A stretch of 64,000 nt of DNA from Verrucomicrobiota bacterium (GCA_038214755.1 JBBQRQ010000005.1:1-64000), one strand, 5' to 3'. Counted from the first letter of the stretch, positions 1 to 64,000 are shown. The notes: generated from the sequence alone by a model not told the origin. Made by a program: numbers and translations.

Positions 1-375
1 TCAGGTAATGATGTTCAAATGGTCGGCGCCTATGTTTATTATTCCATCAATGTCGCTGACCCTGCCACTGACACGTTCACCTATACGTTAAGCGATGGCA
101 CTTACACGGCTACCGGCACGGTAACGGTGAACAAAGTGACGAGCAATGCGCAATCGCAGAACGTCACGGCCAGTGGAACGCAGGGGAACATGACCATTAG
201 TTTCGCGGGTATCCCAGGTTTCAACTACAATATTCAATACACAACAGATCTTGCGGCCAATCCAATAGTATGGACCACAGTAGCGACGATAACAGCGGAT
301 GCCAAAGGTCAAGGCAGTTACCAGGATAACGTGGATCACGGCGCACAAGCGTTCTATCGCACCTCTGCCCCTTGA
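1..375 (+). CDS. C-terminal end of a large secreted protein (cadherin/Ig-like repeat plus ~60-aa C-terminal beta domain); 5' end outside window
   Basis: Open frame from the window edge. DTFTYTLSDG..TATGTVTV is a cadherin-like/Big motif. Ends ISFAGIPGFNYNIQYTTDL..W..AFYRTSAP. Confidence 0.7.
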   Translation, partial: SGNDVQMVGAYVYYSINVADPATDTFTYTLSDGTYTATGTVTVNKVTSNAQSQNVTASGTQGNMTISFAGIPGFNYNIQYTTDLAANPIVWTTVATITADAKGQGSYQDNVDHGAQAFYRTSAP

Positions 376-409
376 GTCGGTAACAGCGAACTCTCACCCC
401 AATCAATCT

Positions 410-1129
410 ATGAACTTAAAAATCATCCTCGTTCTGGCAGTCATCGCGGCTCTCGCTCAAAACACCAATGCCACCGTGACGATCAATGGCACCGGTGTTA
501 CGCCGAGTTCGGGAAGTCAGTCGATGGGTTTGATACCGGACGGCAGCTCGAGTGGTCGCAGCACCACGATAGGGATTTCCGGGTCTGATGCTACTTCCAT
601 CACTGACGTGCAAGTGATTCTGCACGGCAGCGGCACCTTTGTGGGCGACCTTTACGCTTACCTGACGCATGACAATGGATTCGCCGTGTTGTTAAACCGG
701 GTGGGCGCGACTTCCGGGAACAACGCCGGTTATTCGGCCGGATATAGCGATCCTATTCGTTTCAGTGACGGCGCGGCCAATGATGTCCATACGTATCAAA
801 ACCAGAGCGGCACCGGAACGGCGCTAACCGGAACCTGGCAACCCGACGGACGCAACATCAGTCCTAATTCCAGTGGTTCGGCTTTTGATACAGCTCCTCG
901 CACGGCCAATTTTGCGACGTTCAACACAGGAACGGCTAATGGGAACTGGACATTATTTGTGGCGGACTTGAGCGGGGGCAGCACCCCAAACACGATTGAT
1001 AGCTGGGATCTGGAAATCATGGCCACTCCCGAACCAGTGAACGTGGCTTTGGGAATCTTCGGCGGCGTCTTCGGCGTCGTGCAAGGAGTGCGGTATTGGA
1101 AGAAGAAGAAACTGGTAGCGGCGGCTTGA
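410..1129 (+). CDS. PEP-CTERM-like sorted surface protein with proprotein-convertase P-like domain
   Basis: ATG at 410 starts a signal peptide (MNLKIILVLAVIAALAQ). ITDVQVILH..VGDLYAYLTH..NGNWTLFVAD..IDSWDL is P-domain-like. C-terminus TPEP + hydrophobic helix + KKKK. Confidence 0.75.
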   Translation: MNLKIILVLAVIAALAQNTNATVTINGTGVTPSSGSQSMGLIPDGSSSGRSTTIGISGSDATSITDVQVILHGSGTFVGDLYAYLTHDNGFAVLLNRVGATSGNNAGYSAGYSDPIRFSDGAANDVHTYQNQSGTGTALTGTWQPDGRNISPNSSGSAFDTAPRTANFATFNTGTANGNWTLFVADLSGGSTPNTIDSWDLEIMATPEPVNVALGIFGGVFGVVQGVRYWKKKKLVAAA

Positions 1130-1160
1130 TTTACGATTTCCCGATTTACGATTTACGATT
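1128..1160. repeat. Tandem GATTTAC heptamer array
   Basis: gatttac gatttcc cgatttac gatttac gattt begins at the stop codon. The reverse complement (GTAAATC)x4 occurs at ~25550-25578. Confidence 0.8.
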
Positions 1161-1256
1161 TGTAGCGGCGCGTCTATGACCGCCGCTAATTTTTTTGAAT
1201 TCCTATTTCACCGGCGCTCACAAACTGACTAACGTCCAAGAGACGTCGATAGCTAT

Positions 1257-1735
1257 CCCCTCTCCACGGGGGAGAGGGTGAGGGTGAGGGCGAGCAACCT
1301 TCTGCCTGAACTGTAAAAAAATTCTTGACCGGACCTATTTCAGTTGAAAGGAAACGCCCGCCTTCACCCCAGCCCTCTCCCCCGAGGAGAGGGAGAATCG
1401 TTTTCCCCTTTTTGGTCATGAGGACGCGCTGGGTTCCCATCTGCTTTTCTTATACGAATAAACAAAGGCGGGAATCGGACAACAAACTCAAGAACATTCG
1501 AGGGATGTTATGACTATTCCCTCTCTCCGGGGGAGAGGGTAAGGGTGAGGGCGAGCGTAAATTTTCCCAATCTCGCTTTGAAGTCAGCCGAAAATATTCA
1601 GGGAAGAGAAACGCGGGTGAGGGCGAGCCTCGCGCCGATCACTGGCGCTGGCATTACGAGACCTACCCATCAAACGCTCAAGGGGCGATTGGATTTGGAG
1701 AACTGGCGCGGGCAGTGGGGCCGGGTGAGGGCGAA
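1257..1735. repeat. Cluster of CCCTCTCC..GGAGAGGG..GGGTGAGGG REP-like palindromes
   Basis: Copies at ~1257-1293, ~1357-1396 (inverted) and ~1517-1556, with partial copies at ~1600-1627 and ~1720-1735. Same family at 14987-15290. Confidence 0.85.
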
Positions 1736-1759
1736 CCTTGAGTGTTTCCACGCAGCGCT

Positions 1760-1790
1760 TTGACAAGAGAAAAAGTTTAACCTATAGACT
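1760..1790 (+). promoter_or_regulatory. Possible sigma70 promoter for the VOC-BNR-MoaD operon
   Basis: TTGACA at 1760-1765, then TATAGA at 17-bp spacing (or TAGACT at 19 bp). Confidence 0.35.
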
Positions 1791-1902
1791 TTCTCAAAAT
1801 AAATTTCCGAAAAGGTGGGGCAGACCTGCGAGTTGGCACACGAGACCCACAGGTCGTCGTCCACCTTTTGGAATTTATTTTGAGAAACTCCTTAAAAAAT
1901 TT

Positions 1903-2424
1903 ATGCAAAAAATTACTCCGTTCCTGTGGTTCAACCATCAAGCCGAAGAAGCGGTTAAGTTTTACACTGCCATTTTTAAAAATTCAAAAATTGGACGCAT
2001 CGCCCGTTACAGCGAATCAGCAGAAAAAGTTACCCGCAAACCGGCCGGTTCCGTGATGACCATCGCCTTCCAGCTTGAGGGTCAGGATTTCCTGGCGTTG
2101 AATGGTGGGACGGAATTCAAATTCAACGAATCCATTTCGTTCGTGGTGAATTGCCAGACGCAACGCGAAGTGGACCGGTATTGGGAGAAGCTTTCTCGCG
2201 GCGGAAAAAAAGTGCAATGCGGCTGGCTCAAAGACAGATACGGCGTCTCCTGGCAAATCGTCCCCACGATCTTGAGCGAACTGGTCGCCGACAAAGACGC
2301 CGCGAAATCCGACCGCGTCATGCAAGCCATGCTCAAAATGGTCAAACTCGACATCAAGAAACTAGAACAGGCATATAACGGCAGCGGCAAGCTCCGCTCA
2401 GCGACTCAACACAAATCAAAATAA
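1903..2424 (+). CDS. VOC family protein (PhnB/3-demethylubiquinone-9 3-methyltransferase-like)
   Basis: MQKITPFLWF..AEEAVKFY..FLALNGG..FNESISF..QCGWLKDRYGVSWQIVP signature. True ATG at 1903 inside the 1738 ORF. Confidence 0.9.
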   Translation: MQKITPFLWFNHQAEEAVKFYTAIFKNSKIGRIARYSESAEKVTRKPAGSVMTIAFQLEGQDFLALNGGTEFKFNESISFVVNCQTQREVDRYWEKLSRGGKKVQCGWLKDRYGVSWQIVPTILSELVADKDAAKSDRVMQAMLKMVKLDIKKLEQAYNGSGKLRSATQHKSK

Positions 2425-2433
2425 AAAAATTGT

Positions 2434-3600
2434 ATGAGCAAAATCCGCGTATTGGTCGGCACGAAAAAGGGCGCGTTCATCCTGACTTCGGATGGCGCGA
2501 GAAAAAATTGGGAAGTGAGCGGGCCGCATTTCGCCGGTTGGGAGTTGTATCATTTGAAAGGTTCACCGGTAGATCCGAATCGCATTTACGCGTCGCAAAC
2601 GAGCGGGTGGTTTGGGCAAATCATTCAGCGATCCGATGACGGCGGAAAAACTTGGAATACGCCCGGCAGCAATCCCGCGGAATTGGTTGGCCCGGAAGGA
2701 ATGCCGCGCGCCGAGAGTAACAAGTTCGTGTATGACGGCGAAGTCGGCACGCATAAATTCTATGACGGCACGCAACATCCGTGGGAATTCAAACGCATCT
2801 GGCATCTTGAACCTTCATTGACCGAGGCCGATACCGTTTTTGCCGGGGCCGAGGACGCCGCGCTTTTCAAGTCCGTGGACGGCGGAAAAAATTGGAAAGA
2901 ACTTCCCGCGTTGCGTCGCGCCAAAGGACAACTCTGGCAGCCGGGCGCGGGCGGAATGTGTTTGCACACGATTCTCCTCGATCCGAAAAATCCTGAGCGA
3001 ATTTTTATCGCGATCTCGGCGGCGGGCGCGTTTCGCACGGATGACGGCGGCAAAACCTGGAAGCCGATCAATCGCGGATTGAAATCGCCTTATGAACTTC
3101 CCGATCCCGACGCGGAAGTGGGGCACTGCGTTCATCGCATCGCGATGCATCCGTCGCGTCCCGAAACGTTGTTCATGCAAAAACATTGGGACGTGATGCG
3201 CAGCGACGACGCGGGCGATTCGTGGCGCGAAGTCAGCGGAAATTTGCCGAGCGATTTTGGTTTTCCGATTGAGATTCACGCGCACGAGCCGGAGACGATT
3301 TACGTCGTGCCGATCAAAAGTGATTCGGAACATTTTCCGCCGGAGGGAAAACTGCGCGTGTATCGCAGTCGCACCGGCGGCAACGAATGGGAAGCGCTCA
3401 CGCAAGGTCTGCCGCAAAAAGATTGTTACGTGAACGTGCTGCGCGATGCGATGGCGGTGGACTCACTCGACTCTTGTGGAATTTATTTTGGCACGACGGG
3501 CGGACAGGTTTATTGCTCGGCGGACAGCGGGGATTCGTGGGATGCGATGGTGCATGATCTGCCAGCGGTGTTGTCAGTTGAGGTGCAGACATTGCGATGA
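2434..3600 (+). CDS. BNR/Asp-box beta-propeller protein (exo-alpha-sialidase-like, function unknown)
   Basis: Repeated Asp-boxes [41 protein letters not shown]-terminus [10 protein letters not shown]. Confidence 0.85.
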
Positions 3601-3604
3601 GAAT

Positions 3605-3745
3605 TAAATCCGAAATCCGAATGTCGAAATCCGAAAGAAATCCGAAGATCGAATTCCGAAGGAACATTTCTTGCCAGCGAAGCGACGTTTCGGATTTCGG
3701 ATTTCGGGCTTCTTTCGGTCTTCGGCAATTCGGATTTCGGCCTTC
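3605..3745. repeat. AAATCCG / CGGATTT tandem-heptamer hairpin
   Basis: aaatccgaaatccgaa..aaatccgaaagaaatccgaa arm followed by a tttcggatttcggatttcgg arm. Same family at 27968-28178 and 62490-62670. Confidence 0.85.
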
Positions 3746-3748
3746 GTT

Positions 3749-4045
3749 ATGATTCGCGTCGTGCTCCCATTTCATTTGCGCTCCCTCGCTCGCGTTGAAG
3801 GCGAAGTCCAAGTTGACGCGGCAAATCCCGCGACACTTGGCTCAGTGTTCGACGCGCTCGAATCGCGTTATCCCGTTTTGCGCGGAACGATGCGCGATCA
3901 CGAGACGTTGAAGCGCCGTCCGTTCATTCGTTTTTTTGCGTGCAAAGAAGATTGGTCGAACGAATCTCCCGAAACCAAATTGCCCGAAGCCGTCATCAAT
4001 GGAACCGAACCATTTCTAATTGTGGGCGCGATGGCGGGCGGGTGA
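3749..4045 (+). CDS. MoaD/ThiS-family ubiquitin-like protein
   Basis: MIRVVLPFHLR..LESRYPVLRG..RRPFIRFF..AMAGG with C-terminal GG. Confidence 0.88.
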   Translation: MIRVVLPFHLRSLARVEGEVQVDAANPATLGSVFDALESRYPVLRGTMRDHETLKRRPFIRFFACKEDWSNESPETKLPEAVINGTEPFLIVGAMAGG

Positions 4046-4133
4046 AAAAAATTTCAGAATATCCTGAAGCGCAGGTTGGCGTTCGGCCTCAAGTCCAAAG
4101 TGTTTCTTAATCCCGAACTTCCGAAATCGGAAT

Positions 4134-4287
4134 GGGTGGCACAGGCGACCCGCCTGTGCCGTCCGGCCACTGGCCGGACGGATTGGGAGAACATTGGCAC
4201 TGGACACGGCGCACGGAAAAGTTCGTCTTCTTCCGTGTTCCGAGCGGCGGGTCGCCGCTCGGCACAGGCCAGTGGCCCGTGCTACCG
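4134..4287. repeat. REP-like inverted pair between convergent genes
   Basis: gggtggcacaggcgacccgcctgtgccg.. pairs with ..cggcacaggccagtggcccgtgctacc. Confidence 0.7.
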
Positions 4288-4301
4288 ACCACAAGCGGTT
4301 G

Positions 4302-5663
4302 TCAATGATCCGCAACGATTTTAGCGACGAATGCGCCATCCACCGCATCGGAAAATGGATTCAGTTCGCGTTCGGTTTCCAAGCGAAAATTTTTCTGCTC
4401 GTCCAAAAACTGTTGCACGACTTCCTGATTTTCTTCCGGTTCCAAGCTACACGTGCTGTAAATCAAAGTTCCGCCCGGCTTCAATCGCGGCGCGGCGCGG
4501 CGGAGAAGTTCAAGTTGGGTTTCACGCAGCCGTTCGATTTCTCCCGGTTGGACTCGCCAGCGCAACTCGACCCGGCGTCGCATCACGCCGGTGTTGGAAC
4601 AGGGCGCGTCGATTAAAATCCGGTCAAAGCGCAGCGATGGTTTTTCAATGATTTGATTGGGCGCGAGCGAAACTTCGGCGCACGTCACGCCGAGGCGCTG
4701 GCAATTTTCGCGCACCAATTCGAGGCGCTCGGAATCAGAATCCTGCGCGAAAATTTTACCGCGATTCTCCATTCGTTGCGCAATGAACGTGGTTTTGCCT
4801 CCGGGCGCAGAGCACAAATCGAGAATTGTCTCGCGCGGCTGCGGATTCAATTCGCGCACCGCCAAAAGCGTGCTCGGGTCTTGCACGTAAAAAAATCCTT
4901 TTTGAAAACTTTTCATCTTTGCGAGCGGCGGATGTGATTCCAGTTCAAAAACCAAATTGTCTGCCGTCCAATCGAATTTATGTGGAACGAATTTTACGCC
5001 CTCGATTTCCCAAAGTTGTTTGAGCGAACCCCAGTTCGTTTTCAAGGTGTTGAGGCGCGCAAAAATTTTTGGCGACGTGTTGTTCCACTCCATCAGCGCG
5101 GCGTTTTTTTCCGCGCCCCAGCGCGAGCGCCAGCGTTCGTAAAGCCAATGCGGATGCGAATAGCCAATGGCCGGATCGCTGATCTTAATTTGTTCGAGCA
5201 GCTTTTCGGTTTCAGTTCGTTCACGAGTGTAAGTGCGCAAAACCGCGTTGAGAAAACCGGCTTGCGAAGTGAATCCCATTTTCTTGGCGATCTCGACGGT
5301 TTCGTGCACAGCGGCGTGATTCGGAATTCGATCCAGCCAAAACATTTGGTAAAGTCCGAGCCGCAACAAAATTTCCAAATCGGGTTTTTGTTCGCGACCC
5401 TCGGTTTTGCGCGCGATGAGCCAATCCAGCGTTTCCTGCCAGCGGCAAATTCCGTAAACGAGTTCCTGGCAGAGCGCGCGGTCGATGGGAGAGAGTCGCG
5501 CGGCCGACAGACTGGAAGTCTGCTCCACTATCCTGGTTGGCAGACTGGAAGTCTGCCCCACTATTCCGAGTTCGCGCTCGAAGATATTTTCGACAAAATC
5601 TGATTCGTCTTCGCGCCGTTGCAGCACGCGCACGGCAATTTCTCTTGGTTTTTGAACAGCCAC
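4302..5663 (-). CDS. rsmB: 16S rRNA (cytosine967-C5) methyltransferase RsmB/Sun
   Basis: NusB-like N-terminus (LRLGLYQM..AAVHETVE..GFLNAVLR), then FYVQD, LDLCSAPGGKT, ILIDAPCSNTG and YSTCS. Confidence 0.95.
   Translation of the reverse strand: MAVQKPREIAVRVLQRREDESDFVENIFERELGIVGQTSSLPTRIVEQTSSLSAARLSPIDRALCQELVYGICRWQETLDWLIARKTEGREQKPDLEILLRLGLYQMFWLDRIPNHAAVHETVEIAKKMGFTSQAGFLNAVLRTYTRERTETEKLLEQIKISDPAIGYSHPHWLYERWRSRWGAEKNAALMEWNNTSPKIFARLNTLKTNWGSLKQLWEIEGVKFVPHKFDWTADNLVFELESHPPLAKMKSFQKGFFYVQDPSTLLAVRELNPQPRETILDLCSAPGGKTTFIAQRMENRGKIFAQDSDSERLELVRENCQRLGVTCAEVSLAPNQIIEKPSLRFDRILIDAPCSNTGVMRRRVELRWRVQPGEIERLRETQLELLRRAAPRLKPGGTLIYSTCSLEPEENQEVVQQFLDEQKNFRLETERELNPFSDAVDGAFVAKIVADH
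5506..5564. repeat. Two tandem REP-like palindromes in frame inside rsmB
   Basis: cagactggaagtctg(ct/cc)ccacta occurs twice; translates as IVGQTSSLPTRIVEQTSSLS. Confidence 0.85.
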
Positions 5664-5712
5664 TAACTAATAATCACATCCGCGATTCTGGACGCGAGAA
5701 TTTGTTTATTTT

Positions 5713-7533
5713 ATGAAAGAAGAGTTCGACAAAATGGTGGCCGCCGGAAAATTGACCAAGCAGCAGGTCGAGCCGCTGGTCACTTTGACGGAGAGCCGCT
5801 ACTGCATGCATCGCAGTTGGGGCTTCGGGAAGATTACGACGGTGGATACGGTTTTCGGCCGGTTCGTCATCGATTTTCCCTCGAAGAAAGGTCATCCCAT
5901 GGATCTCGCCTTCGCGGCCGATTCGCTCAAACCCATTCCCAGCGATCACATTCTCGCGCGCAAATTGTCTGACCTGAAATCGCTTCAACAAATGGCGGCG
6001 CTGCATCATCTCGACTTGATCAAACTTGTTCTGCAAAGTTTCAATGGCCGGGCCACGGTCGATCAAATCCAACAAGTTCTGGTCCCGGACGTGATTACTT
6101 CCGACTGGAAAAAATGGTGGGAAGCCGCCAAGCGCGAGTTGAAAAAAGACGGTCATTTTCAATTGCCGCAAAAAAAATCCGAGCCGGTCCTTTATCAGTC
6201 GAAAGAAACTTCGTTGCAGGAACGTTTGATGGGCGAGTTCCGCGCGGCCAAAGGCTTGAAGGCACGATTAAATGTTGCGCACGAATTGCTCAACAATATT
6301 TCCGATCTTACGGACAAGAAGGCGGCGGGCGAAGAGGCGATTGCGACGTTGAACACGGAAATTGCCACCCATCAACGAACTCAACCAGCGGTGGCGCTGG
6401 AAGGAATTTTTGCGCGTGATGAAATTCGCGAAGCCATCGGCGGCAGCGCGTCGGACAAAGAAATTTCGCCAAACTCGTTTTGGACGCAGGAAACTAAATT
6501 CGGCCAGGTGTTGGAAGCCTTACCCGCTGCGAAACATCGACGCGCGCTCGAATCTTTTCAAAAAGCAAATCCCAATCTGTGGCACGACGCGTTGTTGGCG
6601 TCGATCAACAGCGTCTCGACCAAACTGGCCGGCGAGATGGCGCACGCGCTGATCGAAGGTGGAAAATTGGAACAACTCAAAGAGACGGTGTCGCGACTGA
6701 TCAGCCAGCATCAGGCGAGCAGCGATTTGCTTTTATGGCTGGCCAAAGAGCGCTCGGATACGTTTGCGGATATTCTCGGCCCGGAAGTTTTTCGCGCGAT
6801 GCTCACTTCGATGGAGCGCGATCAATTCAACGAAAAGCGCTCGAACAAACTTCGCGATTTTATTTTGGATGACGCGACTCTACTCCTCGAATTGATTGGC
6901 TCGGCTGATCTTGAAGTGATCAAAGATTTGACCCGCGCTCTGCAACTTTCGCCGTGCTTCGATGACATGGACAAACGTTCGCTCCTCGCGCGCATCGTCA
7001 AAACTTATCCCGCCGTTCAGTCGATGATTTCCGGCGACTCGACGAAACAGGAAGCAACTTTGCAGGTCTCCTGGGACAGTTTGGAACGCCGGAAAAATGA
7101 GTATCAGGAGATGGTGCAAAAAACCATTCCAGCCAACTCAAAAGAAATTGCCATCGCGCGCAGCTACGGCGATTTGCGCGAGAACCACGAATACAAGGCG
7201 GCCAAGGAAATGCAGAAGATGTTGATGCGCCGCAAATCAGAATTGGAGACGCAACTCGTGCGCGCGCGCGGGACGGATTTCGCCAACGTGAAAACGGACG
7301 CGGTCAACATCGGGACAAAGGTCGCCGTGACCGACCTGAACACCAAGCAAAGTGAAACGTTCGAGGTTCTCGGCGCGTGGGATTCGGACCCCGAACGCGG
7401 AGTTATCAGTTATCTCACTCCGGTGGCGCAGGCGTTGCTCAATAAAAAAATCGGCGATGAAGTGGAAGTGGAATTGGACGGGGGCAAGAAAAAATTCCGC
7501 ATTGATTCAATCGCAGCGGCGAAGACTGCGTAA
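5713..7533 (+). CDS. greA: GreA/GreB-family transcription elongation factor with ~450-aa N-terminal extension
   Basis: C-terminal EIAIARSYGDLRENHEYKAAKE..ISYLTPVAQALL motif. Confidence 0.88.
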   Translation: MKEEFDKMVAAGKLTKQQVEPLVTLTESRYCMHRSWGFGKITTVDTVFGRFVIDFPSKKGHPMDLAFAADSLKPIPSDHILARKLSDLKSLQQMAALHHLDLIKLVLQSFNGRATVDQIQQVLVPDVITSDWKKWWEAAKRELKKDGHFQLPQKKSEPVLYQSKETSLQERLMGEFRAAKGLKARLNVAHELLNNISDLTDKKAAGEEAIATLNTEIATHQRTQPAVALEGIFARDEIREAIGGSASDKEISPNSFWTQETKFGQVLEALPAAKHRRALESFQKANPNLWHDALLASINSVSTKLAGEMAHALIEGGKLEQLKETVSRLISQHQASSDLLLWLAKERSDTFADILGPEVFRAMLTSMERDQFNEKRSNKLRDFILDDATLLLELIGSADLEVIKDLTRALQLSPCFDDMDKRSLLARIVKTYPAVQSMISGDSTKQEATLQVSWDSLERRKNEYQEMVQKTIPANSKEIAIARSYGDLRENHEYKAAKEMQKMLMRRKSELETQLVRARGTDFANVKTDAVNIGTKVAVTDLNTKQSETFEVLGAWDSDPERGVISYLTPVAQALLNKKIGDEVEVELDGGKKKFRIDSIAAAKTA

Positions 7534-7571
7534 TCAAACACCGGGGCACGGCGCGGCGAAGCGGCCGGCAG

Positions 7572-7665
7572 AGTAGCGGCAGCGCGTCTCGCCTGCCTTC
7601 GGGTAAAGGAAAAATTACGTTTGAAAGTTTCGCCTCGGCCAGGCAGGCGAGACGCGCTGCCCTAC
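7572..7665. repeat. GTAG-type REP inverted pair
   Basis: agtagcggcagcgcgtctcgcctgcc ... ggcaggcgagacgcgctgccctact. Related pair at 11352-11431. Confidence 0.8.
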
Positions 7666-7777
7666 TTTCCTGCTGCATTCCGCTACGAAAACTTTCACAG
7701 CAAAAAAGAATTTTTATGGATCGCAGGATGAGAGATATTCTTTTTCTCCTCGGTGCCTCTGTGGTTAACTCTCCCGC

Positions 7778-10414
7778 ATGAAATATTTTCTTTGGGCTGT
7801 TTTAATTTTCTCTGGCGGCTCTTTTCTTTTCGCAGATAACTTAACGGAGGAAATTGTCTGCCAGGAATCGGCTCATTTTTTGGCGCCTCAAGATTCTCCT
7901 GACTTTCGCAAATACGCGCCCAGCCGCGAAGTCGATATTCTTCATCTCAAACTCGACGTCACACCGAATTTCAAGGCGCGAACAATTTCAGGAACGGCCA
8001 CGTTCACTTTCAAACCGATTGCCAAATCCATTGATGAACTTCGTTTGGACGCAGTTGATTTGTCTGTTTCAAATATTACTTCCAGCGAAAAAATCGAGAG
8101 CTATCAAGTCACGGCCGAAAAAATAATCGTCACTTTTGCCAAACCAATCGAAGCGGGAAAGGAAACGCGGGTCAGCATCGCTTACTCGGCAGAACCGACG
8201 ATGGGACTTTATTTTCGCACGCCGGAAATGGGCTACAAAGAAGGCGAGACCCATTTGTGGACGCAAGGCGAGCCGATCGAAGCGCGGCATTGGTATCCGG
8301 GTTGCGATTTTCCAAATGAAAAATTCACCTCTGAAATTATCTGTCACGTGCCCGGAGAGATGACGGTGTTGTCCAACGGAAAATTGGTTTCTCAAGAAAA
8401 AGATTCGGACGGTTTGATGGCAGTTCGGTGGGCACAGGAAAAGCCACATGCGAATTACTTGATTTCTCTCATCGCCGGAAATTTCAAACACGTGGACGAT
8501 AACTATAAGAATATTCCTCTCGCATTTTACACCCCGCCCTCCGACATCGGCGAAGCCAAAAATTCTTTTCGCGACACGAAAGACATGATGGGATTTCTTG
8601 AAAAAGAAATCGGCGTGCCGTATCCGTGGGAGAAATATTTTCAAGTCGCCGTCAACGATTTTACCGCGGGCGGAATGGAAAACACCAGCATCACGACGCT
8701 GACCGACCGCATGCTTTTTCGGAAGGAGACGGAAAATCTCCGCAACAGCGAAGGACTCTGCTCCCACGAACTGGCGCATCAGTGGTTTGGCGATCTCGTC
8801 ACCTGCAAAGACTGGAGCCACCTCTGGCTCAATGAAGGTTTCGCGACATTTTACGCGCTGCTGTACGACGAACACAAAAATGGCCGCGACTCAATGCTCT
8901 ACGGACTTTACGGAAGTTCCAAGCGGATCACGGGCGTGACGAACGACACTCAGCCGATTGTTTTCCGAAAGTTTGAAAATCCCGTCGAGCAATTCAACCA
9001 TCTCGCTTATCAAAAAGGGAGTTGGGTGCTGCACATGTTGCGCTCGCAACTCGGCGAGAAACTTTATCGCCGTTCCATCCAGAATTATCTGGAGCGGCAT
9101 CAATTTGGAAGTGTGGTCACGGAAGATTTGAATTCGGTGATCGAAGAAATTTCCGGCCGAGCGTTCGACCAATTTTTTGATCAATGGGTTTATCACGCTC
9201 ACTTTCCTGAGGTGGAAGCGGCCTATTCCTGGGACGCCCAATCGAAGCTCGCCAAAATTTCCATCAGTCAAATCCAAAAAATCAACGAGGATGTTTTGCT
9301 TTTTAATTTTCCGCTGACCCTTCGGTTCAAAGGCAAGTTCGGCAAAATCGAGAAACAACTTGTCGTCAAGGAAAAGGAGGAGGATTTTTATGTTTCCCTG
9401 ACCGAAGCGCCGGAGATGGTTCGCCTCGATCCGAATTTCGCGTTGCTTGCCAAAATCAATTTTAAGCTCCCCAACGCGATGCTCTACGCGCAACTGGCCG
9501 ACAAGGACGATATGGTCGGGCGGCTTTTCGCCATCGAGCAACTCGCGGAAAAAAAAGACCACGAGACGATCAGGAAACTAAAACAAACTTTAGAAAGCGA
9601 TTCGTTTTACGGCGTTCGCGTCGAGGCGGCCCGGGCGCTACAGAAAATTCACAGTGACGAGGCGTTGGACATTTTGATCGCCTCAAAACAAAAGGATGCG
9701 CGGGTGCGAAATCAAATCGCGGCCAGCAGCGGCGCCTTTTTTTCCACGAACGTTTTGGAGCGCGCGGCGAAAATAATTTCCTCCGAAAAAAATCCCGACA
9801 TTCGGGCGCAATGGATCCGCGCACTGGGAAATTCCTCCGAGATTGAGACGGGTAAAATTTTGGTTCCACTGCTTGAGTCGAACTCGTATCGCAACATTTT
9901 GGCCGACGCTGCCATCAGCGCGATGCGGACGCAGGATGACCCGGTTTACCTCGAACCGATTCGCTTAACACTGGAGAAGCGCAAGGAGGAACTGACCACG
10001 CGGGGATTTGCGAGCGGCCTCGATGCAATCGCCTACCTGGCGCGAAACGAAAAGGAAAAAAACGAGACGCGCAATTTTATTTTGAATTTTGTGAATGACA
10101 AGAAAGACGGAGTTCAACTCGGCGCGCTCGCTGCTCTGGGCGTTCTGGGCGATCCCAAAGCGATTCCGGTTCTGGAAACTTTCACGATTTTGGCCAAGGA
10201 GCGCGCCGAACGCAGAGTGGCGGAAAGATCTTTGGCCGCGATTCGCGCTGCGCAGAAACCATCGGACAATTTGAAACAGATGCGCGATGAAATTCTCGAA
10301 CTGAAAAAGGAGAGTCGCGAGCGAAAGAAAGAGATGGATGCCTTGACCAAAAAGTTGGAAGGCAAAATTCCCCCGCCTTCGACCAAATCGATTCATCCTC
10401 CGCGCAAACGGTGA
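7778..10414 (+). CDS. pepN: Exported M1-family aminopeptidase N with C-terminal HEAT repeats
   Basis: Signal peptide; GGMEN motif; HELAHQWFGDLVT..WLNEGFATF zinc motif; HEAT-like repeats. Confidence 0.9.
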   Translation: MKYFLWAVLIFSGGSFLFADNLTEEIVCQESAHFLAPQDSPDFRKYAPSREVDILHLKLDVTPNFKARTISGTATFTFKPIAKSIDELRLDAVDLSVSNITSSEKIESYQVTAEKIIVTFAKPIEAGKETRVSIAYSAEPTMGLYFRTPEMGYKEGETHLWTQGEPIEARHWYPGCDFPNEKFTSEIICHVPGEMTVLSNGKLVSQEKDSDGLMAVRWAQEKPHANYLISLIAGNFKHVDDNYKNIPLAFYTPPSDIGEAKNSFRDTKDMMGFLEKEIGVPYPWEKYFQVAVNDFTAGGMENTSITTLTDRMLFRKETENLRNSEGLCSHELAHQWFGDLVTCKDWSHLWLNEGFATFYALLYDEHKNGRDSMLYGLYGSSKRITGVTNDTQPIVFRKFENPVEQFNHLAYQKGSWVLHMLRSQLGEKLYRRSIQNYLERHQFGSVVTEDLNSVIEEISGRAFDQFFDQWVYHAHFPEVEAAYSWDAQSKLAKISISQIQKINEDVLLFNFPLTLRFKGKFGKIEKQLVVKEKEEDFYVSLTEAPEMVRLDPNFALLAKINFKLPNAMLYAQLADKDDMVGRLFAIEQLAEKKDHETIRKLKQTLESDSFYGVRVEAARALQKIHSDEALDILIASKQKDARVRNQIAASSGAFFSTNVLERAAKIISSEKNPDIRAQWIRALGNSSEIETGKILVPLLESNSYRNILADAAISAMRTQDDPVYLEPIRLTLEKRKEELTTRGFASGLDAIAYLARNEKEKNETRNFILNFVNDKKDGVQLGALAALGVLGDPKAIPVLETFTILAKERAERRVAERSLAAIRAAQKPSDNLKQMRDEILELKKESRERKKEMDALTKKLEGKIPPPSTKSIHPPRKR

Positions 10415-10485
10415 TTTTATTGGTGCGTGCCCAATAATTTTCCTCGTTTCTCGACAATCAATTTTCATTTTGATAATCACTGCGG

Positions 10486-11337
10486 GTGCCTGCGAATACG
10501 CCCAGCCTTTTGCTGTTGATCCCCGCTTACAACGAGGAGAAACGCATTGAGCCGGTCTTGCGCGAGTACGCGGAATATTTTCGGAAAAATTACGCGGGCA
10601 AATTTCAATTGATCGTCGTGCTGAACGGATGTCGCGACGATACCATCGGCGTCGTCCGAAAAATTTCCAACGAATTTCCTGAGGTGCAGGCGCTGGAATT
10701 TGCCGGGCCGATTGGCAAAGGCGGCGCGCTCATCGAAGGACTAAAACTTGCGCCCCTGGCTGACTCGATTGGTTATGTGGATGCCGACGGCGCAACCGGG
10801 CCGAAAGCGTTTCATGAGTTGACGCGACATTTGTCGGAAGCGGATTGCGTGATTGGCTCGCGCTGGATTCCCGGCGCGATTTTGCATCAATCGCAATCTG
10901 GCAAGCGGCAATTCGCCAGCCGTATTTTTCATTTGATCGTGCAAACATTTTTTTGGATGAACATTCGCGATACGCAATGCGGCGCAAAAGTTTTGCGGCG
11001 CGGCGTTGTGGAAAAAATTCATTCCACTCTCCACATCGCGGACATGGCGTTCGACATTAACCTGCTCTACTCGATCAAGCGCGCCGGACTTCGGGTGCTG
11101 GAAGTCCCGACCGAATGGACGGACAAAGTTGGTTCCAAAGTCACGCTGGGAAAAACTTCGATGACGATGTTGCTTTCGGTAATTCGATTGCGCCTCGTTT
11201 ACTCGCCGTTCTACAAATGGCTCGGCGTTTTTCGGCCTCTGGAAGGCTGGCTCTATAAGAAATTGAGCGCGCCGCGCCCACTCTCGGGAACGGATCGCGC
11301 GGAAAACTTGAAGCAGGAGCAAAAGTTTACGGGGTAG
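10486..11337 (+). CDS. GT2 glycosyltransferase (polyprenol-phosphate glycosyltransferase-like)
   Basis: IPAYNEEKRI, GKGGA, YVDADG and DTQCGAK motifs; GTG start. Confidence 0.9.
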   Translation: MPANTPSLLLLIPAYNEEKRIEPVLREYAEYFRKNYAGKFQLIVVLNGCRDDTIGVVRKISNEFPEVQALEFAGPIGKGGALIEGLKLAPLADSIGYVDADGATGPKAFHELTRHLSEADCVIGSRWIPGAILHQSQSGKRQFASRIFHLIVQTFFWMNIRDTQCGAKVLRRGVVEKIHSTLHIADMAFDINLLYSIKRAGLRVLEVPTEWTDKVGSKVTLGKTSMTMLLSVIRLRLVYSPFYKWLGVFRPLEGWLYKKLSAPRPLSGTDRAENLKQEQKFTG

Positions 11338-11351
11338 TTTTCGCACCTTTG

Positions 11352-11431
11352 AAGCGGGGCGGGCGTCTCGCCTGCCTTCGTGAGCCGTTCAACGCGAGTA
11401 TGAGGGTGGGTAGGCGAGACGCCCGCCCTAC
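11352..11431. repeat. GTAG-type REP inverted pair between convergent genes
   Basis: gggcgggcgtctcgcctgcc ... ggtaggcgagacgcccgccctac. Confidence 0.8.
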
Positions 11432-12702
11432 GTTTCAATGACCGGTCGTTTATGCCACGTGAACCAGGCCGCGAACATGAGCAAAAGCAGATTGAACGCA
11501 CCCAGGACTTGAACCAGCCGGCGGAAACTGTCGAAGGGCTCCAGGCTTCTCAAATAATCTTTCAGAAAAAATAACGCGGCGGCATAACCCAACGCCGTCA
11601 AAACCAGCCAGGGGACGATGGAAAATTTTTGGCGCGCCAGCAAATTTCCAATCAGCACATTCGCCAGGGTTGTGAATAACATGCACCAGACAAACCACGG
11701 AACCAGCGGCGCGGATTTCAAATAACTCAGGTTCGTAAAATAGAGAACGCGAAGTGGCAGTTCGGGAAAAATCGTGGAAGCAATCGCCGCCAATCCCCCC
11801 ACTGCCGCCGTGGCCGCAAAAGTCAGTTTGAGAGCGTCGGTGGTTTCGGACCGCGCCACGCTGCGCACAATTTTCGGAAACATTACTGCTACCATCGGAC
11901 CGGTGAATTGGACCAGCGCGAATCCGATCTGTGCGGGCGCGACATAAAAAGAGGCATCGTTTCCTGAGAAAATACTTTTCACATAAATTACATCGGCGTT
12001 TTGGATGAACAGCAATGCGCCGAACCCCAGCGTTAGGGGCGCGAGACGCGCGAACCAGTCGCGCCACAGAAACGGAGCAGTGTGGCCGTTGAAAATATCT
12101 CTCGTCCACCAGAGACACACCGCCAGAGAGGCGAGTTGCCCCAACAATGCCGCGCCCATCGCGCCCGCCGCCTGTTTTTTTAAAAGGAGGATGATCACGC
12201 ACACAGCGATGAATCGTCCCACGCCATCAAAGATCGAGATCCATCCCATCGCCATGAAGTTTTGCTGGCCCTGCAAAATGCCGCGCAGAATCGGTTGCCC
12301 CAGCGATGTCAAAACCACGAACACCGTCACCCAAAGGGCGGCGGCATTTTTGATTTGCAACAAATGGAGAATAAAATTTTGTCCCGCGAAAACTGCGATC
12401 GTCATGGCAATCCAACCGATGAATAACGCCGTCATCACGGCGCGAGTCGTGCGCCGTAATTCCTGGATTTGCAACTCGGTGACGGCGGCGGCGGCTTGCT
12501 GGGCAAAAACGGTTTGCAGTCCGGCCGTCGGAATTCCCAGCACAATCAAGCAGCGCAGCAAAGCAACGAAGACCGCGTATTCTTCCACTGAGATTTTTCC
12601 GGTGACCGTATGGACCGCTGACATAAAAACCCCGCCGAGCGTCGTAGCAACGATCATCCAACCGCTTTGTCTGAAAAAGGCTTTGCGCGAGTCGGAGGTC
12701 AT
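11428..12702 (-). CDS. Polysaccharide/oligosaccharide flippase-like membrane protein (Wzx/MOP superfamily)
   Basis: About 12 hydrophobic segments; RGILQGQQNF, DVIYVK and VMFPKIV patterns. Confidence 0.7.
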   Translation of the reverse strand: MTSDSRKAFFRQSGWMIVATTLGGVFMSAVHTVTGKISVEEYAVFVALLRCLIVLGIPTAGLQTVFAQQAAAAVTELQIQELRRTTRAVMTALFIGWIAMTIAVFAGQNFILHLLQIKNAAALWVTVFVVLTSLGQPILRGILQGQQNFMAMGWISIFDGVGRFIAVCVIILLLKKQAAGAMGAALLGQLASLAVCLWWTRDIFNGHTAPFLWRDWFARLAPLTLGFGALLFIQNADVIYVKSIFSGNDASFYVAPAQIGFALVQFTGPMVAVMFPKIVRSVARSETTDALKLTFAATAAVGGLAAIASTIFPELPLRVLYFTNLSYLKSAPLVPWFVWCMLFTTLANVLIGNLLARQKFSIVPWLVLTALGYAAALFFLKDYLRSLEPFDSFRRLVQVLGAFNLLLLMFAAWFTWHKRPVIET

Positions 12703-12703
12703 T

Positions 12704-13834
12704 TCACGGCAAGGTTCGGAAAAATTTTAAGAGCAGGCGCGTCGCTTGTTCGAGCGACTTCACAGAAATCCATTCGTCCGCCGTGTGCGCTTGCGCGATA
12801 TTGCCCGGGCCAAAAACGACGCTGGGAATTCCCGCGCGCGACAACACTGCCGCATCACAAAAATAATCGACGCCAAATGCTTTCTTCTGGCCCAGCGCGC
12901 GAAAAAATTGTTGAACGATTGGCAATTTGTAATTCGTTTCCAGCGGCAAACAGGAGGCGGATTTGGAATTGCTCATCGTCGCCGCAAGATTTTTTTCGTG
13001 AAGCCATTTTTGAATTTCGCGGCGCACCTCTGGTTCGGTTTCGCCCGGCAAGGTTCGGCGGTCGGCGGTGATGGAACAATGATCGGGCACGATGTTCGCC
13101 TGCGTCCCGCCCGAAATTGTTCCGACGCTAATCGTGGCGTGACCGAGCAAGGGATGTCGGCGACGGCGGAGTTGGGTTGCATAGTTTGTTTCCAACAGAT
13201 CGACCACTCGCGCCATTTCGTGCACGGCATTTTTTCCAGATGCAGGGCACGAGCCGTGGGCGGCCTTGCCGTGAGTTTCAAGTCGCAACCACAAACTGCC
13301 TTTGTGCGCGGTGACGATTTTCAGTTCCGTCGGTTCACCGACGATGGCTAAATCCGCTTTTAAACCACTGGCAGCGAGAGCGCGCGAACCGCGTTGGCCA
13401 TCTTCTTCGTCAATCAATCCTGCAAAAATAATTTCCGTGTTCGCAGGACGCTGACCGTAATGGGCGAGCGCGATCAGTGAAGTCAACATCGCGGCGACCG
13501 AGCCTTTGGTGTCGCACGCGCCCCGACCGTAGATGCGCCCATTTTTTTTCCGCGGTGAAAATTGTTTTTCATTTACAGCGGGAACGGTGTCCAAATGCGG
13601 CGCCAGCAAAATACGTTTCGTTATTTTTCCGATGGGCGACAGACGGGTGATGAAATTTGAACGACCGGAAGAAACAGGTTGAAACTCCACAGGCAACCCG
13701 GCTTGCGCGACGGCGGCGGTCAGAAAATCTGCGACTCTTTGCTCGCCTGCGTGAGGATGGCCGGCAGCGATGAACGCGGGATTCACACTCGGCAAAGCGA
13801 TCAATTCGCAAAGAAGTTTTTCAGTTGAAGTCAT
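12704..13834 (-). CDS. M20 family metallopeptidase (ArgE/DapE-like deacylase)
   Basis: HLDTVP, GRGACDTKG, DEE, GEPT, AHKG, GKAAHGS and AHTADEW motifs. Confidence 0.92.
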   Translation of the reverse strand: MTSTEKLLCELIALPSVNPAFIAAGHPHAGEQRVADFLTAAVAQAGLPVEFQPVSSGRSNFITRLSPIGKITKRILLAPHLDTVPAVNEKQFSPRKKNGRIYGRGACDTKGSVAAMLTSLIALAHYGQRPANTEIIFAGLIDEEDGQRGSRALAASGLKADLAIVGEPTELKIVTAHKGSLWLRLETHGKAAHGSCPASGKNAVHEMARVVDLLETNYATQLRRRRHPLLGHATISVGTISGGTQANIVPDHCSITADRRTLPGETEPEVRREIQKWLHEKNLAATMSNSKSASCLPLETNYKLPIVQQFFRALGQKKAFGVDYFCDAAVLSRAGIPSVVFGPGNIAQAHTADEWISVKSLEQATRLLLKFFRTLP

Positions 13835-13892
13835 CCGCTAAAATTTCGCGAGACTCTACGAAGCAGAGGACGCAGCGTCGAGTTGAGATTGG

Positions 13893-13964
13893 AGCAGCCG
13901 ACGTGAGGAGGCTCTAATGATTCAAAAGGAAAAAAGAAATGAGCCTCCTCACGTCGGCTGCTAC
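13893..13964. repeat. GTAG-type REP inverted pair (GCCGACGTGAGGAGGC family)
   Basis: gcagccgacgtgaggaggctc ... gagcctcctcacgtcggctgctac. Same family at 51925-51997 and 63427-63642. Confidence 0.85.
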
Positions 13965-14917
13965 GATGGATTGGTTTTGCGGAACCATTCGACGAAGCGC
14001 GGAATGCCTTCTTCGATTTTCACTTGCGGATTGTAGCCGAGAATTTTTTTTGCTTTGGAAATATCGGCGAAAGTAATTGGGACATCGCCGGGCTGCGTGG
14101 GCTGGCGATTGATGATCGCTTTTTTTCCAAGCGCATTTTCCAAAAGTTCGATGAGATAACTCAGCGTCACAGTTTGTGACTCCCCCAAATTGAAAATCTC
14201 AAAACCAAATTCTTCTTTCGTGCAGGCGAGGATTCCGTCGAGGGTGTCGGAGACAAAAGTATAATCGCGCGCGGTCGAGCCGTCGCCGAAAACGGGAATT
14301 GGTTTTCCCGCGCAGATGAGTTGCGCGAACTTGTGAATCGCTAAATCGGGACGTTGTCGCGGGCCATAAACCGTGAAGAAGCGAAGCATCGCCACATCCA
14401 TTCCATAAACGTGATGGTAAACGTGGCCGAGCGATTCGCAGGCAAGTTTGCTCGCAGCATACGGCGAAATGGCGGAAAAAATTGGATCGGATTCGGAGAA
14501 AGGAATTTTCGCATTCACACCGTAAACAGACGAGGACGACGCAATGGTAATTTTTTTCACGCCATTTTGCCGGGCGGCTTCGAGGAGATTCACCGTGCCT
14601 TCGACATTGACGCGTTGATAAAGCGCAGGTTCGGCCAGACTTGGACGAACTCCGGCGCGCGCGGCGAGATGAATGATTTGATCAAACTTTGTTTCGCGAA
14701 AAAGTTCGTCGAGCGCGGCGCGGTCGGTGATGTCGCCGTGAATAAATGTGAAAGGTTTGGCGAGAGATTGAATTTCGCGAATGTTCTGCTGCTTGATGGA
14801 AATATCGTAAAAGGAATTCAAGTCGTCGAAGACCCAGACTGCGTGGCCATCTTCCAACAATCGCTCGCAAAGATTGGAGCCGATGAACCCCGCGCCGCCT
14901 GTAACCAAAAAATTCAC
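13961..14917 (-). CDS. NAD-dependent nucleotide-sugar epimerase (UDP-glucuronate 4-epimerase-like)
   Basis: TGGAGFIGS, HLAARAGVRPS, SSSSVYG, YAASK and RFFTVYGPRQRPDLA motifs. Confidence 0.92.
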   Translation of the reverse strand: MNFLVTGGAGFIGSNLCERLLEDGHAVWVFDDLNSFYDISIKQQNIREIQSLAKPFTFIHGDITDRAALDELFRETKFDQIIHLAARAGVRPSLAEPALYQRVNVEGTVNLLEAARQNGVKKITIASSSSVYGVNAKIPFSESDPIFSAISPYAASKLACESLGHVYHHVYGMDVAMLRFFTVYGPRQRPDLAIHKFAQLICAGKPIPVFGDGSTARDYTFVSDTLDGILACTKEEFGFEIFNLGESQTVTLSYLIELLENALGKKAIINRQPTQPGDVPITFADISKAKKILGYNPQVKIEEGIPRFVEWFRKTNPS

Positions 14918-14986
14918 TCGGCGAATGAAGCGGAGCCGAGTTGAAAGTTCAAGGTTGGTTTTTCAGGCAACGAGACGCGAGACTTG

Positions 14987-15290
14987 TTCCCTCTCCTCGG
15001 GGAGAGGGTGAGGGCGAGCACCCTTCTGACTGGAATTGCGATGAAACTTCTTAACGGGGCTATTATTAACTGGAATATTTGGTGAAGAGAAACGCTCGAC
15101 CTCACCCCGGCCCTCTCCTCCGAGGAGAGGGAGAATAGTTTCTGCGTTTTGGTTATTTCCAGTGGCTCGTTTATGATGCGTTTGTTTTTGTGAACGATCA
15201 GAAGGCGGAGTGACACCACGAGCTTGCCTATTTCGACGAGACGCGATTCCTATTCCCACTCCTCGGGGAGAGGGTTGGGGTGAGGGCGAG
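14987..15290. repeat. Three CCCTCTCC-family REP palindromes
   Basis: ccctctcctcggggagagggtgagggcgag; cctcaccccggccctctcctccgaggagagggag; ccactcctcggggagagggttggggtgagggcgag. Confidence 0.85.
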
Positions 15291-15380
15291 AACTTTCTGA
15301 CTGAATCGCTCGCGCTGGATTGTCGAAAAATTATTTGAGTGATTTTTCCGATTGGAGCATCTAACCTGGCAATCAAGACG

Positions 15381-15674
15381 ATGAGACATCTGCAACAATT
15401 CGCTCTGGCCACGGCGCTCGCCGGCGTTCTGGTCGCTTCACTTCCAGCCCACGCGGGGGAAAAGAAGAGTGCTGAAAAAGCCAAACCGTATTCCTTGAAA
15501 ACCTGCGTCGTCTCCGATGAGAAACTCGGCGAGATGGGCGATCCTTACGTCTTCACCCACGGAGGTCGCGAAGTAAAACTTTGCTGTAAATCCTGTTTAA
15601 AAGATTTCAAGAAAGACCCGGCCAAGTACATGAAAAAAATCGAGGCGGCCGAGAAGAAGGATAAAAAATCTTGA
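15381..15674 (+). CDS. Small exported YHS/TRASH-like metal-binding protein
   Basis: Signal peptide, then TCVVSDEKLGEMG..EVKLCCKSCLKDFKKDPAKY; lies upstream of a metal efflux operon. Confidence 0.8.
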   Translation: MRHLQQFALATALAGVLVASLPAHAGEKKSAEKAKPYSLKTCVVSDEKLGEMGDPYVFTHGGREVKLCCKSCLKDFKKDPAKYMKKIEAAEKKDKKS

Positions 15675-15678
15675 GGCT

Positions 15679-16029
15679 GTGAATTTTTTAAAAACAGTTT
15701 TCGCGGTTTTCGCCGGCGCCGTTCTGCTGGCATCCCAAACTGTTTTCGCGTGGGGCCAACAGGAGTTTTCCAAGCCGCAGGTCTGTTGTTGCTGCGCCTG
15801 TAAAATGATCAATTGCTGCGTGGCGCAGCCGACTTCTCCTGTGCAACCGATTCCGGCTGCTCCGGCGCGCACGGTTTCCCAACATCATTACCAAATCGTT
15901 TCCACCATTGCGGCGTTGCTGTTGCAATCGCCCGAAAAATCTCCCGAAAAAATTTCCCTTCCTCCGCTTGCGTCTCTCGACCCCGCTGCGGTTCCGCTCT
16001 ACCAGCGGAATTGCAGTTACCTGATCTGA
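15679..16029 (+). CDS. Cys-rich exported hypothetical protein, possible metal-responsive leader ORF
   Basis: GTG start 4 nt after the previous stop; signal-like N-terminus; CCCCACKMINCC; Pro-rich C-terminus ending PLYQRNCSYLI. Confidence 0.65.
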   Translation: MNFLKTVFAVFAGAVLLASQTVFAWGQQEFSKPQVCCCCACKMINCCVAQPTSPVQPIPAAPARTVSQHHYQIVSTIAALLLQSPEKSPEKISLPPLASLDPAAVPLYQRNCSYLI

Positions 16030-16144
16030 CTTTTCCCTTCTCGCGCCCGTAGTGTGCCCTGAACCGGGCGCGCTCTGGCTTTCCTTTATTCACTTCGTTC
16101 CGTGCGGATGAAGTGTGTTCCGCATTCCAAACCGCTGAAGTTTT

Positions 16145-17527
16145 ATGAAATTAAAAATTGTTCTAAGCTTGGTGATTTTGTCCGCTGTTTCTGCCTTTGG
16201 CCAACCGCGTGTTGAGCGTCCGAGCGTTGGGAGCGTGAGTAGCGGAAAGAGCGTTGAAGCGTCGGAGCGGAACACGCTACCACGCTCGTCACGCTCCGAC
16301 CGCTCTCCGCGTTTCCTGCTGGACGAAGTTATCAGCGAAGTTCTCAGCAACAATCCGTCGCTGAAATCGGCTCGCGCCAATTGGGAAGCGAGGAAGCAGC
16401 GAGTGCCGCAAGCCCGCGCCTGGGAAGATCCAAGGGTCGGAGTCGATGTGACCGCCGCCCGTTTCGTGCGCGTGTCGCCCAATTCGTTTTCCGACGAAAA
16501 ATTAATGTTGGAGCAGACGATTCCCGTGACGGGAAAAAACCGCCTTCGCGCGGATGCAGCCGGCGCTGAAGCGTTCTCCGCATTTCAGGAATTTCATCGG
16601 CGCGAACTCGATCTGATGGCCAGGACGCGAACGGCTTATTTCCAACTGATCAATGCCGGCAAGCAAGTGGAACTGACCCGCAAAAATATCGGGTTGCTAA
16701 AACAATTTTCGGAAATCACTCGAGCGAAATATGAAGTTGGCGCGCAATCGCAGGCCGACGTTCTGCAAGTTGAAACCGAACTGGGCAAACTTGAGGAAAC
16801 GGTCTTCGATTTTCAGCGTCAGATTTCCGACGCGGAAACGCAACTCAACACCCTGATGAATCGCCCGGCGCAGTCGCCGCTCGCACTGCCTGCCGCCGAA
16901 AATTTTCAGCCTGTCGAATTATCCTGGGAAAATATCGAAGCGTTCGCGCTGACGAATCGGCCCGAATTATTTATCGCCCAAAGAAAAATTGAGGCGGCTC
17001 AAGCGCGTCTTGAACTGGCCCGACGCGACTGGTGGCCCGACCCAACTTTTCGCATCGAAGCCGACCGCTACAATCAAGCCTCGCAAATCGCCAGTGAAGT
17101 GATCGTCGGCGTGTCCATCAACCTGCCCTGGTTCAATCGCAAAAAATATGACGGGGCGATTCGCGAAAACAAAAACATGTTGGAGAGCGCCGAGCACGAT
17201 CTCGAGGCCGCGCGCACGGAAACTTTGGGCATCGTGAAAAACGCCTTGAAGAAAGTGCAAACGTTTCATCGTCACTCCGAATTGTTTCGCTCGAAATTGC
17301 TGCCGTTGGCGCAGGCAACTTTGAACTCGAAACGGCTCAACTACGAAACCGATAAAGCCAACTTCCTCGATTTGCTGACGGCGCAGCGAACGCTTCAGGA
17401 CGTTGAGTCGATGTATTGGAACCACCTGACCGATTATCAAATTGCCGTGGCCGAACTTGAAGCATTGGTCGGCGGAAAAATGGAACTGCAAAATCCTGTT
17501 GCAGAAAAAACGAAGGAGAAAAAATGA
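16145..17527 (+). CDS. TolC/CusC-family outer membrane efflux protein
   Basis: Signal peptide; NNPSLKSARANW, YEVGAQSQADVL, NRPEL, GVSINLPWF and YETDKANFLDLL OEP patterns. Confidence 0.9.
   Translation: MKLKIVLSLVILSAVSAFGQPRVERPSVGSVSSGKSVEASERNTLPRSSRSDRSPRFLLDEVISEVLSNNPSLKSARANWEARKQRVPQARAWEDPRVGVDVTAARFVRVSPNSFSDEKLMLEQTIPVTGKNRLRADAAGAEAFSAFQEFHRRELDLMARTRTAYFQLINAGKQVELTRKNIGLLKQFSEITRAKYEVGAQSQADVLQVETELGKLEETVFDFQRQISDAETQLNTLMNRPAQSPLALPAAENFQPVELSWENIEAFALTNRPELFIAQRKIEAAQARLELARRDWWPDPTFRIEADRYNQASQIASEVIVGVSINLPWFNRKKYDGAIRENKNMLESAEHDLEAARTETLGIVKNALKKVQTFHRHSELFRSKLLPLAQATLNSKRLNYETDKANFLDLLTAQRTLQDVESMYWNHLTDYQIAVAELEALVGGKMELQNPVAEKTKEKK
16207..16311. repeat. GAGCGT/ACGCTC tandem-unit hairpin cluster 1 (in frame in tolC)
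   Basis: About 7 GAGCGT-like units, then about 4 ACGCTC-like units; encodes RVERPSVGSVSSGKSVEASERNTLPRSSRSDRS. Confidence 0.85.
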
Positions 17528-18990
17528 AAATGAAATTAGTTTTGGCCGCTGAAAAACTCAAAAAACAATGGAAGGTAGGGCGCGTCACTCCGTGCGCGCC
17601 GCTTGAGCGATTCAATTCAAATTCATCGAATCTCGGCAATTGTTTGATGCGACGACGGCGCGCACGGAGTGACGCGCCCTACCTTCAATCAACCTCAGGT
17701 CTTCGACTCGTTTTACAAAAATCTCGGATTTTTTATTTCATCGTTCCGGTGCTGATGGCGGGCATCGTGTTGCTGACAACATCGTGTTCCAAAAAATCCC
17801 AGTCGGATGCCCAAAGCGACGTGGCGTACTACACCTGCGCCATGCATCCGTCCGTGAAGAGCCAGGATCCAAAAGCAAAGTGCCCGATTTGCGGAATGGA
17901 TTTGATCCCGGTTATGAAGCGGGCGGAGCGGGGGGGCAAGGGAGCGTCAGAGCGTGAGAGCGTTCCACCTGACAACGCTCAACACGCTTCACACGAATTC
18001 ACTGTGCCAATTTCGCGGCAACAAATGATTGGTGTGACTTACGCGACGGTTGAGAAAAGGCCGCTTCAAAAACAGATTCGCACGGTCGGGATTGTCGCCT
18101 ACGACAAGCAACGTCATTGGGATTATGTGAGTCGCGTTGAAGGCTACGTGCAGAAATTATTTGTGTCATCGCGCGGAGAACTCGTTGAAAAAAATTCACC
18201 GCTTCTCACCATTTACAGCCCGGAACTTCTGACCACGCAACGTGAATTCCTCAATCTCTTGCGGATGCGTGATGAAGCCAAAAAATCCGGTTCAACTGCG
18301 GCTGCGGAAAGTGCGGAAAGTCTGATCGAATCCGCCAAAGTGCGCCTGCGTTTGTGGAACATCAACGACGAGCAAATCGCAAAATTGGAAGAATCACGCA
18401 AAGGGGAAGAAACGCTCACCCTTTATTCGCCGTTCAAAGGTGTCATTCAGGATTTGCCGGTGGACCAGGGCAGGCGCGTAATGATGGGCGATCATTTGGT
18501 GGACATCGCGGACCTTTCCGTGATTTGGGTCTGGGCGGAATTTTATCAGGACGAATTGCCGTTGCTCAAAAAAGGACTGACTTTGACCATCCGCACATCT
18601 TCTTATCCAAACGAAAAATTCAGCGGCGAGATCACCGCAATTGATCCGTTTATCAACGAGGCCAAGCGCACCGGGCGCGTGCGCATTGAGGTTAATAATG
18701 CGGACTTCAAACTTCAACCCGACATGTATGTGGACGTGACTCTTCAACTTAAAATGGGCGAAGGCTTGACGGTTCCCCTCAGCGCCGTAATGCCGACGGG
18801 CCAACGTAACATCGTTTTTTTAGACAAGGGTGAAGGCAAATTGGAACCGCGCTTCATCGAGTTATCTGGGAAGTTTGGCGAATTTTACGCGGTCACATCC
18901 GGGTTGCAGTCAGGCGACCAAGTCGTCAGCAGCGCCAATTTTCTGATTGATGCCGAATCAAAAATTCAGGGCGCTTTGAAGTCGTGGTGA
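17524..18990 (+). CDS. cusB: CusB-like RND periplasmic adaptor with heavy-metal-binding domain
   Basis: YYTCAMHP..KCPICGMDLIP HMBD; SRVEGYVQKL, IYSPELL.TQ.E and NFLIDAES. ATG overlaps the tolC stop, but a later start is possible. Confidence 0.9.
   Translation: MKMKLVLAAEKLKKQWKVGRVTPCAPLERFNSNSSNLGNCLMRRRRARSDAPYLQSTSGLRLVLQKSRIFYFIVPVLMAGIVLLTTSCSKKSQSDAQSDVAYYTCAMHPSVKSQDPKAKCPICGMDLIPVMKRAERGGKGASERESVPPDNAQHASHEFTVPISRQQMIGVTYATVEKRPLQKQIRTVGIVAYDKQRHWDYVSRVEGYVQKLFVSSRGELVEKNSPLLTIYSPELLTTQREFLNLLRMRDEAKKSGSTAAAESAESLIESAKVRLRLWNINDEQIAKLEESRKGEETLTLYSPFKGVIQDLPVDQGRRVMMGDHLVDIADLSVIWVWAEFYQDELPLLKKGLTLTIRTSSYPNEKFSGEITAIDPFINEAKRTGRVRIEVNNADFKLQPDMYVDVTLQLKMGEGLTVPLSAVMPTGQRNIVFLDKGEGKLEPRFIELSGKFGEFYAVTSGLQSGDQVVSSANFLIDAESKIQGALKSW
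17571..17686. repeat. Perfect 31-bp GTAG-REP inverted pair within the cusB 5' region
   Basis: gaaggtagggcgcgtcactccgtgcgcgccg (17571-17601) and its exact reverse complement (17656-17686). Confidence 0.92.
17916..17996. repeat. GAGCGT/ACGCTC cluster 2 (in frame in the cusB linker)
   Basis: gcggagcgg..ggagcgtcagagcgtgagagcgtt..acgctcaacacgcttcacacg. Confidence 0.8.
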
Positions 18991-19075
18991 GCGGAGGAGC
19001 GGGCGAGCGTGAAGAGCGTGGAGAGCGTGGCTGTTTCCACGCTCGACACGCTCGACACGTTCGACACGTTCGCCG
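18988..19075. repeat. GAGCGT/ACGCTC cluster 3 (intergenic, before the four-helix-bundle gene)
   Basis: gagcggaggagcgggcgagcgtgaagagcgtggagagcgtgg..ccacgctcgacacgctcgacacgttcgacacgttcg. Confidence 0.85.
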
Positions 19076-19110
19076 GCTCAAACAGGAACTAACAAAAAAA
19101 GGCAAATAAA

Positions 19111-19647
19111 ATGAGAGTGGCTGATTACAAACAATTGCGCGTTTACCAACTGGCGTTCCAGTCCGCGATGGAAATTTTTCATCTCAGCAAAAAATTTCCG
19201 TCAGAAGAAAAATTTTCCCTCACTGACCAGATTCGCCGTTCGTCGCGTTCGGTTTGCACGAATATCGCGGAAGCCTGGCGCAAGCGGCGATACGAATTGG
19301 CATTCATCAGCAAGCTCAGTGATTCAGATGCCGAAGCTGCGGAAACAGAAGTGCACCTCGATTTTGCCCTGGCCTGTGGCTATCTCGCCACGGATGCACA
19401 CGCGAAATTACAGGACCACTACGACCACATTTGCCGCCAGTTGCGTACAATGATGGATGACGCTTCGTCGTGGTGCGGCAATGAAAATAAATTGCGCGAG
19501 TTTCCGGCGGAGTATGTCGTGAAGAGCGTGGAGCGTCAGAGCGGGACGAGCGTGGAAGCGTCGGAGCGTGACGTTCCCAAACGCATTTTACGCTATCCAC
19601 GCTCGTCCCGCTCCTCACGCTCAAAACCCACTCCTCCCCAATCATGA
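19111..19647 (+). CDS. Four-helix-bundle protein (23S rRNA intervening-sequence protein / Avd-like family)
   Basis: YKQLRVYQLA..FPSEEKFSLTDQIRRSSRSVCTNIAEAWRKRRY..FISKLSDSDAEAAET..ALACGYL is the family signature. The last ~40 codons are repeat-derived. Confidence 0.9.
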   Translation: MRVADYKQLRVYQLAFQSAMEIFHLSKKFPSEEKFSLTDQIRRSSRSVCTNIAEAWRKRRYELAFISKLSDSDAEAAETEVHLDFALACGYLATDAHAKLQDHYDHICRQLRTMMDDASSWCGNENKLREFPAEYVVKSVERQSGTSVEASERDVPKRILRYPRSSRSSRSKPTPPQS

Positions 19648-19725
19648 CGCCAGAACCTCCCCACATCCCACGCCTCCCAGACGCTCCACGCTCCGACGCT
19701 CCCCCCGCTCCCCCCGCTCCCCCCC
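19519..19725. repeat. GAGCGT/ACGCTC cluster 4 spanning the four-helix-bundle 3' end and the cusA start
   Basis: gaagagcgtggagcgtcagagcgggacgagcgtggaagcgtcggagcgtg ... acgctcgtcccgctcctcacgctc ... acgctccacgctccgacgctccccccgctcccccc. Confidence 0.85.
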
Positions 19726-22700
19726 TCATCGAACGTGTCATCGAAGCGAGTGGACGAAACATGTTCCTTGTTTTCATATTCGTATTTTTCGGAATTGCCG
19801 GTGGCATTTGGGCGCTGATGCGCACGCCGCTCGATGCCATTCCCGACCTGAGCGACGTGCAGGTAATTGTCTATACCGATTGGGAAGGCCGCTCGCCCGA
19901 CCTGGTGGAAGACCAAATCACTTATCCGATTTCCACTCGATTCATTGCCGCGCCAAAAGTGAAATTCGTTCGCGGCGAATCGATGTTTGGCAAATCTTTT
20001 GTCTATGTGATTTTCGAGGACGGCACGGATATTTACTGGGCACGGTCGCGAGTCATCGAATATCTCAGCGCGGTTCGCGGCATGTTGCCGGAAGGTGTCA
20101 ATCCCGTCATCGGTCCAGACGCGACCGGCGTCGGTTGGGTTTATGAATACGCGCTCGTGGACAAAACCGGGAAACACAATCTCGCCGAGTTGCGCTCGTT
20201 TCAGGATTGGAATCTTCGATACGCATTGGAGTCGGTCAAAGGCGTGGCCGAAGTTGCGCCGGTCGGCGGTTTCGTCAAGCAATACCAGGTCGATATCGAC
20301 CCGAACAAACTCGTCGGTTACGGAGTAACGCTCAAAGATGTCATCGAAAAAATTCGGATGTCGAACAACGACGTGGGCGGAAAAATTTTTGAAGTTGCCA
20401 CGACGGAATATTACGTGCGCGGTCGCGGCTACATCAAAAGCATCGAAGACATCGAAGACATTCCGCTCAAGGTCATCAAGGGCACTCCGGTTTACATCAA
20501 AAATATCGGCACGGTTCATTTGGGGCCGGATATTCGGCGCGGCATTGCGGAGTTAAATGGCGAAGGCGAAGTGGTCGGCGGAATTGTCGTGATGCGCTAC
20601 GGCGAAAATGCGTTGCGCGTCATTGACGGCATCAAAAAGAAATTGGCAGAAATCAAACCGTCGCTGCCCGAAGGCGTCGAAATTGTTCCCACGTACGACC
20701 GCAGCACTTTAATTAAAAATTCCATCGCCACGCTCCGCGAAAAGTTGATTGAAGAGTGCATCATCGTCGCTTTGGTTTGCTTGATTTTTCTTTGGCACAT
20801 CCGCTCGGCGCTGGTGGCCATTATCACTTTGCCGATTGCCATCACACTTTCCTTTTTGCCGATGCATTGGCTCGGCCTGACTTCCAACATCATGTCGCTC
20901 GGAGGCATTGCCATCGCGATTGGAGCGATGGTCGATGCGGCCATCATCATGGTGGAAAATGCGCATGCTTCGTTGGAGCGTGTTGAGCGGGAGGAGAGTG
21001 TTGAGCGTGGGGAGCGTGGAGAGCGTGACGCTCAGACGCTCGGACGCTCAACACGCTCCGACATAATCCTCGCGGCAGCCAAAAGCGTCGGACGGCCTCT
21101 CTTCTTCTCACTGCTCGTCATCACCGTGAGCTTCATTCCGGTTTTTTCCCTCGAAGCACAGGAAGGCCGGCTTTTTAGTCCGCTCGCCTTCACCAAAACT
21201 TTTTCCATGTTTTTTGCCGCGCTGCTCGGCGTGACGCTCGTGCCGGTGCTGATGGTGCTGTTGATTCGAGGAAAAATAACGCCGGAAGCAAAAAATCCGG
21301 TGAACCGTTTTTTGATCTGGGCTTACCAACCGTTCGTCCATTTCGTGCTGCGTTTTCGCTGGCTCGTGATCTTTTTGGCGCTCGTGATTTTGGGAGTGAC
21401 GGCGTTTCCGTATTTGAAACTCGGCAAAGAATTCATGCCGCCGCTCAACGAGGGAACCATCCTTTTCATGCCCACCGCCGTGCCAGGCATGTCGATTACC
21501 GAAGCGACAAAAATTTTGCAAATCCAGGATCGGCTGTTGCGGGGAATTCCAGAAGTGGAACGCGTTTTCGGCAAAGCCGGCCAATCAGAAACGCCCACCG
21601 ACCCCGCGCCGCTGGCCATGTTTGAAACCGTTGTCATGCTCAAGCCACATGAAAAATGGCGCGCGGGAATGACCTGGAAAAAAATCATCGCGGAGATGAA
21701 CGAAAATTTAAAAACGCCCGGCATGGCGAACATTTTCTGGATGCCCATTCAGACGCGCACAGAAATGTTGACGACTGGATTTCGCAGCGTTCTCGGCATC
21801 AAAGTTTTCGGACCGGACCTCGGCGTCATTCAAGACGTGGGCGTGCAAATTGAAAAGACGCTCACCGATTTTCCAAACACGCGCAGTGTTTTTGCCGAGC
21901 GGACCACGGGCGGTTACTTCCTCGACTTCACGGTGAATCGCAAAGCCGCCGCTCGCTACGGCCTCACGGTCGGAGACGTGAACGACGTTATTGAAACTGC
22001 GATTGGCGGAAAGACCATCGCGACGACGGTCGAAAAACGTGAGCGCTATCCGATCAATGTCCGTTACGCCCGTGATTTCCGCGACGATCTTGATGCCCTC
22101 AAGCGCGTGCTCGTCTCCGTGCCGGTGGATCGGGGGGAGCGTGAAGAGCGTGGTGAGCGTGAGAGCGTGAACGCTCCGACGCTCTCACGCTCTTCACGCT
22201 CCGACACTCTCACGCTCAACGTCCCCCTCGGCATGCTCGCCGACATCAGTTTCAAAACAGGGCCGCCATCGATTCGCAATGAAAACGGCCAGCTCGTCGG
22301 TTTCGTTTTCGTGGATGTGACTACTGCTGATATTGACGGCTATGTTCGCGAAGCCAAAAAGCGCGTCACCGAGCGAGTAAAATTTCCTCCCGGCTATTAC
22401 GTTCAATGGGCCGGGCAATTTGAATATCTTAAGAGCGCGGAGAAGCGACTCCAAGTTGTCATCCCATTCACGCTCCTGATTATTTTCGTTCTGATTTACC
22501 TCAACACCCGGTCGGTCGTCAAAACCGCCATCGTCCTCCTCGCCGTTCCATTTTCGCTCGTGGGCGCATTCTGGTTTCTCTATCTGCTCGGATACAATTT
22601 GAGCGTTGCCGTTTGGGTGGGGCTGATCGCGCTGGCCGGACTCGATGCGGAAACTGGCGTCGTTATGTTGCTCTATCTGGATCATGCGTGGGAAAAATTT

Positions 22701-23027
22701 CGCGCTGAAAAACGCATGAACACCCTTGACGATTTGGAGGCAGCAACGATTGAAGGCGCCGTGCAACGCATTCGCCCGAAAGCCATGACCATTTGCGCCA
22801 TCCTGTTTGGATTACTTCCCATCATGTGGTCGCCCACGACCCAAGCCGGAGCCGACGTGATGAAACGCATTGCCGCGCCGATGATCGGCGGCGTGATTAC
22901 TTCGGGCGTTCTGGAATTGCTTATTTACCCGGCGATTTACGTCATCTGGCGCCGTCGTCACTTGCCCAAAGAATCGCGTCATGAAATGCGGTTGACTGCG
23001 CTGACGACGAAGCCTGACAAAGCGTGA
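19644..23027 (+). CDS. cusA: CusA-family heavy-metal efflux RND permease
   Basis: PLDAIPDLSDVQVIVYT, LRSFQDW, NIMSLGGIAIAIGAMVDAAIIMVEN, EFMPPLNEG and GAVQRIRPK.MT motifs. Confidence 0.95.
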   Translation: MTPEPPHIPRLPDAPRSDAPPAPPAPPLIERVIEASGRNMFLVFIFVFFGIAGGIWALMRTPLDAIPDLSDVQVIVYTDWEGRSPDLVEDQITYPISTRFIAAPKVKFVRGESMFGKSFVYVIFEDGTDIYWARSRVIEYLSAVRGMLPEGVNPVIGPDATGVGWVYEYALVDKTGKHNLAELRSFQDWNLRYALESVKGVAEVAPVGGFVKQYQVDIDPNKLVGYGVTLKDVIEKIRMSNNDVGGKIFEVATTEYYVRGRGYIKSIEDIEDIPLKVIKGTPVYIKNIGTVHLGPDIRRGIAELNGEGEVVGGIVVMRYGENALRVIDGIKKKLAEIKPSLPEGVEIVPTYDRSTLIKNSIATLREKLIEECIIVALVCLIFLWHIRSALVAIITLPIAITLSFLPMHWLGLTSNIMSLGGIAIAIGAMVDAAIIMVENAHASLERVEREESVERGERGERDAQTLGRSTRSDIILAAAKSVGRPLFFSLLVITVSFIPVFSLEAQEGRLFSPLAFTKTFSMFFAALLGVTLVPVLMVLLIRGKITPEAKNPVNRFLIWAYQPFVHFVLRFRWLVIFLALVILGVTAFPYLKLGKEFMPPLNEGTILFMPTAVPGMSITEATKILQIQDRLLRGIPEVERVFGKAGQSETPTDPAPLAMFETVVMLKPHEKWRAGMTWKKIIAEMNENLKTPGMANIFWMPIQTRTEMLTTGFRSVLGIKVFGPDLGVIQDVGVQIEKTLTDFPNTRSVFAERTTGGYFLDFTVNRKAAARYGLTVGDVNDVIETAIGGKTIATTVEKRERYPINVRYARDFRDDLDALKRVLVSVPVDRGEREERGERESVNAPTLSRSSRSDTLTLNVPLGMLADISFKTGPPSIRNENGQLVGFVFVDVTTADIDGYVREAKKRVTERVKFPPGYYVQWAGQFEYLKSAEKRLQVVIPFTLLIIFVLIYLNTRSVVKTAIVLLAVPFSLVGAFWFLYLLGYNLSVAVWVGLIALAGLDAETGVVMLLYLDHAWEKFRAEKRMNTLDDLEAATIEGAVQRIRPKAMTICAILFGLLPIMWSPTTQAGADVMKRIAAPMIGGVITSGVLELLIYPAIYVIWRRRHLPKESRHEMRLTALTTKPDKA
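20971..21062. repeat. GAGCGT/ACGCTC cluster 5 (in frame in cusA)
   Basis: Encodes LERVEREESVERGERGERDAQTLGRSTRSD right after IIMVENAH. Confidence 0.85.
22127..22220. repeat. GAGCGT/ACGCTC cluster 6 (in frame in cusA)
   Basis: Encodes DRGEREERGERESVNAPTLSRSSRSDTLTLN between LKRVLVSVPV and VPLGMLA. Confidence 0.88.
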
Positions 23028-23078
23028 GTCTTCACCCTGGAGCGGCGCGTTTGTGACCGCCGGTGAAAATAATTTGCG

Positions 23079-23238
23079 AGGAGCGCGGACCGCCTTGTCC
23101 GCGTGTATCGAATTCAGTAAACGAGACGCTCGACTTCATCCCGCTCCGGTTGAGCGGGAAAAAGTTTTCAGCAAACGGAAAAAAGAGAGGCGTTTTTTTA
23201 CCTCTCGGATTTGCGCGGACATGGCTGTCCGCGCTCCT
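23079..23238. repeat. REP-like inverted pair between convergent cusA and batB
   Basis: aggagcgcggaccgccttgtccgcg ... cgcggacatggctgtccgcgctcct. Confidence 0.8.
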
Positions 23239-23255
23239 TTTCTTGAAGTTGAGTC

Positions 23256-25205
23256 TTACCAATCTTTCAATTTGCGACTGGCCGAATTCGCTTTTTTTTC
23301 CGGCTTAAAGATCAAGGTTTTGTCGTCCTGCTTCTGCATGTCGAGAAATTGGCGCGCTTGTTCGGGCGTCATCTGCCCGGCGGCCATCGCCATTGCTTCC
23401 TCTTGTTTCTGTTCGCCATCCGGCTTTGGCTCTTTGCCTTCTTTTTGCGACTTTTTTTTCTGTTCTTCTTTGGCTTTTTCTTCCTGAGATTTTTTTTCTC
23501 CCTGCGACTTCTTCTCCTCGGGCGATTGTTTTTCCTGCCTCGCCGAATCTTTCTTTTGATCCTCGGACTTGTCGGAATCTTTTTTTTCCTGCTGCTGCTT
23601 CTGTTGTTGTTGGTCGTTCTTTTGGTCCTGCTTCTCTTTGTCCTGTTTGTCCTGATCTTTGTTTTCTTTGTTCTGATCTTTTTTCGACTGCTGTTTTGGT
23701 TGCTGCTGTTGTTTTTTCAACTCTTCCAATTTCTTTTTTACAAACTCCAAATTATTTTTGGCGTCGGCATCCTGCAAATTGAGCTTCAATGAATTTTCAA
23801 AACTTTGCGCCGCGTTTTCCCAGGCGGTTTGTTTTTTTTCAGGCTCCTCCACTTGTTCGCCTGCTTCGAACAACGTATTTCCCAAATTGTAATACGACTG
23901 TTGCTGCAATTTCAGATCGGGCGACGCGGTCGCGGCGTTGAAAAATTTCTCCGCGTCCTCCAGTTGTTTTGCTTTGTAGGCGGCGGCCCCGGCGTTGTAA
24001 CTCAAACGCAAATCGTTGGTGCGTTGACGGCTCAATTTTTTAAACTCATCCATCGCCGTGTGAAAATTTCCGGCGTCGTAATCGCGCAACGCGCTGGCTG
24101 GAGATGCCATCACTGAACCTCCGCCCAACAGGAAAAACAAAGCGCCCACTGCTGCGGCGGTAACCGTTTTGTTGTTGGAAATTTCTTTTCCAGCCGCGCA
24201 CTCGACTCGTTTGCGATGCGGCAAAAACATTTCCAGAAGAAGCAGAGCAATCGCAATTCCCAGAGGCCAATGGAATCGCTCGCGCGCCTGGCGAATGAGT
24301 TTTGTCGTCGAATCAGACTTGGGCAGCGGAGCCAGACCTTGCGCATACAGCATCTCCATTGGCTTGGCCCCTTGCAGCGGCAGATAAAATCCGTCAGCTT
24401 TTTTGGCGATCTTGCGCAGCAACGTTTCGTCGAGCCGCGATTTCACCGCGTTGCCGGAATCATCTTTGAGAAAACCCAAATTACCTTGTTCGTCCGGGAC
24501 GCGAATCAATTCTCCCTCCGCAGTGCCGACTCCAATTGTGAAAATTTTCATTCCTTCTTTGGCGGCTTTTTCCGCGGCCTCTTCCGCGCCAGTGTCCTGA
24601 TCTTCCCCATCGGTGAACAGCACAAGCACTTTGTGATTCTCATTTCCTTTTTCAAATGCAGTCAGCGCCGATTCAATCGCTTCGGTGATCGCCGTGCCGC
24701 CCTGCGGGATGATCCCGACATCGAGCGCATCAACGCTTTGCCGAAACGCGTCTTCGTCGAGGGTGAGCGGGCATTGCAAAAACGCCGAGCCGGCAAACGC
24801 CACCAAACCGAGGCGATCATTTTTGGCGAGCCGCATCAAATCCAGCGCGGCGAGTTTGGCGCGGGACAAACGATTGGGCGCGACGTCCGCCGCCAACATG
24901 CTGCGCGACGTATCGATGGCGACAACAATATCCAATCCGCGTTGATGCGCTTCTTCGAGGGAAAATCCCCATTGTGGGCGGGCCATCGCCAAAATTAAAA
25001 AGACGACCGCAGCCACCAGCAACACGAGCCGAAGTTTTTGACGCGCCTGGGACACACCGACAGTGAGATTGGCCAGCAACCGCGACTGCACAAATTGGGC
25101 GATCAGTTTTTGTTTCGCGCGGCAGCTCCAGAGGAGAAACGCGCACAGCGGCGCGACGAAAAGAAGAAGCAGCCAAAGCATTTCTGGTTGGGCGAATAAA
25201 TTCAT
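23256..25205 (-). CDS. batB: BatB-BatC-like fusion: vWA domain + TPR + Gln/Lys-rich linker
   Basis: ARPQWG, DTSRSMLAADVAPNRL MIDAS, FTDGED, SRLDE; then TPR YNLGN and the terminal LKDW typical of BatC. Confidence 0.85.
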   Translation of the reverse strand: MNLFAQPEMLWLLLLFVAPLCAFLLWSCRAKQKLIAQFVQSRLLANLTVGVSQARQKLRLVLLVAAVVFLILAMARPQWGFSLEEAHQRGLDIVVAIDTSRSMLAADVAPNRLSRAKLAALDLMRLAKNDRLGLVAFAGSAFLQCPLTLDEDAFRQSVDALDVGIIPQGGTAITEAIESALTAFEKGNENHKVLVLFTDGEDQDTGAEEAAEKAAKEGMKIFTIGVGTAEGELIRVPDEQGNLGFLKDDSGNAVKSRLDETLLRKIAKKADGFYLPLQGAKPMEMLYAQGLAPLPKSDSTTKLIRQARERFHWPLGIAIALLLLEMFLPHRKRVECAAGKEISNNKTVTAAAVGALFFLLGGGSVMASPASALRDYDAGNFHTAMDEFKKLSRQRTNDLRLSYNAGAAAYKAKQLEDAEKFFNAATASPDLKLQQQSYYNLGNTLFEAGEQVEEPEKKQTAWENAAQSFENSLKLNLQDADAKNNLEFVKKKLEELKKQQQQPKQQSKKDQNKENKDQDKQDKEKQDQKNDQQQQKQQQEKKDSDKSEDQKKDSARQEKQSPEEKKSQGEKKSQEEKAKEEQKKKSQKEGKEPKPDGEQKQEEAMAMAAGQMTPEQARQFLDMQKQDDKTLIFKPEKKANSASRKLKDW

Positions 25206-25259
25206 CGTGACATTTTAAACTCGCGGCTTGAAGCCGCAACAATCCCGCAAGCGGGACTG

Positions 25260-25478
25260 GGGCGCATCTCAGTTTCTTGCAACTCGAATACCCCTCTCAT
25301 TAGCACCCGGCTTCAGCCGGGTGAACAGGAACAGATTGCGACCCTCAACCGCTTCAGCGGTTTCCCGCATGGGGCAAACCGCTGAAGCGGTTGAACTCGC
25401 CTCACGACCTCAACACCCGGCTGAAGCCGGGTGCTAATGAGATTCGGAACGAACATTGCAAGAAACTGAGATGCGCCC
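25260..25478. mobile_element. 219-bp MITE with 23-bp terminal inverted repeats and 9-bp target duplication
   Basis: TIR gggcgcatctcagtttcttgcaa / ttgcaagaaactgagatgcgccc. GCGGGACTG flanks both ends (25251-25259 and 25479-25487). Inverted copy at 29723-29943. Confidence 0.88.
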
Positions 25479-25584
25479 GCGGGACTGGAAGCCTGCGCTA
25501 CGTAGCGAACGCATCTTTGCGTGCAAGTTGCGGCGGCTTCCAGCCGCCAGTAAATCGTAAATCGTAAATCGTAAATCCAAAATC

Positions 25585-26586
25585 TCACGGCAGTTTCCTC
25601 CAAACGGATTGGCTTAAAATAATTTCCAACAACAACACAAACAACCCGCCGAAAATCACCCAACCGAAAAGCTCCGCGTAGTGGCGATACTTTTTAATAT
25701 CGAAATCCGTTTTCTCCAGCCGATCAATTTCCGCATAAATTTTTTTGAAAGTTTCGGAGTTATCCGCGCGAAAATATTTTCCGCCCGTGCGTTCAGCAAT
25801 TTTTGTCAGCGTCTCTTCGTCGATGTCCACCGCCATCGGTTGATAAATTTTCTTGCCAGAAAACGGATCGACCCCCGCAGGAAATGGCGCGGTGCCGCGC
25901 GTGCCGACACCAATGGTATAGACTTTTACTTTCAAAGTTTGCGCGACGTCCGCCGCAGTGAGTGGTGAAACTTTACCGGCATTGTTTTGTCCATCGGTCA
26001 TCAGAATGACAATTTTACTTTTGGACGGTTGATCGCGCAAACGGTTCAACGAAGCGGTCAGCCCTGAACCAATCGCGGTGCGGTCTTCAATCATGCCGAG
26101 GCGCAGCCGATCCAGATTTTGCAAAAGAAAATCGTGGTCGTGCGTGAGTGGAGAAGCGAGGTAGGCGCGTCCGGCGAAGGCCACCAGGCCGATTCGATCG
26201 GCGGGCCGTTTCTCGATAAACTTTTGCAAAACGTCTTTGGCTATGACCAGCCGATTGACGCGTTGATGGTTCAACTCAAAATCTTCCGAGGCCATGCTGC
26301 CGGAAAGATCGAGCGCGACGACGATATCAATTCCGCTGGCACGGCTGCTGGATTCGCCGGTGATAAGGCGTGGTTGAGCCAGCGCGATAAAAAAAAGCGC
26401 GAGGGAAAACCAGCGCAGGAGCAGCAGGATTTTTCCAGCGCGCGAACGGCTCAGACCGGAGATGGGCTTGACCAGTTGCACGGAGGAATAAAGGAACGCG
26501 GAGTTTTGTCCGCGTTTGCCCTGAAGCCAGGCGAGAATCGGCAACAGCAAAAGGAGGAGCAGAAAATAAGGATGGGCGAAAGTCAT
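25585..26586 (-). CDS. batA: BatA-like vWA domain membrane protein
   Basis: MTFAHPYFLLLLLLLP N-terminus; DLSGSM, DRIGLVAFAG, TAIGSGL, MTDGQNN, YTIGVG and IAERTGGKYFRA motifs. Confidence 0.9.
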   Translation of the reverse strand: MTFAHPYFLLLLLLLPILAWLQGKRGQNSAFLYSSVQLVKPISGLSRSRAGKILLLLRWFSLALFFIALAQPRLITGESSSRASGIDIVVALDLSGSMASEDFELNHQRVNRLVIAKDVLQKFIEKRPADRIGLVAFAGRAYLASPLTHDHDFLLQNLDRLRLGMIEDRTAIGSGLTASLNRLRDQPSKSKIVILMTDGQNNAGKVSPLTAADVAQTLKVKVYTIGVGTRGTAPFPAGVDPFSGKKIYQPMAVDIDEETLTKIAERTGGKYFRADNSETFKKIYAEIDRLEKTDFDIKKYRHYAELFGWVIFGGLFVLLLEIILSQSVWRKLP

Positions 26587-27182
26587 GGGGAACGCGGAAC
26601 GGGGAGCGCGGAACTCGGAACTTGCTCCGCAAATTGTGGTTCGGTTTCATCGACGAGGCGGACGGCAGAAGCGTGAAGGTCGCGCAACTCGATTTCGGTT
26701 GGCTCGTAACGCGCAAATTTCACGAGGTCGCAGCGGGAAAGAAACTCGCCGAGCGTTTGTTTTTGGTCGGGCGTTAGCAACGCGGTGTTTTGCAGTTCGT
26801 AAAGAAATTCCTCAGTCGTTCGTTCGGGCGCATGAAAATTAAATCGTTCCTCCAGATAAATACGAACGGTGTCCGAAACTAAAACGGTGAAAGGGACCGG
26901 TTCGAAAATAATTCGCAACGCATCTTCCAATCTTTTTCGGGCGCGTTCGTGAGGAGGAATAACGCGAGCGAGAATTTGCTCCTGCTTTTTGCGTTGGAGT
27001 CGCCACAGAAAATAAATGATGGCCGCCACCGCCAAAATGCCGAGTGTCCACCATACCCAGAGCCACGGATTGGGAATTTCCACCGGCGCTTTGATGTCAT
27101 GTAGCGTCAGGTCCGCTGCATTGCTGGCAGAAGAATTGACTGGAATGACGAGCGCAGAATTTGTCTTCATGTCACTTGCCAT
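26583..27182 (-). CDS. DUF4381-like single-pass protein of bat operons
   Basis: LHDIKAPVEIP + TM helix; RIYLEERF..APERTTEEFL..CDLVKFARY. The C-terminal VPSSALPVPRSP is encoded by a GGAACGC-type repeat. Confidence 0.75.
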   Translation of the reverse strand: MASDMKTNSALVIPVNSSASNAADLTLHDIKAPVEIPNPWLWVWWTLGILAVAAIIYFLWRLQRKKQEQILARVIPPHERARKRLEDALRIIFEPVPFTVLVSDTVRIYLEERFNFHAPERTTEEFLYELQNTALLTPDQKQTLGEFLSRCDLVKFARYEPTEIELRDLHASAVRLVDETEPQFAEQVPSSALPVPRSP

Positions 27183-27287
27183 TTGGAGTTGTTACCCATA
27201 CCGGAAAGGCAAATGGTCTTGGCGCGGACTGGTTTGAACATGGCGGCGGAATATAATTACAGGCGACACGAACTTCAAATAAATGCC

Positions 27288-27407
27288 GGGTAGCATCTGC
27301 CTCTGGCGGGTGCGAAAACATTTCTGATTTTTGATTTCCAAATCTCGACCATCCCCCGCTCGACATCGAATAGGTTTCTTCGCACCCGCCAGAGGCAGAT
27401 GCTACCC
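27288..27407. repeat. GGGTAGCATCTGCCTCCGGCGGGTGCGAA REP pair (family A)
   Basis: Inverted pair. Other copies at 34892-35037, 48182-48387, 54466-54628, 62444-62470 (single) and 63679-63773. Confidence 0.9.
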
Positions 27408-27507
27408 GCGAAATAATATTCGGTTTGTATTCGGCCTGTTTGACCAAAGAGTGCTGGGTGTGTTCACGCAACTTTTTCGACGGGCGATCTCACGAGGCAA
27501 GTACGCC

Positions 27508-27629
27508 TGGAGTGCGACGGCATGACGCCGCTTTTCCTTCACCTCCCGCCTACAAAGACTCTCAAAGTTGCGCGCATGTCGTCCAAGCCACGAGGCAGCC
27601 AAAGCGGCGTCCTGCCGCCGCACTCCAGG
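27508..27629. repeat. REP-like inverted pair
   Basis: tggagtgcgacggcatgacgccgcttt ... aaagcggcgtcctgccgccgcactcca. Confidence 0.8.
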
Positions 27630-27654
27630 GACGAGCCGCTTATGAAACATGCCG

Positions 27655-27927
27655 TTACACACGATAGCGAAACCAAAGAAGAATAAATGCGGTGACAATA
27701 ATAATGGCAACGACCCACCAGAACCAATGCAGACCGTGCGGGATGATTTTCTTTTTCTGACCGAATTCATTTTCGACAAATTTTTCGTAGTTGAATTCTT
27801 CATCGGGAAGATCGAGCGCGCCAACGTACGCTTCATCGGACCAGCCGGTTTTCTCGTCTGAGCCGCATTCGGGACAGGCTTTTGCGTTCCTCGGCAAATC
27901 CGCGCCGCAGTTGGGACAAGTGTCCAT
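27655..27927 (-). CDS. Small zinc-ribbon protein with C-terminal TM helix
   Basis: CPNCG..CPECG plus an acidic linker and hydrophobic tail. Confidence 0.8.
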   Translation of the reverse strand: MDTCPNCGADLPRNAKACPECGSDEKTGWSDEAYVGALDLPDEEFNYEKFVENEFGQKKKIIPHGLHWFWWVVAIIIVTAFILLWFRYRV

Positions 27928-27967
27928 GAAGTCCTGAGTTTTGAGTGATTGAGAATTTTATCTTTTT

Positions 27968-28178
27968 GAATTCCGAAATCCGAATCCCGAATCCGAGAGA
28001 AATCCGAACGGTGAAGGGCCACGGCACGGTGCTGATGGCAGAACACTTTTCCGCGCGCTACCTCGTAGCGCAGTCATCCTTCCCTGCAAGTTGTTGAAGC
28101 TTCCATCTCCGTGTCCCCACTCGTTTTCAGTTTTTCGGATTTCTCTCGGATTTCGGGGATTCGGATTTCGAATTTTCG
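27968..28178. repeat. AAATCCG/CGGATTT heptamer-array hairpin
   Basis: gaattccgaaatccgaatcccgaatccgagagaaatccgaa arm pairs with ttcggatttctctcggatttcggggattcggatttcgaattt. Confidence 0.85.
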
Positions 28179-28180
28179 TC

Positions 28181-28762
28181 CTAGCCCATCCCCGCGTACT
28201 CTTCATCGGTGACCAAATCGAGTCCCATCAAAATGTAATCGTGCGAAATGGATTGCATGTCTTTGACGTAGTCGGGCAGACGAACCAGCGTGGTGAAACC
28301 GAGGAGCGAAAACATTTTGATGGCGCCTTCCTGCTTGCCGATAAATTCCGCCTCCACTTTTTCCAACCCGCATTGCCGCGCGATGTCCACCGCTGCGTTG
28401 ACCAGTTCCTGCGCCAGTCCGCGTCCGCGAAAATCGGGATGCACATGAACGCTGACCCGTCCGATGTGCCGCCGCCAGCCGCCGAGTTGTTGATGGAGGG
28501 TAATGACGCCGACAATTTTTTCATCAGCCAAAGCGAGCAATGGCAGGTTGCGTCCGAGATCGATCTCCTTGCACCAATCGTGAATGACCTGGCGGTCCGT
28601 GACGCGATGTTTGATAAACATCAATTCGTGGGAAGGCATCGCCAGAAAAAACTGGTGGAAATTTTCTTCATCCTCGGACGCCAGTGGGCGCGTCACGCAC
28701 GCAAGATCATCGTGGCACTGAATTTCTTTTGGATATTCGTCGAGGGCGGAATCGAGCGACAT
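28181..28762 (-). CDS. GNAT family N-acetyltransferase
   Basis: VHVHPDFRGRGLAQEL acetyl-CoA motif; ATG at 28762. Confidence 0.88.
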   Translation of the reverse strand: MSLDSALDEYPKEIQCHDDLACVTRPLASEDEENFHQFFLAMPSHELMFIKHRVTDRQVIHDWCKEIDLGRNLPLLALADEKIVGVITLHQQLGGWRRHIGRVSVHVHPDFRGRGLAQELVNAAVDIARQCGLEKVEAEFIGKQEGAIKMFSLLGFTTLVRLPDYVKDMQSISHDYILMGLDLVTDEEYAGMG

Positions 28763-28826
28763 GATTTTTTTGGGTTTTGGTTGCGCGCAGTTTCCAAAAA
28801 AAAATTGCGCCACTCAAGATTCAATT

Positions 28827-29597
28827 TTATCTGGAATGCGAAAGCTCGCCGGTGATGCCGTAACCGTTTTTGAAGTGACGCTCGTCGATGGAAGAAGGGT
28901 CCAAACTCCAGCGCGAAGCCAGTTGCGGGACGCGGTCAGCATTCAACGCCAACAAATCTTTTCGCTCAAAACTGGACCGGCCGTCGGCGTAATTGAAGCA
29001 GGACAATTTCAAATCTTTTTCGGCGGCCGTCATCGGCCCCTGATTCCAAAGCGTCTCGCTGGCCCAGGCGTAAGCGCGGAAAACGCGGCCTTTGTCGATC
29101 AGCGCCCAGGCATGATGATTGACGACGCGATTGACGCTGAAAAATTGCAGGTGGCCCAGCTTGCGGCTGAGTTGAGTCAGGAACCGATAACATTTGTCCA
29201 CGTCTTCGCTCGGATCCGGCAGGCTTGATCCGACGACCAAAATCCAGCCGGACACTGGAGGAGAAATAAATAATTTGCGCTCGCGCGCTTCGAGCAAGCC
29301 TTCTTCCCACGAGCACGGCATCGGCGCGTGGAGATGCAAGGCATCTTGCACGGCGGCCTGGTCGTTGCCTTTGATCGCCAGCCAGCGGCAAGGCTGGTCA
29401 AAGAGCGATTCGCGAAAGTTGGCGCGAACAAAAAAGCTGGGGCTGAAATTCAAATGGACAAAATGTTCGGCGGCTTCGCGGCGTTGTCGCGCCCAGCGGA
29501 TGGCGGAGAGAATAAATAAAATTCCTGTGCCGAGGACCAAACCGAAAGGGATGAGCATGAGTAACTGCGCGACCTGTTTGATTTCTTCCGGGCTCAT
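28827..29597 (-). CDS. Hypothetical protein with N-terminal TM helix
   Basis: 256-aa ORF collinear with the GNAT gene; FISPPVSGWILVVG..RAYAW..WNQG pattern; no function recognised. Confidence 0.65.
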   Translation of the reverse strand: MSPEEIKQVAQLLMLIPFGLVLGTGILFILSAIRWARQRREAAEHFVHLNFSPSFFVRANFRESLFDQPCRWLAIKGNDQAAVQDALHLHAPMPCSWEEGLLEARERKLFISPPVSGWILVVGSSLPDPSEDVDKCYRFLTQLSRKLGHLQFFSVNRVVNHHAWALIDKGRVFRAYAWASETLWNQGPMTAAEKDLKLSCFNYADGRSSFERKDLLALNADRVPQLASRWSLDPSSIDERHFKNGYGITGELSHSR

Positions 29598-29722
29598 GTT
29601 GAAATTATTCTACGCTGAGTCTTTCCATCTTCAATGCGAAAATTTTCCGGCCGCCGAATAATTTTGGTCGATCAAAAGACGCACTTTCAAATCAACTTTT
29701 TTTATGGTCCCGCGTCCGGCTG

Positions 29723-29943
29723 GGCCGCACCTCAGTTTTTTGCAATGTTCCTTCCGAATCTCATTAGCACCCGGCTTCAGCCGGGTGTTGAGGTCGTGAG
29801 GCGAGTTCAACCGCTTTAGCGGTTTGCCCCGTGCGGGAAACCGCTGAAGCGGTTGAGGGGTACAATCTGGTCCGGTTCACCCGGCTGGAAGCCGGGTGCT
29901 AATGAGAGGGGTATTCGGGTTTGCAAGAAACTGAGATGCGCGC
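29723..29943. mobile_element. Second (inverted, more diverged) copy of the ~220-bp MITE
   Basis: Reverse complement of 25260-25478 along its length. Flanks gtccggctg / gtctggcta match at 7 of 9 positions. Confidence 0.85.
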
Positions 29944-29958
29944 GTCTGGCTATCGACC

Positions 29959-30483
29959 AGGCGAATCTCACTTTTTGAGCAACTGATAATTTGAAGTGTG
30001 TCCCGAAGGGACATTTGATAATAGCCCGGCGTTTGAACGGCGGGGTAGAGGTGGCCGCGAGTTAAGTTCCGAAGGAACGGCTGAAAATCCCAATTATTCC
30101 AATGAGCGTTCAAGATGAGACTAAGCTCCGCTCTCCCACTCTGTGGGGAGACTGGAGTTTGGACATTTTCTCGGGCGTGGCGGGCCGTGATGCACACTTT
30201 GCAAAGTGTGCCTCAGTCCTCGCCTCCGTGGCGTGGGCTGGCGCGGCTCGGAAGTGTCAGCAAAAAAATTCCAAACTGGCAGTCTCCCCACGCAACGCGG
30301 GGTGAGGGTCTCCAAAGATTAGTCTCATCTTGAAAGCAACTTAGAATTACCAACGATACGGCCGTCCCTTCGGGACTTATCCATCGCGCACCATTTCCCC
30401 CGGGCGTTGAAACGCCGGGCTATTCTCGGCGACTCCCTTCGGGACACTCCTTTTCCACGATGCTCAAAAAATGAGATGCTCCC
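29959..30483. mobile_element. Nested palindromic MITE/REP composite (~525 bp)
   Basis: Outer TIR ggcgaatctcactttttgagca / tgctcaaaaaatgagatgctccc with three inner inverted-repeat layers and a perfect 20-bp palindrome at 30192-30211. Confidence 0.75.
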
Positions 30484-30498
30484 ATTGTTTTATCGCCA

Positions 30499-33400
30499 AT
30501 GCCGATTTCCCGGCTTGATTGGCACGGACAAACCCAGTCTCATTTCTCCATCTTGAAAGCCAAAAATTACGAATTGTTCTTCACACTCACGCTCTATTTT
30601 TTCCTGGCGAACACCCTTGACGCCGAGCAGCCGTTGCAAATTTTCGAGGGTGACCGCATTGTTCTTCTCGGCGACACCTTGATCGAGCGCGAGCAGGAAT
30701 TTGGCTTTTTTGAGACCCGCCTTTACTCACGCTTCTCCGACCGCAAATTTATTGTGCGCAATCTCGGCTGGAGCGGGGACACGCCCGGCGGTGAGTCGCG
30801 CGCGCGATTTGATTTCGATAAACCGGAAAAAGGTTTTGAACAAATCACCAACCAGATCGCCGCCATCAAACCGACGATTGTTTTTCTCGGTTACGGAATG
30901 GCCAGTTCGTTTGCGGGCGAAGATGGTTTGCCAAAATTTAAAAAAAATCTGAACAAACTGATCGACGCGATTCAGAAAATCGCCGGAGAAAAATCGGTGC
31001 GCTTTGTTTTGCTCAGCCCTCTTCGCCACGAAAAACTTCCCGCGCCTCTGCCTGATCCCACCGCTCATAACTTCCAGCTCGCTCTTTATTCCACGGCGAT
31101 CGCGGAAATTGCGCAGGAGCGGGCCTTCCCGTTCGTGTCGTTGTTCGACTGGATGGAAAAACCGAGCAAGCAACCGCTGACCGACAACGGCATTCATCTC
31201 AATGCGCGCGGCTACAGCTTGCTGGCGGAAGCCATTGAAAAAAATCTGGGTTGGAAACCAATTCGATTGAACGGAAAAACTGCGGAAGAATTGCGGCGCG
31301 TCATCGTCGAGAAAAACAAATTGTTTTTCAACCGCTGGCGTCCGCAAAACGAAACCTATCTCTTCGGTTTTCGAAAATACGAGCAGGGCCAGAACGCGAA
31401 GGAGATCCCGATGTTCGATCCGCTGGTCGAGGAACAGGAGGAGAAGATTTTTGAATTGCGAAACTCGCCGGGGAAAAAATCAAGCGGACTCTCCGAAGAA
31501 TCGTGGGCCGCGTTGACGGCGAGAATGGACAAGCTCTCCGCGCCATTTGAACAGCACGCGCGCGCGATGCCGGACTTTGAAGTGGCTCCTGGATTTGAAG
31601 TCAATTTGTTCGCGGAAAATCCGCTCCTCGCCAAACCGATCCAAATGAATTTCGATCCGCAAGGCCGACTGTGGGTCGCCAGTTCTTCCATTTATCCGCA
31701 GATCGAGCCGGGCCAAAAAGCCGATGATAAAATTCTCGTTCTCGAAGACACCGACGGAGATGGCGTGGCGGAGAAGTCCACCGTTTTCGCGGATGGTTTG
31801 ATGATTCCAACAGGAGTCGCGCCGGGCGATGGCGGAGTTTACGTCGCGCAAGGAACGCAGCTTCTCCATTTCAAAGACACAAAAGGAAAGGGCAAGGCCG
31901 ACCAAAAACGAATTGTGCTTTCGGGTTTTGGCACCGAAGACACGCACCACATTTTGCACACGTTGCGCTGGGGCCACGACGGCCAGCTTTATTTCGATCA
32001 ATCGATTTATATTCACAGCCACATCGAAACTCCGCACGGCGTGGTGCGTCTGAACAGCGGCGGAATTTTCCATCTGCGCCCACCGACGATGGAACTGAAA
32101 GTTTTTCTGCGCGGCTTTTGTAATCCGTGGGGACACGACTTCGATGCGTTCGGTCAATCGTTTGTCACCGACGGCGCGGGCAACCAGGGGATCAGCTTTG
32201 GAATTCCCGGCGCGACTTATTTCACCTACGCCAACATGCGCCGCGAGTTGAAAGGAATCAGTCCGGGCAATTATCCGAAATTTTGTGGATTGGAAGTTGT
32301 GGCGAGCAAACAATTTCCTGACGACTGGCAAGGAAATTTAATCACATCGGATTTTCGCGCGCATCGAGTCGTGCGCTTTTCCATCAGCGAACAGGGCGGA
32401 GGATTCGTCACGAAGGAAATGCCGGATTTGTTGCGGACGACCAACGTCACGTTCCGTCCGATTGACGCGAAGTTCGGACCCGACGGCGCGCTCTACATTG
32501 CCGATTGGTCGAACCCGATTATTCAACATGGCGAAGTGGATTTTCGCGATCCGCGTCGCGATCACGAACACGGCCGCATCTGGCGCGTCATAGCGAAAGA
32601 CCGTTCGCTCGTGAAAAAGCCAAAACTCGTCAACGCAAACAACAGCGAGTTACTCGACCAACTTCTATCGCTGAATCGTTTTAATTCCGACCAAGCCCGT
32701 CGCGTTTTGACTGAGCGCGGCGAAAAAATTGAAAAAGATTTGGCGAAGTGGTCGCAAAACGCCGGAGACATTTTTCCCGGAGATGCAAACACCCAAGCCC
32801 CGAAAATTTTGCAAGCGCTCTGGATGTATCAGGCCATCGACGTAGTCGAACCGAGACTCCTGGAAAAAGTTTTGTCCTCCGACGACGGACGAGTTCGCGC
32901 CGCGGCCGTGCGCGTTTTGAGCGCGTGGGAAAATCGTTTGCCCAACGCCTCCGAAGTTTTGGCGCGATTGGTGAAAGACACTCATCCTCGCGTGCGCATC
33001 GAAGCCGTGCGCGCCCTCGCCAAAATTCCGACCGCGAAATCCGCCGAACTGGTCTTGAGCGTTTTGAACGCGCCGATGGATCCGTTTTTGGATTACGCCG
33101 TTTGGCTGAGCATCAACGACCTCGCCCAGCCGTGGGTGGACGCGATTCAAACCGGCGACTGGAAACCCGCCGGGCGCGAGAAACAACTTGAGTTTGGTTT
33201 GCAAGCCATCGAGCCGGAAATGGCCAGCGCCGTTCTGGGCAAGCTCTTGAAAAATAAACCGCTCTCGCGCGATGGCAGTGGCGCGTGGATCGAACTGATT
33301 GGCCGCGCGGGCGGGGCGAAGGAATTGCAACTTCTCTACGACCAACTTTTGCAAAATGGTTTCAGCGAGCCAGCCGCCGTGCGCGCCTTGGCCGCACTCA

Positions 33401-34887
33401 ATGACGCGTCCCGCTTGCGTTCCGCGAAACCAACTGCGCCGCTGGAAAATGTTGGAAAACTTTTTAATAATCCGAGCGAAAAAATTCGGATCGAAGCCGT
33501 TCGTCTCGCCGGAACTTGGAAAGAGTTGGGAAAATATTTTCCGAAGTTGAGTGAGATTGCGGGAGCGACCAACACTTCGCCCGCGTTGCGCGAAGTGGTT
33601 TTCACGTCGTTGCGCGAAATCGGCGGCAAAGAGGTGATTAAAGAATTGGCCCCGCTCGCCGACAAAAATAACCTGACGGAAATTCGGCGGTTGGCCGTGC
33701 AATCTTTGGCCGCGCTCGATTTGAAAAAGGCCGCGCCGCTCGCGCTCGAGGTTTTGCCCGGCCTCACGAAGGAAGAAGAGGCGCTGAATTTTTGGCGCTC
33801 GATTTTGAACAACAAAGGCGCTGCGCAAGCCATGACCCGCGCGCTCCCTGCCAGCGGTCTCTCCACCAATGTTGCGAAAGTCGGCTTGCGCGCCGCTCGC
33901 GAAAGCGGGCGCAGCGAACCCGAACTCGTGCTCGCGCTCACCCGCGCGGCGGCTCTCGAAGACGCGGACAAAATGTTGACTGCGGAAGAAATCAAACAGT
34001 TGAGCAAAGCGGTTGCGAGCAAAGGCGACCCGGCGCGCGGCGAGAAAATTTTCCGGCGAGCGGAGTTTGGCTGCGTCAGTTGTCATGCGATTGGAGGGGC
34101 GGGCGGGAAAGTCGGGCCGGACATGACATCGATCGGGGCGAGCGCGCCAGTGGATTATTTGATCGAATCCGTTTTGTATCCGAACAAACAAATCAAAGAA
34201 GGTTATCACTCGGTCATGCTCGATACGAAAGACGACCAGGAACTTTCTGGAATTCTCGTTCGCGAAAACACGGAAGAAGTCATTTTGCGCGACGTGGCGA
34301 ACAAGGAAATTTCCGTGCCGAAAAACAACGTGAAGAATCGGCGCACGGGCGGTTCGCTGATGCCGTCGGGGTTAATCGATAATTTGAGCAACGCCGAACA
34401 ACTTGATCTGTTTCGTTTTTTGTCCGAACTGGGCAAGCCAGGAATTTACGACGCGTCGAAGGGCGGCGTGGCGCGCGCCTGGAAACTTCTGCCCGCCAAA
34501 CATGAAATGGAACAATTCGGCGAAAAGAAAATCGTCGAGGCTGGAATCACCAACAAGGATTGGGTCGCCGCCTACAGTTTGGTGGACGGGCGATTGCCGG
34601 CCAGCGAAATGCGGACGGCGTTGAACGTCGGTCAATATGTTGGGTTGGTCGGCCTTTTTGCCGGCACGGAATTTCAAGTAACCAAGCCGGGGGAAATTCA
34701 TTTCAAAATTTCTGACGCTCCCGGAGTCGTCGTTTGGATCGATGGCAAATCTCTGGGCGTGAGCAACCCGATTGCGACAACCTTACTCGCCGGAACGCAC
34801 ACGATTATTTTAAAACTCGACCACAAAAATCTGCCGGAATTTTTGCGATTGGAATCTCCTGACGCAACGTTTCTAACCGAGAAGTGA
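30499..34887 (+). CDS. PVC-type multidomain protein: SGNH/GDSL domain + sorbosone-dehydrogenase-like propeller + HEAT repeats + cytochrome c
   Basis: LLGDT..RNLGWSGDT..DNGIHLN; GFEVNLFAE.P..FDPQGRLWV..FGPDGALYIADW; CVSCH..GPDMT..LMPSGL. Start codon uncertain. Confidence 0.88.
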   Translation: MPISRLDWHGQTQSHFSILKAKNYELFFTLTLYFFLANTLDAEQPLQIFEGDRIVLLGDTLIEREQEFGFFETRLYSRFSDRKFIVRNLGWSGDTPGGESRARFDFDKPEKGFEQITNQIAAIKPTIVFLGYGMASSFAGEDGLPKFKKNLNKLIDAIQKIAGEKSVRFVLLSPLRHEKLPAPLPDPTAHNFQLALYSTAIAEIAQERAFPFVSLFDWMEKPSKQPLTDNGIHLNARGYSLLAEAIEKNLGWKPIRLNGKTAEELRRVIVEKNKLFFNRWRPQNETYLFGFRKYEQGQNAKEIPMFDPLVEEQEEKIFELRNSPGKKSSGLSEESWAALTARMDKLSAPFEQHARAMPDFEVAPGFEVNLFAENPLLAKPIQMNFDPQGRLWVASSSIYPQIEPGQKADDKILVLEDTDGDGVAEKSTVFADGLMIPTGVAPGDGGVYVAQGTQLLHFKDTKGKGKADQKRIVLSGFGTEDTHHILHTLRWGHDGQLYFDQSIYIHSHIETPHGVVRLNSGGIFHLRPPTMELKVFLRGFCNPWGHDFDAFGQSFVTDGAGNQGISFGIPGATYFTYANMRRELKGISPGNYPKFCGLEVVASKQFPDDWQGNLITSDFRAHRVVRFSISEQGGGFVTKEMPDLLRTTNVTFRPIDAKFGPDGALYIADWSNPIIQHGEVDFRDPRRDHEHGRIWRVIAKDRSLVKKPKLVNANNSELLDQLLSLNRFNSDQARRVLTERGEKIEKDLAKWSQNAGDIFPGDANTQAPKILQALWMYQAIDVVEPRLLEKVLSSDDGRVRAAAVRVLSAWENRLPNASEVLARLVKDTHPRVRIEAVRALAKIPTAKSAELVLSVLNAPMDPFLDYAVWLSINDLAQPWVDAIQTGDWKPAGREKQLEFGLQAIEPEMASAVLGKLLKNKPLSRDGSGAWIELIGRAGGAKELQLLYDQLLQNGFSEPAAVRALAALNDASRLRSAKPTAPLENVGKLFNNPSEKIRIEAVRLAGTWKELGKYFPKLSEIAGATNTSPALREVVFTSLREIGGKEVIKELAPLADKNNLTEIRRLAVQSLAALDLKKAAPLALEVLPGLTKEEEALNFWRSILNNKGAAQAMTRALPASGLSTNVAKVGLRAARESGRSEPELVLALTRAAALEDADKMLTAEEIKQLSKAVASKGDPARGEKIFRRAEFGCVSCHAIGGAGGKVGPDMTSIGASAPVDYLIESVLYPNKQIKEGYHSVMLDTKDDQELSGILVRENTEEVILRDVANKEISVPKNNVKNRRTGGSLMPSGLIDNLSNAEQLDLFRFLSELGKPGIYDASKGGVARAWKLLPAKHEMEQFGEKKIVEAGITNKDWVAAYSLVDGRLPASEMRTALNVGQYVGLVGLFAGTEFQVTKPGEIHFKISDAPGVVVWIDGKSLGVSNPIATTLLAGTHTIILKLDHKNLPEFLRLESPDATFLTEK

Positions 34888-34891
34888 ACGC

Positions 34892-35037
34892 GGGTAGCAT
34901 CTGCCTCCGGCGGGTGCGAAACACTTTTTTATTTCGATGTTGGATGTTCAGTGTTCGATGTTGGTTTTTGATTCTCAAACATCGAACATCCAACATCGAA
35001 TTGGTTTTTTCGCACTCGCCCAAGGCAGATGCTACCC
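34892..35037. repeat. Family A REP pair enclosing CGATGTT/AACATCG heptamer arms
   Basis: gggtagcatctgcctccggcgggtgcgaa..cgatgttggatgttcagtgttcgatgttgg..aacatcgaacatccaacatcg..ggcagatgctaccc. Confidence 0.9.
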
Positions 35038-35103
35038 GTGTCATGAATTCCCTGGAAGTTCGTTGTAACGTCGGCAAACTTATTTCCGTCTCGCAAAACG
35101 CTC

Positions 35104-36474
35104 ATGAAAAAACTTCTTCGTCTCATCGCCTTGACCGTTGCAACGCTCCATTTTCTGGCACCGGCCTTCGCTGCGCCGCGTCCAAATATTGTTTTTGTCC
35201 TGGTCGATGATTTGCGCTGGGATGCGCTCGGTTGCATGGGACATCCATTTGTTAAGACGCCCAACATTGATCGCATTGCCCAGGAAGGCGCGCTGTTCAA
35301 AAACTTTTTTGTCACGCTGCCTTTGTGCTCACCCAGCCGCGCCAGTTTTCTCACCGGCCAATACGCGCACAAAAATGGCGTGATCGACAATAGCAATCAC
35401 AACGAGTTGAGCCATCAACTCGTCACGTTTCCAAAATTGCTGCACGACACAGGTTACGAAACCGCCTACATCGGCAAACTCCACATGGGCAATGACGATT
35501 CACCGCGACCGGGATTTGATCGCTGGGTCAGTTTCAAAGGACAAGGGGCCTACATCGATCCCTCCATCAATGTGGACGGCGTCGCTTCAAAAATGAGCGG
35601 CTACATGACGGACATTTTAAATAAATTCGCGCTGGAATTTTTGCAGAAAGAACACACCAACCCCTTCGCGCTTTATCTCGCGCACAAAGCCGTGCATGGC
35701 CCCTTCACTCCTGCCGAGCGCCACAAAAACTTGTATTCGGACGTGGCCGCATTTCCTTCTCCGCCGAGTCTCCGCGATTCGCTCGAAGGCAAACCGGTGT
35801 TGATCAATCGCGAAAAAACGCCAGCGGACGGCCCGCCAGGAAAACAAAATCCCAAGGCCGGGAAAAATTTTCCTGCCCAGACCATGCTGCAACAACTTCG
35901 CGCGTTGGCCGCCATCGACGAAGGCGTCGGACAACTTTTTGCCGCGTTGGAAAAGAGCAAAAAATTGGACAACACCATTTTTATTTTTAGCAGCGACAAC
36001 GGTTATTTTTGGGCTGAACATGGATTGGGCGACAAACGTTGGGCCTATGAGGAATCGATTCGCGACCCGTTGCTCGTGCGTTACCCGAAGCTCGCCAAAC
36101 CGGGAACCATCATCGACAAGATTGTTTTGAACATTGATCTCGCCCCTACGTTGCTCGAATTAGGCGGAGCGAAAATTCCCAAAACGGTTCAAGGCGAATC
36201 GTTTTTGCCGCTGCTGAAGAATCCGAATGCGAAAGGGCGCGACGCCGCTCTGTTTGAATATTTCAAAGAGAAACAAAATCGCACTCCGACGTGGCAAGCC
36301 GTGCGCACTGACCAATGGAAATATATTCGCTACGTCAATTTGCCGGGCGCGGATGAACTCTACGATTTGAAGAATGATCCGTATGAAATGAAAAATCTGG
36401 TCAACGATTCTTCCGCTGGAAAAAAGTTGCAGGAATTGCAAAAGGAACTGGCCAAGCTCACGAAAACATATTGA
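35104..36474 (+). CDS. Exported formylglycine-dependent sulfatase
   Basis: Signal peptide; RPNIVFVLVDD, CSPSRASFLTG, GYETAYIGKLH, SDNG and ELYDL.NDPYE motifs. Confidence 0.95.
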   Translation: MKKLLRLIALTVATLHFLAPAFAAPRPNIVFVLVDDLRWDALGCMGHPFVKTPNIDRIAQEGALFKNFFVTLPLCSPSRASFLTGQYAHKNGVIDNSNHNELSHQLVTFPKLLHDTGYETAYIGKLHMGNDDSPRPGFDRWVSFKGQGAYIDPSINVDGVASKMSGYMTDILNKFALEFLQKEHTNPFALYLAHKAVHGPFTPAERHKNLYSDVAAFPSPPSLRDSLEGKPVLINREKTPADGPPGKQNPKAGKNFPAQTMLQQLRALAAIDEGVGQLFAALEKSKKLDNTIFIFSSDNGYFWAEHGLGDKRWAYEESIRDPLLVRYPKLAKPGTIIDKIVLNIDLAPTLLELGGAKIPKTVQGESFLPLLKNPNAKGRDAALFEYFKEKQNRTPTWQAVRTDQWKYIRYVNLPGADELYDLKNDPYEMKNLVNDSSAGKKLQELQKELAKLTKTY

Positions 36475-36590
36475 GCCGCTGAGATCATTTCAAAATCCGG
36501 CACGATAGGAGCGCCGATTTCCCAATCGGCACGCCGGCCAACGTGCGATTGCCACGAGCCGAACCGGAGTTCGGCGTTCCCCGTTCTAGC

Positions 36591-38039
36591 TTACGTGGCT
36601 GCCCGCGAGTCGAGTATTTCTTGAATCACTTCTCCGTGAACGTCCGTCAGGCGGCGATCACTGCCGTTGTTGCGGAAGGTCAGCTTCTCGTGGTTGATGC
36701 CGAGCAAATGCAAAATCGTCGCGTGCAAATCGTAGCCGGTGGTTTTGTCTTTCGTCGCTTTCCATGACCACTCATCGCTCTCGCCGTAGGCCGCTCCTTT
36801 TTTGATTCCTGCGCCGGCGAGCCAATTTACATAGGTGCCGCCGTTGTGGTCGCGCCCAAGATTGCCCTGACTGAAGGGCATGCGGCCAAATTCTGTGGTC
36901 CAGACGATCAGCGTGTCCTGGAACATTCCCCGCGCTTTCAAATCTTTGACCAGCGCGGCGGCGGGTCGATCCATGGATTTGGTGATGAAACTAAGTTCCT
37001 TGTTGATGTCGGTGTGGTTGTCCCAGTTGTTCACGCTGCTGTCGCGACCGCTCCAGACCTGGACGAAACGAACGCCGCGCTCCAACAGCCGCCGCGCTGT
37101 CAGACAGTTGCGCCCGAAATCCTCCGTCGCTTTATCGTCGAGGCCGTAAGATTTTTTCGTTGTTTCCGTTTCGCTGGAAAGGTCGAGCACTTCAGGCGCG
37201 CTCAATTGCATTTTCGCAGCGAGTTCGTAGGACACAATGCGCGCATCGAGCCGCGAGTCGCCGGGATTGTGCGCGAGATGTCCGCGATTCAATTTGTTCA
37301 AAAGAGCGAGGCCGTCTGCTTCACTTTTTTTCGTAATAAATTTGGCAGACTCCGAGGGAAACAAATCGGTAATGGGATTTTTAGCAGCGGCATTGATGAT
37401 CGTACCGGAATGGGTGACGGGCAAAAAGCCGGACGAAAAACATCCTTTGCCGTTGTAAGGCAATCCGCGTGAATCGGGCAACACGACGAAGGTCGGTAAA
37501 TTATTATTCAGACTGCCGAGACCGTAAGAAATCCACGCGCCCATGCACGGAAAACCCGGCGTGAGAAAACCGCTGGTCTGCAAATAAACTCCCGGCCCGT
37601 GAACGTTTGTTTTCGAAGTCATCGCCATCAGAAACGCGAGGTCATCAACGCATGTGGCGAGGTGCGGCAATGCGCTGCTGACCCAGCGTCCACATTCGCC
37701 GTGCTGTTTCCAGTCGAACGGACTTTTCATGAGATTGCCTGGCTGACTTTGGGACGCTTCAACCTTTTCGCCGGGGTCAAATTTTTCGCCGCTGTGCTTG
37801 ATGAGCGTAGGTTTGTGATCGAACAAATCCACCTGGCTCGCGCCGCCGTTCATAAAAAGTTGCACGACCCGTTTTACTTTCGCGCGATGATGCAGGCCGC
37901 CGTTGAAATCGGGATTTGGTTTTGAGAGCGTGTCCGCGAGTAATCCTTCTGTGCCTATCAAATGCGCCATGGCAATGCCGCCCAATCCGCCGCCGAAGCG
38001 CCAAAGAAATTCGCGGCGATTGAATGAAGATGGGTTCAT
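36591..38039 (-). CDS. DUF1501 domain protein (Tat-exported, PVC-typical)
   Basis: NRREFL Tat motif; LFMNGGASQVDLFD.KP, ARRLLERGVRFVQV, EFGRMP..GRDH and RRLTDVHG motifs. Confidence 0.9.
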   Translation of the reverse strand: MNPSSFNRREFLWRFGGGLGGIAMAHLIGTEGLLADTLSKPNPDFNGGLHHRAKVKRVVQLFMNGGASQVDLFDHKPTLIKHSGEKFDPGEKVEASQSQPGNLMKSPFDWKQHGECGRWVSSALPHLATCVDDLAFLMAMTSKTNVHGPGVYLQTSGFLTPGFPCMGAWISYGLGSLNNNLPTFVVLPDSRGLPYNGKGCFSSGFLPVTHSGTIINAAAKNPITDLFPSESAKFITKKSEADGLALLNKLNRGHLAHNPGDSRLDARIVSYELAAKMQLSAPEVLDLSSETETTKKSYGLDDKATEDFGRNCLTARRLLERGVRFVQVWSGRDSSVNNWDNHTDINKELSFITKSMDRPAAALVKDLKARGMFQDTLIVWTTEFGRMPFSQGNLGRDHNGGTYVNWLAGAGIKKGAAYGESDEWSWKATKDKTTGYDLHATILHLLGINHEKLTFRNNGSDRRLTDVHGEVIQEILDSRAAT

Positions 38040-38063
38040 AAATCTATTTCGCAGAATTGACAA

Positions 38064-38282
38064 TCAACTTGAAGGTCTGCTGACTTGTTGAAATGCCAGC
38101 CGCAACTCCTCTTGCGGTGTCCGCCACAGCGCCGTCCACGACGTATAGCCGGGCGTTTGCGGCGAATGATAAATGTTCTTTTGCACGAAGTTCGTCGCAG
38201 TCACTTCCACGACGTTGGTCGGCGCGGCGCTCGCTTGAATGGCGAGAAGTCCCGCAGCGCAAAGACTGAATAATATTTTCAT
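38064..38282 (-). pseudogene. Probable truncated gene: signal peptide plus the start of a sialidase-like domain
   Basis: MKILFSLCAAGLLAIQASAAP..IYHSPQTPGYTSW..LAFQQ then an abrupt stop at ~72 aa. Confidence 0.45.
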
Positions 38283-38325
38283 GCGAATTACGTCGGACAA
38301 TTTTGGCAACAAGTTTGGCATGAGT

Positions 38326-41300
38326 TTAATTCACAAAAATAAATTCGTTGCTGTTCAAAATAATCCGGCAGGTGTTGGCCATGCCGTGTTCGGCGGCATA
38401 CTTTTTCAAAGCCTTCAGTTCACTTCGAGTTGGCGCGCGCTCCAAAACTAATTGATAGACCGCTTCAATTTGCTTTTCGAGATTGTCGCCGATCTTCGCC
38501 ACCCGCGCTGCGAGATGTTCGCTTTGGCGCAGGATAAATTGATTGTTCAACATCGCCAGCGCTTGCAGCGCGGTCATGGAAACGTTTCGCGTCGCCGTCA
38601 ATTGCGAAGCGTCCGCGCAATCGAGCGTGTCCATGAATGGATCGGGCAGCGTGCGGTAGATGTAGCGATAAATGCTGCGACGAAAACTCGCGGGCGAATC
38701 CACGTCGAACTTCGCGTAATCGAGCACCGGCGTCACGGGCGCGTTGGTGTCAATCAGCAGAAATTGCATCACGGGCGGGCCGCCGGCCGTCGGGTCGAGC
38801 TTGCCCGTGATTTGCAAAATGGTGTCGCGCAATTCCTCCGCATCGAGCCGCGTGCGATTCATGCGCCAGAGATACCGGTTATCCGAATCCTTTTTCGCAA
38901 ACTCGGCGTTGTGTTCCGACGACTGCTGATAAACCGCGCTCATCAAAATCATTTTGTGCAATCGTTTGATCGAACCGCCGCTTTCCAGAAATGTCACCGC
39001 CAGCCAGTCGAGCAACTCGGGATGCGTTGGACGCGAACCCATTTCGCCGAAATCATTTGGCGAATCCACAATGCCTCGTCCGAAATGATAATGCCAAACG
39101 CGGTTCACAATGGAGCGCCACGTCAAAACGTTTTGGGGATCGGTCATCCATTTCGCCAGCGCGGCGCGGCGGCTCCCTTCGTCGTTGGCATCCGAAATAT
39201 CAAACTGCGATTTCACTCCTGAAACAAACGAGAGCGCCCCCGCTGAAGCAGGTTCTTCGGGTTGATCGATGTCGCCGCGCTTGAGCAGATAAATTGGGCG
39301 CGGCGTTTTCGCCGGTTTGAAAATCAGGCGCGGCGTGAAATCGTTTGCCACGGCATACACCAACTGCGGTTCGGGCAAGGCGGCGAGTTGCCGGTCAATG
39401 CGCGTCTTCAAATAGTGCGCCGCGAGTTCGATTTTTTGAGCGTCGGTGCGCGCTTCATTTTTGGTGGCGAGAATTTTCGCAATGTTCTCTGGAAATAATT
39501 GCACCTTCACCGGACGCGATGCCGTCGTGACCGACAGGCGAAATTTTCCGATCAAATGCGTCCGACCAATTTTCTGTTCCAACGTGAAGTTCAAGAGCGT
39601 GCCGTTGGAAAAGCCAGCGTTCTCCTTCATTTCAAAAATCGCGAAATGCGAGCGTCCGATTTCCGGATGAATCGCCCAGCCCGTTTTTGAATCGCCATCC
39701 AGCGCCTTCGTGACGTCGTAATCCACCCCGTCGTATTTCTGATTGAAGTCCGCCGAGGGATTTTGCAACGCGACCGGCTTCATTGAATTCGGCTCTGATT
39801 TCGGCGCGGCTTTTAAATGAAATTCGGTCAAGGTCAGATTTCCATTGTCCTGCCGGCCCGGACCTTTCAACGGCAAATTTTCGTCCGACAAAACTTCCAG
39901 TCTCACGGCGGTGATATTGGTCAGTTCCGTTTGCGCTGTGACGGTGTAGGTGTCGGTGTCCGGTCGCGTCCCGCTCGCGAGGACGGATAAATTCGTTTGC
40001 TTCGTCAACGTCGCGCCGCCTTCAGATCTGAAACTCTCGGGGTCGAGCGCTGTCCACTGGATCGTATTATAGCCAAGTTCTTTTTCCCACGCGGCAACCT
40101 CTGATTGAACCGCCGGAGCGAGCAGCGTTTTGCCTTTGAGGTTTACGTCGAGCGCAGTTTTCTCCTTCAGTAAAGCCTGGCGCAGCGCGTTGGTTTTCGG
40201 ATCCAAATCATACGGGCGATCCACGCGATCAATTCCGGCGAAGACCGCTTGCAGGTTGTAATATTCTTTCTGTGGGATGGGATCGAACTTGTGATTGTGG
40301 CAGCGCGCGCAATGCACCGTGCTGCTGACCAACGTGGACATCGCGGTGCTAACCATGTCGTCGCGATCCAGATTTTGCGCCTGTCGTTTGTCGAAAGAAT
40401 TTTCCGTGATATAAACTTGCGAACTGTCGTCCCACGGCCCGGCGGCGATGAATCCCAGCGCGACAATTCCATCTGGCTCGTTCGGAAAAAGAACGTCGCC
40501 GGCCAACTGTTCTTGGACGAAACGCGCATAGGGTTTGTCGTCGTTGAAGGAACGAATCAGATAATCACGATACGGCCAGGCGTTAGGTCGCGGACGATCC
40601 TGCGAATGTCCGTGCGTGTCCGCGTAATGAACGACATCCATCCAATGCCGCGCCCAGCGTTCGCCGTAACGCGGACTGGCCAACAAACGATCCACCACTT
40701 TTTCAAAGGAGCGCGGTGATCGGTCGTTGAGAAACTTTTGCAGCTCCTCGCGCGTGGGCGGAAGGCCGGTCAAATCAAAGGTGACGCGGCGGAGCAACGT
40801 GCGTTTGTCGGCGGCCGGCGCTGGCTTCATTCCTCTCTCGGCCAATTTCGCGAGAATGAATTGATCGATGGGTGTTTTTGCCCAGCGGGAATTCTTTATT
40901 TTTGGCGGATCAATTTTTGGAAGAGGCTTGCGAGACCAGTGTTGTTCATCGTTCCATTTATTTTTATGGAGAGGGCGCTCGTACTTTGCTCCTTCATCGA
41001 TCCAATGGGCGAGCGCGGCGACTTCTGTTTCGGAAAGTTTTTCCCGCTTGAAGGGCATCCCGGGCGAATCGGCGTGCGTAATTTTTTTGAGCAACAAACT
41101 TTCCTCCGCGTGGCCGGGGACGACGGCGGCGACCCTACTTTCTCCGCCGCGCAAAAGAGTTTCTCTCGTCGAAAGATCAAAGCCGTGGCGAACAAATTTC
41201 CCGCCGTGACATTCCAGGCAATTGTTTTCCAGCAAGGCAAGCGGCTCCGCGGCGGAGGAAATCGGTCCGGCGGCAAACGAGATCAATTCAGAGCAGAAAA

Positions 41301-41349
41301 ATACAAGCCGCCAGGAGGCAGTAAGAAATAATTGAGTTCGGTTTTTCAC
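38326..41349 (-). CDS. Planctomycete cytochrome c / DUF1549 / DUF1553 (PSD1) protein
   Basis: CLECH, LLRRVTFDLTGLPPT, YGERWARHWMD, CARCHNHKFDPI, PTHPELLDWLA and QALAMLN motifs. Confidence 0.92.
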   Translation of the reverse strand: MKNRTQLFLTASWRLVFFCSELISFAAGPISSAAEPLALLENNCLECHGGKFVRHGFDLSTRETLLRGGESRVAAVVPGHAEESLLLKKITHADSPGMPFKREKLSETEVAALAHWIDEGAKYERPLHKNKWNDEQHWSRKPLPKIDPPKIKNSRWAKTPIDQFILAKLAERGMKPAPAADKRTLLRRVTFDLTGLPPTREELQKFLNDRSPRSFEKVVDRLLASPRYGERWARHWMDVVHYADTHGHSQDRPRPNAWPYRDYLIRSFNDDKPYARFVQEQLAGDVLFPNEPDGIVALGFIAAGPWDDSSQVYITENSFDKRQAQNLDRDDMVSTAMSTLVSSTVHCARCHNHKFDPIPQKEYYNLQAVFAGIDRVDRPYDLDPKTNALRQALLKEKTALDVNLKGKTLLAPAVQSEVAAWEKELGYNTIQWTALDPESFRSEGGATLTKQTNLSVLASGTRPDTDTYTVTAQTELTNITAVRLEVLSDENLPLKGPGRQDNGNLTLTEFHLKAAPKSEPNSMKPVALQNPSADFNQKYDGVDYDVTKALDGDSKTGWAIHPEIGRSHFAIFEMKENAGFSNGTLLNFTLEQKIGRTHLIGKFRLSVTTASRPVKVQLFPENIAKILATKNEARTDAQKIELAAHYLKTRIDRQLAALPEPQLVYAVANDFTPRLIFKPAKTPRPIYLLKRGDIDQPEEPASAGALSFVSGVKSQFDISDANDEGSRRAALAKWMTDPQNVLTWRSIVNRVWHYHFGRGIVDSPNDFGEMGSRPTHPELLDWLAVTFLESGGSIKRLHKMILMSAVYQQSSEHNAEFAKKDSDNRYLWRMNRTRLDAEELRDTILQITGKLDPTAGGPPVMQFLLIDTNAPVTPVLDYAKFDVDSPASFRRSIYRYIYRTLPDPFMDTLDCADASQLTATRNVSMTALQALAMLNNQFILRQSEHLAARVAKIGDNLEKQIEAVYQLVLERAPTRSELKALKKYAAEHGMANTCRIILNSNEFIFVN

Positions 41350-41417
41350 GCGGAAAAGAATTGCGGCACGATAACGGGTTTCGCGTGCTGGTTCAATAAT
41401 CCGATTTAAATTTCGAG

Positions 41418-41759
41418 CTATTCATGGCCCCAATCCGGAGGGCTGCGAGGGACTGGAGGAGATTCACTTACGTTCCCCAAAAAAAAGCTGGTGACAAGAC
41501 TCGAGATAATGAGTGCCAGCGCCAAGGCCACGATGACGCGTTGTCGGCGATGGGCGTGCTTGAAAGCATAGATGCCGGAATAAATTCCCAGAAAAGCTAG
41601 AGCGAGCGCGGAGGCGATTTCCATGTCAAATCTCGCATCCGACTGGTGAATGCCATGAAAGACGCAGAATCCGAAAAGAAACAGTCCGCACAAAGAGACG
41701 GAGAGTAGATGCCAACGAGTTTTGTTGGAGCGCCGCCCGCGTGTTGAACTTGAAGGCAT
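41418..41759 (-). CDS. Small hypothetical membrane protein (3 TM)
   Basis: ATG start; three hydrophobic segments; collinear with its neighbours. Confidence 0.5.
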   Translation of the reverse strand: MPSSSTRGRRSNKTRWHLLSVSLCGLFLFGFCVFHGIHQSDARFDMEIASALALAFLGIYSGIYAFKHAHRRQRVIVALALALIISSLVTSFFLGNVSESPPVPRSPPDWGHE

Positions 41760-41844
41760 GTGCGAGCCAGAACTAAATTCGGAAGCGTTTTAATGCAATT
41801 CAATTTCTCGAGAGTGCGGCGGTTATTGACGTGCCGCGACAAAA

Positions 41845-44298
41845 TCAAAACGGATAACCAATCGAGAAATGCAATGTGCCGCCCGGATCGTCTTTTCGCG
41901 GATTCAAGTTGTGCCCGTACTCCAAACGGATGGGGCCGATCACCGTCTTCCACCGAATTCCCAGCCCAACCGAAAAAAGTTTTTCATCGAAGGGATATTT
42001 TTCAAAACTTTTGGCGAAACCAATCGAATCCGAAAAAGCGATGAGCGACCATTTTTCCGTCAGAGCCTGTTCGAATTCCACGTTGACCGTCAAATAAGTT
42101 TCCGCGCCGATGACTTTGCCGCGGGCATTGCGAGGGGCGGCCTCGCCTTCCTGAAAACCGCGCACGGAATTTTCTCCGCCTGGAAAAAATCTTTTGTTGA
42201 ACGGCAACTCGTCGCGCGAATTTCCGGCGGTGTAAATAATTCCGTGGTTCAAGCCCAAATGCAGCCAGCTCGTTTTTGCCAGCGGCTGATGAAACGACCC
42301 GCTGAGTTCCAGCCGCTCGAAATCGACATCGCCCGCCAAAAATTGCGAGGCGTTTTCCAAAGTTCCTGAGACGCGATAGCCTTCTCGCGGATACAGGGGA
42401 TTGTCCCTCTTGTCCCGTTTCAAATCGAACGTAATGGAGCCAACCGTGGCGTGGGCCAAGCCGACTTCCTCCGCCAGTCGAGTTTCCACCGCGTTAAGAA
42501 TCTGGTAATTATAACGAACGCTCGCGTCGCTGGAAATGGATGGCAAAAACTTTCGCGCGCCCGCCCCGCCGCCATATTCTTCGCGGGTAAATGAAACTTC
42601 CTGCCGCCTCAATCCCGACGCGTTAAAAAAAACATCCACGTCTTTGCCCACGAATTCCGGCATGGTGTAAATATAATCTGCGCTGGAAGATTTGAAGGAT
42701 TGCGCCACGCGAAATCGCGCCCGGTGCGCGAGTCCAAAAATATTGTATTGATTCACCTCAAAACCCACCCGCAGCAACTCGTAACTGCCGAAACCGAAGA
42801 GCAGGCTGACATCGACTTCCTTGCCTTCTTTCACTTCATAAATGACATCGCGAGTCTGTTCGTCCACCTGCTGGTAGCGCAGCCCCACCGAATCAAAAAT
42901 GCCAAGCCGCGCCAAACGGTAGCGCCCGTTTTCCACTTGAATGCGGTCGAGCGTGGAATTTGTTTTGACGAGCACGCGGCGCTTGAGGGCGGCCTCTTTG
43001 GTTCTCTTTTGGCCGGAAAATTCCACCGCGCGCAATTGAATTTTCTCTCCGCTGTTTACTTTTGCGACGAGGTCGAGCAAGACCACCTCGTTGGTCGCCG
43101 GGCGTCTTTCAGTCGTCATTTTCACCGTCGCGTCGGCATAACCCAGATGATAATTCGTCCTGGTCAACTCTTGCGCAAAATCCTGTTGCCAAATTTTGGA
43201 AAAAATAATGTTCGTGACCACGGTGGAAACTTCCGCCGGCTTCGCGTTCGTTCCGTAAAAAATTTCGGTGCGAATCGAACGCACGAAAAATCGGGGACCC
43301 TCCTTGACCTGGATCCGCACTTTCACTGCGCCCGTCTCGTCATTTTGAGTGAGTTCGGCTTTCGTCGCTTCCGCTTGATCGTAACCTTTTCGCGCCAGCA
43401 CTTCGGTCAAGCTGGCCAACCCGCGTTCCAGCCGCGACGGAGTATAGACGCGCATCCTTTTGAATTTCCCCAGCGCGCCGCGTTCGATAAAAAAGTCGCG
43501 CGCATCGTCTTCCGCCATGGCCTTCAAACCGTCAAAAGTGATTTCATCGAAAAAATAAAAAACGCCTTTCTCAATTTCAAATTCGACGCGTGTCGCCAGA
43601 ATCGGACGCGGCAACGGCTCGCGGATGCTTTCGCGCCACTCGTAAGTTTTTTTCTGGCCGTCATCAAGCATCAGGCGCGCCGTGATTTTTGGTTTGAGAT
43701 AACCATCGCGGCTGACCCGCGACATTAAGATCAAAGCGGCATCCTCGATAAAATTTGCGTCGTAAAATTCGCGATGCTTGGCTTTTTCATCGAAGGTTTT
43801 TACCAGATTTTTCAACAGCAGATTTCCCAATGGGCCGTAGCCGGAAACTTTTATGGTGGCGCGTGGCGCTTCGTTGGTTTTGGCGGCGGTGTCGTGTGGG
43901 CATAGAAAAAAACACAAAATCACCAGGAGAATTTTGGGGATGAACGGACATTCGACTGGACTCTTGAAAAGTCGCGGAGCGCGGCCTTCAGGCCTCGTCA
44001 TCACCCACATCTTGTCAGCGGCTTTTTCAATCCCAACGGGATTGCATCGTTTAGCCCAGGGTTGCGAGGCACGAGCTACCCTGGGTGAACAGGACCGAAC
44101 AACATCAACCCTGAAGGGGTTGCAGTCGCAGCTAAATTTAGTCGCGGAAGGAGATGCAACCCCGTTGGGGTTGGGAAAATTCCTTATCGTCACCCCAGGG
44201 TAGCTCGTGCCTCGCAATCCCGCGACTGCGGGACTGAGTGACACAATCCTTTCAGGATTGAAGAAACCGGCTGCTGACAGGTTATTTCCGCGCCTCAT
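41845..44298 (-). CDS. Omp85 family (BamA/TamA-like) outer membrane protein with POTRA domains
   Basis: FFPGGENSVRGF, GLGIRW.T.IGPIRLEYG and C-terminal FSIGYPF. The first ~110 codons are repeat-derived, so the start is uncertain. Confidence 0.88.
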   Translation of the reverse strand: MRRGNNLSAAGFFNPERIVSLSPAVAGLRGTSYPGVTIRNFPNPNGVASPSATKFSCDCNPFRVDVVRSCSPRVARASQPWAKRCNPVGIEKAADKMWVMTRPEGRAPRLFKSPVECPFIPKILLVILCFFLCPHDTAAKTNEAPRATIKVSGYGPLGNLLLKNLVKTFDEKAKHREFYDANFIEDAALILMSRVSRDGYLKPKITARLMLDDGQKKTYEWRESIREPLPRPILATRVEFEIEKGVFYFFDEITFDGLKAMAEDDARDFFIERGALGKFKRMRVYTPSRLERGLASLTEVLARKGYDQAEATKAELTQNDETGAVKVRIQVKEGPRFFVRSIRTEIFYGTNAKPAEVSTVVTNIIFSKIWQQDFAQELTRTNYHLGYADATVKMTTERRPATNEVVLLDLVAKVNSGEKIQLRAVEFSGQKRTKEAALKRRVLVKTNSTLDRIQVENGRYRLARLGIFDSVGLRYQQVDEQTRDVIYEVKEGKEVDVSLLFGFGSYELLRVGFEVNQYNIFGLAHRARFRVAQSFKSSSADYIYTMPEFVGKDVDVFFNASGLRRQEVSFTREEYGGGAGARKFLPSISSDASVRYNYQILNAVETRLAEEVGLAHATVGSITFDLKRDKRDNPLYPREGYRVSGTLENASQFLAGDVDFERLELSGSFHQPLAKTSWLHLGLNHGIIYTAGNSRDELPFNKRFFPGGENSVRGFQEGEAAPRNARGKVIGAETYLTVNVEFEQALTEKWSLIAFSDSIGFAKSFEKYPFDEKLFSVGLGIRWKTVIGPIRLEYGHNLNPRKDDPGGTLHFSIGYPF
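44006..44285. repeat. Long palindromic REP/MITE-like composite at the 5' end of the Omp85 gene
   Basis: cttgtcagcggc..ttcaatcccaacgggattg..cgagctaccctgggtga ... tcaccccagggtagctcg..caatcctttcaggattgaa..gctgctgacagg. Confidence 0.8.
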
Positions 44299-47200
44299 CT
44301 ATTTTGAAAAGAATTTCCATTTGAACCCGGCATTGACTGCGCCGAAGCGATCGTATTCGCCAATGAGCGACCAATCCTGCGTCAATTTGTATTCCAGATA
44401 ATAAGTTTGTTTGCCTTGGGTGGAGACATCTTCGCCGGAGTGGATTTCCAGTTTTTCTTCGCCAGCGCCGCCGGAGCCAAATTTTGAAAACAAATTTTTT
44501 CCCAGAAAAAACGCGAGCGACCCGGCCTTTTGTTGAGTCGAAAAATTAATTTCGTCGCGGGGTAATTCTCCCGCCGTTACCATCAACAAGATTTGCTCCG
44601 AAGTCAGTCCGGGGTTCGACGTGAAAACGATGCTCGGTTTGTCCGCCGGCCCGGTCATGTCCATTTTTACATCGTAACCAAATGTCCGGCCCGACGCATT
44701 GATGGCCAGTTGCGGGCGATACGGATTCTCGCTCGTCAACGAAACGTAACCCTGATTCACCCGCAAATTAGCAAAGGGAAGCAGCACCACTCCGGAATTG
44801 ATTTTCAAATCACCGAGGGCGGCTGGCTCGCGCAACGTCCCGGTCAATCGCAAGTTGGCCGAAAAGTCTCCCCGAAAAAGCGGGCTGCGCACTTTTAAAA
44901 AATTATTTCCCTGCAGCGTCACGTTCAAACGCCAATTGGCAAACCGCTCGGCTTCAACGCTGAAATAAGGGGGACGCTGTTTCGGGCGGGAAACTTTTCC
45001 GGGCACCAACATTTTCAAGTCGCTCAAATAAAAACTGTCGCGAAGATTTAGCGCGCCCGAGATCAGCGCGCCTTCTGCTTTTTCGTTGGAAACATTCAGA
45101 TCAATGTCGCTGCGCAAAATAAATTCCGGCTGGCGCGCCAGTGGCACATTGGTCCCGTGCAACTTGAAATGAAACAGCGGCAGGCCCGATGTCTTGTCTT
45201 TTTTTGCCAGATTTATTTCTCCAAATAAATCCACTGGTTGTCCGCCGATAGATCCTTTGAACGTCTCGAGTTTTACCTGGTCGCCATCGAGTTTCAGCCG
45301 CGCCTGAATGTCATGCACCGGCCCCAGCGATGGGATGGGTCGCAACGCCGCGCCCGCCACCCGCAAGTCTCCATTGAGCCTTCCGGCTTTCGTCGTGGCG
45401 TCGAGATTGACTGTTCCAAATGGACTCAACACGTTCGGAAACAAACGTTGGAACGGCGCGATTTGCGCATCCACAATTTTCAAATGCACATTGGCTTTGC
45501 GCCAATCGAAAATATTTGTCCAGCCGCCTTTAAAACTTTTGGGCAAGGGAAGTTCACCCGTCGCGGTGACCGGCTGACCTTCGACAAAAAATTCAAAACG
45601 ATGGAGCGCAATGTGGTCGCTGACCAAATCAAAATCAGCGGAAACATTTTGAAATCGCGGAAGGGTTTGGCCTGGTAGAGCGAGACTCCTGTCGAGTTCT
45701 GATTTCTCCCCGGCGAGGTTGGTGTTTTGAACGGAACTCGACGGGAGTGTCGCGCTACCTTTTTTAGATTTCAATAAAACCTCTTTCGCGCTCAATAGAA
45801 TTTTTCCCTGCGGCGCGGCAATGGTTCCGGCCACGGCAATTTGCGCGGAAGGCTCTTGAAAATTCAGGCGCGTCCACTCCGACATTCGCTCCCAGAATTG
45901 CGCGTTGGTCGTAGTCGTCGCGTGAAAATCAATGCGCTGATTCGGCACTTCCTGAACGAGGTTTGATTTGCTCGCCGGATTAAACGTGATGGGCAAAAAT
46001 CCTTTTCCAGAAATCACAGCTTGCGCGGAGGTTCCAACTTCGGCGCGCTTGATTGTCATGCCGGTCTTGTCGCCGCTCGTGTCCAATTCGGCAGTGAATG
46101 GAGTTTCATCCTCAGAAAAAAAATGAGCGAGTCCGGTGAACGCAAAATTCACCGGGCCGTTCGTCCAGGCGGCAGAAAACTTTATTTGCTCGAGCCGCGC
46201 TTCGGGCAGTTGCTGGCTCGAAAAATCCTGCCACGCGAGAAAATCAATTTGCTTCGCTGTCGCGGAAATCTGTCCTTCGTTCGGCCACCGAATTTTTCCG
46301 GCGAGAGAGATGATGGATTTTTCGCCAAGCCAGCGGAAAGGCTCGACGCCGATCGCCCACGCTGATTTTGCGTCGCCGGTTTTCACCGCAGAAATGGAAA
46401 ACGGTTTCTCCAAACTCAGCACGGGCTGTTCGTTGGTCGTGAAAAGAAGTTTTTGAACTTGCGCTGAGAAATGATTGGTCTGCGCCAAACTCGAACCCGC
46501 CAGGACGAGCGTTGAATTTTTGGAAACGAACTGCGCCTGAAAATTTTCCAGGCTCAATTGGCTTCCACGCCAGTCCGCCGAAATTTCCAGCGGAACCAGC
46601 CGCGGCAGTTCCACTCCTTGCAATTTGAGATGCGCGGAATGGGAGAGATTTTTCAGCGGCCCGGAAAATTCAGCGGCCAATGAAATATTTTCGTAAGAAA
46701 CATCCGGCGGCAAAAATGCGTAACCGATTTGCCCGTTGAGTTTGAGTTTCCCCTCGGAAATCGTCCGCGTCACCGCGTTGAAGAGCAGATTAGCCTCGGC
46801 GATTGCGCCGTCGTCAAATTGAACCTTCGCCGACTCGATGCGCAATGATGGCCAATAAAATTTTCCACGCGCATCGAACTGTTTGGTATGAATTTCACGA
46901 ACCGCGACGTTGGTCCCGGCCAAATTAAAAGTCGTATCAGGAAAACGATTTGTCCCGCGCCGCAAGATGGCTTCGCCTTTGAGCTGGCCGCCCGCCGCGA
47001 TCCATTTTTGGCGCGACAAATCCGCATCGATATTCAGCGTGGCCGCCTGGCTCAACATCTCGCCGCGAAAACTGAATTCCGCGTTAGTGGATAATTTCAC
47101 GTGCAACCACGGTAAAGAAATATTGGCGTTTTCGATGCGGACAGAGTTGGTGTCGCCGCTGGCGTGAATGACCGCTTCGATGGGCGAGAGAAAGATTTCT

Positions 47201-48084
47201 CCACTTTCGATGGGCTGGGCCTGGGCCGTGAGATCAACCGCAAAACGATTTGTCTCCCAGCGAAGGTCGAGTGCGCCGACCAACTCGTGATAGCCCTCCA
47301 GCCGTAAAAATTTCGCGGGGATTTGAAATGATTTCGATTGAATCGAAGCGGTGTCGGGCAGCGAACCATCCCGTCCAAATTCCGCGGAAACATCCACGCG
47401 ATTGCTGAGCCAGAACATTTCACCTTTGACATCCACCGTTGCTTTTTCGACGCGCGTCTCGACTGTTCCGTCCAAATTCCATTCCGCGATTTTGAAAGCA
47501 ATTTGTTTCGAAGATTTATGGGCGAGGCGCGCGTTGAAAAAAGTTTGGGGCAAAATTTTCGCGGCGGAAATTTCTGCGATGAGTGATCCTTGCTTCCACT
47601 CGGCGGACGGAATCGAAATGGCCCAGCCCTTCCCGGGAAGGGCTGGGTGAATCCGACCATTGATCAAAGCGACTCTGGGCAACCAGTGATTTAACTGGGC
47701 AAGCGGTGGATCAATTGTTTTCGCCACTTTAAAAACGGAAGTTCGTTCTTTGCTTTTGTTGCTGCCGGAAATAGCCACATCCCAATCCGTCACGCGCAAA
47801 AAGTTTTTTCTCGAATCGCCGCTGAGATGACGCCAGAGCCAGGGCGCAGGAAGTAAAACTTCGACCTCTTTCGCCTGAAGTTTTGCGGTGGCGTTCGTAA
47901 ATTTTACATCGTGTAAAATAAATAGGTTGTAACTCTCGCGCTCGTAACGCGAGTAATGAACCTGGTATTTTTTTAAAACAGGCTGGAGAATCCAGGGAAA
48001 CCAGAGAGGCAATGCGACCAATAAAATCAGCAGCGCGCCGAGGATGAAGCCCACCGCCAACAAAATTTTTCTTTTACGAGCCAT
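44299..48084 (-). CDS. tamB: TamB/AsmA-like translocation and assembly module protein
   Basis: N-terminal TM anchor, long beta-rich body, DUF490-like C-terminus (LRLTGTLREP..FTSNPGLTSEQIL..EYKLT); adjacent to an Omp85 gene. Confidence 0.8.
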   Translation of the reverse strand: MARKRKILLAVGFILGALLILLVALPLWFPWILQPVLKKYQVHYSRYERESYNLFILHDVKFTNATAKLQAKEVEVLLPAPWLWRHLSGDSRKNFLRVTDWDVAISGSNKSKERTSVFKVAKTIDPPLAQLNHWLPRVALINGRIHPALPGKGWAISIPSAEWKQGSLIAEISAAKILPQTFFNARLAHKSSKQIAFKIAEWNLDGTVETRVEKATVDVKGEMFWLSNRVDVSAEFGRDGSLPDTASIQSKSFQIPAKFLRLEGYHELVGALDLRWETNRFAVDLTAQAQPIESGEIFLSPIEAVIHASGDTNSVRIENANISLPWLHVKLSTNAEFSFRGEMLSQAATLNIDADLSRQKWIAAGGQLKGEAILRRGTNRFPDTTFNLAGTNVAVREIHTKQFDARGKFYWPSLRIESAKVQFDDGAIAEANLLFNAVTRTISEGKLKLNGQIGYAFLPPDVSYENISLAAEFSGPLKNLSHSAHLKLQGVELPRLVPLEISADWRGSQLSLENFQAQFVSKNSTLVLAGSSLAQTNHFSAQVQKLLFTTNEQPVLSLEKPFSISAVKTGDAKSAWAIGVEPFRWLGEKSIISLAGKIRWPNEGQISATAKQIDFLAWQDFSSQQLPEARLEQIKFSAAWTNGPVNFAFTGLAHFFSEDETPFTAELDTSGDKTGMTIKRAEVGTSAQAVISGKGFLPITFNPASKSNLVQEVPNQRIDFHATTTTNAQFWERMSEWTRLNFQEPSAQIAVAGTIAAPQGKILLSAKEVLLKSKKGSATLPSSSVQNTNLAGEKSELDRSLALPGQTLPRFQNVSADFDLVSDHIALHRFEFFVEGQPVTATGELPLPKSFKGGWTNIFDWRKANVHLKIVDAQIAPFQRLFPNVLSPFGTVNLDATTKAGRLNGDLRVAGAALRPIPSLGPVHDIQARLKLDGDQVKLETFKGSIGGQPVDLFGEINLAKKDKTSGLPLFHFKLHGTNVPLARQPEFILRSDIDLNVSNEKAEGALISGALNLRDSFYLSDLKMLVPGKVSRPKQRPPYFSVEAERFANWRLNVTLQGNNFLKVRSPLFRGDFSANLRLTGTLREPAALGDLKINSGVVLLPFANLRVNQGYVSLTSENPYRPQLAINASGRTFGYDVKMDMTGPADKPSIVFTSNPGLTSEQILLMVTAGELPRDEINFSTQQKAGSLAFFLGKNLFSKFGSGGAGEEKLEIHSGEDVSTQGKQTYYLEYKLTQDWSLIGEYDRFGAVNAGFKWKFFSK
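45674..45759. repeat. GTAG-REP inverted pair in frame inside tamB
   Basis: ggtagagcgagactcctgtcgagttc ... gaactcgacgggagtgtcgcgctacc. Confidence 0.85.
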
Positions 48085-48181
48085 TTCAGATTTTCCTGCC
48101 GCGACAATAGCCAAGAAGCGCGTTCTGACAAATGCCGGTTTATCTTCCTCCGCCGTTACAACAATCGCTGATTGCTTGGCG

Positions 48182-48387
<206 letters not shown>

Positions 48388-48463
48388 GGACGACTTCGGG
48401 AACATTCGAGGCATTCACAATTTGCCCTTTGAACTTTGCGCTCGCGCCCAATAGTTTTTTCTC

Positions 48464-49231
48464 ATGTTCAGACCGTGCATCGACTTGCATGAAGGCAAAG
48501 TGAAACAAATTGTCGGCGGCTCGCTGACAGGTGACGACAACACTTTGCGCACCAATTTTGTCTCGGAACGTTCGGCGGCCTGGTATGCGGAACTTTACCA
48601 GCGCGACAACTTGCGCGGCGGCCACGTCATCATGCTCGGTGCCGGAAATGAAACGGCGGCGCGCTCGGCACTGGCGGCTTTTCCCGGCGGATTGCAAACG
48701 GGTGGCGATATCAACTTGAAGAATGCCCAACAGTGGCTTGATGCCGGAGCCTCGCACGTCATCGTAACTTCCTGGGTTTTTCGAGACGGGGTTCTCGATG
48801 CGCAACGGCTCAAGTCACTCGTGAAAAAAATTGGGAAGAAACGGCTCGTGCTTGATTTGAGTTGTCGTAAAAAAGGAAAGGATTATTTCGTCGTGACGGA
48901 TCGCTGGCAAAAATTTACCGAGTTGGTGTTGAGCCAAAGCGCGCTGGAAACGCTGGCGGAATTTTGCGACGAGTTTTTGATTCACGCCGTTGACGTGGAA
49001 GGGTTGTGTCTCGGAATGGATTTGGAACTGGTGCAAAAACTCGGGCAATGGTCGCCCATTCCGACGACCTACGCCGGCGGCGCTCGGTCGCTGAACGATT
49101 TGAAAGAGGTCACTCGCCTGGGAAATGGCCGTATGGATTTAACGATCGGTTCGGCGCTGGATATTTTTGGCGGGACGGGAATTAAATATGAGGAGGTGGT
49201 CGCTCTCAATCGGCGATTGCAGCCAAAGTAG
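48464..49231 (+). CDS. hisA: ProFAR isomerase HisA, eukaryotic (His6-like) type
   Basis: MFRPCIDLHEGKVKQIVGGSL..GGHVIMLG..GASHVIVTS..LVLDLSCR..DEFLIHAVDVEG..DLTIGSALDIFGG. Confidence 0.92.
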   Translation: MFRPCIDLHEGKVKQIVGGSLTGDDNTLRTNFVSERSAAWYAELYQRDNLRGGHVIMLGAGNETAARSALAAFPGGLQTGGDINLKNAQQWLDAGASHVIVTSWVFRDGVLDAQRLKSLVKKIGKKRLVLDLSCRKKGKDYFVVTDRWQKFTELVLSQSALETLAEFCDEFLIHAVDVEGLCLGMDLELVQKLGQWSPIPTTYAGGARSLNDLKEVTRLGNGRMDLTIGSALDIFGGTGIKYEEVVALNRRLQPK

Positions 49232-49247
49232 AACGGAGCGTCTCAGT

Positions 49248-49400
49248 TGTAGCGCAGGATTGCATCCTGCTGTAGCGCAGGTTTTCAACCTGCGAGATGC
49301 CGCCAGAAACGAGAGACTTTCAAAAACCAAAGACTTTCTCTATTGCGACGTTCCGCCGGTTTCAAACCGGCGATACAGCAGGATGCAATCCTGCGCTACG
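49248..49400. repeat. GTAGCGCAG-type REP composite
   Basis: gtagcgcaggattgcatcctgctgta ... tacagcaggatgcaatcctgcgctac. Related element at ~52011-52118. Confidence 0.85.
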
Positions 49401-49441
49401 TAGCCGCCAGCTAAAATCATACCCTCGGAAAAAGGCGACTA

Positions 49442-49470
49442 TTGACACCTGTTATCGCGAAAATTACTCT
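49442..49470 (+). promoter_or_regulatory. Sigma70 promoter of rpsU
   Basis: TTGACA (49442-49447), 17-bp spacer, TACTCT (49465-49470), ~70 bp upstream of rpsU. Confidence 0.65.
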
Positions 49471-49539
49471 CCGTCCCCCTAAGTTAAGGACGACGGTCGC
49501 GAAGGCCGCCAGTCAAAATGCGAGAGGAAGTGAATACTT

Positions 49540-49737
49540 TTGACAGAAATTAAATTAAAAAAAGGTGAGCCAGTGGACAAGGCGCTACGCCGGTTGAAGA
49601 AAAAAATCGACCGCGAAGGCACCATGAAAGAAGTGCGGACGCGCCGCCATTTTGAAAAACCGAGCGAACGAAAACGACGCAAGATGAAAGTCGCGCGTTT
49701 TTCCGCGATGCTGACCGCGCGTTACGCTGACCTGTAA
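49540..49737 (+). CDS. rpsU: 30S ribosomal protein S21
   Basis: [35 protein letters not shown] start with GAGGA upstream. Confidence 0.95.
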
Positions 49738-49744
49738 TTTGCCA

Positions 49745-49858
49745 CGTTAAACCGTTGAATCGTTGAATCGTTAAACCGTTAAAATCGGAAGCCGATTTGA
49801 CCAATCAACGGTTTAACTGTTTTCACGATTTAACGATTCAACGATTCAACGCTTTCAC
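49745..49858. repeat. CGTTGAAT / ATTCAACG tandem-octamer hairpin
   Basis: cgttaaaccgttgaatcgttgaatcgttaaaccgttaaaatcgg ... cggtttaac..cgatttaacgattcaacgattcaacg. Confidence 0.85.
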
Positions 49859-49860
49859 GC

Positions 49861-50775
49861 ATGTATTCATTTTCGACTTGCTGGAATTCACATCGCCACA
49901 CCGATGGGCGGACGATGTTGCGCGAGATTCGCGAGCTGGGTTTTGATTACGCGGAACTGAGTCACGGCATTCGCATCAGTCTTTTGCCGGGAATTTTAGA
50001 GGCGGTGGAGGCGGGCGAAATTAAAATTTCCACGCTCCATAATTTTTGTCCGCTCCCCATGGGCGTCACTCAAGCCGCGCCCAATCTTTATCTTTTTTCC
50101 TCGGAGGACGAGCGGGAGCGGGAGAATGCGTTTCGTCATTCCATAAAAACTTTGGAAACAGCGGCGCGCGTGAAAGCCCAGGCGGTCGTTCTTCACTTGG
50201 GCGCAGTTGAGATGAAGGATTACACCGATAAATTGATCGAGATGATTGCCAGTGGCAAAAAGGAGAGTCCAAAATTTGAGAAGCTCCTGACGGAAGCCCA
50301 CGAAAAGCGCGAGGAGAAAAAGGAGCAATTCGTGGAGCGCTCTTATCAAATGTTGCGCCGATTGACTGAGCCGGCCGAGAAGCTTGGAATAAAATTGGGC
50401 ATCGAAAACCGCGAGGCCATCGAGGAAATTCCCATCGACGCGGACTTTCCTTTTTTGCTGCACGATTTTCCCAGCCCGACGATTGGCTACTGGCACGACA
50501 CCGGCCACGCGCAAATCAAGGAGAATCTCGGCTTCATTAATCACTCGCTCCATTTGGAATCGATGGCGGAACGGCTCCTTGGGTTTCATGTTCACGACGT
50601 GGAATTTCCGGGACGAGATCACCGCAGCCCCGGCTCCGGCATGATTGATTTCGCCGCGTTGAAACCGATGGTGAAGCCCGAGCACATCAAAGTTTTTGAA
50701 TTCAGTCCGTCGCTCAAAATAGAAGAAGCGCAAGGCGGCATCGCCCACATCAAAACTCTCTGGGGAGCCGAGTGA
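49861..50775 (+). CDS. Sugar phosphate isomerase/epimerase (xylose-isomerase-like TIM barrel)
   Basis: ELGFDYAELSH, LHN, VVLHLG, LGIENR, WHDTGH, FHVHD and DH..PG.G.IDF motifs. Confidence 0.85.
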   Translation: MYSFSTCWNSHRHTDGRTMLREIRELGFDYAELSHGIRISLLPGILEAVEAGEIKISTLHNFCPLPMGVTQAAPNLYLFSSEDERERENAFRHSIKTLETAARVKAQAVVLHLGAVEMKDYTDKLIEMIASGKKESPKFEKLLTEAHEKREEKKEQFVERSYQMLRRLTEPAEKLGIKLGIENREAIEEIPIDADFPFLLHDFPSPTIGYWHDTGHAQIKENLGFINHSLHLESMAERLLGFHVHDVEFPGRDHRSPGSGMIDFAALKPMVKPEHIKVFEFSPSLKIEEAQGGIAHIKTLWGAE

Positions 50776-51881
50776 GCGCGATCAAGAAAACGTGGAAGAT
50801 GAGTTGGCAGATCGGTCTCTGTCTTGTCCTGCTCGCCTGGATTTTTCATTCCATTTTTCTCAACGAAGGCCGCCTGGCCGCGCACAAAAATGGAATTTCC
50901 TGGGAACAACTTTCACGAAGCGAACAATGGAAAATCGCGTGGACAACGGGCCCTCACGAACTGTGGCAAACACTCAGTCTGGTCAACGCGGGCGCGTTTG
51001 CCTTCTCGTTATTTTTGGTGGGAATCACAATTCTTCTCGGTGTGATCCGCTGGCGCATGGTTTTGGAAGTGCAGGGGTTGCACCTGCCGTTTCGTCGAGC
51101 GATGGGGATCACTTTTGTCGCGCAATTTTTCAATTCGTTTTTGCTGGGATCGACTGGCGGCGATTTGATCAAAGCCTATTACGCGGCGCGCGAAACTCAT
51201 CACAAAAAAACCGAAGCCGTCGTCACCGTTTTTGTCGATCGCCTGATTGGCTTGTGGTCGATGCTTCTTTTCGCCGCGCTGATGATGTTGCCGAATTGTC
51301 GTTTGATTTTTTCCCACAAAAATTTGGGCGCATCCGCCGTTTTGATTTTATCAATGCTCATGGGGTGCAGCGCGGTTTTGGGCATTGCGTTTTGGGGTGG
51401 CGTTTTCAAACGATTCGCCACGGCGCGCGATTGGTTGAGGAAGTTACCGAAGGGCGATTTGCTGGAACGCTCCCTGGAATCGTGTCACGAATTCGGTCTG
51501 CGCCGAACTTTTGTTTTGAAAACAATTGGAATTTCCATGGCGCTGAATGCGGTGTGTGTCTTGCAGGTGATCACTCTCACCCGGGGCTTGGGTCTGACTA
51601 TTTCTCCCGTCGCGCTCTTCGTCATCGTGCCGATTGTCATTTGCATCTCCGCGCTGCCGATCACTCCGAGCGGACTGGGCGTGCGGGAAAATCTTTTCGT
51701 TTTGATGCTGGCCGCGCCGGAGATAAATATTCCGGCGACCTCGGCGCTGTCGCTCTCGTTGTTGACTTATGCGGGCGGTTTGTTTTGGAGTCTGGTCGGC
51801 GGCGTGGTTTACGTGGGACTGAAAAAGAAAGAGCACTTGGAAGAAGTCACCGCGCCAGATCCGGCCATCGAAAATGCATGA
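50772..51881 (+). CDS. Lysylphosphatidylglycerol-synthase TM domain (flippase-like) protein
   Basis: RWRMVL, FFNSFLLGSTGGDLIK, VFVDRLIG and LPITPSGLGVRE motifs. Confidence 0.88.
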   Translation: MSAIKKTWKMSWQIGLCLVLLAWIFHSIFLNEGRLAAHKNGISWEQLSRSEQWKIAWTTGPHELWQTLSLVNAGAFAFSLFLVGITILLGVIRWRMVLEVQGLHLPFRRAMGITFVAQFFNSFLLGSTGGDLIKAYYAARETHHKKTEAVVTVFVDRLIGLWSMLLFAALMMLPNCRLIFSHKNLGASAVLILSMLMGCSAVLGIAFWGGVFKRFATARDWLRKLPKGDLLERSLESCHEFGLRRTFVLKTIGISMALNAVCVLQVITLTRGLGLTISPVALFVIVPIVICISALPITPSGLGVRENLFVLMLAAPEINIPATSALSLSLLTYAGGLFWSLVGGVVYVGLKKKEHLEEVTAPDPAIENA

Positions 51882-51924
51882 GTTAAGAAAAGGAAGAAGC
51901 CGGAATGGAAGCGTTTTCAGAAGC

Positions 51925-51997
51925 CGTAGCCGCCGACGTGAGGAGGCGGATTTCGGTTCTTTCCGGTGAAATCCGCCTCCTCACGTCGGCGGCTACG
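51925..51997. repeat. GTAG-REP inverted pair
   Basis: cgtagccgccgacgtgaggaggcggatttc ... gaaatccgcctcctcacgtcggcggctacg. Confidence 0.9.
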
Positions 51998-52128
51998 ATG
52001 CATTAAAATTGAAGCGCAGCTTTGCAAGCTGCTGTATCGCCAATTTGCAATCGGCAATACGTGTGAGAGTCAAGCGGGTTGCAAACCCGCGATACGACAG
52101 GTTAAAAACCTGCGCTACGATTTCCAGC

Positions 52129-53574
52129 ATGAACAAAGTCCTTTTGATCGATGACGAAGCGGACGTGCAATATTCGTTTCGGCGAATCTTTGACAGTCCG
52201 GAAATTCAATTGACCACGGCCGGCAGCGGCGAAGAGGGTTTGAAAATTATTCCAAAGCTCAAACCTGATCTCGTCATCATGGACGTGCGCATGGGAGGAA
52301 TGACCGGACTCGAAACTCTGCGGCGCGTGCGCGAGATCGAACCAAAACAACTCGTGATCATGATGACCGCGTTCGGCACCACGCAGACCGCCATCGAAGC
52401 GATGAAGCTCGGCGCGTACGATTATTTGCTGAAACCGTTCGATGTCCCGAAGCTCAAAAAAATCGTCAATGACGCTTTGAAAACTGCGCGGGACATGAAG
52501 CAGGTGGTTTCGTATCAGCCGCTCTTGGAATCCGAAGATTATGAATTGGGCATCATCGGTCGCAGTGAACCGATGCAGAACGTTTTCAAGTTGATCGGCC
52601 AATTGGCGGCAAGCGATGCGACGGCGCTGATCACGGGAGAAAGCGGCACAGGAAAGGAGTTGGTCGCACGGGCCATTTACCATCACAGCAAACGGAGCGA
52701 ACAAACTTTTTTGGCGGTCAATTGCGCGGCGATTCCCGAAAATCTTTTGGAGAGCGAATTGTTTGGCCACGAGAAAGGCTCGTTCACCGGAGCCACGCTT
52801 CAGCGAATCGGAAAATTTGAACAATGCGATCGCGGGACAATTTTCCTGGATGAGATCGGCGATATGTCGCTGGCGACACAGACAAAGATGCTGCGCGTTT
52901 TGCAATCGGGCACGTTCGAGCGCGTGGGCGGGAATCAATCGGTCAAGGTGAATGTCCGAGTCATCGCCGCGACGAATAAGGCGTTGGACCGCGCCGTCGC
53001 GGCGAGAGAATTTCGCGAGGATTTATTTTACCGGTTGAACGTGGTGCAGATTCATCTCCCGCCTCTGCGCGAGCGGCGCGAGGACATTCCTCTGCTGACG
53101 AATTATTTTTTGAAAAAGTTTTCCGGACAATCGAACAAGCGGCCGAAGTCCATCGCGGCTGAAGCGCTGTCGGCGCTGGAAAAATATGATTGGCCGGGGA
53201 ACGTGCGGGAACTGGAAAACGTTTTGCACCGGGCGGTGGTGATCGGCAAAGGAGAAAGTATTTTAAGCGGCGATTTGTCGGCGGAAGTTTTTGGCAGACG
53301 AACCGTTTCGCAGAGTGGCGCGGGAAATTCAGCAAGTCTCTCGACGAGTGGCCAAACGGATTTGGTTTCGTTGGCGCGGCAGTTGTTCGATTGGGCGCGT
53401 CGTGACAGCAAACTCAAGTTGATTCCAGCGATCGAGCGGGAATTGATCGTGCAAGCGCTACTCGAAACAAAAGGGAACCAGGTTCACGCGGCAAAATTAT
53501 TGGGAATCAGCCGCGCCACGCTGCGCAAACGAGTGGAGAAATTTAACATCAAGCGGCAGGTGGAAATAAAATGA
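52129..53574 (+). CDS. Sigma54-dependent response regulator (NtrC/AtoC family)
   Basis: Receiver LLIDDE..MDVRM; GESGTGKE, ESELFGHEKGSFTGA, FLDEIGD, WPGNVRELEN; Fis-type HTH. True ATG at 52129. Confidence 0.93.
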   Translation: MNKVLLIDDEADVQYSFRRIFDSPEIQLTTAGSGEEGLKIIPKLKPDLVIMDVRMGGMTGLETLRRVREIEPKQLVIMMTAFGTTQTAIEAMKLGAYDYLLKPFDVPKLKKIVNDALKTARDMKQVVSYQPLLESEDYELGIIGRSEPMQNVFKLIGQLAASDATALITGESGTGKELVARAIYHHSKRSEQTFLAVNCAAIPENLLESELFGHEKGSFTGATLQRIGKFEQCDRGTIFLDEIGDMSLATQTKMLRVLQSGTFERVGGNQSVKVNVRVIAATNKALDRAVAAREFREDLFYRLNVVQIHLPPLRERREDIPLLTNYFLKKFSGQSNKRPKSIAAEALSALEKYDWPGNVRELENVLHRAVVIGKGESILSGDLSAEVFGRRTVSQSGAGNSASLSTSGQTDLVSLARQLFDWARRDSKLKLIPAIERELIVQALLETKGNQVHAAKLLGISRATLRKRVEKFNIKRQVEIK

Positions 53575-53669
53575 GCGGTAAATAGAACAAGTTGCCGATC
53601 GGGAGATCGGCGTTCCGATTGGGCGTGCGTCGTGACGGCGCTGAGGTTCATTCAGCAATAGTGCGAATC

Positions 53670-54139
53670 TCAAACTAATTCTACAACGCCGGGAAATTTT
53701 TTGGAAAATGGCTCGTCGAATGTCGCCACTTTCAGTTGGTGTTTTTTGGCAAGCAACGCGAGGTAGGCATCCGTCGTTTGCCGGTGGCCAGCGCACAGCC
53801 CTTTGATTTCCGTCGCTGAAATATCGCACGGAACAAGCCGGGATCGGTGGCGGGAAATAAAGGTTTGCAAAGCGCTGTCCGCATCAACGCCAGCCAGCCC
53901 GTTCTGCATGAGCACGCGCACGAGATTTAATTCTGTGATCGGACAGGTGAGGACTTTCGGATTTGCAGCAAAGAATTCGGAGAAACGCGGAACGGGGAAC
54001 GCGGAACGCAGAATCAGAAAAGACAAACGCGACGCGTGAAGTGCGAAGTGCGGAATGGAAAAGTCCCGATTCCGCGTTCCGCGTTTCTCCGCGCAGTCCA
54101 CGTTTTAGCAATGAGCAGGTTGCCGTCGGCCAAAAACAC
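53670..54139 (-). pseudogene. vapC: VapC/PIN toxin interrupted and frameshifted by a hairpin repeat
   Basis: GTG at 54139 gives VFLADGNLLIAKTW. The C-terminal FFAANPKVLTCPITE..HRQTTDAYLALLA..ATFD lies in another frame, after the 53978-54091 hairpin. Confidence 0.75.
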
Positions 54140-54372
54140 TCTTCATCCTCCAGCATCCTTTTTACGTCATCGTTGGTTAGCGGCTTGCCCCCGACCACCA
54201 CCAGATCGCCATTTTTTCGGCGCACAAGTCGCGGTTGAAATTGTTTATCCCTCGCCGGCTTCATCCGGCGCAAAATCAGAACATCTTCGCTTTGAGGTTC
54301 AATTTGAATCACATCGCCCGCCGCGAACGGATTCAAAACCGCTCTTTTTTTTGCATCAAGTGTGGTTGTCAT
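53884..54372 (-). CDS. AbrB/MazE-like antitoxin; core ~78 aa, now reading through into the toxin region
   Basis: MTTTLDAKKRAVL..GDVIQIE..LILRR..LTNDDVKRMLEDE, directly upstream of the PIN gene. Confidence 0.6.
   Translation of the reverse strand: MTTTLDAKKRAVLNPFAAGDVIQIEPQSEDVLILRRMKPARDKQFQPRLVRRKNGDLVVVGGKPLTNDDVKRMLEDEECFWPTATCSLLKRGLRGETRNAESGLFHSALRTSRVAFVFSDSAFRVPRSAFLRILCCKSESPHLSDHRIKSRARAHAERAGWR
53978..54091. repeat. GGAACGC/GCGTTCC heptamer hairpin with 17-bp perfect ends
   Basis: cggagaaacgcggaacg ... cgttccgcgtttctccg. Confidence 0.88.
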
Positions 54373-54465
54373 ACGGGGATAATCCCACACGCTTTATTTT
54401 ACCGCAAGAGTTCTCCAAGAGCCGCTGGCTGGATTTGTTTCGTTACCGATTCGCACGTGGGGCGC

Positions 54466-54628
54466 GGGTAGCACCTGTCTCCGGCGGGTGCGTGAAGACG
54501 TGCCCTTCGATGTTGGATGTTCAGTGTTCGATGTTCGATGTTAAAAATTAAAAAAACATCGAACATCGAACATCCAACACTGAACATCGAAAGAACGATT
54601 TCGCACCCGCCGGAGGCAGATGCTACCC
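54466..54628. repeat. Family A REP pair enclosing CGATGTT/AACATCG arms
   Basis: gggtagcacctgtctccggcgggtgcg..(cgatgtt)n..(aacatcg)n..ttcgcacccgccggaggcagatgctaccc. Confidence 0.9.
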
Positions 54629-54632
54629 GTTG

Positions 54633-57600
54633 TTACGGCGCGACTCCCACTCGATAAAACTGCGTCTCGTTATTGGGATTGGGCGCGGTAAATTCAATCA
54701 CACCGCCCGTGCCCGCAATAGTGCCAGAGATCGTTGTCCAATTGGTGCTCAACATGGAGCCGGAACTTTGGACGACATATTGTTTGGCGGAAACCGTTGG
54801 CCAACTGAGTTTGACTCCGCTCGGCGATTTTTTCAAATCGGACAAAGCGAGTTTGGAATGTCTGTCGTTCGGGTCGGTGCCCGCCTGAAATTCCTGCGAA
54901 TTATTCATGCCATCACCATCGGCATCGGCGTTGGCGGCGGAGAGGAGATTGTTGGAAACGCTCCCGAAATGTTTCAAGCGCCACGAATCAGGAATTCCGT
55001 CGCCCATGCTGGAAACAGAGCGGTCAGAAATGGTGAGCACACCTTTTTGCAATGCCTGCGGGAAAATTCCCAAACCATTGGGCGAAGCCGAGGCGTGATC
55101 GAATTCGATGGAGTAAGCGGCATTGGCGGGAGTGTTGGCCGGCACCGTTACGGTCAAAGTGCCGACGTTGTTGGTGCCAAAAATTCCGGCGAAATTTCGA
55201 TTGAGCCATGCGCCGGCATAATTGTTGGCCGACTTGGAATCTGAAAACGCGGGCTGGCCCAAAACAGAATTGAATTGAACGGACACGACTGCGGGCGAAT
55301 TTTCCAGCGGCTTGACCCTGAGATTCAACAACGCCAGACGAACGGCCATTGTGCCTTTGATTTCCGCGCGAATGGGGATGGAGATCGTTCGGTTGGTTCC
55401 GGCGACGACATCGTTGGCGACGAATTTTACGAAAGGCGGTTCGCCCGTGTTTGGATCCATTGGGTAATCAAATTTGGCGGCGGATTTGGCCGCTGGATAA
55501 ACGTTGGGAACCTGGATGGCGTTGAGCACGCCGTTGCTCCAATAGCGGGCATACCATTTCAAAGTCGGGTCGAGCGAGCGGCGGTAAGTGACATACACGT
55601 CATCGATCGCCAACATGCCATCGCCAAAAAGAATACTGTCAATGAAGGTGTCATCCTTGTTGAGCAAATTGGTGGCAGTCCCGGGAGAGGCATCCATCAC
55701 ATCCAAGAAATCCGATCCTGCAAACGGCGTGTTCAATGAATAAACAGCGGATTGAAAAATTTGCATAATGTCGCTGTTCAAAATGTAGCCGTCGCCGAAG
55801 TCGCCGGCATTGACCCAGCGAAAGGGCAGCGAATCACCCACCACATATTTACGGCTGCCGGAGTTATCGACTTTGATTTGTTTGATGGCGTTGATGGCAC
55901 CCGCGGCCAACGAGCCGTTGTGGGGCGTTTGAATGCCGAGCGGGGTCTGGATGCCATCGGTGGTTCCCGATGGGCGTCCGATTTCCACTTGATAAGTATT
56001 ATCCTGGGCAGCGGTGATGGGGATGTTGAATCCATAAGCGCCCCACAGAACTTTTCCGCCGGTCGGGCCGTTATAAACCAGATTGTGGGCCATGGAGAAC
56101 GCCGTTAAATCCTGCGAGAGCGTGTTGTACAAATTGGTTTCACCGTAGCGTTCGTTCCAGGCCAGCGTCATCAGGCGCGGAAAGGAATCAAAGAAATTCG
56201 GGTAGATCGGCGTGTAGGTGGGCGGAGAACTTCCTTCGATGGGTTTCAAGACTCTCGGTAAAAAATACGGAAGCGGGCCCACGGCAGGAGCAGCGCCGAG
56301 GTTCGTCAAAGATAAAGTAAATTGGAACGAATAAATTTTTTGGTTGGGCACGGACAACGATGTGACTGGCGCAAAAAAAGTTTGACCCGCCGCGCCAATA
56401 AAATCACTGGACGACTCGCCGCTGGCAAAACCGAAGCTGATGCTGTTGGTCTGGTTTATCGAGACGCCGTTGGACACGACCGTTAAAACCGCGTCGGCAC
56501 TGGTGGTTATCCCCGCTGTGTTGCTGACTTTGACTTTGTAAATCCCGGCGTCCGTAGTGCTGACACCGCCGATGGAAAATACATTTGTGTTCGCGCCGGG
56601 AAGATTCACGCCGTTGAAAACCCATTGGTAATTCAGATTCGCTCCCGTCGCCACGACGCTAAAAGTCACACTCGAACCGGCGGCCACCGCCTGGCTTTGC
56701 GGTTGGGTGGTGATCGCCGGAAGTCCACTGCCGCCGCCGCTCTCGCCTGTCCCGGAAAGATTCGCCCCGGTCACTTCGCGCAGCAGGTGATAAAAATATT
56801 CCGTCACGAAAAGCAATCCATTGGTGGAAACCGTCACGGCGACCGGCTCGCGCGCCGCGGCGACATTCGTGCCTCCGTCGAGCCAGCCGGGAAAATATGT
56901 GGAATCCCATTGACTCGGATCCACTCCGTACACCGTGCTGACCGCTCCGGCCTGCGTCATCGAACGCACCCGATGATTCCCGCGATCCGCGATGACCAGG
57001 ACGCCGCTGGGCGCTCGGGTGATTCCGTGCGGCTGATTGAATTTTGCCTGGCTGTTGGTGCCGTCGGCGAAGCCAGCGGTGAACCCGCCGGCGAGCAAAG
57101 TATTATTTCCGTTGGCCGGATCTAAAACGCGGATGGAATTATTTCCCGTGTCACTGATCGCGAGAAACCCGTTGTCCAAAAGCGCGATTCCTTTCGGTTG
57201 ATTGAACCCGCTGCCGACCTGGGTTTTAATTCCGCTCTGAGTAATTTTTTGCACCGTGCCATCCAGTTGTGTCACAAAAATGTTGGAGCTGTTATCGAGC
57301 GCGAAGGCGGTCGGGTTGACCAGGGTCGTGGTGAAAACATTCGTCGTCGTTTTGTTGGCATCATACTTCCGCAACTTTCCTTCGGTCTGCGTCAAGACAT
57401 ACAAATTATTCGCGCCGTCCACCACCACACCGACCGGCCGGCTGTTGGCGGGCAACGTCAGGTATGTCGTCGCTTGACTGTTGGCTGTGTCACCGGCCTG
57501 CGAAATTTTACGGATCAAATTATTTGTCTTGTCCGCCAGATAAAGATTGCCCGCTGAGTCGAGAGCGAGGCTGGAAGGTCCGTTGAATTGAGAAGCGGTA

Positions 57601-57782
57601 AATGTGTTCCCATTCGCGTTGCCGTACGACTTGGGATTGGACTGCGTCGGTCCGCCGCCAATGGTATCCACCACCACTTCGCCCAGCGCTGCGCTGGCCA
57701 AAAGCGATACCGCGACAGGAATCAAACTGAGCCGCGCCAGAATTTTCAGACGCGCCAGGAATTTTTTTTGTAAAGTTTGCAT
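54633..57782 (-). CDS. Large secreted protein: NHL propeller + Ig domain + cohesin/dockerin-like region + TSP3-like Ca motif + C-terminal beta domain
   Basis: Signal peptide; FNGPSSLALDSAGNLYLAD and FNQPHGIT NHL repeats; PAITTQPQSQAVAAGSSVTFSV Ig; DADGDGMNNSQEFQAGTDPND; ends QFYRVGVAP. Confidence 0.8.
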   Translation of the reverse strand: MQTLQKKFLARLKILARLSLIPVAVSLLASAALGEVVVDTIGGGPTQSNPKSYGNANGNTFTASQFNGPSSLALDSAGNLYLADKTNNLIRKISQAGDTANSQATTYLTLPANSRPVGVVVDGANNLYVLTQTEGKLRKYDANKTTTNVFTTTLVNPTAFALDNSSNIFVTQLDGTVQKITQSGIKTQVGSGFNQPKGIALLDNGFLAISDTGNNSIRVLDPANGNNTLLAGGFTAGFADGTNSQAKFNQPHGITRAPSGVLVIADRGNHRVRSMTQAGAVSTVYGVDPSQWDSTYFPGWLDGGTNVAAAREPVAVTVSTNGLLFVTEYFYHLLREVTGANLSGTGESGGGSGLPAITTQPQSQAVAAGSSVTFSVVATGANLNYQWVFNGVNLPGANTNVFSIGGVSTTDAGIYKVKVSNTAGITTSADAVLTVVSNGVSINQTNSISFGFASGESSSDFIGAAGQTFFAPVTSLSVPNQKIYSFQFTLSLTNLGAAPAVGPLPYFLPRVLKPIEGSSPPTYTPIYPNFFDSFPRLMTLAWNERYGETNLYNTLSQDLTAFSMAHNLVYNGPTGGKVLWGAYGFNIPITAAQDNTYQVEIGRPSGTTDGIQTPLGIQTPHNGSLAAGAINAIKQIKVDNSGSRKYVVGDSLPFRWVNAGDFGDGYILNSDIMQIFQSAVYSLNTPFAGSDFLDVMDASPGTATNLLNKDDTFIDSILFGDGMLAIDDVYVTYRRSLDPTLKWYARYWSNGVLNAIQVPNVYPAAKSAAKFDYPMDPNTGEPPFVKFVANDVVAGTNRTISIPIRAEIKGTMAVRLALLNLRVKPLENSPAVVSVQFNSVLGQPAFSDSKSANNYAGAWLNRNFAGIFGTNNVGTLTVTVPANTPANAAYSIEFDHASASPNGLGIFPQALQKGVLTISDRSVSSMGDGIPDSWRLKHFGSVSNNLLSAANADADGDGMNNSQEFQAGTDPNDRHSKLALSDLKKSPSGVKLSWPTVSAKQYVVQSSGSMLSTNWTTISGTIAGTGGVIEFTAPNPNNETQFYRVGVAP

Positions 57783-57822
57783 AAGATCAAAGCGATGATG
57801 TGACTGAAACTTTTATTCTGTT

Positions 57823-59463
57823 TTATTCTGTGCCGCTCTTCGGGAAATATTGCGGCTTGACCGGTTTCGTCCAGTCCACTGGCGTACCCGAGTCCCAGGC
57901 GGACCATTTCTCGTCGGTGTGTTCTTCCATTTTACGATGGAGAAACTGACTGCTCTTGTCGTTCGGTTGAAAATCCGTGTTTTGAATAATCGTCGGCGTG
58001 ACGAAGATCACGAGATCGCGTTTGTCGCGGGCTTTTTCGTCCTTGCGGAACAAAAGTCCGATGCCGGGCAAGTCGCCCAGGAGAGGAACTTTGGTGAAGG
58101 CCTTGGAACTGTTGTCCTGGCGCAATCCGCCGAGCACGAGAGTGTAGCCGCTGGGAATCATGGCCTGGGTTTGCAGCTTGCGACGGCTGAAAATAGGGGA
58201 GGAAGTTGTCTGGCCTTGCAAGGTCACGGTTTCATCAGCCGCCTCTTTGTTGGAGATTTCCGGACGTAAATCCAGGAACACATTCGAGACGCCGAAGATG
58301 CGCGGCGTGACGAGTAATTTTATGCCGACTTCATTCAAAATCGTGCCATTGGGGCCGGCCAATAAATAATTCGGTTTGACCGTATTCGGGTTCACGCCAC
58401 CACCGACATTGGCGCCTTGTTGTTGTTCAAATATTGGAATGTTACGCACCACCGACAATTCCGTTGGAACGTTTTCCAGGGTAACGGCTCGCGGCGTGGC
58501 GATCGATTTCGTATCCGCATCGCTGTTCAAAAATGACAGCGCGACTTTAACCCCGTCCGCGTTCAGGAAAAATGTGGATGGACTCAAGCCCGCCATAGTG
58601 TTGGCCGAGATTCCCGGCGGCACTCCGCCGACCAAAGTATCAAACGCGGAAGTCGTCGAAGAACCCGTGGTGGAGGTCGGGCGACCACCCGGAGTTGTCC
58701 CCGTGCTGGTCGTTGTTGGCGCGGTCGTGTGGAGCGCTCCGCTGGTCACGCCATTTCCGAAAGTGATGTTTTGTTTCGACAACGTATCGGTCCAATCGAT
58801 GCCTTTGCTCGTGCGAGGATTCTGGTTGATTTCCAGGAAGCGCGCTTCGATCAAAATTTGTTTGGTCTGAGTATCGAGCTTGGCGATGAGCGATTCGACT
58901 TCGAGCAATTCGCGCTCGGTGGCGGAGACGACCAGTTGACTGGTGCGAATGTCCGGCACGACCCGGCCGCGAGTAGAAATGGTGTTGGTCAAGACCGAGG
59001 CCAGATTCGTCGGGCTGGCGTAATTGAGCAGAAAAACTTTGGTCAACAGCGGTTCCAACGCGGCGGCATCCTTCATCGTGATGCGCACGATTTTGGTTTT
59101 CGGATCTTTGGCCATCTGCAAGTTATAATTTTCCAACAGCGCCACGAGCGCTTCGGACGCCGTGACATTTTCCCAGCGAAAGGAGACGGTCGGTTGCGGC
59201 GGAATCTTTCCCGTGGCGTCGGGCGGCAGGTTGATAATTTTCGGGTCGAATTGAAAATTGATTCCCGCTTGGCGCGCCAGCGTCTTGATGGCATCGGGCA
59301 ACGGCGCTTCATCGATCTGGATGAGCGGCACGATTTCGTTGACGCCATCGGCGGGCGCGACAATGACAACATTCGTGGTGTCGGAATTGGTGATGGTCTG
59401 CGCCTGGCCCAGCGCCGTGCTGAGCGCCATGACGGCAGTTAAGATTAGGATTTTGATTTTCAT
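57823..59463 (-). CDS. pilQ: Secretin (PilQ/GspD family)
   Basis: QILIEARFLE, GIDW, PRAVTL, VGIKLLVTPRI, TLVLGGL, KVPLLGDLPGIGLLF and LVIFVTPTI motifs. Confidence 0.9.
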   Translation of the reverse strand: MKIKILILTAVMALSTALGQAQTITNSDTTNVVIVAPADGVNEIVPLIQIDEAPLPDAIKTLARQAGINFQFDPKIINLPPDATGKIPPQPTVSFRWENVTASEALVALLENYNLQMAKDPKTKIVRITMKDAAALEPLLTKVFLLNYASPTNLASVLTNTISTRGRVVPDIRTSQLVVSATERELLEVESLIAKLDTQTKQILIEARFLEINQNPRTSKGIDWTDTLSKQNITFGNGVTSGALHTTAPTTTSTGTTPGGRPTSTTGSSTTSAFDTLVGGVPPGISANTMAGLSPSTFFLNADGVKVALSFLNSDADTKSIATPRAVTLENVPTELSVVRNIPIFEQQQGANVGGGVNPNTVKPNYLLAGPNGTILNEVGIKLLVTPRIFGVSNVFLDLRPEISNKEAADETVTLQGQTTSSPIFSRRKLQTQAMIPSGYTLVLGGLRQDNSSKAFTKVPLLGDLPGIGLLFRKDEKARDKRDLVIFVTPTIIQNTDFQPNDKSSQFLHRKMEEHTDEKWSAWDSGTPVDWTKPVKPQYFPKSGTE

Positions 59464-59484
59464 AAATTTTCTGACTAAGATTTT

Positions 59485-59937
59485 TTAGGAGTCACGTAAC
59501 CGCAGTTCTTTTTTCTCCGAATTTCCTTCCATGGAAATGACCACGGAATTTTCCCGAATTTCCCAGCAATGGACTTTGATGAGAGCAAGGCCCACTTTCA
59601 CGGTGGCGGTTTCGCCCACCCCGATGGTTTGATTGTTGATCAAAGCGAAACGGCGATTTTTCAGGCCGGAAATTCCTTTCAACGCCAGTTGCGTAATGGG
59701 AGCGACGACCGGTTGGTCGGGAGAAGGGGGTCGTTCGGCGCGCCGGGTTGATTTCGGATAGAACGGATCTTTTCCAATTTTTGCGTCATCGATGAAGATG
59801 GATTTCGGGACAACGACCTCGACGGGAGCGGCATTGGTTTCGGTCGCCGCGCCAAAAGTGGAGGACGGCGCCAGGCAGACTGCGCTGATCGCCAGAATCT
59901 TATTTAAATTTTTCAAATACGTTTTCATTACTTTCAT
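59485..59937 (-). CDS. PilP/GspC-like periplasmic protein
   Basis: Lies between pilO and the secretin; GKDPFYP..LALKGISG..RRFALINN pattern. Confidence 0.6.
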   Translation of the reverse strand: MKVMKTYLKNLNKILAISAVCLAPSSTFGAATETNAAPVEVVVPKSIFIDDAKIGKDPFYPKSTRRAERPPSPDQPVVAPITQLALKGISGLKNRRFALINNQTIGVGETATVKVGLALIKVHCWEIRENSVVISMEGNSEKKELRLRDS

Positions 59938-59938
59938 T

Positions 59939-60517
59939 TCATTGGCCGGTGGGCCTGATCAGCGCGACAATTTCAAATTTAAAATTCAGTTGCTCTACCT
60001 CGTCTCCGATTGCTTTGGTCGCGGGCGCGAGTTCTAAATTCTGCACCCGCGCATAAGGAAAGCTGTTCTCGAACTCAGCTAGAAACTTGCCAAGTTCGCT
60101 GTAGTGGCTGACTCCCTTGACGGGAAAAGTGGCGGCGCTGTAGGGGAACTTCGGCAAGACGCCAACGTTTCCGATAAGCTCGCGCTGAAAATCCAAAATC
60201 GACACCTGCCGCGTGGCGTTAAAACGATTGATCGTGTTGATGAACCATAAATAAACATCTCCGGAAGCCATCCCTTCTTCGATGGTCTCGAGCGATTTTG
60301 TTTCCGCATCTAAAGTCGCTTCGATTTCTCCGGCGCGTTTCAAAAGATGTTCGGCGTTTGCCACTTTATCCTTCATCTCCAGGGTCTTTTGTTGCACACC
60401 GGCCAGGCTGCTGTATTGCGTTTGAATCACCAAATACCAGAGTCCAGCCACGACCGCTGCGACGCCGGCCAGCACCAAACCGATTTGTTGTTTCTTTGCT
60501 TTGGAAATTTTATTCAT
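59939..60517 (-). CDS. pilO: PilO-like type IV pilus assembly protein
   Basis: TM + coiled coil + YSELGKFLAEFEN ferredoxin-like motif; operon position. Confidence 0.7.
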   Translation of the reverse strand: MNKISKAKKQQIGLVLAGVAAVVAGLWYLVIQTQYSSLAGVQQKTLEMKDKVANAEHLLKRAGEIEATLDAETKSLETIEEGMASGDVYLWFINTINRFNATRQVSILDFQRELIGNVGVLPKFPYSAATFPVKGVSHYSELGKFLAEFENSFPYARVQNLELAPATKAIGDEVEQLNFKFEIVALIRPTGQ

Positions 60518-61190
60518 GGCGGCGAATCTCCGGAAATTGCATCTCCAACGTGAACGAGACAAACGGGCTGCTCGCGCCGTTTGGGTCCAGGGAGGGTTTG
60601 GACAAACTGGTCAAACGCAGCGCGTCGCTTTTGGCGAAGTTCGTTTGGAACGACGGGAACTTCGCAATCGCTTCTTTCAACTTGCTGTAGTTCTGCCCGG
60701 ATGGATTCCAATCTTTGGCTTCCAACGTGATCGCAATTTTTTCCACCGCCGCCGCCGGCTTGCTGGGAACAACTTTGTTGGCATTGGTTTTGGCCGCGAC
60801 GGGTTCGATGTAGGTAAAGGTCTGGTCCGTTTTCAGCCGGACCGCCTGCACTTGATCCACCACCGTTTGTTGCAAGGCATTTAAAGTCGAACCCCACAGA
60901 AAACGATTCGTCGAAAGCCGGTGCAATACGGAAAGTTTGCGCTCGACGGCCCCGGTTTTTTTCAAATCATCCGTCACGCCCGCGTGTTTTTTCTCAATCG
61001 CCTTCCAGTGCGCGTCGTGTTTGGAAAATTCAGATTTCGCGGTGACGATCCGGGCCTGGATGATCAAACACCAGGTCAACACCAACGAGATCACCAGACC
61101 GCCGACCCACAAACTGCGCTTCACCGGATCGCGTCGGCGCAACTCTTCCGCGGCTTGCGCGTCGGCCAGGAGATTGATGCAAATTGGCAT
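60510..61190 (-). CDS. pilN: PilN-like type IV pilus assembly protein
   Basis: N-terminal INLL motif, TM helix, coiled coil, RFLW..LNAL. Confidence 0.75.
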   Translation of the reverse strand: MPICINLLADAQAAEELRRRDPVKRSLWVGGLVISLVLTWCLIIQARIVTAKSEFSKHDAHWKAIEKKHAGVTDDLKKTGAVERKLSVLHRLSTNRFLWGSTLNALQQTVVDQVQAVRLKTDQTFTYIEPVAAKTNANKVVPSKPAAAVEKIAITLEAKDWNPSGQNYSKLKEAIAKFPSFQTNFAKSDALRLTSLSKPSLDPNGASSPFVSFTLEMQFPEIRRHE

Positions 61191-61205
61191 AAAGAAATGA
61201 GTTGG

Positions 61206-62333
61206 TTAAAATAAACTCGCGGCCGCGCCCAGGACGACGGCCAGTTGCGGCGCCACTTGTTCCATTTCGCCCGCTTGTTGCGGCGGCAACGCCACGTCTA
61301 AAAACGACGCCGGGTTCCACTTCGTGCAGGCCACCATCAAATCAGCTTGCAAATGGTGCGTGATGAAGTCCGAGCGACCCCCGCCGCCGGAGATAAAAAC
61401 CTCCGTCACCGTTTTTTCCTGTTGATGCTCGAAGAAATCCATAGAGGCGCGAAGCTCGCGCCCAAGCGGTGAAAGCAGCGGCTGCAGACTGGATTCAACT
61501 TCCGTCGGCATGCCCAATTTGATTCCCTCCGCCTCGACGTAACTGATGCCAAGCGCCTCTGAAAGTCCGGTCGTGATTTTATCGCCGCCGATGGCCAGCA
61601 CGCGGCTCAAGGCAAGTTCTCCCTGGCACAAAATATTGATGGTGGTGTTTTTGAAACCGATATCGACCAGCGCCACGATATCCTTGGCAAAACGGACGGG
61701 GAAAACTTTTTCAAACGCATTGACCGGCCCCAGCGCGCTGAGCGTGATCTGATCGGCGACCAGCCCCGCCAGCCGGGCCGCTTTTTGCAAATCGTTTACC
61801 ACCTGATTTTTTGCGCCCCCGACCCACACTCTGCTTTTGGGCGCGCCTTTGGCCACTTCGGTTTTTGTCGCGACGCGATCCGGTAAAAGCGAACAATCGA
61901 AAACGTGATCGGCCAGTTCCTGTTGTAAATAAGTTTTGGTGTTGAACTTGAGCATCAGCCTTATTTCCGCCACGGGAATTTGCGGAAGTTCCGCGCTGCG
62001 CAAAATCGTGTCGGAAATGCCGGCGACCAAGGTGACCACATTTGTCTTGGGAGCGAGAAGTTGGGTGATGGCGCGGAGATGTTCGCCGAGCAATTCGGGC
62101 GAAGGGATTTTTTCGTAAATCGGCGCGTCTTGAATCGCGTAGCGCACTAAACTGAATTTGTCACCCGTGCGCTGGAGGTAAACGGCCTTGGTCGTGCGGC
62201 TGCCCAGATCAATCGCGACGATGTGGTCGCGTCTGGAATTTTTTTTGCCGAAGAAGGGCAGGCTGCGTTTTTTTTCTAGTTGCGCTGTGTTCACCGGACA
62301 CGGCAATAGCAACTCGCAGGCCGAGTTTCTCAA
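61206..62333 (-). CDS. pilM: PilM actin-like pilus assembly protein (start uncertain, possibly GTG at 62294)
   Basis: VAIDLGSRTTKAV, ALVDIG..TTINI, IGGDKIT and VFISGGG motifs. Confidence 0.88.
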   Translation of the reverse strand: MRNSACELLLPCPVNTAQLEKKRSLPFFGKKNSRRDHIVAIDLGSRTTKAVYLQRTGDKFSLVRYAIQDAPIYEKIPSPELLGEHLRAITQLLAPKTNVVTLVAGISDTILRSAELPQIPVAEIRLMLKFNTKTYLQQELADHVFDCSLLPDRVATKTEVAKGAPKSRVWVGGAKNQVVNDLQKAARLAGLVADQITLSALGPVNAFEKVFPVRFAKDIVALVDIGFKNTTINILCQGELALSRVLAIGGDKITTGLSEALGISYVEAEGIKLGMPTEVESSLQPLLSPLGRELRASMDFFEHQQEKTVTEVFISGGGGRSDFITHHLQADLMVACTKWNPASFLDVALPPQQAGEMEQVAPQLAVVLGAAASLF

Positions 62334-62489
62334 ACCAGCGAATGTCGCCGCGAACTTCGAGAAATTAGTCGCAAATCAAATAAAAAGTTGTCCCATGTTT
62401 CGACAACCAGGTAAAAAAAACAAGCAATGGAAGTCCAACGCGGGGGAGCATCTGCCTCTGGCGGGTGCGGAGGTTTTCTTTTGAAGGTT

Positions 62490-62670
62490 CGGGATTTGAA
62501 AATCCGAAATCCGATTCTCGAAATCCGAAAGAAATCCGAAATCCGAAGACCGAAAACTCCGTGCCACCAGCGCACGGAAAAAAGGTTTTATAACCCAGAA
62601 AATTCTGCGGCACTTTCGGGTCTTCGGCCTTCGGATTTCTTTCGGATTTCGAGAATCGGATTTCGGATTT
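62490..62670. repeat. AAATCCG/CGGATTT heptamer-array hairpin
   Basis: aaatccgaaatccgattctcgaaatccgaaagaaatccgaa ... ttcggatttctttcggatttcgagaatcggatttcggattt (near-perfect inverted arms). Confidence 0.9.
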
Positions 62671-63334
62671 AAGTCCCAGCTTCTTCCGGCTGCTTCCCTT
62701 CCTCCGGCTCCGGAGATTTTTCGGTCTCTTCGCTCCTCTCTTCCAACTTCATCGCGGCGACAAATAATCCGGTGAACAATCCGCCGCTCAAAAGGGTGTT
62801 TCGAAAAAATTCCCACGTGTGCGGCCAACCCGGCGTGCCGACGGTCAACGCCTGAATCAAACCCGCAAAATTTTTTGGATAATCAGGCAGTTGCAGCCAC
62901 GCCGCCGTGTTGGTGACCAGATAAAAAATAATTGCGGCCAACATGCCGCCCCCGAGCAATTTCCACCAACGGAACGCCGATCTCCTGATCGGCACCCGGA
63001 GAAATTGATTTTGCCGATCAGGAGATCGGCGTTCCGGCGACGAGGCCCGCGCTGAAAATTTTGTGCCCAGCCAGATGATAAGGGCGAACGCCAAATAATT
63101 TCCGAGCATCGAAATATGAAATGCGCTGACGTGAAAAAAAAAAGAATTGATCAAAATGTCCGTCGTCAAAAGCGCGCCGAGTGGAATCCACCACGCCAGC
63201 CGTTTTGGTAAATAAACCCCGGCGCAAAAAGCAATGGCGTAGGCCGCGCTGAAATTTTGCGGCATCAACCCCGGCCAGCGGCTCAACGAAAAAACCGCCA
63301 GCAAAACCAGCGGTAGAATATTTTTTGCCTTCAC
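62669..63334 (-). CDS. DUF6580-like putative transporter/membrane protein
   Basis: GTG start; PQNFSAAYAIAFCAGVYL, IFYLVTNTAAW and FFRNTLLS..LF patterns. Confidence 0.7.
   Translation of the reverse strand: MKAKNILPLVLLAVFSLSRWPGLMPQNFSAAYAIAFCAGVYLPKRLAWWIPLGALLTTDILINSFFFHVSAFHISMLGNYLAFALIIWLGTKFSARASSPERRSPDRQNQFLRVPIRRSAFRWWKLLGGGMLAAIIFYLVTNTAAWLQLPDYPKNFAGLIQALTVGTPGWPHTWEFFRNTLLSGGLFTGLFVAAMKLEERSEETEKSPEPEEGKQPEEAGT
62970..63036. repeat. GGAACGCCGATCTCCTGATCGGC REP pair in frame in the DUF6580-like gene
   Basis: Inverted pair. Same family intergenic at 63505-63580, 53593-53617 and (diverged) 36508-36580. Confidence 0.9.
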
Positions 63335-63389
63335 GGAAAAATCATACGCCGCGCTCCGGTGATGACAAGCTTGCGAAAACTGCGAAGAC

Positions 63390-63860
63390 AACATCGAACA
63401 TCGAACAGTTTTTTGAAACCAGGATTGTAGCCGCCGACGTGAGGAGGCGGACTGGCTTTCTGAAAGTTCCGTCAAGAAAGGAATCAGTCCGCCTATCCAC
63501 GACGCCGGAACGCCGATCTCCTGATCGGCCCGGCGCTAGCAGCATTTCCTCCGAGCCGATCAGGAGATCGGCGCTCCTACCGCGTCGTGGCCGCGATGCC
63601 CGGTTGCAGACCGAGGCGCTTCTCCTCACGTCGGCGGCTACATTATTTCGAACATCGAACATCGAATAACCAATTCACTTCGCACCCGCCGGAGGCAGAT
63701 GCTACCCGCGAAAGCTGTAACTTCGTCGGAAAAAATTTCGGTCGGGTAGCATCTGCCTGCGGCGGGTGCGAAAACTTTCGATGTTCGATGTTTTTTCATT
63801 TTTGATCCCGGCAATTCTTCTTTTCGAGGTTCGGCGTTGAATGTTCGATGTTCGGTGTTC
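63390..63860. repeat. Composite repeat island: nested REP pairs, two family A REPs and AACATCG/CGATGTT arrays
   Basis: A GCCGACGTGAGGAGG pair (63427-63642) encloses a GCCGATCTCCTGATCGGC pair. Family A copies at 63679-63707 and 63744-63773. Confidence 0.85.
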
Positions 63861-63872
63861 ACTGTCAGTTCG

Positions 63873-64000
63873 ATGCTGTTTGAAACGGTTTATGAAGATG
63901 CGGATTTGCTCGTGGTCAACAAACCCGCCGGACTGGTGTGTCACCCGACCAAAGGCGATAAATTCTCAAGCTTGATCAGCCGCGCCCGATTGCATTGCGG
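63873..64000 (+). CDS. RluA-family pseudouridine synthase (5' part; runs off the window)
   Basis: MLFETVYEDADLLVVNKPAGLVCHP motif, read directly from the sequence. Confidence 0.85.
   Translation, partial: MLFETVYEDADLLVVNKPAGLVCHPTKGDKFSSLISRARLHC

Follow-up and report, generated by a model that had tools for sequence, protein, structure and literature searches.

Palindromic DNA is reportedly tolerated inside genes of Rickettsia, whose palindromic elements Ogata is said to have presented in 2000 as "selfish DNA in protein-coding genes". Open reading frames of the S23p/PF05635 family (four-helix bundle, 4HB) occur in intervening sequences of 23S rRNA in Coxiella and Leptospira, which the available parts of PMC4990558 regard as selfish and horizontally moved; in Coxiella, tandem GACAGAT heptamers, variable in number, lie just upstream of the open reading frame. 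Genes of the same family (23S_rRNA_IVP) are also located inside cas operons, for instance between cmr3 and cmr2, and possible Cas-associated functions were proposed for them (PMC3936711). In addition, convergent pairs of GGGAATC heptamers in Xanthomonas and STRR-type heptamers in Nostoc were read as quadruplex-forming G-tract repeats, mostly intergenic, generally between co-oriented genes and variable in unit number, in the sections available of Rehm 2015 (PMC4692102).

The locus described here was found in a 64,000-nucleotide stretch (the window, from whose first letter all positions are counted) of a Verrucomicrobiota genome, GCA_038214755.1 (JBBQRQ010000005.1:1-64000; G000 below). Its genes and repeat clusters are the following, where the energies and z-scores are those of the clusters folded as RNA, each against 200 shuffles:

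16145..17527, + strand: TolC-like outer-membrane factor gene (open frame; PF02321 OEP, E 1.5e-53)
16207..16312, + strand: hairpin in frame, just past the TolC signal peptide (-58.0 kcal/mol, z -4.6)
17524..18990, + strand: CusB-like adaptor gene with heavy-metal-binding domain (PF16576, E 5e-66; PF19335 HMBD)
17916..17995, + strand: weaker hairpin in frame, in the linker that follows the metal-binding domain of CusB (-30.9 kcal/mol, z -2.2, equalled by 7/200 shuffles)
18988..19075, + strand: upstream cassette arm region, a hairpin complete in itself that begins at the cusB stop codon (-56.2 kcal/mol, z -6.9)
19111..19647, + strand: 4HB gene of the 23S rRNA intervening-sequence protein family (PF05635; TIGR02436)
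19519..19625, + strand: downstream hairpin of the cassette, which codes for the C-terminal tail of the 4HB protein (-65.3 kcal/mol, z -7.9)
19644..23027, + strand: CusA-like RND pump gene (PF00873, E 2e-220)
19681..19723, + strand: one-armed ACGCTCC/CCGCTCC array encoding the CusA N-terminus (from an array search; local fold absent, z -0.5)
20971..21062, + strand: hairpin in frame at CusA site 1, a loop that follows the NAH motif (-58.7 kcal/mol, z -8.9)
22127..22225, + strand: hairpin in frame at CusA site 2 (-59.7 kcal/mol, z -6.2)

The four gene products were assigned by profile to OEP, HlyD/CusB, 4HB and ACR_tran, and the CusA-like protein matched the solved E. coli CusA structures 3k07 and 3t51 with E = 0. 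The 4HB protein scored 103.4 bits with PF05635 (cut-off 33.8) and 93.9 bits with TIGR02436 (cut-off 24). The family motif GxxRxxxSxxxNxxE, with the consensus as given in PMC3936711, was recognized as RRSSRSVCTNIAEA, the R, S and N..E residues being correctly spaced and the first G position being occupied by another residue. The 4HB stop codon overlaps the cusA start (ATGA), and the final ~45 codons of the gene are the downstream hairpin itself. Profile searches detected no nuclease or recombinase domain in the 4HB protein, and no rRNA match was found in 15800-23300. The Rfam scan gave no match reaching the gathering score; the sub-threshold scores, to microRNA-precursor models and one antitoxin RNA model (symR), are a typical product of long hairpins.

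Between cusB and cusA lies a hairpin cassette, similar to an intervening sequence, that carries the 4HB gene as its cargo; the arms of the cassette are arrays of an 8-9-nt unit with a GAGCGT core. When the whole cassette was folded (18975-19740), an outer closing stem was predicted in which 18989-19006 pairs with 19700-19725 (z -8.2), so that the first units of the 18988 hairpin form its 5' side and the array at 19681-19723 its 3' side. The 4HB frame thus lies in a predicted enclosing stem formed by terminal inverted repeats, together with two local hairpins. No sigma-70-like promoter site was found in the cassette (scan of 18900-19700), the promoter and terminator scan totals being no higher than those of shuffles. 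Nearly all PF05635 genes of this genome are likewise flanked by inverted arrays of their own 6-10-nt unit.

As in the 23S rRNA intervening sequences, as far as the available parts of PMC4990558 describe them, a reading frame of this family is enclosed by terminal inverted repeats, for which a closing stem is here predicted. Unlike those sequences, which occupy a helix of 23S rRNA, the cus cassette sits between CusB-like and CusA-like genes of an mRNA operon. Its arms consist entirely of unit arrays, reading continues from it into the following gene, and same-unit solo hairpins accompany it in the neighbouring genes. The single 4HB gene wedged among operon genes recalls the cas operons; the cus gene is flanked by repeat arms, however, which the passage of PMC3936711 on the cas operons does not mention. 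With the Xanthomonas and Nostoc heptamers, as presented in the sections available of PMC4692102, the locus shares paired opposite-strand arrays of 7-9-nt tandem units capable of forming stem-loops, but the GAGCGT unit GAGCGTGN lacks G-tracts (three consecutive G), and its arrays are found within coding sequence and tied to a cargo gene.

The 4HB fold is distantly related to that of Avd, the accessory protein of diversity-generating retroelements. Nevertheless, the 4HB protein stayed below both curated cut-offs (bAvd 30.5 against 40; DivGenRetAVD 22.7 against 80) and no reverse transcriptase (PF00078) was matched in this 97%-complete genome, and the link to these retroelements was rejected for these reasons. 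The solo hairpins resemble the Rickettsia palindromic elements in being in-frame palindromic inserts that leave genes intact, occupy tolerant surface sites and have no transposase of their own. The Rickettsia elements are dispersed and share a long consensus, whereas the clusters described here have in common only a 6-nt core in tandem-unit arms, are concentrated in one operon and have a linked gene with the same arms. Identity with REP/RAYT elements was discarded because the GAGCGT units lack GTAG and no Y1 transposase is present among the four operon genes. As separate observations, a GTAG-bearing palindrome lies at 17568-17689, and a REP-like palindrome entered the 5' end of cusB in the same period as the clusters. 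In the literature covered, which left subscription journals aside, no account was found of mRNA operons containing 4HB cassettes whose arms are tandem units, nor of cassette-unit hairpins in genes neighbouring a 4HB gene.

The six clusters reported in the first-pass annotation, starting at 16207, 17916, 18988, 19519, 20971 and 22127, were all recovered, each with GAGCGT-type units followed by ACGCTC-type units. Five of them were far more stable than their shuffles (0/200 equal), in agreement with the proposed hairpins, the one in cusB being weaker. Five are within open frames and the sixth (18988) begins at the cusB stop codon; the related peptides were also confirmed, namely SVEASER in TolC and 4HB, TLPRSSRSD/TLSRSSRSD in TolC and CusA, and ERESV in CusB and CusA. 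The C-rich, one-armed array at 19681-19723 is a seventh, absent from that annotation. An assembly artefact was rejected, since the contigs of another assembler, from the probable source sample and not independent data, reproduced all clusters with 0 differences, and relatives have similar hairpins.

Concerning the gene and its repeat as one unit, the heritable linkage held. Among the cassettes whose 4HB protein is at least 72% identical, GAGCG(T) arms were present in 10 of 11, nine of the 11 being in cus operons and two elsewhere. Within the order, the four nearest homologues (75-78% identity) are without exception at cusB-cusA, each preceded by GAGCGT arms and followed by ACGCTC arms. In a species-wide collection, 7/8 loci at or above the same 72% identity carried GAGCG arms, two of the GAGCG-armed loci being outside cus, one after UbiD and one before a phosphoglucomutase-family gene. 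In the 4HB tree the arm units are clade-specific, other clades having other units, and the spacers adjoining these units cannot be aligned, though the units are kept with the gene across contexts. Between this genome and G101 the 4HB protein is 75% identical, compared with 51% for CusA, 32% for CusB and 25.5% for TolC, and in the cusA tree the hosts of clade-A cassettes form two lineages split by clade-B hosts. Trees and identities together indicate that the cassette has travelled from one cus operon lineage to another as well as to loci outside cus, and that gene clade and unit are inherited as a pair.

The spread of the clusters is recent, since G007, the nearest relative and of the same genus (CusA 92% and CusB 88% identical), has an empty cusB-cusA junction (cusB stop, 24 nt, cusA start) and none of the six clusters. 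This alignment with a relative lacking the gene bore out a local spread; G007, the only close cassette-less relative compared, is an 87%-complete metagenome bin, and no close 4HB gene was found in it. The differences between the two genomes fall exactly at the cluster sites. The TolC site measures 124 nt in G000 (PRVERPSV...SRSDRSPRFLLD) and 58 nt in G007 (QAQETTAVATTNNLLSLN), the CusB linker 92 nt against 161 nt coding for a Met/His-rich linker, and CusA site 1 108 nt against an unstructured 75 nt in both G007 and G034; the CusA N-terminus of G007 also differs from the array-coded one. The segments were replaced and not simply inserted (92 against 161 nt; 114 against 114 nt). By this comparison, tolC, cusB and cusA acquired their solo GAGCGT/ACGCTC hairpins only once the lineage had separated from that of G007, the nearest relative sequenced. 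Target duplications were not seen on inspection of the hairpin sites. Seeding by microhomology was rejected, as unit-like 7-mers were not significantly enriched in the replaced G007 segments (3 in 533 nt against 21 in 6176 nt, that is, 5.6 against 3.4 per kb).

The TolC insert follows the signal peptide, the CusB insert occupies the linker, and the two CusA inserts are in loops that align as gaps against solved CusA. The site 1 loop is 10 residues longer than in E. coli CusA (alignment to 3t51), and at site 2 about 31 residues are inserted between E. coli residues 799 and 803, where the HMMER alignment breaks. From these alignments, the solo hairpins are placed only in variable, dispensable linkers and loops. 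Every insert being translated in surface linkers or loops, the peptides could be what is selected, as charged and flexible linkers with incidental DNA symmetry. This explanation is disfavoured and we consider it highly improbable: in the closest CusA clade all five orthologues keep a hairpin of 111-129 nt at site 2 while the peptide changes completely, the fold z-scores reach -8.9, and in cusB the Met/His-rich linker seen in G007 has been displaced by a hairpin.

Additionally, adaptor-pump junctions are a repeated location of 4HB cassettes: of the 30 nearest homologues, 10 occupy cusB-cusA and two more occupy other MFP-RND junctions, and contig C55 of this genome carries a second case. This recurrence would suit an action at the RNA level, in which the hairpins are processing, stability or pausing signals on the cus mRNA (e.g., RNase III sites like those of rRNA intervening sequences) that set the adaptor:pump ratio, the shared unit allowing joint action. 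In support, 3/6 hairpins of G000 are 9-13 kcal/mol more stable as sense than as antisense RNA, and the stem of the Coxiella intervening sequence is cut by RNase III according to PMC4990558. The sense bias is not general, however, since site 1 of G089 is much more stable as antisense and G:U pairs number 34 in sense against 29 in antisense. Furthermore, G007 and 17/22 orthologues dispense with the site-2 hairpin, and stems of such stability within a reading frame would presumably burden translation or expose the pump mRNA to cleavage. An RNA-level role is therefore judged unlikely.

The preferred explanation, to which we assign a probability of about one half, is that the cassette resides in the cus operon and that hairpins of its unit were copied at the DNA level between nearby arrays into tolC, cusB and cusA. 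The cassette arms would be the likely local source, and template switching or short-patch gene conversion may have served to copy between nearby same-unit arrays. Later steps would be slippage of units and correction of one arm by the other, with selection retaining only in-frame, stop-free versions. Arm-to-arm correction is suggested by the tolC-cusB hairpin of G089, where GAGTGT on one arm is matched by ACACTC on the other. At least five of nine clade-A cus operons (G000, G102, L134, L138, L146) have extra GAGCG arrays in neighbouring genes. No enzyme or mechanism for array copying was identified.

In the first-pass annotation the clusters were found only within this operon. A strict pattern, GAGCGTN{2,4}GAGCGTN{2,4}GAGCG, located 10 of its 14 matches within these 6 kb of the 5.1-Mb genome, and read backwards it gave 0 matches; of the arms with at least three GAGCG/CGCTC units, 11/26 lie within C5:16214-22202. 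The remaining four strict matches are at C15:30120, C40:35283 and C44:23716/23725. These data might also be explained if a dispersed GAGCGT hairpin family, mobilised in trans and similar to MITEs or Rickettsia palindromic elements, had inserted repeatedly and independently while favouring the operon, the cassette sharing that family or having landed in it. GAGCGT arrays are scattered in other genomes (G020, G079, G089, G101, G113, G133), so an outside source of hairpins is possible. This genome is itself full of tandem-unit hairpins of many units and families, some nested in REP pairs and some in frame in unrelated large genes, and the REP-like palindrome at the cusB 5' end was contemporary. 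The crowding of strict matches in 6 kb is nevertheless far from dispersed, and both the unseen target duplications and the replacement of segments speak against plain insertion. Moreover, the site-2 unit follows the clade of the resident cassette, being GAGCGT in G000 and of the clade-B type (GGCGA/GGAGA) in G012, G078 and G112, all three clade-B operons looked at. We regard independent insertion as a doubtful account.

The repeat is not private to the 4HB gene, contrary to what had been supposed. GAGCGT arrays occur in 25/301 genomes of the order, and in the three richest, all incomplete bins (strict matches: G113, 87; G079, 48; G133, 31), none of the 16 PF05635 genes is GAGCG-armed, G133 having no PF05635 match. 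Operons without the gene had been predicted to lack the inserts, but in G034, where the junction has no 4HB gene, CusA site 2 carries a GAGCGT hairpin, which could be the relic of a lost cassette. Conversely, G089 has the GAGCGT cassette and yet other units at CusA sites 1 and 2, and G101 and G274 have the cassette without the site-2 insert. G020 was withdrawn as an operon with GAGCGT hairpins and no 4HB gene, because a run of 103 N lies exactly at the expected gene position. As to whether each paralogue has its own local repeat, nearly every 4HB gene has a unit around it, but same-unit arrays were present in the neighbours of 0/10 other cassettes of this genome; copying from arms is hence not a general property.

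These distributions bear on a protein-driven origin of the kind proposed in the first-pass annotation, in which the 4HB protein, as part of a transposase-less mobile element, would recognize hairpins of its cognate unit, as DNA or RNA, and help them to spread or persist. It would fit the clade-specific units that stay with the gene beside unalignable spacers, the joint presence of cassette and same-unit hairpins in G000 and their joint absence from G007, and the abundance of arrays, at least nine strict matches being found in 3/5 genomes of the order with a clade-A gene against at least six in 6/296 others. Against it stand the array-richest bins and their unarmed PF05635 genes, the 10/10 other cassettes of this genome that show no local spread, dispersed hairpin families such as AACGCGGA and GATGTTC whose cognate 4HB is absent from this genome, and a protein in which no nuclease or recombinase domain was found. 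On balance this origin appears improbable. It is also conceivable, though we think it a long shot, that each 4HB lineage has its own repeat "address", the unit marking recombination sites, the resident cassette converting nearby hairpins to its own unit and a multimeric 4HB protein reading the ~9-bp periodic helix-and-loop array. On that reading, gene and repeat together would be a hitherto unrecognised self-propagating element, able to rewrite the loops of proteins encoded in its host operon.

The findings join 4HB "intervening-sequence" cassettes outside rRNA with in-frame tandem-unit hairpins, a link that is new. Two genomes of one genus, differing by a cassette and about five rewritten protein loops, provide a datable natural experiment. 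PF05635 genes, long mysterious, retain a repeat specific to their clade when they change locus, which makes the question of whether the protein reads its own repeat directly testable. For metal pumps, loops including a Met/His-rich linker can be overwritten by a DNA-level process rather than by protein need, and annotators should be aware that such loops of RND pumps are repeat-derived.

The source genome (5.1 Mb in 175 contigs, 97% complete) carries the window on its contig C5, where the four genes of the operon lie in the same orientation:

16145-17527, OEP/TolC-like gene (tolC)
17524-18990, CusB-like adaptor with a heavy-metal-binding domain (cusB)
19111-19647, four-helix-bundle (4HB) gene, PF05635
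19644-23027, CusA-like RND pump (cusA)

The operon 4HB protein was also matched by TIGR02436 (93.9 bits against a cut-off of 24) and remained below the cut-offs of the Avd models in the profile search. The six clusters reported in the first-pass annotation, each an arm of GAGCGT units followed by an arm of ACGCTC units, were all found at their positions (16207, 17916, 18988, 19519, 20971 and 22127), and the peptides that it had quoted as common to the operon proteins (SVEASER, TLxRSSRSD and ERESV) were present in the translations. Hairpin formation, as claimed there, was strong for five clusters, with RNA folding energies of -56 to -65 kcal/mol (z -4.6 to -8.9; 0 of 200 shuffles as good), but weak for the one in cusB (z -2.2). 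Of the arms in the whole genome that have three or more GAGCG/CGCTC units (26), 11 lay in the operon, as did 10 of the 14 strict three-unit GAGCGT matches, a search in which the reversed-pattern control gave no match. A seventh, one-armed array (19681-19723) codes for the N-terminus of CusA. When the whole cassette (the 4HB gene with the arms of repeat units on both sides) was folded, this array paired with the units that immediately follow the cusB stop, giving a predicted stem that encloses the 4HB gene.

Every cluster was identical in the contigs of a different assembler, probably made from the source sample. One contig of this probable origin, at a depth of 11.6 vs ~24, passed from 18974 to 19803 without 828 nt that include the entire cassette. 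It may derive from a relative present in the same sample whose cusB-cusA junction is empty or differs.

In the source genome, 12 PF05635 matches were detected; they make up 11 loci, as a broken copy on C3 accounts for two of them. Inspection of the flanks revealed a short-unit array upstream and the reverse-complement array downstream of nearly all of these genes, and the arm unit differed gene by gene.

Arm units of the other 4HB genes of the source genome, by contig
C148, plus its broken copy on C3: GTTGAGG
C55: GTGAGTG
C43: GATTCGAGAT
C49: GGATTGTT
C64: GTGAAAC
C2: AATGACG
C157: CAACATC
C20: hairpin upstream only
C6: in-frame hairpin following the domain

The copy at C55:2700-3700 (locus L003), with its GTGAGTG arms, forms a second adaptor-4HB-pump order (HlyD, PF05635, ACR_tran). 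No same-unit arrays beyond the arms were found within 8 kb of any of the 10 cassettes of this genome other than that of the operon; two of the 10 are on short contigs. Separately, CACAGAGG arrays were observed on both sides of a small minus-strand gene (C22:39117-39689), which appears to encode a GxxExxY-type nuclease-fold protein; given this locus, the cassette design may be used by other small genes too. Past the window, a small module of two ORFs has an array of about 16 CAACGATT units on its upstream side (C5:67916-68045) and GTTGAAA units on its downstream side.

The homologue search (301 genomes of the order, designated by G numbers; E up to 1e-15) found a 4HB homologue in 102 genomes. 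The four closest (G102, G274, G089 and G101; 75–78% identity) belong to four different families, and all occupied the cusB-cusA junction; GAGCGT arrays preceded and ACGCTC arrays followed the gene, and the spacers adjoining the arrays were dissimilar. A species-wide collection yielded eight loci at least 72% identical to the operon 4HB, those of G101 and G102 among them; GAGCG arms were present in seven, the exception by the criteria used being L139, and the sequence of L146 ends within the 4HB gene. Outside cus operons, cassettes were located after a UbiD gene (L136) and before a phosphoglucomutase-family gene (L140). Over all known members of the GAGCG-armed clade, the unit was conserved in 10 of 11 and the cus-operon location in 9 of 11. 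A second clade (G012, G078, G112, G119 and G135; 54–59% identity), likewise at cusB-cusA, carried GGCGA/GGAGA-type units, and other 4HB clades had common units of their own. Two more of the 30 nearest 4HB homologues, plus the C55 copy, occupied other adaptor-pump junctions.

Between the source genome and G101, identity was 75% for the 4HB protein, 51% for CusA, 32% for CusB and 25.5% for TolC. In the cusA tree (FastTree, SH-like support of 92, with a long-branch warning), the hosts of the GAGCGT clade were split over two lineages and the second-clade hosts were sister to one of them; in the 4HB tree, the GAGCGT clade was a single tight group (support 94/90). These comparisons of sequences indicate that the cassette has moved between hosts and loci.

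The alignment check against a relative without a 4HB gene at the junction was possible with G007 (same genus, 87% complete), whose operon proteins were 92% (CusA) and 88% (CusB) identical to those of the source genome. Its junction consists of the cusB stop, 24 nt and the cusA start, and its best 4HB is 42–44% identical to that of the operon. None of the clusters was present in the G007 operon, and the two operons part exactly at the cluster sites, including two in cusA (site 1, 20971-21062; site 2, 22127-22225).

Segments at which the operons of the source genome and G007 part
TolC N-terminus, 16200-16323: source 124 nt; G007 58 nt
CusB linker, 17913-18004: source 92 nt; G007 161 nt, Met/His-rich linker
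Cassette and CusA N-terminus: source present; G007 absent
CusA site 1: source 108 nt; G007 75 nt
CusA site 2: both 114 nt, less than 40% alike

The in-gene hairpins are thus recent and stand in place of variable segments. Site 1 exceeds the solved E. coli CusA by 10 residues following the NAH motif, and at site 2, 31 residues are inserted between its residues 799 and 803; the TolC hairpin comes after the signal peptide and the CusB hairpin lies in the linker following the metal-binding domain. In this linker, G007 (L132/L133) has the Met/His-rich SMGMSAEEHAKMH and the source genome the hairpin peptide instead, while the site-2 loops contain Met in most relatives and none in the source genome. 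These differences may have a functional cost or be neutral. Additionally, a GTAG-bearing REP-like palindrome (17568-17689, arms GGTAGGGCGCGTCACTCCGTGCGCGCC) lies in frame at the 5' end of cusB, before the lipoprotein signal, in a region of 213 nt vs 24 nt in G007; word depth rises there to 388, as expected of a dispersed repeat.

No site-2 insert was present in 17 of the 22 aligned CusA orthologues. All five genomes of the closest clade (the source genome, G007, G009, G034 and G089) had one of 111–129 nt that folds (z -2.3 to -7.4), with sequences and peptides unrelated among them: the units were GAGCGT in the source genome and G034 and CGGGG-type in G089, and G007 and G009 had no tandem unit. 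The site-1 and site-2 inserts and the tree position of G009 are based on an unpublished genome, in which no 4HB gene was found between cusB and cusA. The three second-clade hosts examined all carried a site-2 hairpin of the unit of that clade, and extra GAGCG arrays occurred in neighbour genes in at least five of nine cus operons with a GAGCGT cassette. Site 2 is a hot spot at which the repeat unit goes with the cassette present in the operon.

The view of the repeat as private to the 4HB gene was contradicted by its distribution. GAGCGT arrays were present in 25 of the 301 genomes, and in the richest, G113 (87 matches), G079 (48) and G133 (31), none of the 16 PF05635 genes had GAGCGT-type arms; G133 (74% complete) gave no PF05635 match. 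Hairpins without the gene, which the first-pass annotation itself regarded as evidence against its proposal, were found in G034, which has the site-2 GAGCGT hairpin and no 4HB at cusB-cusA; this junction (L107/L016) holds an empty hairpin of AATGACG units only, also the arm unit of the C2 4HB gene. In G089 the GAGCGT cassette is present, yet cusA carries other units. Cassette absence is unreliable in draft genomes because assemblies seem to break at GAGCGT-type repeats; at G020:C256 ~1404-1503 (L030/L111), 103 N lie between a GAGCGT array and cusA, at the expected position of the cassette.

Furthermore, tandem-unit arrays of many different units form 108 inverted pairs in the source genome, and no cognate 4HB gene was found there for the dispersed hairpin families GATGTTC (in the window at 34936-34997 and 54509-54588) and AAATCCGA (27977-28169 and 62500-62670). 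Members of the GATGTTC family often sit inside REP-like pairs, between inverted copies of GGGTAGCATCTGCCTCCGGCGGGTGCGA. About 12 of the 80 short-loop hairpins of this genome lie inside long open frames.

In-frame hairpins of tandem units from further families (AACGCGGA, AAAGTG, CGGAAC)
C4:22514-22626
C11:55049-55145
C13:33184-33266
C67:1468-1549

From their flanking peptides, judged by eye, the ORFs bearing these hairpins are presumably a GluQ-synthetase-like gene, rlmN, purL and nadB. No reverse transcriptase was found in the source genome.

Four known systems are relevant: rRNA intervening sequences, 4HB genes of cas operons, heptamer pairs of Xanthomonas and the palindromic elements of Rickettsia. 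The 23S rRNA intervening sequence is the published relative of the 4HB cassettes. In that of Coxiella, a variable number of tandem GACAGAT heptamers lies ahead of the S23p ORF, and a 28-bp stem cut by RNase III encloses this ORF (PMC4990558). 4HB genes have been reported inside cas operons, in an account whose relevant passages do not mention arms (PMC3936711), and convergent heptamer pairs are described for Xanthomonas (PMC4692102). No account of a 4HB cassette with same-unit hairpins in neighbour genes was found in the open-access literature, and the combination described here appears to be new.

Our preferred explanation for the operon-wide hairpins is that neighbouring arrays with a common unit were copied into one another at the DNA level, a route that we infer. 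The cassette arms would be the likely source of the copies, the resulting hairpins would be under selection for open frames, and the arms within a hairpin would be corrected against each other; such correction is visible in a G089 hairpin in which one arm reads GAGTGT and the other ACACTC. No enzyme for array copying was found, the enrichment of unit-like seeds in ancestral-type sequence was not significant, and folding of the hairpins in sense vs antisense gave a mixed outcome. The proposal that gene and repeat form one system is therefore retained in part: its private-system component is not supported, but the 4HB cassette with its arms stands as one heritable, mobile unit.
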